From a virus (lineage: Duplodnaviria > Caudoviricetes): DNA of 36,026 nt. The stretch lies in IMG/VR virus record IMGVR_UViG_3300023107_000008, positions 1 to 36,026 of that record; one strand, 5' to 3'. Below the pieces are notes generated by a model. The model did not search any database. It was not told where the DNA came from and saw only the letters and a program-made list of their open reading frames with translations. The position numbers and the translations under genes were made by a program. Positions 1 to 36,026 of this stretch are shown here, piece after piece. Position 1 is the stretch's first letter; each line of letters begins with the position of its first letter.

Positions 1-461
1 GGCGTAACAGCTGAAACACCTAATGTACCATTAACTGTTTGAATAAGTGGGACGAACTGAGTAGATGGCTCAATGATTACGTTGGCCGTTCCTGAAGTGT
101 ATGCTGTTGCACGAACCCTAACCTGCTGCACACCAAGTAACGGAGATACATTAAATGCGATTGTCGCATTGGTAGTAATGACACCAGTCGCAATTACTAC
201 CGCAGGGTTAGCTGTAGAAAGCTGTTGAGCTGCTTGTATAACCCAGTTTACACCATCGTATACTTCAAATACAGCGTTGACACCTGCGTGTGTACCATAG
301 AAAGTAACGGTTGCAGAGCCGATACCTTGAAGGTCTGTTGCTACAATGGTGCTACCAATAGCAGTAATCGTACCTGTTGTCATTGCTTGAGGTGCTGCAT
401 TAATTACTGGCACTACATCGGTGCTATTTATTGTTCTTACGGGTATTCTTTGGTAAGCCAT
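1..461 (-). CDS. Beta-strand-rich putative virion/decoration protein, 3' end truncated by window (not in ORF track)
   Basis: ATG at 461 overlaps upstream stop (TAATG); open to window edge: MAYQRIPVRT...VFEVYDGVNW...QVRVRATAYTSGTANV. Confidence 0.7.
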   Translation of the reverse strand, partial: MAYQRIPVRTINSTDVVPVINAAPQAMTTGTITAIGSTIVATDLQGIGSATVTFYGTHAGVNAVFEVYDGVNWVIQAAQQLSTANPAVVIATGVITTNATIAFNVSPLLGVQQVRVRATAYTSGTANVIIEPSTQFVPLIQTVNGTLGVSAVT

Positions 462-1510
462 TATATTACGTTCCATTCATTAGTATTGTTACTTATTAAA
501 TCTACAGAATCACTAGGGTCAATAGTAATACTAGATGTACCCTCTATAGTGTCTGATACTCCACTTGTAATGGTAACACTAGCCGAGTGCTTATTCTTTA
601 TTGTGTATCGGTTACTGTTCCCTGATGCTGCTGGCATAGTTCCATTGTGAGATCCTGATACAAGATAAACATAGTCAGTCATAGCTGTTGAACCAACAGT
701 ATAGTTATCAATTGTGTTTACAACTAATCTATTAATGGCAGAACTGGCAGATGCACTAACAATTGGATTTTTAGGATCGGTATTATCAACAGTTATGTTA
801 GTTCCTGCAACAATACTATTTACGCCATTTGAACTGCTCGAACCGCTACCGCCGCCTCTGCTGACACCATCTCTACCCTTTTGAGCCATGAGATTCCAGT
901 AAGATACATCTGTTGGATTCCTGTTAGCGTTGTCATTAATAGCAATGTATGAGCTTCCATCAAACTCAACCACATCATCTTTCTTGTATGACTTTCCAGC
1001 TAAATAAATACCCTGCCATACAAATGACCGTCCATTACTTCCATTATCCCCAGCTTTTCCACGGATTGAATCACCTTTTTCACCCTTTTGGGCTTTTGGT
1101 AACACTATATCAAGTATAGCTGTCTGTTCAGTACCCACGTTCTTTATCTCAGGTTTATCACCAACAGATACCTTACCTATAGCTATTGTTGCATTAAGGC
1201 CATCTTTACCATCGAAATAGTCTTTGTCTTTAACAGGAGAGTAGCCATCTTTAGGAATAAAGTCTTTAAGAGTGAATGAATCTTCTGTCTCATCTGACTT
1301 CGTGAAGGTGAATATAGCATCAGAGCCTTCTACTTTACCAGCCACCTTAACGATACTGATACCGTTATCACCATCTTGGCCTCTATGCTGTTGAAGACCC
1401 TTTAGGATCTTCTTCATAGTATCAGAATCACCAAGTGTACCCTTGATGTCATCTCGTAGCCCCTTCATCTCATGAAGGAACTCTTCTTGGTATAGCCTGT
1501 CTTTATCCAT
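461..1510 (-). CDS. Collagen-like repeat protein with putative carbohydrate-binding module; head-associated fibre/decoration
   Basis: G-X-Y triplets (GEKGDS, GKAGDNGSNG), WQGIY...YKKDDVVEFDGSSYIA...W motif, located after portal. Confidence 0.6.
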   Translation of the reverse strand: MDKDRLYQEEFLHEMKGLRDDIKGTLGDSDTMKKILKGLQQHRGQDGDNGISIVKVAGKVEGSDAIFTFTKSDETEDSFTLKDFIPKDGYSPVKDKDYFDGKDGLNATIAIGKVSVGDKPEIKNVGTEQTAILDIVLPKAQKGEKGDSIRGKAGDNGSNGRSFVWQGIYLAGKSYKKDDVVEFDGSSYIAINDNANRNPTDVSYWNLMAQKGRDGVSRGGGSGSSSSNGVNSIVAGTNITVDNTDPKNPIVSASASSAINRLVVNTIDNYTVGSTAMTDYVYLVSGSHNGTMPAASGNSNRYTIKNKHSASVTITSGVSDTIEGTSSITIDPSDSVDLISNNTNEWNVI

Positions 1511-3522
1511 TAGTTAGCCTCGTCAATTACAGGGACTAAACCACATCGGCAATCTGGGTGCGTAGGAGGATGCTGGACACTTTCATAGTTATTAACCTGA
1601 GTTCCACCATCAACACCTTCTAATTCGTCACCCTTACCAACAAACGTACCTCCAAGACGAATAACAGTACCATCTAAGGCTTTGCAGAACTGACAAGCAC
1701 CAGGGTTAGTAATCCATTCTTTCTTTGAGACAACGCCACTTTGCTTATAGGCTGCTTCAGTTATCTCATTGCTTGTTTTGATGATCTCAGTACGAGCAAT
1801 ACGTTCAATACGATAGCCAGCAGTCTTAACTCCAAGAGCTTCATCATAGATAGCGTCTATACGGTCTGCTATTTTAGCTAAGCTCTCGCCTGCTTCAAGA
1901 CCTTCCTGTAAGGCTTTAGCAATAGCTGCCTCAGTGTCTTTAGTGAATCCAAGAGCTGCTTTTTGAATAGAGTCATGGATATACTTCTCCATTACCTTAG
2001 TAAATTCAAAGGTGCTGTCTTTATTTCCAGCAAACTGAGCAGCCAATGTTCCTTGTTCTTTAGCAAGACTAATAAAGATGTTGATAGTAGCATCAGTCAT
2101 CTTCGTTGCTTCGGCCTCTGGATCTATCTTGGCATTAGCTACTTTCTTTGGGGCAATCTGAGCAATAACCCGTGCCTTCTGATCTTTGATAACAGGCTGA
2201 ACTGCTTTGAGATATGATTGTTCGTACTTCTCTTGTACATTCTGCATCTGTGATCTGAAAGATTCTTTCATTTCATATGTAAAATTACCTTTAGTAGACT
2301 TAGATACTAATTTAATCTTTATCTTCGACTTTGCGTTATCAACAACTGGAGTCTGGGTATTTGGTTGGATCAGTACATCACCACCAGTAATAGAGTTCTC
2401 ACCGTAAGCTTCACGAGCCTCATTAGGAGTAAACCATTTGCCAACCCCTACTTCGTACTCTTTAAGTTTAAGCTCTCGGTCTTCTGGTACTGGGTTAGTA
2501 TGACCGATCCTAAAGCCTTCACCATAGGCTTTAACGACTGTCTTAGTAAGCTTACGAGCAATAGCCTTAATCTCTGGGCTTGTGTAGCTCTGAGCGAACA
2601 GCTGTTGTGCTGTAACAGCTGAAGCACGGTTAATATCATCAAAGATATTCATAATAGGCTTAGATACACCTAGCATTACCATAATGTCATCACGAGAGGT
2701 CTCTTTCATAACTGAAAAGTCTACATCACCAAGAGAGAGACCAGTCTTAACAAAGTCTAAGTCTGAACCACGAACAAAGCCTGTCTTTCCACTATTATCA
2801 ATACCTGAGTAGCGTTCTGTCCATTGATCCTTGAATAATTGCCAGTCAGCATCATTAACATCGCTCTTAGCCACAACAACACCTGCTGGAATAGCATTGT
2901 TCTCGAGGAAGTTATTAACATAGGTGTTAATGTATCGAGATGACTTAACAAAGATACCTGCTGCTTGCAGTGGTGATTTACCACGATACGTATTTGCAGG
3001 GTTATAGTATTTGAAGTGTTTAATCTCGTCTAGCTCAAATAAGACACGACCTCCATCTTTCTGATAGACATAGCCTGTAACTCGCTCATTAGCTACCATG
3101 ATTGTCATAGATGCAGGATCCAGTAGATAGATAGCAAAAGGCTTACCCATTCGTTCACCTTTAGAGATGTACCAGAATACTTCACCATAGATTTCTTTAA
3201 TGACTGCATGAGCCTCAAGAAGTTCAGATTGATCTAATCCACCATCTTCACCGTCTAATACGTTATTGAAGTCTTGATTAACGTCCTCTTGCCACTTATC
3301 CCCAACCTTACGTTCAACAAAGATACGCTGATCTGAAAGATAGCTTGCCTTGGTTGCAATGGCCTTCCATACAAAGCCTGTGTACTCAGCAAGGGGGTTG
3401 ATTGTCTCATCACCATTGCCTGTTAGTGTGGATACGGCTGTAGAACTAAGACTATGGCCTAACTGGTAGTTAGCACCTGTCTCATAGTTAGCTTTGTTAA
3501 CTGCTTTTCTTAAGATTCCCAT
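1510..3522 (-). CDS. Portal protein fused to MuF/SPP1 gp7-like minor head domain
   Basis: N-term HK97-like portal motifs (YRGKSPL, FLENNAIPAGV, FTPNEARE); C-term RIARTEI, KEW...CQFC..LDG, PPTHPDCRC. Confidence 0.9.
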   Translation of the reverse strand: MGILRKAVNKANYETGANYQLGHSLSSTAVSTLTGNGDETINPLAEYTGFVWKAIATKASYLSDQRIFVERKVGDKWQEDVNQDFNNVLDGEDGGLDQSELLEAHAVIKEIYGEVFWYISKGERMGKPFAIYLLDPASMTIMVANERVTGYVYQKDGGRVLFELDEIKHFKYYNPANTYRGKSPLQAAGIFVKSSRYINTYVNNFLENNAIPAGVVVAKSDVNDADWQLFKDQWTERYSGIDNSGKTGFVRGSDLDFVKTGLSLGDVDFSVMKETSRDDIMVMLGVSKPIMNIFDDINRASAVTAQQLFAQSYTSPEIKAIARKLTKTVVKAYGEGFRIGHTNPVPEDRELKLKEYEVGVGKWFTPNEAREAYGENSITGGDVLIQPNTQTPVVDNAKSKIKIKLVSKSTKGNFTYEMKESFRSQMQNVQEKYEQSYLKAVQPVIKDQKARVIAQIAPKKVANAKIDPEAEATKMTDATINIFISLAKEQGTLAAQFAGNKDSTFEFTKVMEKYIHDSIQKAALGFTKDTEAAIAKALQEGLEAGESLAKIADRIDAIYDEALGVKTAGYRIERIARTEIIKTSNEITEAAYKQSGVVSKKEWITNPGACQFCKALDGTVIRLGGTFVGKGDELEGVDGGTQVNNYESVQHPPTHPDCRCGLVPVIDEAN

Positions 3523-3725
3523 TAGTTTTTAGTACCTTCAGAGCGTAAAGCAAATACACCAATAGCTATTTGAGTGACAACGAATACTGACAATGCGGCT
3601 CTCCAATCTAAATATACTAGCGCCACGAGGGGTAAACCGAAAGATATGAGGCAGTAAGTGTATACCTCAGTGAAGTTGCTCCGTAGTGTGCCAGCTTGGG
3701 CTTTGATTGACGTGAGTATATTCAT
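3522..3725 (-). CDS. Small two-TM membrane protein
   Basis: Two hydrophobic stretches; AGGA RBS; stop overlaps portal start. Confidence 0.7.
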   Translation of the reverse strand: MNILTSIKAQAGTLRSNFTEVYTYCLISFGLPLVALVYLDWRAALSVFVVTQIAIGVFALRSEGTKN

Positions 3726-3751
3726 AAGTCCTAGTTATTTATCTTGTTGTT

Positions 3752-3760
3752 AGGGTAACA
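3752..3760 (-). promoter_or_regulatory. Late-type extended -10 motif TGTTACCCT
   Basis: Copy of repeated motif in terL-portal intergenic gap. Confidence 0.75.
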
Positions 3761-3762
3761 CA

Positions 3763-5166
3763 TCAAGAGAAACTCAACTCTACTTTAATAGCATTTGCTG
3801 ACCTCTCATATATTGTAGCCAACACATCAACACCATCATCATGATCATTCTTGCCGCCAGCTATATAACCTAATACCTCTTTAGCAAACTCTGGGTATTT
3901 ACTCATCCAGTTAGGCGGCATAAATAAGTTCTTACCAATCCATGCACTAGAAGATAGGATACGGGCTTCTTTGTTTGCTGTCTGAGGTGTCCACTTAACG
4001 ACAGTCTTAAAGTTATCTATCTTGTGCATCTCTCGTTCTACGTTTCTTGCATAACCCTTACCACCGTTATTAGATTCAAACTCAGCTTCAGTAACATTAC
4101 CAGCTGTAATCATCTTGGCTACCTTCGGCTCGGTGATCTCTGCTTTGTCTGGTGAATAATAGATGTCTGTAATATACACTTTTACTTCATCTTCGGTCTT
4201 CACCTTGACCCAGTTAATAGAACAAAGGTTATCTTTACCTTGGTCTGCAACGTCAGTATTATTGTAGATTATTGGGGTATCTGGTAGTTTTGTCCACTCT
4301 TCAAAGCCCTCATATAAACGTCCTGTGACATCTACAGGCTGTTGATAGTAGTTAGCCTTGAGAACTCGTGGGTCTAATGTCTTCTTAACTTCATTGAACT
4401 TCTCACGACTCATAATAGAAGGTTCTAGCATGTTACCTTCATCATCTTCGATCTTATAGTTAATCATCATGACATCTTCGCCGTAGAGTTTAATAATCTC
4501 ACCTGCTAGATCATTGGTAGCCCATCGCTGCATAATAATTACGAACTTATAGTTATCCCCGTCAGTACGAGAGAAGAGGGTGTTCTTAAAGAAGTCAAAG
4601 TGCTTTCTTAATTCCTCTGCATTCAAGGATTGTAGGTAGTTACGGATAATGTCATCAATCAGGAACCAATCTGAACGGCTACCTGTTACCGATGAGCCAG
4701 GAGTGATTGAACGATATGAAGGCTCTGAGCTTCCTTCTAGCTCCCACTTACTCTTGGTAGCAAAGCCGTATTTAATCTTAGTGTGCGGAAAGATTTCTGG
4801 GTATGAGATACCTCCTTTGCCTACGTTAACTCCAAGTATAGTGTCTCGTATCTGTGTAGAGAACATTGAGGCAAGATCACCTGAGTTAGCGACACCCATG
4901 ATACGAGTAGTTGGGTCTAATCCCATGAGCCACATAGCAAAGTTCTTACCAGTGAAAGACTTATAGTGACCTGGTGGGACTGACATGACTAGGTAGTGTT
5001 TACTGTCATCTTCCTTAAAGTCTTGGATAGTATCAGCCATTTCTTTAAGTAGCTTACGATCATCAGTGAATAGCTCTGGATATAGCAGCTGTTCAAAGTC
5101 CCAGAAGTTACGACGAGCTAGTTCTTTCTTAGCCTCTTGTCGTACATATTCAGGTATTTCAGTCAT
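3763..5166 (-). CDS. terL: Terminase large subunit
   Basis: Walker A-like VPPGHYKS, Walker B FLIDD, IIMQRW, C-terminal nuclease HDDGVD. Confidence 0.95.
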   Translation of the reverse strand: MTEIPEYVRQEAKKELARRNFWDFEQLLYPELFTDDRKLLKEMADTIQDFKEDDSKHYLVMSVPPGHYKSFTGKNFAMWLMGLDPTTRIMGVANSGDLASMFSTQIRDTILGVNVGKGGISYPEIFPHTKIKYGFATKSKWELEGSSEPSYRSITPGSSVTGSRSDWFLIDDIIRNYLQSLNAEELRKHFDFFKNTLFSRTDGDNYKFVIIMQRWATNDLAGEIIKLYGEDVMMINYKIEDDEGNMLEPSIMSREKFNEVKKTLDPRVLKANYYQQPVDVTGRLYEGFEEWTKLPDTPIIYNNTDVADQGKDNLCSINWVKVKTEDEVKVYITDIYYSPDKAEITEPKVAKMITAGNVTEAEFESNNGGKGYARNVEREMHKIDNFKTVVKWTPQTANKEARILSSSAWIGKNLFMPPNWMSKYPEFAKEVLGYIAGGKNDHDDGVDVLATIYERSANAIKVELSFS

Positions 5167-5267
5167 TTATACCATTCATGATAATAATTTTATCCAAGTT
5201 TTTATAAAAGTCCGTAAATGGGAGCACTTTACCCATCTTAGTTGGCGTGTAATATATCACCATGTGT

Positions 5268-5675
5268 TTACTTACCTGCTAATTTACGTAATTCTTCAGG
5301 TGTTAGCTTTGCATAAGGATTGATACTCTCTCCCTGTGTAGTTACATCCACGCTCTCTTTAGGCTTACCATAGACTTGGTTAATCATACTATCTAGTTCT
5401 TTCCATTGTCCATTTTGCACTGCCACAGCCATGTTCTTGTCGAAACGAGGGGTAGTAAGATCATCAATAAGTTCTTGTAGCTCTGTATCTGACATCTTTA
5501 TGATTAACTCTAGTTTATATCTAGCAGTCTCTTCTTTCTTCCATGCTCCGTTATGTCTATGCTCTGGGTGAGCGTTAAAGCCAGCAGGAGGAATGCCACC
5601 AGTAATACGACCCTTTTCATCTCGGGTCTGTCCCGATTGCTCTGTATTGGTTTTATTACTGATACTGTCTGCCAT
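5268..5675 (-). CDS. terS: Terminase small subunit
   Basis: Directly upstream of terL; RDEKGR, YGKPKESVDVT, LTPEELRKL motifs. Confidence 0.75.
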   Translation of the reverse strand: MADSISNKTNTEQSGQTRDEKGRITGGIPPAGFNAHPEHRHNGAWKKEETARYKLELIIKMSDTELQELIDDLTTPRFDKNMAVAVQNGQWKELDSMINQVYGKPKESVDVTTQGESINPYAKLTPEELRKLAGK

Positions 5676-5729
5676 CTTGGGCTATCCTTCTATTTATTTA
5701 AATTCCTACTGGGGCTGAGTCGTTGGTTG

Positions 5730-5933
5730 TCATACACTCTCCAAATAATCTCTGATTGATTTCTCTACGTCCTCTTTAGTCTCTGTGCTGTCGATGAGCA
5801 TTGAGATGGTCTTGAGGTTCTTGTCGCAGCTGTATGTAACGTGTATACCATCCTGTCTACGTCCGAGGCCAACAATGTAGTATTCATTGTCACCAACTGT
5901 GAATGATGAAGGATGGGTATACGTTGCTTCCAT
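5730..5933 (-). CDS. Hypothetical protein
   Basis: Start overlaps upstream stop. Confidence 0.6.
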   Translation of the reverse strand: MEATYTHPSSFTVGDNEYYIVGLGRRQDGIHVTYSCDKNLKTISMLIDSTETKEDVEKSIRDYLESV

Positions 5934-6193
5934 TATTTCTTTCGTGTGCTTACGTCTGCTGTTGTGAGGACTGCTGAGTCTTCTTTTTCCTCTTCTACTT
6001 TAACATCTGTAGTCTTTACAGCTTTTTTGTCTGACTTTTGTAGATCAGCTGTTTTCTTCACTGGCTCTTCGTCTACAAGCTCGAATGACTTAACATCGTA
6101 GTTAACTCCTTCTACTTGTACGTATGCTGGTGATCCTACACTGTAGAATACTTTAGCGTTCTTTACTTCTTTACCGTCTTTTTTTACAATCAT
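5933..6193 (-). CDS. Hypothetical protein, probable first gene of late operon
   Basis: AAGGAG RBS; TGATACCCTA motif 28 nt upstream. Confidence 0.65.
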   Translation of the reverse strand: MIVKKDGKEVKNAKVFYSVGSPAYVQVEGVNYDVKSFELVDEEPVKKTADLQKSDKKAVKTTDVKVEEEKEDSAVLTTADVSTRKK

Positions 6194-6501
6194 TTCTTAA
6201 TCTCCTTATTTATATCTTCTAGGGTATCATGTAAATAAGCGATTGGGTCTTCTGCTATTACCATGTCACGTAGATGCATCTGCCAGCTTGAAAATACAGT
6301 TTTATCGACGGTTTGTCCGTTCACTGTTGCAATCGGAATATCTGGCCACAAAGCCTTAGCGAAGTCTTGCTGATATATAATTTTATAGAAATCTAAGTTG
6401 TTAAATGCTCGCGGTATTGCATTCTGCCAATCCTTTGACACTACAAAACCATTATTTTCTGCTATTGTAACTGCCTTAGTTAAAATTTCATATTGATTCA
6501 T
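6190..6501 (-). CDS. Hypothetical phage protein
   Basis: Coupled ORF. Confidence 0.65.
   Translation of the reverse strand: MNQYEILTKAVTIAENNGFVVSKDWQNAIPRAFNNLDFYKIIYQQDFAKALWPDIPIATVNGQTVDKTVFSSWQMHLRDMVIAEDPIAYLHDTLEDINKEIKK
6221..6229 (-). promoter_or_regulatory. Late-type extended -10 motif TGATACCCT
   Basis: Variant of repeated motif just upstream of the gene run leading to terS. Confidence 0.6.
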
Positions 6502-6926
6502 TAGAACAAAAATCCCATCTCACCTTGATTGAAGGTGGTTTTAATACTTTCCTTGCCGTCAATGCGTATAGAAGTGTCTCCCAGAAGCCATTGCTGCCGT
6601 CTGGCTTGCTGTATACGTCCATTGATGAACTTACGCTGGTCTTCTTCTTGCTGTACCATACAGGCTATTGTATTGATCCACTGTTCACGGTTCCTATTGA
6701 GTGTTTCGACTCTCTGAGAAATAGAAAAGACGTTCCCTGTGGCTATCTTGGTGTCTTTCTTGAGTGGAAAGGCCAGATAGATCATGTAGTACGTCTCTTC
6801 ATTGATTTTTGTAGATGTTAGGCATTGAGGGTAGTGAAACAACTTTATTTGCACCTCCGTATTGTCTGGAGTTATCTTGTTGATTCTGGCAATTGCTTGC
6901 GCTATTGATACCCTTTTATTCTTCAT
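6501..6926 (-). CDS. Hypothetical protein
   Basis: Preceded by extended -10-like TGATATTAT. Confidence 0.6.
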   Translation of the reverse strand: MKNKRVSIAQAIARINKITPDNTEVQIKLFHYPQCLTSTKINEETYYMIYLAFPLKKDTKIATGNVFSISQRVETLNRNREQWINTIACMVQQEEDQRKFINGRIQQARRQQWLLGDTSIRIDGKESIKTTFNQGEMGFLF

Positions 6927-7124
6927 TCTGCCCTTTATGATTTAATAATATCACATAAAGCAGATTTTGTACCTAATTTTATTTAAGTTTCTTTTTTAAA
7001 CCAATTTTACAGAGAAAGCGTCTATTAAGTTTAGCCTTTTCTATGATCCCTAGTATCTCTAAAACCTCTTTTTCGTAGGCTTTCTTTGATCTTCAACTAA
7101 TCTTAGTCATCTTCTTATTATACC

Positions 7125-8840
7125 TTATTTGTCGTTTTCAGACATTTTCTTACGTCTGGCTTTACCTTTAGGAGAGTTCCAGTAGTTCTTCATGATCTTG
7201 CTCTGGTTTACTGTCTTTTTGGACTTCTTATGACCTTCTAACTGTGGGTTAGGCTGGTTGGCTATAGCATTCATCTCATCTTCAGTTAAAGCAAACAGCA
7301 TGTCTTCAGTCATTCTCTATTCCATCCAATTCCCTAAGCGCTGCCGCTCCCATCATACGCTTGCAGTAGTCTCCTTCACGTATTGCAGCCATGTATCGTT
7401 CTTGCCAGTATTTTTGGAACTCGTCATGTGTTTGTGGGGCTAGGGTTTCACTCATCTGCTGGCTCTTTCTCTATTAGAGATATGCCGTATTCAACCATTT
7501 CACTATTTTGTATATCCATAGCCTTATCAATTGCTTGGTTTCTTGTACTAAATCCACTCCATCGGGTTTCATGGCCAGTGCTTGCATTACCCATGAGAAC
7601 CTCCCAAGGCTTATTAACAGAGTCTTTGTTGTATCTTACTGCTAGGTAGTTATCTGCACTCATTATTTATTACCCTTTAAGTTCTTGTCTTGCCATTTCT
7701 TCCAGTCACTATCTAAAGCTTCCATCATAGGCTTATTATCTGTACGGGCTGCTTTTATGTACTCAATTGACCATTCTAGGAAGAATACCATATTCTCCAT
7801 AATGAAATCTTTACTAGCGGGTGTTGATTCAGTCATTACTTCTTTTCCTTTCTTTGTGACTGTAGTTCTTGGAGTCTTTGTTCAATCTGGTAAGCTGCGT
7901 CGGCTAATGATATATCTTGCAACTCTGCTATTCTTTCTTCTCTGCCATAGTCTTCGATGAGTTTTTCAAGGTATTCAATGTATTTATTAAAATCTCTTTT
8001 ACTTATACTGAAGCTATCTCCACCATCTAGCTCAGTCTCAGTGTGCATCGTTGCTACTGCATAGAATGGGTCTCTGAGTTTATCTGTGTTACTCATTTTG
8101 ATACCTTCTTTAGTTCAGCGATAGCTTCATCAACTTTCGAGGTTGCAGTACAGCTCATGCACAACCGTTCCCTATCGTCAAAGTTAATAGATTCAAGTGC
8201 TTCTAGTTGCCATTGGTGTTTGTAGGATAGAATGTACTCCAGTAACCTATCTGCTGGCTTCTTCTCATTAACTGGTGAGTACCAATTGTGAGTTATCTCA
8301 ACCAACTCTTTTCGCATTTCTTTTAATTCTTTATCAGACATTATTCTTCTCCTAGTTTCTTACGCATATCTTGCTGCAAACTATATTTAGCATTGTCTTC
8401 TATAAATATGAGACTTTCTTTCATATTGTTCTCTAAGTCGATAGTGACTGTCTCTCCACGAGCAACTTCTTTACCGTCCATGTGGGGCTTGATATTCTCA
8501 CCTATGATATGTGTGCTGATTAGCTGTTTGATAGCCTGCACGGTTGTTTTTGACTGAGATTGGTATCTGAAGTCGGCAAGTATCTTGTTTAACTCTTTAT
8601 CAAAGGTGCTTAGCTCTAATTCATTGGTAGGGGTCATAGCAGCTTACTTTTCTTGGCTAGCTTTTTCACCATGGGTTTTATAAATCTACCCTTAGAGTCT
8701 CTGAATGGGACACTCTTATGTGGTAGTTTGGCGATGTATTCAAGTATCTGAGCTGCGTGAAAGTTGCTAATCTCATAACTGTACATAAATAAGCTATTCT
8801 CATCTCGCTGTTCAAATGTGATTGTTCCTTTTTTACTCAT
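7125..8840 (-). other. Cluster of small coupled hypothetical early ORFs (7125-7313, 7448-7663, unannotated 7663-7836, 7836-8096, 8093-8341, 8341-8637, 8634-8840)
   Basis: Mostly overlapping TAATG/ATGA stop-start junctions on one strand. Confidence 0.7.
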
Positions 8841-9232
8841 AAGTTTTTATCCTCTCTTTCGTTGAGTCTTTTCAGACGGCGGTATTCATCCGCTAACTTT
8901 ACATATGCACCTATAGTCATCTTCTCTGGATGCTTCTCCCAGTTAATGAATGTAAGTCTTGATACACCAGCTACAACTGCCATATCGGCTTGAGTTAGTT
9001 TGAGTTCTTTCCTTATATGTGTGATGTCTGGAATACTATATCCAGTTGCTCTATCTACTTCTGTTTTAACGAGGGCTAAGATAAACTCTTTAGCTTGTAG
9101 CCGCTTGGGTATATTACTGTCTCTCTTTTCGCCAATGTCATCATCAGGAAATCGGGCAGTTAGTTGCATATAGGGAGGATAAGCTTCTAATACAAATTTA
9201 TCTACTGAGTCTTCTAGGGTTTGGTCTTTCAT
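8837..9232 (-). CDS. Protein with C-terminal XRE-type helix-turn-helix
   Basis: IRKELKLTQADMAVVAGVSRLTFINWEK; likely start MKDQ at 9232 (ATGA overlap). Confidence 0.75.
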   Translation of the reverse strand: MKDQTLEDSVDKFVLEAYPPYMQLTARFPDDDIGEKRDSNIPKRLQAKEFILALVKTEVDRATGYSIPDITHIRKELKLTQADMAVVAGVSRLTFINWEKHPEKMTIGAYVKLADEYRRLKRLNEREDKNL

Positions 9233-10134
9233 ACTTCTTCTCCTTCTGGGTAAGTAGTGTATTCGTCCCAAAATGCGTCTTGAAACTCCATATCACCACC
9301 TGAACGTGCTACACCTGCTTTGAATGCTTTTTCTACTTGCTTATCCCGCCATTGGAGTAGGTCTTTCCCATTCTCTATGCCATATCGTTTTAATATCCAG
9401 TCTAATGATATTTCTTCTAGTGTTTTATTAGATTCACTCATCTATTTTTCTCCCATTCTGTACGAACTTTGTTTTCAGCTTCTTTGTTTGCTTTATGGGC
9501 TGAGTAACCACTAGTGTCTGATTGTTGTCTAGGTAATATATTACTGTGGTCTGGTGTTACTTCTATGATTACTTTTCTAGTTATGATGTCCATGATGTGT
9601 TTGCGGTTTAGTTCTCTTTGGGTTTGACGTTCTGGAGTCATTTGAGTTCTCCAGCATCATCTAATGCGATGACGAGTTTTAGGAGAGCTTTTGTAGACGA
9701 GTCGGCGAATAACTCCACCCCAGTCTTTGCATGTTCTACGCCATACCTCGGGTTACTGTTCGGCTGTCCAGTCTGATAGTGCGTGAGTGTTGTGCCTGGC
9801 AGCTTCTCTAGTATGTAGTCGGAGTTGTAGAGAGGACAATCTTTACTTCCAATCAGTTCTTTGCTGTGATTTATCCGATGGAGGTTTTCATGCTCCCACT
9901 CAGTCCGCTTATACACTTCCTTACATAGCTCAAATAGTTCATCACTCATACCTCAACTCCTCTCATCCTTAATTCAAGTGCAACACAGCCTAGTTCATGT
10001 CTTAGATTACTGAGTCTTGAAGGCTCTTTTACAAAGTCTAGGAGGTCGTGGAGTTCTTCTTGACGTTCTCTTAGCTTTTCTGTAGATTGTTCAGTGTGAG
10101 TGTATGGTGTTTCGTATTTAGTTTGAGTGTTCAT
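9229..10134 (-). other. Four small hypothetical early ORFs (9229-9441, 9438-9641, 9638-9949, 9946-10134)
   Basis: 4-nt overlaps, same strand. Confidence 0.7.
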
Positions 10135-10138
10135 TTAG

Positions 10139-10648
10139 CTAACCTATTTTCCTTTCAACAGTTATGATAGTGTCATTATGCCAGCCACCGTGAGGTACTA
10201 ATAGTATCTCTACTATCTCAAAACCATTTGATTTACCTATTCCTCCACTATTCCAGCCACATGTTATAACGTAACTACCTTTTTTAGTTATACGAGAGAT
10301 TTCTTTTTTCATATCTCCCCAGAAACTTGATTGTGTCGTCTGCATATTGACTGACCTGCCAAGCTTTTTATATACTTCGCTTACTTGTCTTGGAGAATAA
10401 GGTGGGTCAAATAGAACAGTATCTATTGTGTTGTCTGCAAACACTTTTAAAAACTCTAAGGCTTCTAGGTGGTATGTAGTATCATATTGTTCATCAATAT
10501 CGTTAGTTATTTTTGCTAGTTTACTGTTATTAGCAAATGGGTCGATACTTTCACCCATATTATATCTGCTGATAATTTCAGCAATTGGCTTGATACTAAA
10601 TGTCTTACTGTTAGGCATAGCCCAAACCCTGTTAATAGTAATACTCAT
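10139..10648 (-). CDS. Putative DNA amino-methyltransferase (orphan)
   Basis: SIDPFA and VLFDPPY motifs. Confidence 0.75.
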   Translation of the reverse strand: MSITINRVWAMPNSKTFSIKPIAEIISRYNMGESIDPFANNSKLAKITNDIDEQYDTTYHLEALEFLKVFADNTIDTVLFDPPYSPRQVSEVYKKLGRSVNMQTTQSSFWGDMKKEISRITKKGSYVITCGWNSGGIGKSNGFEIVEILLVPHGGWHNDTIITVERKIG

Positions 10649-10913
10649 TTCTTAAATTCCTTTAGTTCTCTTTCTACTTGAATGTAACGGATGATAGATC
10701 CTACAGGTATGATTACAACTACTATGAATAGAGTTATGACTATAAGCCAGTCTATGGGTGAGAGGATCATTTCGTTAATAACCTTGTTAAGTAAGCGTGT
10801 ATTCTAAAAAACATTATAATACGCCTCTCTTCTTAGTTTCTTTCTTAATATCTGACCAAGATACATCATATTCTAGGTATATCTTAAATGATTCAAGTGA
10901 GTTTAGTTTAGGT

Positions 10914-11120
10914 TTACTCATCTTCTTCTAACTCCTTAGTAACGTAATCGACCATATCAGTGAAGTGATCGTTATCTTTTAATGCTTCAAGTACCTCTTG
11001 TACTGGGAACTCTGCTAGTAGTTGATTGATACTGATATCATCTAGGGTAACTGATATACCTCCCCATATTGATGATGTGGTTGCTTTTGCTGCTTCTACG
11101 TTGATTGATTTTGTAATCAT
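10914..11120 (-). CDS. Hypothetical protein
   Basis: First gene after promoter 11152-11180; AAGGAAAGG RBS. Confidence 0.75.
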   Translation of the reverse strand: MITKSINVEAAKATTSSIWGGISVTLDDISINQLLAEFPVQEVLEALKDNDHFTDMVDYVTKELEEDE

Positions 11121-11151
11121 TGATTCGCCTTTCCTTGCTTATCTGTACTCT

Positions 11152-11180
11152 ATATTACTACAGTTTAGTTAATATTGCAA
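11152..11180 (-). promoter_or_regulatory. Early sigma70-type promoter TTGCAA-17-TAATAT with AAACTGTAG spacer motif
   Basis: Consensus spacing; spacer motif shared with four other promoters. Confidence 0.8.
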
Positions 11181-11210
11181 TAAAAATAAGCACTATTTTT
11201 TAGTGCTTAT
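11181..11210 (-). terminator. Intrinsic terminator
   Basis: ATAAGCACTA/TAGTGCTTAT 10-bp stem followed by T-run on minus strand. Confidence 0.75.
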
Positions 11211-11325
11211 GATCGTATAAACTTTCGCCAGAGTTCTTGTCTATTAGTCCATACTCTGTGCCTAATACTGAATATAGACCAGTCTAAAGTAAATTCTTCT
11301 AGCAGGTTAGTTGGATCTAGGTTAC

Positions 11326-11481
11326 TCATGAGTATACCTTTATGACGTATACAGTGCCATTGTCCCACTTAATAAAGTCAAATTCATTGAGTAGTCCTGA
11401 CCTTATTTCGTTGCTGAATATGTCTTCTTTAGTTACTTTAGTCCAGATAGTGACGGGTATTTTCTTTGGTTTAGTTTTCAT
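11326..11481 (-). CDS. Small hypothetical protein, 51 aa (not in ORF track)
   Basis: MKTKPKKIPVTIW...VIKVYS. Confidence 0.5.
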   Translation of the reverse strand: MKTKPKKIPVTIWTKVTKEDIFSNEIRSGLLNEFDFIKWDNGTVYVIKVYS

Positions 11482-11509
11482 GGGGTTTCTTTCTATTGGT
11501 TAGTTAGAG

Positions 11510-11749
11510 TTAGTCTACAATTACTTTCGTGACACCCATAAGAGTCCACGAGCCGTCACTATTATTAACGTACTTACCAGTACTATCTATTCGCTGGCCA
11601 CTTCCGTATTCTTTCTCAGCTTTTTTAATTGCAGCTTTTTCAGTCTTAGCTTTAATAATATAATCTCTCTCATCTTTTCTATATGGCATAGGCATTGGGT
11701 CATCTTTAACCCAGTAATGTTTATACGCGTAAATGTGATATGTATTCAT
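11510..11749 (-). CDS. Hypothetical protein
   Basis: AAGGGAG RBS. Confidence 0.7.
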   Translation of the reverse strand: MNTYHIYAYKHYWVKDDPMPMPYRKDERDYIIKAKTEKAAIKKAEKEYGSGQRIDSTGKYVNNSDGSWTLMGVTKVIVD

Positions 11750-11776
11750 ACTACTCCCTTATATTTCATTTATGTT

Positions 11777-11978
11777 ACTTAATAGACAGACAGGGTGCTA
11801 GGGGTGATTATTTTGTTATAAAGTACAGTTTATGAACTGCAAAATGATAGTGGAAGCCACGGGCATAATCACCGTTCCCCCCTTACTTAGCCATTTATAA
11901 CTACTTACTCCTAGCGTGAACTATATAAGGCACAATTGTTTCGCCGCCGCCTTACACAGCCCTGACTACCTATTAAGT
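11777..11978 (-). ncRNA. Candidate structured RNA (about 200 nt)
   Basis: Closing stem ACTTAATAGGTAG-T-CAGGG / CCCTG-T-CTGTCTATTAAGT with G-U pairs on minus strand, plus inner stems. Confidence 0.6.
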
Positions 11979-11988
11979 CTATTGGTGT

Positions 11989-12096
11989 AATCAAGAGTCG
12001 TTGTGAGGGAGGTTTGTAATGGGGCGGGGCTATTAGCTCCAATCGACAAACTCGACATTTCACCACCAACTCCCTCACAACGACTCTCAATTGATT
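11989..12096 (-). ncRNA. Candidate structured RNA closed by perfect 18-bp stem
   Basis: AGAGTCGTTGTGAGGGAG (11994-12011) / CTCCCTCACAACGACTCT (12070-12087). Confidence 0.6.
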
Positions 12097-12115
12097 TCAA
12101 GGTGCTGGTTCTATT

Positions 12116-12358
12116 TTACTTCAATTCGTCACTAATGAGTTCATTTAGCTCTAGAACTGTTGTGTCTCCTAAAAAACTCTTTTGTCCTTTTTGCAATGGG
12201 GGTAGTTGTACACCTTTGTTTCGTAGAGCAATATTTAGATTAGTTACATCAATATACTCTAATCCTGTCTCGTCTGCTACGTACTGCTTACCTAGTTTAT
12301 TCTTACTTGCAAAAACCCATGTCATTACAAATTCTTTCACGTCTACATCTTTATACAT
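12116..12358 (-). CDS. Small hypothetical protein, possible HTH
   Basis: AGGAG RBS; YVADETGL...LRNKGVQLPPL. Confidence 0.6.
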   Translation of the reverse strand: MYKDVDVKEFVMTWVFASKNKLGKQYVADETGLEYIDVTNLNIALRNKGVQLPPLQKGQKSFLGDTTVLELNELISDELK

Positions 12359-12367
12359 ATTTTCTCC

Positions 12368-12963
12368 TTATAAGTATTTATTATATGCTCCTGAATTATA
12401 ACTGCTCCATGCTCTAAAGCCAGACCCGTTATAAATAGCATACGCAGCTCGCATGTTTTCTTGTGGGTTGAAGCGTTCTTGGTCTCCAATCAGTCCACTT
12501 TGAACATGGATACTATTTATTTGCATTAGTCCTGCATCATTAGTTCCGTTACTATTGCTAGGGTTAAATGCTTGAGGGTTTCCATGTGACTCTGCCATAC
12601 ATATAGCGTAGGCTGTCTTTGTGTCCCATTGGTAATCATTAACCGCCGAACAATCGCTTGGTGGTTGTACTGGTACAGGTTCTTGTTTTATAGGTGCAAC
12701 TGTTTCCTTTATGGGAGAAGCTACAGTTATTACTTCTCGACTGTTTTTGATGCTACCTGCATATCAGATACAACAGCTTGTCGTGCTTCTGAATGTACGT
12801 TGATGGTAGCGAAATAGCCACCGATAAGACCTATTACTAGTGATACAAGCCCTGTAAGGAGTAAATCCCGTACATAACTTCCTAATGCTATTGTCTTTGG
12901 TGCTTTGTGCTCTGTTTTTGATGCCTTCATGATCTTATGATCTCCTTTGTTTGCTTGGCTCAA
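12368..12963 (-). CDS. Membrane-anchored lytic transglycosylase (SLT/lysozyme-like) produced by predicted -1 frameshift; unshifted product is the short TM protein 12730-12963
   Basis: AES.GNP.A, D.GLMQIN, AWSSY motifs; the domain begins upstream of the annotated Met in a frame with no canonical start; A_AAA plus pseudoknot at junction. Confidence 0.75.
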
Positions 12964-13151
12964 GTGCTATAGCTATACGTTAGTTCCATGTTACTCTCTC
13001 TTAAGGTTGCGAGCTGGCTATGTCTTTATAGCTACGGAACTTGAGCCAAATTGTTTATATTGTTTGATCCAATCAGATTGCCTTGTAGTTATCTGGCGTT
13101 GGTCTCTATTCATCCAACTGGTTGGTGAGCCTTTCCTTTGCTCATGTATCT

Positions 13152-13180
13152 ATAGTACTACAGCTTACTTATTAAGTCAA
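13152..13180 (-). promoter_or_regulatory. Early sigma70-type promoter TTGACT-17-TACTAT with TAAGCTGTAG spacer
   Basis: Near-consensus, repeated motif. Confidence 0.85.
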
Positions 13181-13785
13181 TACCTTTTAAGTATTTCATC
13201 TACTTTAGCCTTATAAGATGCAATCATATCCTGTAGCTGAACTGAACTTATTTTAGTTCCAGAGGTACTTAATCTCTCTAATTCATCAACAGCTTCACGC
13301 CCGTGGGTATCAATCATGTACTTTGTATAAGGTATATAATTGCCTTTTAAGAAGACATTGCATCTCATACACTGCACGTTACAGTTCATTTCGTTCCATC
13401 TGGTAGCTTGACGACCTCTCGTGTAGAAGTGGCCATTTTGTTGATCTTGCCAACGTCGTACATCATTACAGGTTACACATGTTGCCATTAAGTCATTTTC
13501 GTAGAGCACAGCATGCCTTAATCGTATATACCACGAGAATATACTGTCCAGATCTTTAACTAGCTTTGAACGGCTCATAGGCTTTTTCTTTTTAATGACT
13601 TTACTTTTAGCTGATTTTAAAGCTTTGTCTATTTGTTTATCAAGATAGCTCTTTTGACTTGCATTTAATTTCTCTAATGCGTCTTTATAAATATCCTTTT
13701 TAATAGGTTTCTTCGGCTTTAAAGGACAAAATGCAGCAGTATGGTAAATACTGCTGCATAGTTTGCACGGATTTGACTTAATCAT
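13177..13785 (-). CDS. ninG: NinG/Rap-family endonuclease
   Basis: FSWYIRLR, CVTC, NGHFYTRG, RWNEMNCNVQC.RCN. Confidence 0.85.
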   Translation of the reverse strand: MIKSNPCKLCSSIYHTAAFCPLKPKKPIKKDIYKDALEKLNASQKSYLDKQIDKALKSAKSKVIKKKKPMSRSKLVKDLDSIFSWYIRLRHAVLYENDLMATCVTCNDVRRWQDQQNGHFYTRGRQATRWNEMNCNVQCMRCNVFLKGNYIPYTKYMIDTHGREAVDELERLSTSGTKISSVQLQDMIASYKAKVDEILKRY

Positions 13786-14342
13786 AGTTCTTCTATGTAT
13801 TTATCTGCTAGCTTCCACTTAATACAATCTGAAGCTTGAACCCAAAAGTTATCATCTTTCATGTGTTCTTCAAGGTCTGGAACTTCAGCATACTTTTCAT
13901 AGTGTTTTAAAAGCTGCTTAGTCCACCTTTTCCATCTTGCTGAGTCTCGATCTATTTGCATAGGAGTATACTTCCTACCACCATCGAAACTACCATAATG
14001 TAAAAGGTGTTCTCCGTATTTACTTATATATCTATGTCCTGGAGTTCCTACAACTGCGAGTAATGAACCACAACTATAGGCATGACCTGTTACAATAGTT
14101 TTTACTGTAATACCTTCACGTTTTGCCTGTTCAAGTAATTCAACTAAGTGTACTAGAAGATAGCCATTACCGCCTGGACTATTTATATAGACCTCAAGTT
14201 CAGCATCTTTTCTATCTTTTAGTTCTTTTATTTTCTTAGTGATATACCAGACTAAACCATTTTCCATCTCTTCATCGAACTCGCCAATTATGTATATACG
14301 GTTATCGTCAGAGAATACTCGTTGACTTTCTTTGTTAGCCAT
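13782..14342 (-). CDS. clpP: ClpP-like serine protease subunit
   Basis: YINSPGG, AYSCGS (Ser), LLH (His), DDNFW. Confidence 0.85.
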   Translation of the reverse strand: MANKESQRVFSDDNRIYIIGEFDEEMENGLVWYITKKIKELKDRKDAELEVYINSPGGNGYLLVHLVELLEQAKREGITVKTIVTGHAYSCGSLLAVVGTPGHRYISKYGEHLLHYGSFDGGRKYTPMQIDRDSARWKRWTKQLLKHYEKYAEVPDLEEHMKDDNFWVQASDCIKWKLADKYIEEL

Positions 14343-14344
14343 AG

Positions 14345-14569
14345 CTATTTATTCTTTGTTCTTCGGCTTTTCATTCCGCCTTTTCTACCAGCGCACTGAC
14401 GTTTAACGTGATCACCTGCTATAACATTGCAGTCACAATAAACATCTGTAGCAAAACCGCCACTATGTCCGTTAGCACCACCTTTTGCACCAATCTTCGC
14501 GTAGAAGTTTGGGTCATTAGCTAAGTTTTTCTCTTTAGCTTTCAATCCACCGATACGAGTACCCGCCAT
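14345..14569 (-). CDS. KGG-motif small protein
   Basis: MAGTRIGGLKA...FYAKIGAKGG...GGFA...AGRKGGMKSRR. Confidence 0.8.
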   Translation of the reverse strand: MAGTRIGGLKAKEKNLANDPNFYAKIGAKGGANGHSGGFATDVYCDCNVIAGDHVKRQCAGRKGGMKSRRTKNK

Positions 14570-15282
14570 TACTTAGTTACCTTTTTAGTGTATTTACGTT
14601 TTTTAACTGGTGTTGCTACTTTTTTAGGACGACCAACTGTTTTTTTAGTTGATTTCTTAAAAGTTTCAAAAGAGTTTAGCTCTTCTTTTGTCATGTATTC
14701 AGGACTAACTTTGAATACTTCGACAAATCCTTTACCCTCTTCTACGAGACTTCGATCATAGATACGCTGTGTGTTGCGGGGATCTTTGTTATCTGACTCA
14801 TTGAGTAAGATATATTCTTGATCTCCATCATCACAGGCTTCTTGCCATAGGGCGTTCTTTTTTACTGTTACTGACTCTGTTAGTTGTTTGAATGTTCGTC
14901 GTTGATATGTCATTTCTTCTCCTTTGTTTACTAGTTCAATATTACTATATTCAATAGCACACCAATTTACACCGTTACCTTCAACTGTTATAGGCCATTT
15001 TCCACCTTTATCAATCTCTATTATAAAAGTTTCCGAGCCTATGGGCGCAATATAGCTTCGTGCAGCACCATTGTTGTTAACGATTCTTACTCGGTCACCT
15101 ACTTTAAATTTGCTCATTTGCTTCTCCTTTACTTTATATTCAAATGGATTAATTGTTATATCGGGAAGTTCAATTTTTACATCTTCTGCGGTTATTCTAT
15201 AACTACCAGACATATCCATCGTATAGTTTATTACAGAGAGTAATTTACCTCTATATCTTACTTCTATGTCATTAAGAGTCAT
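14569..15282 (-). CDS. Multi-module hypothetical protein with in-frame RBS-preceded starts at 15282, 15117 and 14913
   Basis: FKVGDRVRI KOW/SH3-like module; basic tail with GRPKK. Confidence 0.6.
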   Translation of the reverse strand: MTLNDIEVRYRGKLLSVINYTMDMSGSYRITAEDVKIELPDITINPFEYKVKEKQMSKFKVGDRVRIVNNNGAARSYIAPIGSETFIIEIDKGGKWPITVEGNGVNWCAIEYSNIELVNKGEEMTYQRRTFKQLTESVTVKKNALWQEACDDGDQEYILLNESDNKDPRNTQRIYDRSLVEEGKGFVEVFKVSPEYMTKEELNSFETFKKSTKKTVGRPKKVATPVKKRKYTKKVTK

Positions 15283-15283
15283 A

Positions 15284-15589
15284 TCATCCTTTCCTAAAAA
15301 CCATAATAGGCTGACCGTAACTATCACGTTCTTCAACGTATCTGCCATAACGAGCATTATCTATTGTTTCACTTGCTGGATATTTAACTTTAAGTTCCCT
15401 CCTTGCTCTTGTTATAGATTCCGCTGGAGTTGCTCGCATAAATGTAGCCCGTTGCTCGGGAGATAGTCTTAGCCCGTCGAATCGTTCCCAGTATTCCATG
15501 AGTAGACGTTTATCACTGTCTCGAAACTTTTGATCGTCCTTTAGTATCTTCTCTACTTTAGGTTCTACCTTTTTGCTTCGCATCGCCAA
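15284..15589 (-). CDS. Hypothetical phage protein, possibly DNA-binding
   Basis: RDSDKRLL..YW and ESITRARR motifs; AAGGAAAGG RBS. Confidence 0.7.
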   Translation of the reverse strand: MAMRSKKVEPKVEKILKDDQKFRDSDKRLLMEYWERFDGLRLSPEQRATFMRATPAESITRARRELKVKYPASETIDNARYGRYVEERDSYGQPIMVFRKG

Positions 15590-15611
15590 CCTTTCCTTTG
15601 TTTGCCTCTTT

Positions 15612-15640
15612 ATAATACTACAGCTTACTAATTAAGTCAA
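15612..15640 (-). promoter_or_regulatory. Early sigma70-type promoter TTGACT-17-TATTAT with TAAGCTGTAG spacer
   Basis: Near-identical to 13152-13180. Confidence 0.85.
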
Positions 15641-15889
15641 TGATAATCTAGGAGCGTTCTCTTCCATTTTCTTAGCTAGTTTTCGTGCAGCTGCACGACG
15701 TTTCTTTTCTTCTTTATTCCATTCGTTATATTGAAGGGTAATCATATCAAGATGGATTGAAACAAACTGTCTAGTATCTCTTTTGATAAAGTGCATTTGT
15801 GTAGGTGGAATAGATAGTTGTGGTATGAGGTTATTTTCTTCGCAATACCAACTAATGGCTTTTAAATCACTACTCTTCAGTTTCGTCAT
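15632..15889 (-). CDS. Hypothetical protein
   Basis: AAGGA RBS, in operon. Confidence 0.65.
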   Translation of the reverse strand: MTKLKSSDLKAISWYCEENNLIPQLSIPPTQMHFIKRDTRQFVSIHLDMITLQYNEWNKEEKKRRAAARKLAKKMEENAPRLSLT

Positions 15890-16022
15890 ACCAGTCCTTA
15901 TATTTAACAGTTGCTTTATATATTTCCATTGTTGAAGTTTTATAGGCTATTGCAAGATCAGGTATTGTATAATCCTCGTTGTGAAATAACCACGATGCTT
16001 GCATTTTCTCTATATCAGTCAT
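15870..16022 (-). CDS. 50-aa HTH-like protein (not in ORF track)
   Basis: TAATG overlap with SSB stop; YTIPDLAIAYKTSTMEIYKA resembles an HTH. Confidence 0.55.
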   Translation of the reverse strand: MTDIEKMQASWLFHNEDYTIPDLAIAYKTSTMEIYKATVKYKDWYDETEE

Positions 16023-16339
16023 TAGAAAGGAATACTGCTTAAATCAATAGGCTTGTCATCAATGTCATCATGAGTTGGAACAAAGTCTCCTGACTTCTCT
16101 AAAACTTCATTTTGAGTAATAGGCTGCTGTGAGGATTCTTCTCGCTTATATACTGATAGCCAGCCATTAAACTCTCCTACGGGTACTGTATCAAGCTTAA
16201 CACTCATATGTGATCCATGAGGAGTGCTAAACAGTGTTCCTACTGTGACCCATACACCTTTTTCTTTACCCGTTTCTTTGTCTTTATATGTACGAGCCTT
16301 ATATTTTAAGTCTGCGTATGGTAATAATTTGTCGTTCAT
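16022..16339 (-). CDS. Single-stranded DNA-binding protein-like
   Basis: Acidic tail ending DLSSIPF; follows exonuclease/annealase. Confidence 0.75.
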   Translation of the reverse strand: MNDKLLPYADLKYKARTYKDKETGKEKGVWVTVGTLFSTPHGSHMSVKLDTVPVGEFNGWLSVYKREESSQQPITQNEVLEKSGDFVPTHDDIDDKPIDLSSIPF

Positions 16340-17115
16340 TAAAATGCTAACCTTTCACTTAATTCTTTTACTTGCATAAGTATAGCGTCCTCAAATGCCT
16401 TTAGTTCTTTTATGTCTTCCTCTACATCTTCACGCTTAATATCGAACTGTAGATAAGATAAAGACGGCATAACATCGGTATACATGACAAAATGTAATAT
16501 TTCTAATTTCTCATTATTCATGAAGTACTTAACTACTTGTTCATGACACTCTTCTGGATAATGGTTCTCATCATATGCTCTAATTATTCTATGAGAATCA
16601 AATGCTTTAACTTCAACGGCTCTTTTAACTCCAATAGATGCGTCAGGACTAATAATACTGTCGGTATTGTCGTCACGCACCCACACCACGCACTCTTCGG
16701 GAGTACCATCTACTTTTACATTGTTTCTTATCTCAAACTCAGCAATAGCTTCTACCTCTAGTATATGGCCTCGTGCCATCATAGTGAACTTTTGGCCATT
16801 GAGTCGGTCTTCATAATCATTAGGGGTAATAGGTCGAGCAATACGTTCAGCTACAAGTTTATAGTAACCATCCTTTTTATCACCTTGAGCTTTTATAAAT
16901 CCAATATCTTCAGCAGTAAGCATTTCTACCACTTCGCCAGCTTTAAGTTTTTTATCTACTTCAATACCTTTTGCTTCAAGAAATTCTTTCGCTACTTCAC
17001 GGGTAATGGTTCGAGATGGATACAAGGCACTTAGACCACTTCCACCAGATTTACCTTTTTTAAATTCTCGCCACTCTTCACTATTCTTTAGAAAATTAAT
17101 TACTTGCATCTTCAA
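16339..17115 (-). CDS. YqaJ/lambda-exonuclease-like nuclease
   Basis: SEEW...K.GGS, MARGHILE, SPDA, VEVK, EQV motifs. Confidence 0.85.
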   Translation of the reverse strand: MKMQVINFLKNSEEWREFKKGKSGGSGLSALYPSRTITREVAKEFLEAKGIEVDKKLKAGEVVEMLTAEDIGFIKAQGDKKDGYYKLVAERIARPITPNDYEDRLNGQKFTMMARGHILEVEAIAEFEIRNNVKVDGTPEECVVWVRDDNTDSIISPDASIGVKRAVEVKAFDSHRIIRAYDENHYPEECHEQVVKYFMNNEKLEILHFVMYTDVMPSLSYLQFDIKREDVEEDIKELKAFEDAILMQVKELSERLAF

Positions 17116-17755
17116 TCTCTTTCTTCTTTTTATCTTTAGCTTCTATTACTTCCTCGTTAGCCATTAGATTTCCAAGGCTGGTAAATATCTGTCTCAAAGC
17201 CTCGGTATTCTTAGCATCGTTAATTTGGATAATAGCATTTTTAATTCTTTCAACTTTTTTAGGATCGTCCATATACATAGGACTAAATTCTAGTGTATCC
17301 TTGCGGTTTATATTTCCTCCGAATATATCACCAATACGATCAGCTGCATCTTTAATTGCAAATGATACCGCAGCTGGGAGTCCTTTAGGAATAGCATCAC
17401 TCTTAATCCATTGTAATTCAGATGCGTTTTTACCTTTATCTGTCTGAATAGGTACAGCACCCGTGCCATCTTGATACGTCCATCCCTCAATAGGATGCTT
17501 ATAGTGTAGACGCACCGTGACATATATAGAATTTAAAAGTTGTCCCTCTCTCAATATTTCAACTTTATAGTTTTGAAAGATTCTTTTCAGTAATAGTTCT
17601 ACTTTATCAATAGGTAGATAGTTTACGTTACTTGCTAGTGGATGTGGCTTTATCCATCCATCTGGGGGTGATTGATTTATAAAAGCAAGAAACTCATCAT
17701 TCTTTTTAAACTCAATGAGCTTTTCGCTTTCAATTAGTTTTATTAGTTCTGACAT
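17096..17755 (-). CDS. Rad52/Sak-like single-strand annealing protein
   Basis: YLPIDKVE.LL..IF, VTVRL, DGTG, A.S.AIKDAA..IG..FG. Confidence 0.75.
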   Translation of the reverse strand: MSELIKLIESEKLIEFKKNDEFLAFINQSPPDGWIKPHPLASNVNYLPIDKVELLLKRIFQNYKVEILREGQLLNSIYVTVRLHYKHPIEGWTYQDGTGAVPIQTDKGKNASELQWIKSDAIPKGLPAAVSFAIKDAADRIGDIFGGNINRKDTLEFSPMYMDDPKKVERIKNAIIQINDAKNTEALRQIFTSLGNLMANEEVIEAKDKKKKEIEDASN

Positions 17756-17781
17756 TATAACCTTTCCTTTGTTATGTTTAT

Positions 17782-17810
17782 ATATTACTACAGCTTAAAA
17801 TTTTAGTCAA
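17782..17810 (-). promoter_or_regulatory. Main leftward early promoter TTGACT-17-TAATAT with TAAGCTGTAG spacer
   Basis: Near-consensus; heads early operon; AAGGAAAGG RBS follows. Confidence 0.85.
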
Positions 17811-17918
17811 TACATTCTATAACACTTATCTGCATTTTTACTAATTATGGTATGAAATTTTGGACTTGTCAAATAAAAAACAGTTTGCAAAGCGAAAAAA
17901 ATAATGTATATTAGGGAT

Positions 17919-18058
17919 AAGGACTTACGATTTTCTACCAAAAATTGTAGGTTCTGACCAAAACACCCATATATAGGGCTTGCAATGTTGCGATCTACAC
18001 TATAAAATATAAATAGGTAGAAAATCGTAACCAAAGCCGCCCTAGTAGGCGGTTTTTT
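17919..18058 (+). ncRNA. Structured RNA A (closing stem, A-rich bubble, branched top, terminator)
   Basis: Upstream TTGCAA-16-TATATT; perfect 15-bp stem 17925-17939/18016-18030; inner stem TGTAGGT/ATCTACA. Confidence 0.7.
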
Positions 18059-18076
18059 GGTGGGTGAAATGTGTAT
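18026..18076 (+). repeat. 51-bp direct repeat, copy 1, containing intrinsic terminator
   Basis: CGTAACCAAAGCCGCCCTAGTAGGCGGTTTTTTGGTGGGTGAAATGTGTAT identical to 19144-19194. Confidence 0.95.
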
Positions 18077-18150
18077 GACTGGCCAGTCTTCAAGCGGAAC
18101 ACGAGGGGTTCGCATCTATTAACTTTGCTCAAGGGGGACTATTAAAGGCC

Positions 18151-18426
18151 ATGTTTAAAGGAAACAATGACAATGTTATTTCAAAGGTTGAAATAAACAA
18201 TGTCAATGACAATGTAAGTAGTAAGAATAAGAAAACAGAGAATCAAGTAAATGCTATAGCAGACCGTATAAGAGCCAAATTAAATGGAGACGACACTAAC
18301 ATGGGATTCTACTATACGGTGGGCTGGAGGCTCTCAGAAAGCGTCATAAACGATAATTTAGAGAAGGCTATGAAGGGTAATAACCCACAACGCTATTTTA
18401 CATGGCTTTGTAAACGATATATGTAA
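18151..18426 (+). CDS. Small putative replication initiator/helicase-loader-like protein
   Basis: C-terminal helical domain ending NPQRYFTWL, reminiscent of DnaD/replisome-organiser C-termini; iteron-like repeats in its 5' part. Confidence 0.45.
   Translation: MFKGNNDNVISKVEINNVNDNVSSKNKKTENQVNAIADRIRAKLNGDDTNMGFYYTVGWRLSESVINDNLEKAMKGNNPQRYFTWLCKRYM
18164..18214. repeat. Iteron-like array, putative origin
   Basis: Five (A/T)CAATG hexamers (2+3) around palindrome TTATTTCAA-AGG-TTGAAATAA. Confidence 0.55.
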
Positions 18427-18455
18427 TGATACAATCTTTCGTTAAGGAGAAATAA

Positions 18456-18887
18456 ATGCAATCAACTAAAAATAATAAGAGAAAGAAACTACTGATAGTA
18501 CTGAGCTATTTTGTAGTCTTCGGGTTTGGGATAATAGCAGGGACGGGTAATCAGAATAGTGTGTCATCGACAACATCTTCTTCAGACGTTGCTCCTGCAG
18601 CAGAGGTAAAACAGGAGCCAATTAATGTTGCTCTCTCAGGCAGCTCTAATACGGCCACAGAACCGTTTAAATTGCGAGCTGGATTAGCTACCTTTAAGAT
18701 GCACTACGGCGGTAATTCCAACTTTATTGTCAGGCTGCTCGATACGAAGGGTAATGACATAGAAGGACTCGTTAATGAGATTGGGTCATTCGATGGATCT
18801 AAGGCCGTACAAATACCCCGTGAAGGCGAGTACGTGCTTAATTTGGAGCATGCAATGGGTGATTGGACTGTTAATATAACCCAATAA
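18456..18887 (+). CDS. Membrane-anchored/secreted beta-sandwich protein
   Basis: Basic N-term plus TM helix, Ser/Thr linker; TGATACAAT extended -10 at 18427-18435; AAGGAG RBS. Confidence 0.75.
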   Translation: MQSTKNNKRKKLLIVLSYFVVFGFGIIAGTGNQNSVSSTTSSSDVAPAAEVKQEPINVALSGSSNTATEPFKLRAGLATFKMHYGGNSNFIVRLLDTKGNDIEGLVNEIGSFDGSKAVQIPREGEYVLNLEHAMGDWTVNITQ

Positions 18888-18918
18888 TAATTTCTTGTGT
18901 CGCCCAACATACATTTTC

Positions 18919-18952
18919 AGTCCCACCTTATCAGAGGTGGGACTTTGTTTTT
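18919..18952 (+). terminator. Intrinsic terminator
   Basis: AGTCCCACCT/AGGTGGGACT stem then TTGTTTTT. Confidence 0.85.
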
Positions 18953-19031
18953 ACTACTATTAAGATCTTATACACCACATATAGCGTGTGTTGTGCTTGT
19001 GGTTTAGTGATCAAAATGATACTATTTTCTT

Positions 19032-19178
19032 TAAGAGTGTACGGTGTTTATCTCAATAAATCTGTGGACTCTACATCTTAAAATTGCATGATTAGGGTTG
19101 TGTTTGTTACGAATGTCCACTAGTATAAAAGGTGAGATAAGCCCGTAACCAAAGCCGCCCTAGTAGGCGGTTTTTTGG
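19032..19178 (+). ncRNA. Structured RNA B, paralog of RNA A
   Basis: Upstream TTGTGG-17-TACTAT with extended TG; stem 19040-19055/19133-19147; inner GTGGAC/GTCCAC; same terminator. Confidence 0.7.
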
Positions 19179-19194
19179 TGGGTGAAATGTGTAT
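19144..19194 (+). repeat. 51-bp direct repeat, copy 2
   Basis: Identical to 18026-18076. Confidence 0.95.
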
Positions 19195-19196
19195 AT

Positions 19197-19291
19197 AAAA
19201 AAGAAGCCTCCAGTTGTGTAACTGTGTGGAGAGGCTTCTTATTGGGGTTACCGTGCTATTGACGGTCTAAGGTGCGAGCTGACAAGGCCAT
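19197..19291 (-). ncRNA. Candidate small RNA D
   Basis: TGGTATATT at 19298-19306; ACCGT/ACGGT hairpin; AAGAAGCCTC/GAGGCTTCTT stem plus T-run. Confidence 0.55.
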
Positions 19292-19306
19292 ACAGATAAT
19301 ATACCA

Positions 19307-19424
19307 CAAAACAAATAGCTGAACATAGAGTCCAGCTATTCTAATCCATAGAGGCGGAAAGGCATGATAAATCATTTATGTAACAGCAAAGGGTGGGCAT
19401 CTACTGTCACTAACTCTATGAACT
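19307..19424 (-). ncRNA. Candidate small RNA C
   Basis: TGTTATCCT at 19431-19439; G-U-containing stems P1 and P2; 11-bp terminator stem plus T-run. Confidence 0.7.
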
Positions 19425-19439
19425 CCTTATAGGATAACA

Positions 19440-19448
19440 TTATCCACA
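19440..19448 (+). promoter_or_regulatory. Perfect DnaA box TTATCCACA
   Basis: Exact consensus, abutting the RNA C promoter. Confidence 0.45.
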
Positions 19449-19462
19449 GTTTCAATAAAGGG

Positions 19463-19491
19463 TTGCTATTATTTATAAGCTATAGTAAGAT
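19463..19491 (+). promoter_or_regulatory. Early-type promoter TTGCTA-17-TAAGAT with TAAGCTATAG spacer
   Basis: Same spacer motif and downstream AAGGAAAGG as the leftward early promoters. Confidence 0.75.
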
Positions 19492-19517
19492 ACTTATATA
19501 AACAAGGAAAGGTTTAT

Positions 19518-20036
19518 ATGAAAAATTTAACATTTGCTATATCAATATTAGTTCTCGTTGTAATAGACTACTTTATCATCATTGGATTTACTGATTCAGT
19601 GAATAATATACTCGAAAAGAGATCACAAAAGATAGCAGCAACACAAACACCTATGGAACTAAACGACTTCTCTAAAGCCATTTATAGCTCCACCAACACA
19701 TACAGAACACAGAACGGTATAGATGAACTTAATTTAGATTCAAAGCTCACCCAGGCTGCTCAAAACAAGGCAGACGACCTATGCAATAATAACTATTGGA
19801 GTCATCAACTTAAAGACGGAAGACCATTCGAGACTTTCATAAAAGAAGCAGGTTATGAATATGATCTTGCTGGCGAGAATCTAGGTAAAGGATTTGACGA
19901 CCCAGATAAGCTAATGAGTCGATGGAAAAAAAGTGAGCTTCATAATAAGAACCTGCTTCAAGACTTTACTGATACGGGTATTGGATATAGTGAGTGTGAT
20001 GGTAAAAATATACTAGCTGTGGAGTTTGCAAAATAA
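19518..20036 (+). CDS. CAP/SCP-domain protein with N-terminal TM anchor
   Basis: TN.YR..NG...L..D.KL..AAQ.KA.D...YWSH, AGENL, W.KS..H.KNLL, GIG. Confidence 0.9.
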   Translation: MKNLTFAISILVLVVIDYFIIIGFTDSVNNILEKRSQKIAATQTPMELNDFSKAIYSSTNTYRTQNGIDELNLDSKLTQAAQNKADDLCNNNYWSHQLKDGRPFETFIKEAGYEYDLAGENLGKGFDDPDKLMSRWKKSELHNKNLLQDFTDTGIGYSECDGKNILAVEFAK

Positions 20037-20209
20037 TGGAAAAAGATATTTATAAACTAAAATTGCATCATCATATATTTGTTAATGATGGTAACATTAT
20101 AGTTGTACGAGTGCCTGGAGGTTGGATTTATATTAATGGTAGTCCAGTAGACACGACTGCGGTATTTGTACCTATGAACTACGAATTTCAAGAAACGGAT
20201 AATAAATGA
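20036..20209 (+). CDS. 57-aa phage hypothetical protein (not in ORF track)
   Basis: TAATG overlap; RVPGGWIY...VFVP. Confidence 0.7.
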   Translation: MEKDIYKLKLHHHIFVNDGNIIVVRVPGGWIYINGSPVDTTAVFVPMNYEFQETDNK

Positions 20210-20382
20210 AAAAGTTTGAAATATCCATAACCTATTCAAAGTTTATAGAAGCTTACGATATGGATTCTGCCGTTGAGTCAGCTGAAAGAATAGCAAGTAC
20301 CAGTAATTTAACTGGGGAATATGGTGTATTTAATTACAGTGATGAATTTATTGAAGTAATTGAATTAAAAGAAGACGAATAA
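20206..20382 (+). CDS. 58-aa acidic hypothetical protein (not in ORF track)
   Basis: ATGA overlap; ends at terminator. Confidence 0.7.
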   Translation: MKKFEISITYSKFIEAYDMDSAVESAERIASTSNLTGEYGVFNYSDEFIEVIELKEDE

Positions 20383-20419
20383 CAAAGAACCTCGGCTTAA
20401 TACCGAGGTTTATCTTTGT
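20382..20419. terminator. Probable bidirectional terminator between converging operons
   Basis: AACCTCGG/CCGAGGTT stem flanked by A/T tracts. Confidence 0.8.
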
Positions 20420-20435
20420 CATACTGCCACATGTT

Positions 20436-20564
20436 CTAGGGTAATATAATCTCACCCTGAACAGCGGTCTTACCTAAATAGTAATCTATTACAGGTATCC
20501 ATACAAGTCTATCGTTTTCATCAAATACTGGTGTGAGAACCTCATTAGGATTCACACCTTCCAT
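20436..20564 (-). CDS. 42-aa hypothetical protein (not in ORF track)
   Basis: MEGVNPNEV...IILP fills gap before terminator. Confidence 0.45.
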   Translation of the reverse strand: MEGVNPNEVLTPVFDENDRLVWIPVIDYYLGKTAVQGEIILP

Positions 20565-20566
20565 GA

Positions 20567-20743
20567 TTACTTAACTCCAACTCTTCCAGCTACGTTTGAA
20601 GCGAATGTACCGATTACTAGTAATACATCTACTAAGAATACTACTACTCCAGGAACGCCACTAACGTAACCAAACAATACGTGTGCTAGCGTTATGAATA
20701 CTACTGATAGAATTATATTTACTGCTATTTGTAAAACTGTCAT
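20567..20743 (-). CDS. 58-aa two-TM membrane protein (not in ORF track)
   Basis: AAGGAG RBS, late motif at 20773-20781; MTVLQIAVNIILSVVFITLAHVLFG...VVVFLVDVLLVIGTF. Confidence 0.7.
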   Translation of the reverse strand: MTVLQIAVNIILSVVFITLAHVLFGYVSGVPGVVVFLVDVLLVIGTFASNVAGRVGVK

Positions 20744-20753
20744 TATTTTCTCC

Positions 20754-21233
20754 TTATCGTTCCTTAATATTTAGGGTAACAGAATTTCTTGCTTTATGTG
20801 CCTTAACACCCCTTGAGTTTAGAAACCTCATCTGATCATGTATTACTCCTAGCTTTTCGTCGTGAGGGGTATATCTTGAGTAGTGCTCTGACTGAAGTGA
20901 TATAGCTTTCAATATTAATCTTGCTAGTTCTTTTTTATTAGTTAAGTATGGTTTCACTAGAGGCAATATAGTTTTTATTTCCCTACTTTTTATAGTCCAC
21001 CTATGCTTCATCTTTAAGTTAGATCGCTTATCATAAAAGCTATTGAATACACCTACGTCCGTATATGTATTTTTTATCCACTCCATCATTAAGGGGTTTG
21101 TATTGTCTATACAGACTGTAAATTTCCATGTGTAACCGCGTTTGCAGTTATTTGTTTTTTCTTTTACGAACGATATTGTACCTTCGCCATCGAGAAGCCC
21201 AGCTAGATAGGCATTATCAGTGGCTTTGCTCAC
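20754..21233 (-). CDS. Free-standing single-motif LAGLIDADG homing endonuclease
   Basis: AYLAGLLDGEGTI; LPLVKPYL..KK. Confidence 0.9.
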   Translation of the reverse strand: MSKATDNAYLAGLLDGEGTISFVKEKTNNCKRGYTWKFTVCIDNTNPLMMEWIKNTYTDVGVFNSFYDKRSNLKMKHRWTIKSREIKTILPLVKPYLTNKKELARLILKAISLQSEHYSRYTPHDEKLGVIHDQMRFLNSRGVKAHKARNSVTLNIKER

Positions 21234-21433
21234 TACTTGTTCAGCCTCTCAACTGCATCACCTGCACCCTCAACTCCAATAAAGGCGAGGATAGGGGTTA
21301 AAACTGACCATACCTGAGCATCTGTAAGACCCCAGTTCCAGAAAGCATTACCAAATACAACTACTGCTGATACTACAGCCAATAGAAACTTACGTGTTAA
21401 TAGTGAATTTGCGAACTCTTTAAATCTTTTCAT
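21233..21433 (-). CDS. Holin
   Basis: Two TM segments, RKFLLAVV motif, follows endolysin. Confidence 0.75.
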   Translation of the reverse strand: MKRFKEFANSLLTRKFLLAVVSAVVVFGNAFWNWGLTDAQVWSVLTPILAFIGVEGAGDAVERLNK

Positions 21434-21442
21434 ATTATCTCC

Positions 21443-22273
21443 TTACTTCTTTAATCCTAAACGGTTTATCATAGCTCTCAAGAACTCACCAAAACCATTT
21501 AATAGTTTAGTATCGTCTGATTGTACGGCTAACTGAGCCGTTAGATCTTTAACTTGTTTAGTTAATGTATCTATTTGACCCTGTAAGCCAACCATTTTCT
21601 CTTGCCAACCCTGATCAATAGCGATTTTACCTGTATTCTGCCAACTCTGCACAACATTTGCATATGGATTGTCTTCAAGAACCTCCAGTAGTTTAAGAGT
21701 GTCTTGACCAACAACACTTTGAAACTCAGCTTCAGTAAAATCTCTACCCCAGATAAGTTGAACTGTGCGATTTACTCTAGCTCTCCAATTTTCTGCGTTT
21801 TGTATAATTGCCACTGAACTTCCTCCGTTAATAATTTCATTTGCCCTAGCCACTATTTGATCTATTGGAATTGTACCACAACACTGAGTAGCTACTATTT
21901 GACTGTGCTTAACGATATGATCTCTATTACAGGGTATACCAAACTGTTTACAAAGTCTTGCAATTAGTTGAGCTGAAGTTTCTACGGTTGCTGGTGTTGC
22001 GTCCCTTCCTGGGGCTGCTGAGTGCTCTATACCTATGCTTCTTTGGTTGTATGACCAATTACCAGCATGATAAGCAGTATTACCCAGATCAACATACCTA
22101 TGGACATTATTATTCTCAACTCCATAGTGGGCTGAAGTACCTACATTTGTATTTTGAAATACTGCATCAGTAGATGCTAATGTTCCCACCATCCAATGAA
22201 TAACAATACGATCAATCGTCTTACCACCGCGCCCAGCTGTATAGTTTGGACTACCTATCCATACTTCGTTCAT
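21443..22273 (-). CDS. Endolysin, N-acetylmuramoyl-L-alanine amidase (Amidase_2 type)
   Basis: IVIHW, SAHYGV, AYHAGN, SIGIEH, H...ATQC; C-terminal coiled coil. Confidence 0.92.
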   Translation of the reverse strand: MNEVWIGSPNYTAGRGGKTIDRIVIHWMVGTLASTDAVFQNTNVGTSAHYGVENNNVHRYVDLGNTAYHAGNWSYNQRSIGIEHSAAPGRDATPATVETSAQLIARLCKQFGIPCNRDHIVKHSQIVATQCCGTIPIDQIVARANEIINGGSSVAIIQNAENWRARVNRTVQLIWGRDFTEAEFQSVVGQDTLKLLEVLEDNPYANVVQSWQNTGKIAIDQGWQEKMVGLQGQIDTLTKQVKDLTAQLAVQSDDTKLLNGFGEFLRAMINRLGLKK

Positions 22274-22608
22274 TACGACTTCTTTTTATAATTAAATATT
22301 AGTACCAACAGAATAATGATTAACAACTGACTAACATTTGACGTAACAGTAGATATATTTCTCAGTATCTCTGCCTCTCCACCGTTGAGACGAATGATTT
22401 GATACCAAATTGACGGTATGCCAGATACAACAGACACAGATAAAAGTGCGAGAATCTGCCACCGCAGCTCAGTTAACCAGTCAACAGGACGCAAAACCTC
22501 TTTTAATTGCTTTGGAAAGAGATAGAATCCAACAACTACTAACCCTATAAGGCGAATAACCAGAGCAATAAATGATGATATGTTTACGTTATCTAAGAAA
22601 TCAAACAT
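22273..22608 (-). CDS. Three-TM membrane protein
   Basis: Three hydrophobic helices; likely start MFDF with AGGAG RBS. Confidence 0.7.
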   Translation of the reverse strand: MFDFLDNVNISSFIALVIRLIGLVVVGFYLFPKQLKEVLRPVDWLTELRWQILALLSVSVVSGIPSIWYQIIRLNGGEAEILRNISTVTSNVSQLLIIILLVLIFNYKKKS

Positions 22609-22609
22609 G

Positions 22610-22816
22610 TTATTTTCTCCTGTCTCCACCTGTTGCGAGGAATATGTTTAGTGTTATGTCTTTTTTTTGCATGAGTTTCATCTGCTTACTTACTTTATCT
22701 GTATTACTTGTCGCTTTGTCTATGGCTTTGAAAAGCTCATCCTTAGCCTCTTTAACCTCAGCATCCATCTGATCTTCATGGACTGTACTTTGTTTTTTCT
22801 TACGGAAGAACCACAT
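22610..22816 (-). CDS. Small coiled-coil protein
   Basis: Likely start MWFF after GGGAG. Confidence 0.6.
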   Translation of the reverse strand: MWFFRKKKQSTVHEDQMDAEVKEAKDELFKAIDKATSNTDKVSKQMKLMQKKDITLNIFLATGGDRRK

Positions 22817-22817
22817 A

Positions 22818-23087
22818 TTACTTCTCCCGCTTGAGGTTATCAAAACGTAGTATGTCATACATTCTTTCACTTAAATCTGATACTTTTTCCAAAGGTTCTT
22901 TTAGTTTTGTGGTAATTTCTTTAGCATCTTCGACCCTAAGACGCTGCACCTCTTCCAGTTTAGTATCTTTCTTTAAAGACTCGCGGTACATGACAACGAT
23001 AACAACAACAAGTGCTAGTATAACTACCCCAGGAAGACCATAGGATAACAGTATATCGGTAGAACCGTTTACGGCTTTATCATTCAT
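22818..23087 (-). CDS. Single-TM coiled-coil protein, holin-like
   Basis: YGLPGVVILALVVVIVVMY then charged helix. Confidence 0.65.
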   Translation of the reverse strand: MNDKAVNGSTDILLSYGLPGVVILALVVVIVVMYRESLKKDTKLEEVQRLRVEDAKEITTKLKEPLEKVSDLSERMYDILRFDNLKREK

Positions 23088-23566
23088 ACATTAACCTCAA
23101 TAGTAGGCACTAATAGCCAGTCTCTATCATTTTCATATTTCCAAAGTAGCTTACCATTTGAAGAAATACCTAAATAAATTAAGGGTGCATCTACGCCGTC
23201 TTTTCCATTTTCCCCATTTTTAGGAGGTAACTCTTTTTCTATAACTGTATTAGTTTGTCGTTCAGTAATAGTGTGAGTGGATAGTGAATCGAGACCATTA
23301 CTGCCATTTAAGCCATTCTTGCCATCGACCCCGTTTTTTGGCATTGGTATTTTTATAAGTGATGCAACTTGTTTAGAAAGTTTTTCTGGGTCGATCTTAT
23401 TATTTTGGGCATTTACAAGAATAGACTCTTTTATTTTTGAGATCTCATAGCTTCCAATAGCAGCGAATCCACAGATAAGAACAAGACAAGCAACACCGAA
23501 TCCAATCGCTATGTTAATTATGCGATCTCGGTCATTACTTGGCCTCATTCTATCCCCACAGCTCAA
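23084..23566 (-). CDS. TM-anchored protein with short collagen-like repeats
   Basis: TM helix; GVDGKNGLNGSNG, GENGKDG. Confidence 0.65.
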   Translation of the reverse strand: MSCGDRMRPSNDRDRIINIAIGFGVACLVLICGFAAIGSYEISKIKESILVNAQNNKIDPEKLSKQVASLIKIPMPKNGVDGKNGLNGSNGLDSLSTHTITERQTNTVIEKELPPKNGENGKDGVDAPLIYLGISSNGKLLWKYENDRDWLLVPTIEVNV

Positions 23567-23924
23567 TATTATATTGGTATGCAGAACTCACAAGAGTAAC
23601 ATTAAACTTACCTTCTGTAGCTGTAAACGCACTAAATGTAGCTGAATTTACTTCTGTAATTGTTCCAGATACTCTTTCATAATGGCTAACCATTTTTGTC
23701 ACAGATTTATATGTCTGTGAACCAGTAGCATCTTGAAATAATGAGGCGCATGTCGAATATCCGCTATTGTCACACTGTCCTACTGATTGATGTAAGTAGC
23801 TATCTCCACCAACGGACTTAGCTGAGAGAGTTATTTTCATAGCCACAGGCGGAAAACCACATGTAATAGTCTTTACTCCTGTGCTTGTTGGGGTTACTGT
23901 GGTGTTATAATAAAATCCAGCCAT
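23550..23924 (-). CDS. Minor tail/beta-rich protein
   Basis: ITCGFPP motif, position after fibre gene. Confidence 0.55.
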   Translation of the reverse strand: MAGFYYNTTVTPTSTGVKTITCGFPPVAMKITLSAKSVGGDSYLHQSVGQCDNSGYSTCASLFQDATGSQTYKSVTKMVSHYERVSGTITEVNSATFSAFTATEGKFNVTLVSSAYQYNIELWG

Positions 23925-23925
23925 A

Positions 23926-24699
23926 TTATATTCCTATCGCTACCCATGAATAACCATGATAAACTGCTCCGAATGTGCCGCTTGACTGCATTGACATAAC
24001 GAAGTTTGAAGCTGTTATATTAACCGCCTGAGCTACGTTACCCCCACCTACAGAAGTATTAAATTCAGTTATTGCGGTTGCGGCCGTTCCACCAGATTTA
24101 TAGCCTATAAATGTTACATCGACAGACAATACTGTAGTAAAAGATGTAGGGAAGGTCACAGTCTCGACTATCCCTGCTGCACCAGTACCAAGTATTTGTC
24201 CCCATCCTGCCTGTATAACAGCAGCAGTTTGGGTGACGTTGGTTGTATCTGCTTGAGTGTATATTCGGTAGTTTGCAATTTCTGAACCTTTTATTCTCTG
24301 GTCAATTGGGTAGCCATTAGGAGCAAATCCTACAGAATAGAATGGAAGTGTGATTGCTTCATTAGACAATACTGTACCACCAGCAAACGATGCGGTGATT
24401 GTAGTGCTAGTAACAGAGTTAATTCGAGCATATTTAACTCCGAGAGTAGGCTGAGTAAACTTAATGACCATACCAGGGGAATAACGGGTTGTCGCTCCTG
24501 TCGGTACGTTAATAACACCAACTCCTCCTGAATAACTTGAATATGTCCATGATTCACCAGCAATAGTCCAGCCTGGGCCTACATATTGGTTAACTAAAGA
24601 AGCTGGGGTAAGTGTTGTTGCTCCAGCATCATTAGACGTTAAAAACTTGTCGTTATCTGACAAGAGAGTTTCGGTAGGATATGAGGTAATTATGGCCAC
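23926..24699 (-). CDS. Putative tail fibre/receptor-binding protein
   Basis: C-terminal IQAGWG...VTFPTSF...WVAIG fibre-tip pattern; GTG start. Confidence 0.7.
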   Translation of the reverse strand: MAIITSYPTETLLSDNDKFLTSNDAGATTLTPASLVNQYVGPGWTIAGESWTYSSYSGGVGVINVPTGATTRYSPGMVIKFTQPTLGVKYARINSVTSTTITASFAGGTVLSNEAITLPFYSVGFAPNGYPIDQRIKGSEIANYRIYTQADTTNVTQTAAVIQAGWGQILGTGAAGIVETVTFPTSFTTVLSVDVTFIGYKSGGTAATAITEFNTSVGGGNVAQAVNITASNFVMSMQSSGTFGAVYHGYSWVAIGI

Positions 24700-24729
24700 G
24701 GTTAAATTGTTCCTTCTTTATTTACTGTT

Positions 24730-24738
24730 AGGGTAACA
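24730..24738 (-). promoter_or_regulatory. Late-type motif TGTTACCCT
   Basis: Intergenic copy. Confidence 0.75.
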
Positions 24739-24740
24739 TA

Positions 24741-27425
24741 CTAGGTTGGTGCAATAGGTATATTTTCTACTTCTTGAGACAAGAGATTACGCTTAATTTC
24801 TTCAAGACGTTTTGTTTCTCCTGGAACAGTTATGTCAAGATCTAAGGTAATAACATGTTTTTCTTTCTTGATATTAACAATCTGAAGTAGCAAGCTGTCA
24901 ACAAATGATCCAAAGTTTTTTAATGCAACCATTTGTCCAAGGCGAATAGTCTCAATGTCATAAACTGTATCGTTAATAGATAGAGTAGTCCTATATCGTG
25001 GCTCTTTGAACTCATTTATCCTATTTTGGCTAAGAATCTGAGCTGATGTTACAAGAGATACACGGGAGTCTGAAAGTCGTTCAAGCCCTGGTCGATATGA
25101 CGCTTGAGATGCAGTATCTTCATAATATTTAAATAGTTTAATACCTGTTCCTGAGTTCTCTTGACCCACAAAGTATACTTGGTTAACAAGTTGAGTGATT
25201 GTCTTACGAAGATTCATCTCACCGATATGCTGCTCGTAATAGAAGGTATGATGAGCAGATAGAGCCTTTTTAAGCTGATATTGAATGTTCTCTCCTGGAT
25301 CTACATATTGGTAATATCCAGTTGGGAGAAGTTCTACTACTTTATCTTGTACTTCCCTGATAGTCTGGAGAACAAAATCATAAGGAGCAGTCTCACCAGA
25401 AAGAGGCATAGACAGGTTAGTGTATGTTACTTTACCACCTTGAGCGATGTATCTATCCATCGCATCTCTTGCCATCTGAATAGGGTCTACAGTGCTTCCA
25501 TAAGATATGGTAGTATTCCCACCACTTGTATCAAAGATATAGTGACTCATTTCTGTTGCATGAGGAACAACTGTAGCGTTCACACCTACTGTTTTTCCGT
25601 AGCTTAATTCATAGTCAGCAATATAGCCTGAATAAACAACTTTTCCATTCGGAGCGCCTGTTTGAACAAGGATAATTTCGTTATTCTCATCTGTTATTGG
25701 ACTCGAAAACTCATCGAGTAGTGCTTCATATCCACCATAAAACGCTACAACCTGAACATTGTAATTAAGATCTATGTCAGTTCCAGGGCCAACTGCATTA
25801 GCTGTCGTTGTTTGAACTGTTATAACACTGCCGTTCTCATCTGTTATTGGATTACTAGAAGCATCTAACAGAGGTGAGTAAGTCACAACTCGATTGTCTG
25901 GGGAGCGAGATACTTTTAGAACAAGCTCTGAAGCATTCTGATTTATCGCCTGAGTATAGCTAAACTCTGTATTATCATCTTTAAGAACTGCTATAAAGTT
26001 ATTGTTATGATCGAATATACGGACTTCGTAGTCCTTTTGGGGAAGTATTTGATACTCAGTTAATACTGTTCCCTTGCCACCACCGTATGCACCACTAGAT
26101 AGTGCCATGACTGCTGTTTCAGATATGAAGTTAGTGTCACCAAACCCGTATTCAATCTGAGCTAGGTTAATAAAATACTGTTTCAGAGTGACCGTTATAT
26201 AGCCTGTCTTAGTTATTGAGTTTGAACCTGCACCATTTGTTGCAGTGAGGGATACGTTATATGTTCCAGGAGTCATGTAAGTCTTAACAGGGTTTTGCAG
26301 CGTTGAGGTTGTTGCATCTCCAAATGTCCATGCCCATGATGTTGGCCCATTCGTCGATAGATCGGTGAAAGTTACTATAAGGTCATTATCTCCGCTAACT
26401 GGAGTAGCTGAAAAGTCTGCTACTGGAACAGGCGGTGCGAATACCCAACCTGTGTTAAACCCGCCGTCAGTTGAAGTATTGTCTGCAAAGAATGAAGCAC
26501 CACCGATAGCCCGAGAACCTTTTATTGTCACTCCAGTCACAGATACAGTTCCTGATGGCTTACTTATAAAGTGCTGGTTACTACCGCCCCCGTTAGTAAG
26601 TATTGATGATCCAGTACCCACAGTGAATATATTAGATATAGTCTGGGTTAAACCTGATTCGAAAAGGACGACCGTATTAGCATCAATCACAATGTTATGA
26701 TAAAAATTACCACCAAATACGTTTCTTGTTGCACCTGTTAAGAATCGTACATCATAGAAAGTCTTTCCATTACCCGTAAAGAAACCGCTAGATATAATGC
26801 TTGAAGTACCTGCGTTAAAAGTTACGCCACTACCGACAGAAAAACTGTTAGCATTTGAGATAACAGAAGCACCTAAGCTGGCAGTAGAAGCACCTCCGCC
26901 CGTTCCCAAGACAAAACTTGCAGAGCCATCGTATCCATTAGTATTTAATGTACCAGAGCTCATTGATAAATTAAATATAAAGAACTTGGACTGGAAGTTT
27001 ACCGTAGCCCCTGAAACCGAGACAGCATATAAAGAATAGTTAGTTGATGGGGGGCTTCCAGTCCCTGTTGATTCGGGTTGGCTGAAATTCGCAGTGACTC
27101 CTGTAGTGAAGTTAATAAAAATATTAGTATTAGTATATAGTTTTGATGTAAGGAAGTCCCCATACATATTTATAGTTGCTGAACTAAGGCTTATATCTTT
27201 ATAAATTGAAAGATTAAAGTTTATTGCTGAACAGTTAAAACTTTTTGCTGCACTTGAGTTAGTCGTTAATGTGACTATTGAATTGGCGGTTAATGAGCTT
27301 GCATTAAATATAACATCGTCTGCTGAGGTTGGAACGGAAGCACCACCAGAACCACCTGAAGTAGTAGACCAGTGTGAAGTATCAGTCCAGTTCCCCGAAT
27401 TGCCAATCCAGTAGCGGTTAGCCAT
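24741..27425 (-). CDS. Tail tip protein: N-terminal beta-rich region, PKD domain, C-terminal hub-like region
   Basis: RYW.G.SGNW.DT.HWS start; PVADFS...FTDLST.GPTSWAWTFGD...GTYNVSLT PKD signature. Confidence 0.75.
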   Translation of the reverse strand: MANRYWIGNSGNWTDTSHWSTTSGGSGGASVPTSADDVIFNASSLTANSIVTLTTNSSAAKSFNCSAINFNLSIYKDISLSSATINMYGDFLTSKLYTNTNIFINFTTGVTANFSQPESTGTGSPPSTNYSLYAVSVSGATVNFQSKFFIFNLSMSSGTLNTNGYDGSASFVLGTGGGASTASLGASVISNANSFSVGSGVTFNAGTSSIISSGFFTGNGKTFYDVRFLTGATRNVFGGNFYHNIVIDANTVVLFESGLTQTISNIFTVGTGSSILTNGGGSNQHFISKPSGTVSVTGVTIKGSRAIGGASFFADNTSTDGGFNTGWVFAPPVPVADFSATPVSGDNDLIVTFTDLSTNGPTSWAWTFGDATTSTLQNPVKTYMTPGTYNVSLTATNGAGSNSITKTGYITVTLKQYFINLAQIEYGFGDTNFISETAVMALSSGAYGGGKGTVLTEYQILPQKDYEVRIFDHNNNFIAVLKDDNTEFSYTQAINQNASELVLKVSRSPDNRVVTYSPLLDASSNPITDENGSVITVQTTTANAVGPGTDIDLNYNVQVVAFYGGYEALLDEFSSPITDENNEIILVQTGAPNGKVVYSGYIADYELSYGKTVGVNATVVPHATEMSHYIFDTSGGNTTISYGSTVDPIQMARDAMDRYIAQGGKVTYTNLSMPLSGETAPYDFVLQTIREVQDKVVELLPTGYYQYVDPGENIQYQLKKALSAHHTFYYEQHIGEMNLRKTITQLVNQVYFVGQENSGTGIKLFKYYEDTASQASYRPGLERLSDSRVSLVTSAQILSQNRINEFKEPRYRTTLSINDTVYDIETIRLGQMVALKNFGSFVDSLLLQIVNIKKEKHVITLDLDITVPGETKRLEEIKRNLLSQEVENIPIAPT

Positions 27426-27428
27426 GGT

Positions 27429-27791
27429 TTATGCTCCTAGTTCAAAGCTATAACTTATCGTAAGACTGTTTGTGTTTACGTCTGCCTGAAACGAACTATC
27501 TAACGCTTTATCATCAATCAAGACTCCCGCACTGTATACTCCATAAGCGACAATCACTTGAGATGTAGGTAAATTGCTAAATACAGCTGAAGAGCTTGTT
27601 TGTACCTTTTTGGCTGAAGGAGCTGAGAATGTAAGGGTTTGAGCGGCATATCCACCACCTGTTACCTCAGTACCACCTGTGCTCGGTAAGCTACCAGTAA
27701 ATAACTTTAATGTAATCGTACCACCAGTATATGTAGCACCTCTAAAAGCTGCGTTAAGCAAGTTGTTTATGAATGTGGTTGCTGCTGCCAT
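27429..27791 (-). CDS. Minor tail protein
   Basis: LFT..P...GTEVTGGGYA motif; position. Confidence 0.65.
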   Translation of the reverse strand: MAAATTFINNLLNAAFRGATYTGGTITLKLFTGSLPSTGGTEVTGGGYAAQTLTFSAPSAKKVQTSSSAVFSNLPTSQVIVAYGVYSAGVLIDDKALDSSFQADVNTNSLTISYSFELGA

Positions 27792-27800
27792 TTTTTCTCC

Positions 27801-28574
27801 TTATAAGTTTCCTGGATAGTATACTGCTGTTATCGTCACACTACGGCTGGCAAATGTATCACTATAATATAATGATCCTGCTCCTGCTTCCCATGATGGT
27901 AAACGTCCGACTGGTGGTAACAGTGTAGTTCCCTTAAATATCTGGAAGTTATCAGAATCTATTGTTAGGGTATCACTAGTGACGAAGTTTCCCGTCACAG
28001 TTATTCCGATAAAGTCCCTAGCATTACGAACTGAGACAACCCCGCCTGTTCCACCACTGACAGAACCATATTGCAACGTAATGAGTGGTCGAGCTTTTGC
28101 TGAGCCTTGTATAGTGAGTGGAATCGTAGCAGTTGAGGTAGTAACTGTCTGACTTACCATGATTACTGAACTATCTGAGATTGATTTTCCTTCAGGAACA
28201 ACAAACTGGAAACTAAAGGTTATTCTATTTAATCCTTGTGGTTCACTTATGATTATATTTTCTGGAGTAACGATAAACTTACGGGTAGAGCCAGCATGAG
28301 GGACATACAAAGGACGTTGCTGGCGGTTTAGCGCTTTAACAAGAATATCGTACATATTCTGAGCTTCTAATATGGTGTTTGGAGCATAGTACCCTGCTAT
28401 CGTAATAGGTTTTACTCCAAGAAGAGACTGAACAAGATCTGCTCCATCTCTGTTAGCTCGTGTTTCAAGTTGATTCATTCGTGGTGCGACAGTCATATAG
28501 TCTATCTCTGTAATGACAAGATTATTGTCTATAAAACTAAAACCGTCGAACACGACATCGTTCATTGGTGTCAT
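27801..28574 (-). CDS. Distal tail (Dit-like) protein
   Basis: Immediately after tape measure; typical size. Confidence 0.7.
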   Translation of the reverse strand: MTPMNDVVFDGFSFIDNNLVITEIDYMTVAPRMNQLETRANRDGADLVQSLLGVKPITIAGYYAPNTILEAQNMYDILVKALNRQQRPLYVPHAGSTRKFIVTPENIIISEPQGLNRITFSFQFVVPEGKSISDSSVIMVSQTVTTSTATIPLTIQGSAKARPLITLQYGSVSGGTGGVVSVRNARDFIGITVTGNFVTSDTLTIDSDNFQIFKGTTLLPPVGRLPSWEAGAGSLYYSDTFASRSVTITAVYYPGNL

Positions 28575-30322
28575 TATATTCCCGATCCATAATCTGCCAG
28601 TTCTTTTTGGGTATTGAACTGTGCGTTAATTCTATCAAAGTAGGTGTTCACTGCTTCGCCACTTCCTAAGTTTATAGATCCATATTGGTTGAATACTACG
28701 CTGCCTGATCCACCTTTGGGTAGTCCAGTTGTTTGATCTACCTGATCTTTAGGAACAACATACTCTCCCTTGTGAACGACACCCGCTACTTGATTAGCTC
28801 CGCCTCTTCCTGTAAATCCACCAGTAGCAAAGCCTGGGACTTTCAAATCATGCAGTTTTCCTTTTACAGAGTTAGCAATGTTAGTTCCTATATTACTGAT
28901 GGTTGCACCAATTCTACCTATAGAATCTTGGATACCGTTAATTAATCCATCAATAATAGAGCGTCCAGCATTATACAACCAACTTCCAGCACCAGCGAAT
29001 GCTCCCACTATTCTACTTCCGAGGTTTCCTATATAACTAAAGAAGTTAGAGAAAGACCCAATAACATCAGCAATAGATTGAACCATATCATGAGTCCAGC
29101 TATAAACCGCTCCAGCCGCTCTAATTGTGAAAGAGTAAATAGCTCCCTCTACTCTGACCACCCAACCTATAAGAGTAGCGATACCTGCTATCAAAGAAGA
29201 AACGACAACTATTAAAGCTGATATAGGGACTAGCGTTGCAACAAGAATAACACCGAAAGCTTGCATGGCTAGTTTCACCCAATCAATATTTAGGCCAGTT
29301 GACTTAAAAGCATTATCAACTTCTTTCATAGCGGCTGTTATGTTATTCCATGCTGTAGTTAGTATTTGCCCTATAACATTAACTGCAACAACTAGCGAAG
29401 GATAAATGTTTGTAAGAAACCACTCAAAACCAGGCCTAACAAATTCTGCAAACCTTCCTATAGTTTGTGAAATAACGATTCCTAGTTGTGTAAAGCTAGC
29501 CATTATATCTGAAATAACTGGTTTTAAGTTTTTAAGAAGTTGCGTAGTGTTAGATAAGCCATTAACAAGTGCCTCGCCTAGACTGCCTTTGGTGAACTTA
29601 CTAGTATCTGAGTCAACACCAAGAATAGCATCTCCTATGCCTCTAAAAGCAGTTTGAAGGCGTATGCCAGCTCCTTTTATAGTATTTGCCTGACCTTCAA
29701 GAGCATCGGCTGGAATGCCTTTATCTAGTGACTTGAAAAGCTCTGAGAAGCTTATATTTGTGTTTCTAAGTGCTGGATCAAGACGATAACCAGCTTTTGT
29801 TAAGTTATCAAAGTCGTCACCAGTTAGTCTACCAGTAGAGCCAACTCTTCCTACTATCTGGTTTAAGTCCTGCCAATTTGAAAGTCCCAGTCCTACAGAT
29901 CGAGAGAGAATCTGGACATGCCCTACTAAATCGTCTGTGTTATCTCCCATTATTTTAAGACTTTGAGCTGATTCAAAGAGATCTTTTCGGTTAAATAGAA
30001 CACCTAAATCTGATCTGGCGTATTTAATAAGATTACTTAATACCGAATTTACTTTATCTCCGTTTCTTTCGTATGCTTTCAAACCAACAGTAGCTTGCTC
30101 TACGGCAGATACCTGATCCCAAGAAGCCTTGGCTGCGGCTGTAACTGCTGCTGAAAGAGCTACGCCTACGGCAATAGCGGCTCCCTTTGCAACTGAAGAT
30201 AGTTTACCAAGGGCTTCTGATCCCTTTTTGCTGGCATTATCAATATTATCGCCAACACCAGCAATCGTTTTGCTTGCCTGATCCTGAGCTTTAATTAAGA
30301 TTCTTAAAGTTTTATCGTTCAT
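28574..30322 (-). CDS. Tape measure protein
   Basis: IKAQDQAS start, helical A/G-rich body, FATGGFTG...AGVVHKGEYVVP. Confidence 0.92.
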   Translation of the reverse strand: MNDKTLRILIKAQDQASKTIAGVGDNIDNASKKGSEALGKLSSVAKGAAIAVGVALSAAVTAAAKASWDQVSAVEQATVGLKAYERNGDKVNSVLSNLIKYARSDLGVLFNRKDLFESAQSLKIMGDNTDDLVGHVQILSRSVGLGLSNWQDLNQIVGRVGSTGRLTGDDFDNLTKAGYRLDPALRNTNISFSELFKSLDKGIPADALEGQANTIKGAGIRLQTAFRGIGDAILGVDSDTSKFTKGSLGEALVNGLSNTTQLLKNLKPVISDIMASFTQLGIVISQTIGRFAEFVRPGFEWFLTNIYPSLVVAVNVIGQILTTAWNNITAAMKEVDNAFKSTGLNIDWVKLAMQAFGVILVATLVPISALIVVVSSLIAGIATLIGWVVRVEGAIYSFTIRAAGAVYSWTHDMVQSIADVIGSFSNFFSYIGNLGSRIVGAFAGAGSWLYNAGRSIIDGLINGIQDSIGRIGATISNIGTNIANSVKGKLHDLKVPGFATGGFTGRGGANQVAGVVHKGEYVVPKDQVDQTTGLPKGGSGSVVFNQYGSINLGSGEAVNTYFDRINAQFNTQKELADYGSGI

Positions 30323-30329
30323 TAAACAT

Positions 30330-30338
30330 AGGGTAACA
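30330..30338 (-). promoter_or_regulatory. Late-type motif TGTTACCCT, 7 nt before ATG (leaderless)
   Basis: No RBS between motif and start. Confidence 0.75.
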
Positions 30339-30346
30339 TATAGAGG

Positions 30347-30897
30347 TTATTTACTATGTTTCTGGTCTATCTCTTTCTTTCTAATAAGAAGTTGAATGAA
30401 CCATGTAGGCTGTTCTAAGTATTCCTGATATGTCCATCCTTGGTCATCACAAATAATAACCATGCTCATTATCTCGGTAGGTGATTTGCTTTTAAACCTG
30501 TATGCTTTATCGTAACTCTCTGAGTGAGTGTTGTATTCTCGGCGTAACCGTTCTACGCCTTCTAAGCTTTTGGGCTATATTTGTCCAAAATCTCTTGTAC
30601 AGCATCATCAATAACTTCATAATCCTCTGTACGAAGATTTTCTAATTGAGATTCAAGATTTGTTGAATCTCCATCTATAGATTGAACCAATCGCCTTACT
30701 GAGACTGCTTTACTGGCCATCACATTAGATATAGGGAAGTCTACATTTGCTCCCTCGGTACTTTGAGTCTTTGCTTTTACATCCACACCACGATAAAGAG
30801 CCTCTTCGGCTTTGAGATCATCTTTACGAGTTGTATAGTTGCGAATCACTACTAACTTTTCGCTTTTAGGTAGCTTTACTTCAATTGTATCTTCCAT
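30347..30897 (-). CDS. Tail assembly chaperone G (30562-30897) and -1 frameshifted GT product
   Basis: C_CCA_AAA at 30568-30574, hairpin 8 nt downstream, -1 frame open to 30347 with GWTYQEYLEQPTWF. Confidence 0.88.
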
Positions 30898-30927
30898 AGA
30901 ACCTTTCCTTAGTTATTATGGTCTATT

Positions 30928-31905
30928 CTAGTATGAAGTTACTGTATTTACAAGGACTGCACGTAGGGCGTAAGCATCAGCGACACTGTAATGGATCGTA
31001 CCTGTGATAGTTTCAGTAATAGGAGCATCAAGATCTTCACTCTTTGACCAGTCAGTAATATTAAACTTAGGAGCAGTGAATGTAAGACTTGGGCGAGCAG
31101 ATGTACCAATTGTAACATCAGTGTTAGTCATCGCAAGAACAACTGCGAGATCTGTGCCAGCATTATAAGCATCTTCGTAAGTTGTGTCGATATAACGACG
31201 AGTCATTTCAAATGATAGATCATATCCTCGTGAGCTGAATCCATAAGGCTCAGCACTGCCACTTTGCCAATCAGCTTCCAGATTAGGATTAACTGTTAGG
31301 GTGAAAGATTCTACAGATGCTACAGCAGATGAAGCATTAGCAACAGAAACACTTGAACCTGTTTTAACAGTGAAGTATTTAGGTACGAACTCAGGCTCAT
31401 CTGTGTATACAGGGGTAGATGCAGATGAAACACCACGCTTAGCAAGGATATTACCAGTGTGTTTTACATAATCGCCAAGTTCCATTGAAACGGTGAACTC
31501 ACCAAAACGAGCACCAGCGTACGCTTTGCTTGAGAGACTATCTTTGCGCCATAGAGTGAAAGACTGGCCATTGATATTCTCATTGATGTCTGCTGTATGG
31601 TTTTTAACGATTGTAGAAGGGTCTGCGTTTGCAGTAGTAACGATTGTACCGAAAGCACCTAGGAGTAACTGACCAGATCGGCCAGTTGTTACCTTAGATT
31701 CGAGTGAACCTTCAGCCCAGTATCGAAGAACATCAGCTTCGTTAGTTTTAACGATATTACCGTATGCTGAGGTATTAGTTACATACTCAGACATAGGGTT
31801 AAGCTCAAAGCTAAGTTGATTATGCCAGCTTGTAGCAGTTACCTGAGTTCCGAATACTGTTTCTTTACCCAAACCATATTTAACTTGTCGTCCTAAGTCA
31901 GCCAT
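30928..31905 (-). CDS. Major tail tube protein
   Basis: GLGKETVFGT N-terminal motif; upstream of chaperone. Confidence 0.85.
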   Translation of the reverse strand: MADLGRQVKYGLGKETVFGTQVTATSWHNQLSFELNPMSEYVTNTSAYGNIVKTNEADVLRYWAEGSLESKVTTGRSGQLLLGAFGTIVTTANADPSTIVKNHTADINENINGQSFTLWRKDSLSSKAYAGARFGEFTVSMELGDYVKHTGNILAKRGVSSASTPVYTDEPEFVPKYFTVKTGSSVSVANASSAVASVESFTLTVNPNLEADWQSGSAEPYGFSSRGYDLSFEMTRRYIDTTYEDAYNAGTDLAVVLAMTNTDVTIGTSARPSLTFTAPKFNITDWSKSEDLDAPITETITGTIHYSVADAYALRAVLVNTVTSY

Positions 31906-31906
31906 A

Positions 31907-32038
31907 TTATTGTTCTTTCTCCGCTAATTTAATTGCTTCTTCTTGAGTTTTAGCACGAATAGTTTTACCTAACTCTGGAAATAGAAAGTTAGTTAATTCT
32001 TCTTCAGACTGCTCATCACTAGTATTTTTCTTTGTCAT
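31907..32038 (-). CDS. 43-aa protein (not in ORF track), leaderless
   Basis: TGCTACCCT at 32046-32054, 7 nt before ATG; FLFPELGKTIRAKTQEEA. Confidence 0.7.
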   Translation of the reverse strand: MTKKNTSDEQSEEELTNFLFPELGKTIRAKTQEEAIKLAEKEQ

Positions 32039-32077
32039 TACCGTTAGGGTAGCATATAACTTAAAAAGCAACTATAT

Positions 32078-32530
32078 CTAATAGTTTCTAAAGGTTATAT
32101 CTTTCTCACAAAATAGGTTTATCTCTCCCACAAGGCCAGAACTCTTATTTAACGAAAACTTCCCTATCTCTCCAGGAACAGGCCTCATAATGTCACAGGC
32201 TTTTGTTAATCCTAGTACAGAACTGCTTAAATCAACACTTTCATCAAACATTTGGATTACTTTATCTACAATGTTGCACATTCGAGTCCATTGTTCTACC
32301 TCTGTTTCATTATTGATTAGGTAGATATAGACACTATATCGAATAACTCGGCGATTCTGAGTGACCGTTGCATAACTGCTATCTGTGCTCTGGTAAAAGT
32401 GTGTGGCACTAGGATAACCCGTAAACGATTGGCTTGATGATTCTGGAGCTGGAATAACTTCTACAAAATCTGGGTCTGTCATTGCATTTAGCAATGCCTG
32501 AACATTATCGCTTATCCCTTTTATATTCAT
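32078..32530 (-). CDS. Tail terminator/completion protein
   Basis: Position and size. Confidence 0.65.
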   Translation of the reverse strand: MNIKGISDNVQALLNAMTDPDFVEVIPAPESSSQSFTGYPSATHFYQSTDSSYATVTQNRRVIRYSVYIYLINNETEVEQWTRMCNIVDKVIQMFDESVDLSSSVLGLTKACDIMRPVPGEIGKFSLNKSSGLVGEINLFCEKDITFRNY

Positions 32531-33000
32531 TACAAACTCCTCAACATATCATCTACTGTTTTATTACCATCTCGTTCTACCTCGTCCTTAATAGATTTAA
32601 AGGCTGTATCTAAGTATGGTATTCCCTTAGTGCCTTTATTAGCAATAGAACGGGCTACTAAAAAAGGGTTAATACCTACACGTCTAGCCCAATTAGCGAG
32701 ATCACTTCCTTCTTGGTATGGTGGCATGCGTCCTGGTTTGCGTCCTTCATGGGTATAATACGCATAATCTGTCCCTGGTTTAACAGTAGCCTCTAAGAAT
32801 CCTATCTTGGTTGCGATACTATTCAGTGTTCTACCTGAAGCACCTTGGCTAGTCTTGCTTCTTAGTTCAAGTTTTGACTCACGTTCAGCTCTTAAGGCAG
32901 ATCGGGATACCCAACCCTGCAACTTAGTTGTAAATAGAATAGGAGCTTTGTTAAAAGCTGTTCTTAGTAGATCGGCGTCTGTCGTAATAGTAATATTCAT
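32530..33000 (-). CDS. Neck protein, HK97 gp10-like
   Basis: SGRTLNSI, YAYYTHEG, KGTKGIPYL..A. Confidence 0.8.
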   Translation of the reverse strand: MNITITTDADLLRTAFNKAPILFTTKLQGWVSRSALRAERESKLELRSKTSQGASGRTLNSIATKIGFLEATVKPGTDYAYYTHEGRKPGRMPPYQEGSDLANWARRVGINPFLVARSIANKGTKGIPYLDTAFKSIKDEVERDGNKTVDDMLRSL

Positions 33001-33290
33001 TTAATTTGCTCCAAAAGCACCTTGAAATGAGCTAAGTTACCGTAGTTATGCTTCTTTACACCTCTAACACCAAACTTGATACTATTCCAGACAAATTCAT
33101 CTTTCTCTTTAATATCTGTTCCGTAAGGGAAATAACCCCAACTACCCTGAGAGAAGGTATAGTTGAGTAAATCACTCGACTCGTTATCAAGTGGCTGAAT
33201 AAAACACTTAGTAGTACCAAGATCACTGTAAATGAACTGCTGACCTACCTGTGTTTGTCTTCGGATAGTACCAGTATGAAAGTATTTCAT
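32997..33290 (-). CDS. Head closure/stopper protein
   Basis: Position and size. Confidence 0.65.
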   Translation of the reverse strand: MKYFHTGTIRRQTQVGQQFIYSDLGTTKCFIQPLDNESSDLLNYTFSQGSWGYFPYGTDIKEKDEFVWNSIKFGVRGVKKHNYGNLAHFKVLLEQIK

Positions 33291-33979
33291 TAAATGTCCC
33301 TAGATAAGCGTCTGTAACCTTGCAATGTTTCAAATGCTGAAGCACTGATAGTTGGAACACCGCTTGATGATGAGCTGGAAGAGTCTCCATCTGAATAAGT
33401 TACTTGCCAGTCACCGACTTTTTCACTTTTGTATGCACCGCCACTGCTTGCGGCTGAATTAGATGAAGCTGTAATCGCACTTGCACCCATAGCTGCTGCA
33501 ATAGCACCAATAATTGATGGAACAGTAGAATATCCTAGTTTACCTGTGATCTTAATGGTAGTTTCTGGGCTGCCCCATGATCCACTTCGTTTAAGTGCCA
33601 AAATAGGGCCTGAACGTGGGTAAATAACCCATTCAGTTGAAGGTACTGTCACAAAGTTGTCTGGAAAGCCTGTAGAGGTCGCTACGGACGTTACAGAACG
33701 CATTGTTGGGATGACAAGAGTGTTACCGCCACTTCTTTCATTATAGTTATAATACCTATTAGGCCATGACCTATGGTTATTATAATTTGTATCATCTGGG
33801 CCTTGTTCGTAAACATCTACGTCAACATCTGGGCTAGGTGGTAAGAATGTAGTCCCTGTTTGTTCATTAATGTATGCGTCTATAGCTGGTAATAGTGCAT
33901 TTAGATAAGTTATCTCACTTGCTGTAAGACTCCGTTGTAAAATCGCTTCAATTGCTGCTTGATTAGTGTAGTTTGCCAT
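33290..33979 (-). CDS. Head-tail adaptor, leaderless
   Basis: GYSTVP, KSEKVGDWQVTY, L.GYRR; TGTTACCCT at 33987-33995, 7 nt before ATG. Confidence 0.8.
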   Translation of the reverse strand: MANYTNQAAIEAILQRSLTASEITYLNALLPAIDAYINEQTGTTFLPPSPDVDVDVYEQGPDDTNYNNHRSWPNRYYNYNERSGGNTLVIPTMRSVTSVATSTGFPDNFVTVPSTEWVIYPRSGPILALKRSGSWGSPETTIKITGKLGYSTVPSIIGAIAAAMGASAITASSNSAASSGGAYKSEKVGDWQVTYSDGDSSSSSSSGVPTISASAFETLQGYRRLSRDI

Positions 33980-33999
33980 TGGCTATAGGGTAACATAAT

Positions 34000-34097
34000 A
34001 AAAATCACCACGCTATTGCGTAGTGAACTCCTGTTTGATTCTGCCCCAGCAATAACACTCGGAGTTGTGTTAAAGCCCTACGGGTAACTAATATGCA
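34000..34097 (-). ncRNA. Candidate pseudoknotted small RNA with terminator
   Basis: TGGTATCCT at 34104-34112; TAACAC/GTGTTA with loop AACTCC matching GGAGTT; TCACTACGC/GCGTGGTGA plus TTTTT. Confidence 0.6.
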
Positions 34098-34112
34098 CTA
34101 ATAAGGATACCA

Positions 34113-34224
34113 CAAATAAAAGAAGAGCTATCCAAATGTAATAAGATACCTCTTTATTCTTTTATTTAGCCAGCACTACAAGCTTTCGCTTATGTACCTA
34201 TTGTACTACTTCGGGAACGTGCTG
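34113..34224 (-). ncRNA. Candidate small RNA (or 3' domain of upstream RNA)
   Basis: TGCTACAAT at 34230-34238; CAGCAC/GTGCTG closing stem; AAGC-GAAA-GCTT GNRA hairpin; terminator-like end. Confidence 0.55.
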
Positions 34225-34234
34225 TCTACATTGT

Positions 34235-34351
34235 AGCATTTAGATAGGGCATTGGCTAGCACTGTCAAACAACAAACCTTAACCCAAAAAAGTTTGCATG
34301 GGCTTGCGGCCCCCGCCTCCAATGTAATCCCTATCTACGCTTGTCAGGCAT
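34235..34351 (-). ncRNA. Candidate structured RNA
   Basis: TGTTATCCT at 34358-34366; TAGATAGGG-(ATTA)-CATTGG / CCAATG-CCCTATCTA stem; GGGC/GCCC hairpin. Confidence 0.6.
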
Positions 34352-34377
34352 ATTATTAGGATAACAAAAAAGAGCCG

Positions 34378-34932
34378 CTAATGCGAGTAGCTATCAATGG
34401 CTTGTTTTGCTTCAGCGACAGTATGGAAATAGCCAACTTGGTATCTCTTGCCATTTATAGTTTTACGAGCAGACCATTTATTAACTATCTTTGACCAGTG
34501 TACGCCCGTGACACCGCTCTTGCTTCTCGATTGCACTCTTTTATTTAACTGTTGCTCGGAGTCAGTAGCCCATCTAACGTTACCTGGTATATATCCTTTA
34601 TCATTATCTATACGATCAATGGAGTACTTACCTTCTGGCTTCTTGCCTATATGTAAATAGAAAGCCATAAAATCATTGATCCATTTCTTAGATATAGTTA
34701 TTCCTCTACCCGCATACTCCTCATAGTCTTTGTTATTTGGGTTAAGGCAACGGCTTTTAATTTTACACCATGTATCATACTCGGCCGTATGCCTCATGCC
34801 ATGCTTAGTATTTCCTTTTGCGAGACTACCTTTTGGCTGATTATTGTACCAGATCATATAGTGGTGTCTGCACATGCCATGTCTCAAGTACTTCTCTTTA
34901 TTGTGGCATTGGGGATAAGTGCAGTTACTCAT
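34378..34932 (-). CDS. HNH endonuclease with C-terminal AP2 DNA-binding domain (free-standing homing endonuclease)
   Basis: SIDRIDNDKGY.PGNVRWAT; SGVTGVHW...W.AR...G.F...EA; likely start MSNC at 34932. Confidence 0.9.
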   Translation of the reverse strand: MSNCTYPQCHNKEKYLRHGMCRHHYMIWYNNQPKGSLAKGNTKHGMRHTAEYDTWCKIKSRCLNPNNKDYEEYAGRGITISKKWINDFMAFYLHIGKKPEGKYSIDRIDNDKGYIPGNVRWATDSEQQLNKRVQSRSKSGVTGVHWSKIVNKWSARKTINGKRYQVGYFHTVAEAKQAIDSYSH

Positions 34933-34946
34933 ATCTCCATCATAAC

Positions 34947-34975
34947 AAAAAAGAAAGGGCATTACTACCCTTTCT
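34947..34975 (-). terminator. Terminator after major capsid gene
   Basis: AGAAAGGG/CCCTTTCT stem plus T-run. Confidence 0.85.
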
Positions 34976-34996
34976 AATTGCCTTTGTACTAATCTA

Positions 34997-36026
34997 CTAG
35001 GATGCAGATGTACGAAGTCTCACGAAGGCCGCAGGGAGGGGGAATCCAACCGCTTCCCAGATTTCAGTTCGCATAGCAAGCTTATTCTCTTGGATAAGGT
35101 TGTGAACCACTGAACCACCGTCTGTAACAGTACCGCTATCGAACACTGCTGTGTCGATTGCACCTTGGCGAACCAAGAAACCGTACTCAGCAAAGTTACC
35201 GAAGATAGCGTGAACAGTTGAAACTGCATCTGTAGTACCAAGTAGCTCAGATACAACGAATGGATAACCATTGAATGTACCAGTAAGAGTACCGCCGTTA
35301 GAACTGTTCAATGTTACGATAGGCTGACCAGTCGTATCTTCACGAGTTGCAAGGCTAGCAAGCAACAGACGAGAGAAGATATATAGACCACCGTTACCTG
35401 AAGCAGTAGGAACTGAGAATGGCATTCTCTTAATATCAGCCAATGGGATCAAAGCAACCGTTGTCTTACCTGAAGTAGTAGTACCACCTGCGTTAAGAAC
35501 AGTTACGCCTGAGAGGGTAACAAGGCCGCTTGTTGCATCAGTGATGATAAGAGCTTCACGCTGCTTAGCAATCGCACGAGCGAATGAGTCACGAAGCAGT
35601 GCATAAACATCAATTGCTGATTGTTTAAGAAGCTTCTTAGTCATTAATGCGATACCAGCGAACTCACGAACAGCAATGTTGGTTTTCTGTAGAGCAGGTT
35701 TAGTAACCGTCTTAGAACCACCTTCAGTACCGACCTCAGTCATGATTACATCTGTAATAAGAGCGTCGATGTCGATGCTGTTACCGTCAGTCAATGTAAT
35801 TGTACGAAGGATACCTGCAACTGGACTGTACTTAGGCAATAGACTTAAGATATCACCAAGCAATTCAGCGTTAGGAACAAGAACACCACCATCTGCGGCT
35901 GTACCAGCATTTAGGTAAGTAGCTTTCTCAACAAGACCAGCTTTTGCAAGAGTCTTAAGGGCATGAGCGTTCATTTCACCGAGTTCTTTGTGATGACCAC
36001 TAAGAGCAGCGATCATTTGCTTAGTC
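34997..36026 (-). CDS. Major capsid protein (HK97 fold), 5' truncated
   Basis: ADGGVLVP, EG..K, D..G.PI, G...GYP, IFGNF; upstream of adaptor genes. Confidence 0.92.
   Translation of the reverse strand, partial: TKQMIAALSGHHKELGEMNAHALKTLAKAGLVEKATYLNAGTAADGGVLVPNAELLGDILSLLPKYSPVAGILRTITLTDGNSIDIDALITDVIMTEVGTEGGSKTVTKPALQKTNIAVREFAGIALMTKKLLKQSAIDVYALLRDSFARAIAKQREALIITDATSGLVTLSGVTVLNAGGTTTSGKTTVALIPLADIKRMPFSVPTASGNGGLYIFSRLLLASLATREDTTGQPIVTLNSSNGGTLTGTFNGYPFVVSELLGTTDAVSTVHAIFGNFAEYGFLVRQGAIDTAVFDSGTVTDGGSVVHNLIQENKLAMRTEIWEAVGFPLPAAFVRLRTSAS

Follow-up and report, generated by a model that had tools for sequence, protein, structure and literature searches.

The two structured elements (units A and B) located on the plus strand of the window (the whole 36,026-nucleotide stretch of phage DNA that was analysed) are genuine and form part of a conserved family that lies 5' of homologs of a gene coding for a 91-residue protein. 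According to the reading that we favor, to which we assign a probability of roughly two in three, these units would be antisense-controlled transcription attenuators, in which an RNA of about 44 nt, transcribed from a promoter nested in the leader and directed against the first hairpin of the same leader, would limit the expression of a putative replication initiator. The sequence features described below suggest that they likely represent a variant of antisense-driven attenuation with a new layout.

Unit A begins with a predicted outer promoter, P1 (−35 at 17884/17885, −10 at 17907–17912), assigned by promoter scan and conservation, and continues with a 5' hairpin (17920–17955, 15 bp, loop 17935–17940), formed in the minimum free energy (MFE) structure by a segment r1 and the adjacent r2. 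The target r1 (17925–17939), which the first-pass annotation of this DNA had described as the 5' strand of a closing stem, is complementary to a downstream seed, r4 (18016–18030), the two forming an inverted repeat of 15 bp without mismatch; none of 20 locally shuffled windows contained 13-bp repeats so spaced, and the real window contains one other (11994–12088). A G-rich segment, r3 (17974–17979), which abuts the inner −35 and is predicted to act as an antiterminator by pairing with the 5' arm and loop of the terminator, precedes the nested promoter, P2 (17980–18008; −35 17980–17985, 17-bp spacer, −10 18003–18008), also assigned by scan and conservation. In the long RNA, the seed finds a partner in the P2 spacer, a degenerate copy of r1. 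The small RNA predicted to start from P2 (18015–18058, about 44 nt) consists of the linear seed and one hairpin, that of the terminator (18033–18058). About 90 nt separate this terminator from the start codon of the 91-residue gene (18151–18426); the rest of the leader embeds a palindrome (18077–18088) and a short inverted repeat (18094–18113), both loosely conserved. The palindrome, the short inverted repeat and a CTATTAA motif recur in relatives between terminator and start codon (18077–18135 in the window).

The putative initiator gene is followed by a cassette cargo gene, coding for a secreted or membrane-anchored protein of 143 residues that matches no known family (18456–18887), and by a terminator closing the two-gene cassette (18919–18954). 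Unit B lies 3' of this second gene and its terminator, and has a hairpin downstream (19201–19240, terminator-like, with the U-tract on the minus strand) and no initiator gene. It comprises a predicted P1 (18997–19025), a 5' hairpin in the MFE structure (19034–19072) with its target r1 (19040–19055), r3 (19091–19098) and a nested P2 (−35 19098–19103, −10 19121–19126), both assigned by conservation, and a predicted small RNA of about 44 nt (19133–19176), in which a different seed (19133–19147) is joined to the terminator of unit A (19151–19176). Its closing stem (19040–19055/19133–19147) has 15 pairs, including one G-U, plus one bulge. The two units share only their last 51 bp, i.e., an identical direct repeat (18026–18076 and 19144–19194) embedding the seed end, the terminator and 18 bp beyond. 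Further small transcripts facing unit B may be bounded, on the minus strand, by a pair of terminator-like hairpins and an extended −10 motif between 19196 and 19345.

Re-reading of the sequence confirmed what the first-pass annotation had reported at the level of coordinates and motifs: the 15-bp closing stems, the bubbles (6/16 and 8/12 nt), the inner stems, the −35/17/−10 arrangement embedded in the 3' strand of both units, and the identical terminator. A TTG-type −35 of P1 is shared, at one position, by 13 of 15 units. The promoter scan lists both promoters of unit A and neither of unit B, and the promoter-like matches of the region are no more than chance would give (11 versus 13.8 ± 5.1 expected); for these reasons, the promoter assignments rest on conservation.

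Profile searches with the 91-residue protein retrieved 213 relatives, and 340 among cluster representatives. The window itself (L126), repeats of other loci (L127–L129, L133, L134, L152–L154, L157, and L170), loci with no upstream DNA (L141 and L178), and copies of L199 (L220) and L120 (L218) were left out before counting. The 24 distinct homolog loci with upstream DNA include eight with the full same-strand unit, one with a 3' fragment, seven with a flipped arrangement (described below), and eight with neither; an additional homolog search yielded one more flipped locus, and 19 of 20 loci without a seed/target pair (18 near-identical integrase-linked phages and L156). Furthermore, a motif scan that used neither the pairing nor the gene gave 205 matches in 152 loci, and the four matches with the gene downstream ranked 1, 2, 5, and 13 by seed:target energy. 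Two units without a detected gene (L319 and L199) were added to the set by eye; L289, L179/L230, and L259 had good scan scores, but are G+C-rich and lack the layout by eye.

The covariance-model search proposed by the first-pass annotation found no further strong copy of the unit in 38 sources; on whole genomes, a weak match (E 0.03) led, in genome G001, to a further unit, complete and followed by a gene copy of its own. The two modules of this genome (L331, 361–960, minus strand, and L120) have different seeds, each precede their own gene copy, would be separated by about 1.4 kb in a circular genome, and do not cross-pair (−7.1 and −3.6 kcal/mol). No Rfam model matched the window or 15 related loci, with only chance matches of the leader/terminator type at E ≤ 10. 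The 30-nt constant end had no exact match in viral contigs, a looser terminator pattern retrieved 119 loci, mostly generic, and the genome-contig search a single spurious 9-residue match. As for other leaders of this gene family, a 13-nt inverted repeat in L144 (about 2420–2600) brings together the loop of a hairpin resembling a terminator and a short downstream stretch 5' of the gene, a possible third layout; integrase-linked loci (L158–L176, L124, L125, L143, and L146–L148) have simpler leaders, made of hairpins and a terminator with no seed/target pair, and L148 adjoins a ribosomal L33 gene in a chromosome.

The 16 same-strand units, in which the small RNA lies on the strand of the leader (A, B and 14 others), share one layout with differing letters: two promoter motifs 88–109 bp apart, r1, the r1:r2 hairpin, r3, r4, and an intrinsic terminator, present in all 16. 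The P2 columns TTG and TA..AT are invariant, at a 17-bp spacing, in all ten units of an unaided alignment (the first ten); the later five were excluded from this count because the P2 motifs belonged to the pattern with which they had been searched. Moreover, the mean seed:r1 energy is −21.0 kcal/mol for cognate and −5.7 kcal/mol for non-cognate pairs, the cognate one being the best in 15/15 units, with three cross-pairs below −13 kcal/mol; cross-pairing between A and B is not strong (−10.6 and −5.4 kcal/mol). The seed:target duplex is one contiguous stretch of 13–18 bp, and the pairing begins 7 to 9 nt after the −10 of P2 in all 15 units. The sequence UCAA, which we take to be a candidate U-turn, is found at or adjoining the target end, at the hairpin loop, in 11 of 16 targets. 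According to these data, the third hypothesis of the first-pass annotation, that of nested promoters yielding RNAs of about 45 nt with a variable seed and a constant hairpin, is supported and represents the core of the system. A reading of the repeats as protein operators was rejected, as the repeats change fully while the protein stays 60–70% identical, always face the small RNA in antisense, and differ in ways that lean to G-U.

In eight loci (L122, L131, L135, L145, L123, L149, L150, and L177), r1 and the second copy are direct repeats, and at the sequence level the small RNA is counter-transcribed to the leader. All eight flipped loci harbor, on the opposite strand, a near-consensus promoter (the best match within a 28-nt window) whose −10 ends 4–8 nt before the second repeat copy, followed by a hairpin and a U-run. 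Exact direct repeats of 13–14 nt occur in four of them and were never reached in 200 shuffles; r1 falls within a 5' hairpin in seven. A closing stem is impossible in these loci and the short RNA still matches r1, which implies that selection keeps the small RNA and its target, in trans. Two of them, L122 and L135, belong to the supported clade of the window (97/98); on the tree (29 rows, with weak support for most branches), the flipped state must have changed at least twice to fit the supported branches.

Leader-plus-gene cassettes are bounded by direct repeats ending at the outer −10 in L122 (1–1224), L135 (1–1439), and L131 (2329–5633), the last with two tandem 1633-bp cassette copies; two of these repeat-bounded cassettes begin a contig and might reflect assembly. 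In the window, the 51-bp repeats delimit a cassette of 1118 bp, and recombination between them would place the B leader before the gene, so that unit B may represent a relic of shuffling, an alternative to be switched in, or a module for exclusion. A search for a phage with the unit B target gave seven 16-mer matches, none with the leader layout by eye.

Compared with shuffled sequences, the plus strand folds stably as RNA (z −7.4 for unit A, −5.0 for unit B). For each full unit, the MFE structure combines a 5' hairpin with a rod: r1 pairs with the adjacent r2, and the stretch that starts just before the inner −35 and extends across the spacer is paired to r4 and to the terminator's 5' arm, which is thus taken up. 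The rod closed by r1 and r4, which the first-pass annotation had given as the fold, lies 3.0 (A) and 0.5 (B) kcal/mol higher, and the competing 5' hairpin and antiterminator are absent from that reading. At the decision point, hairpin plus rod is the MFE in 12 of 16 units. The pairing of r3 with the terminator was recovered unaided by RNAalifold, and in 15/15 units it beats the mean of shuffled r3, with 0–26 of 300 shuffles equally good. With permutation p values that ignore the relatedness of the units, r3:terminator (cognate −13.6 versus −10.3; p 5e-5, 15 units) and r2:r3 (p 2.5e-4, 15 units) co-vary modestly, and pairing of the spacer with r4 is conserved (p 5e-5, 16 units); the cognate r1:r2 pairing is the best in 13 of 15 units. 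In a strand-neutral count, G-U outnumbers A-C (44:16, p 2e-4).

Based on these predicted pairings, the following mechanism can be depicted. Without the small RNA, the nascent P1 transcript is predicted to fold r1:r2, and then r3/−35/spacer with r4/terminator 5' arm into the rod, with the −10 in its loop; such a rod would hide the transcript's own r4 and block the terminator, so that the polymerase would read into the gene. The P2 transcript lacks r3 and the spacer, hence its seed would be free and it would always terminate. The small RNA would enter at the loop of the r1:r2 hairpin and release r2, which may pair with r3/spacer before r4 is made, giving the inner stem and two-hairpin top of the first-pass annotation; the rod would be delayed and the terminator would form. 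The level of the small RNA would track genome dosage, and this might result in copy control and in self/non-self exclusion by seed; unit B would be a second specificity introduced by cassette shuffling. Computed energies favor small-RNA binding to the nascent leader in 16/16 units (−9 to −20 kcal/mol), and in both A and B the computed effect of bound small RNA is the shift of r2 onto r3/spacer. We infer that the small RNA causes termination. At equilibrium, blocking r1 lowers terminator-arm pairing by at most 0.14 in 15/15 units and the rod survives, and blocking both r1 and r4 lowers it clearly in four of ten units. With bound small RNA, refolding barriers are higher in 7 of 16 units, equal in five, and lower in four (Wilcoxon p 0.25); they rise from 4.3 to 7.1 in unit A and from 8.3 to 10.3 in unit B.

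These equilibrium and barrier computations do not show the direction of the switch, and this favors a different output, with the small RNA and its target being real but acting through translation control, activation, or a ColE1-like control of a primer or R-loop running into the gene repeats. The lack of a visible sense-strand U-tract terminator in most flipped loci points the same way, as does the precedent of pSK41 RNAI, which controls translation from about 100 nt upstream (PMC5703833). However, the same-strand units all combine their terminator between P1 and the gene with a co-varying antiterminator, and the start codon of the window lies well past the terminator, at the distance given above. 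We therefore regard another output as unlikely, albeit the best placed of the alternatives.

According to the first hypothesis of the first-pass annotation, the units would be 6S-like decoys: the terminated RNA of about 140 nt would fold as a rod and bind the sigma70 holoenzyme, and may template a seed-identical product RNA. The finished RNA does have the r1:r4 fold as its MFE in 10 of 16 units, with the −10 unpaired in 9 of 16, and a truncated, short-armed B. subtilis 6S-1 is described as still cycling in vitro with about 10-fold lower affinity (PMC8876501). Nevertheless, the 6S check in Rfam was negative (RF00013 matched none of five genomes at E ≤ 10, the control being positive in 7/14), and the architecture that the two units had been said to share is not conserved across the family: bubbles vary from 1 to 15 nt on the 5' side and from 0 to 26 nt on the 3' side, with one to three branches, and the inner 6–7-bp stem, between r2 and the spacer end, is not partner-specific (p 0.30). 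The predicted P1 RNAs measure, terminator included, 128–156 nt, versus 160–200 nt for 6S RNA (PMC8414754); the eight flipped loci cannot form the rod; and a DNA promoter starting at a site that matches the seed boundary accounts for the promoter-like letters. This makes a 6S-like role very improbable.

Still less credible is a switch working only in cis, in which r4 would invade r1 within the same transcript and the inner promoter would be incidental or serve some other purpose only. In its favor, the prevailing structure at the decision point is cis r1:r4 in four of the 15 units, and a fifth shows this pairing at 0.54; against this stand the invariant P2 columns and their spacing, the coincidence of the seed boundary with the predicted P2 start site, and the flipped loci, where the pairing is in trans only. 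Finally, a single-stranded DNA hairpin promoter of the Frpo/sso type priming replication (the second first-pass hypothesis) is the least probable of all, since, although no primase or helicase was found among 30 scanned proteins of the window, the candidate origin repeats are found 150 bp away, and sso elements are reported to fold single-stranded and serve as promoters (PMC4595007), unit B folds as DNA no better than shuffles (z −1.9 and −1.0; −3.4 and −3.7 for unit A), the G-U excess indicates plus-strand RNA, the outer promoter and terminator delimit the element as a transcript, and the flipped relatives keep the seed:target pairing with direct, not inverted, repeats, unable to form the rod.

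The gene under the proposed control may, on weak grounds, be a replication initiator. Its product is modeled as a low-complexity N-terminal third and a four-helix domain (pLDDT 76), and belongs to no Pfam or PHROG family; among the 25 families listed of 63, DnaB_2 accounted for 0 of 113 members. Structural alignment with DnaD-type proteins (2zc2, Z 5.4, rmsd 2.5 over 58; 2i5u, Z 5.1, rmsd 2.1 over 55) gave scores not above the background of unrelated helical bundles, which reach Z 6.6; the atlas leads were all below 0.8, Foldseek returned no match at E ≤ 0.001, and no match was found in phage records, plasmid records, or solved structures. The gene contains five (A/T)CAATG repeats (18164–18214, plus strand), arranged as two groups at a distance of 33 bp, which represent candidate origin iterons. 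The N/D/V-rich start of the protein is encoded by this DNA repeat with fixed synonymous codons (23 genes): AAT:AAC is 84:1 before D/V and GAC:GAT 30:2 before N, compared to 55:52 for the C-terminal portion. No other place in the window has the tandem form, and in distant homologs the 6-bp periodicity persists with other letters. An origin inside the initiator gene is familiar from lambdoid phages.

A tyrosine integrase is present in none of 11 records with the RNA module (eight of these at least 90% complete) and in all eight tested lineages without it (L124, L125, L143, L146, L147, L148, L156, and L160; L144 was left out of this comparison), which do not amount to 19 independent events, as the labels cluster on the tree. 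No serine recombinase or ParA was found in the five genomes tested, and the absence of ParA is not accounted for by a low-copy plasmid model.

The window is a tailed-phage genome, in which the protein scan identified terminase, portal, capsid, tail tube, and amidase; the single virus record has a completeness rating of 100%, and the site of the elements is a short rightward island diverging from leftward recombination genes. The host may belong to the Patescibacteria, the lead being the single named relative of a KGG protein, from a Ca. Nomurabacteria bin (51% identity); similar proteins are also found in Saccharibacteria, which adds to this lead. All matches of the capsid protein are below 28% identity, and ARAGORN detected no tRNA. 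The early genes include a ClpP-like protein (13782–14342), and a 52-bp promoter-plus-ribosome-site module present three times (13130–13181, 15590–15641, and 17760–17811) drives the leftward ones. In the early operon, the minus strand at 11983–12093 forms a 22-bp stem under a branched top (z −5.8) with no Rfam or tRNA match. A LAGLIDADG endonuclease lies 3' of the lysis genes (20754–21233), and an AP2-domain protein 3' of the capsid gene (34378–34962).

Antisense-controlled attenuation of this kind would be compact, in that a stretch of about 140 bp would encode the small RNA with its promoter as well as the switch and the antiterminator, and its relatives show a step between counter-transcribed (pT181-like) and same-strand (P4/P1-like) control by simple inversion. 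It makes testable how small phages devoid of an integrase restrain their replication and keep related phages out, and it supplies attenuators that naturally do not cross-react, a class with few available natural representatives (PMC3753616); moreover, a tempting false lead, that of a phage-borne 6S RNA, is removed. As a broader scenario, possible but rather doubtful, the integrase-less phages of probable Patescibacteria may be plasmid-like prophages in which the 44-nt RNA sets both copy number and immunity, the seeds correspond to incompatibility groups, the cassettes flip and shuffle, and unit B is a captured weapon silencing the initiator of a rival phage. If true, at least 16 transcription attenuators, orthogonal to one another, could be drawn from this family as from a natural library.

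A published description of the element was not found in the literature searched, and supplementary motif catalogues could hold the family. Similarly to 6S RNA, the finished long RNA can form a closing stem and an A-rich bubble with a −10-like sequence; unlike it, it is shorter, lacks a conserved bubble, a long apical arm, and a model match, and the rod is absent from the flipped relatives. With C4 of P1/P7 (immI), a same-strand immunity RNA whose variable pairing sequence sets phage specificity (PMC5320573), and for which a promoter, P2c4, lies near a C4 binding site (PMC8198154), the units share a same-strand RNA with a variable pairing sequence. C4 is a 77-nt three-stem RNA, processed by RNase P, pairing through two loops and blocking the ribosome site of an antirepressor operon; its three stems, two-loop pairing, and ribosome-site block were not seen here. 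In satellite phage P4, the CI RNA acts with seqA/seqC as a same-strand antisense in the leader of the replication operon, with premature termination in the lysogen (PMC4825925); here too the antisense RNA is encoded on the same strand, inside the leader it would control. CI is cut from the primary transcript and pairs on both sides, whereas the units have a predicted inner promoter, which would make processing from a long transcript unnecessary, and one main upstream target; P4 CI and C4-type Rfam models did not match them.

In pT181 (RNAI/repC) and pIP501 (RNAIII/repR), an antisense RNA is directed to the rep leader, and the 5' arm of the terminator pairs alternatively with an upstream "pre-emptor" (PMC5703833 and PMC2879508). 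As in these systems, a short untranslated RNA with its own promoter is complementary, at the sequence level, to the leader of a putative replication gene, and the leader combines an intrinsic terminator with an upstream segment computed to pair with its 5' arm in a co-varying manner; the flipped relatives are, like pT181, counter-transcribed. In contrast to both plasmids, the RNA of the units would be encoded on the strand of the leader and start at a promoter nested therein, with a length of about 44 nt and a linear seed; the terminator under its proposed control is also its own, its match is to a separate copy of the seed lying upstream, and the promoter itself is predicted to form the antiterminator rod.
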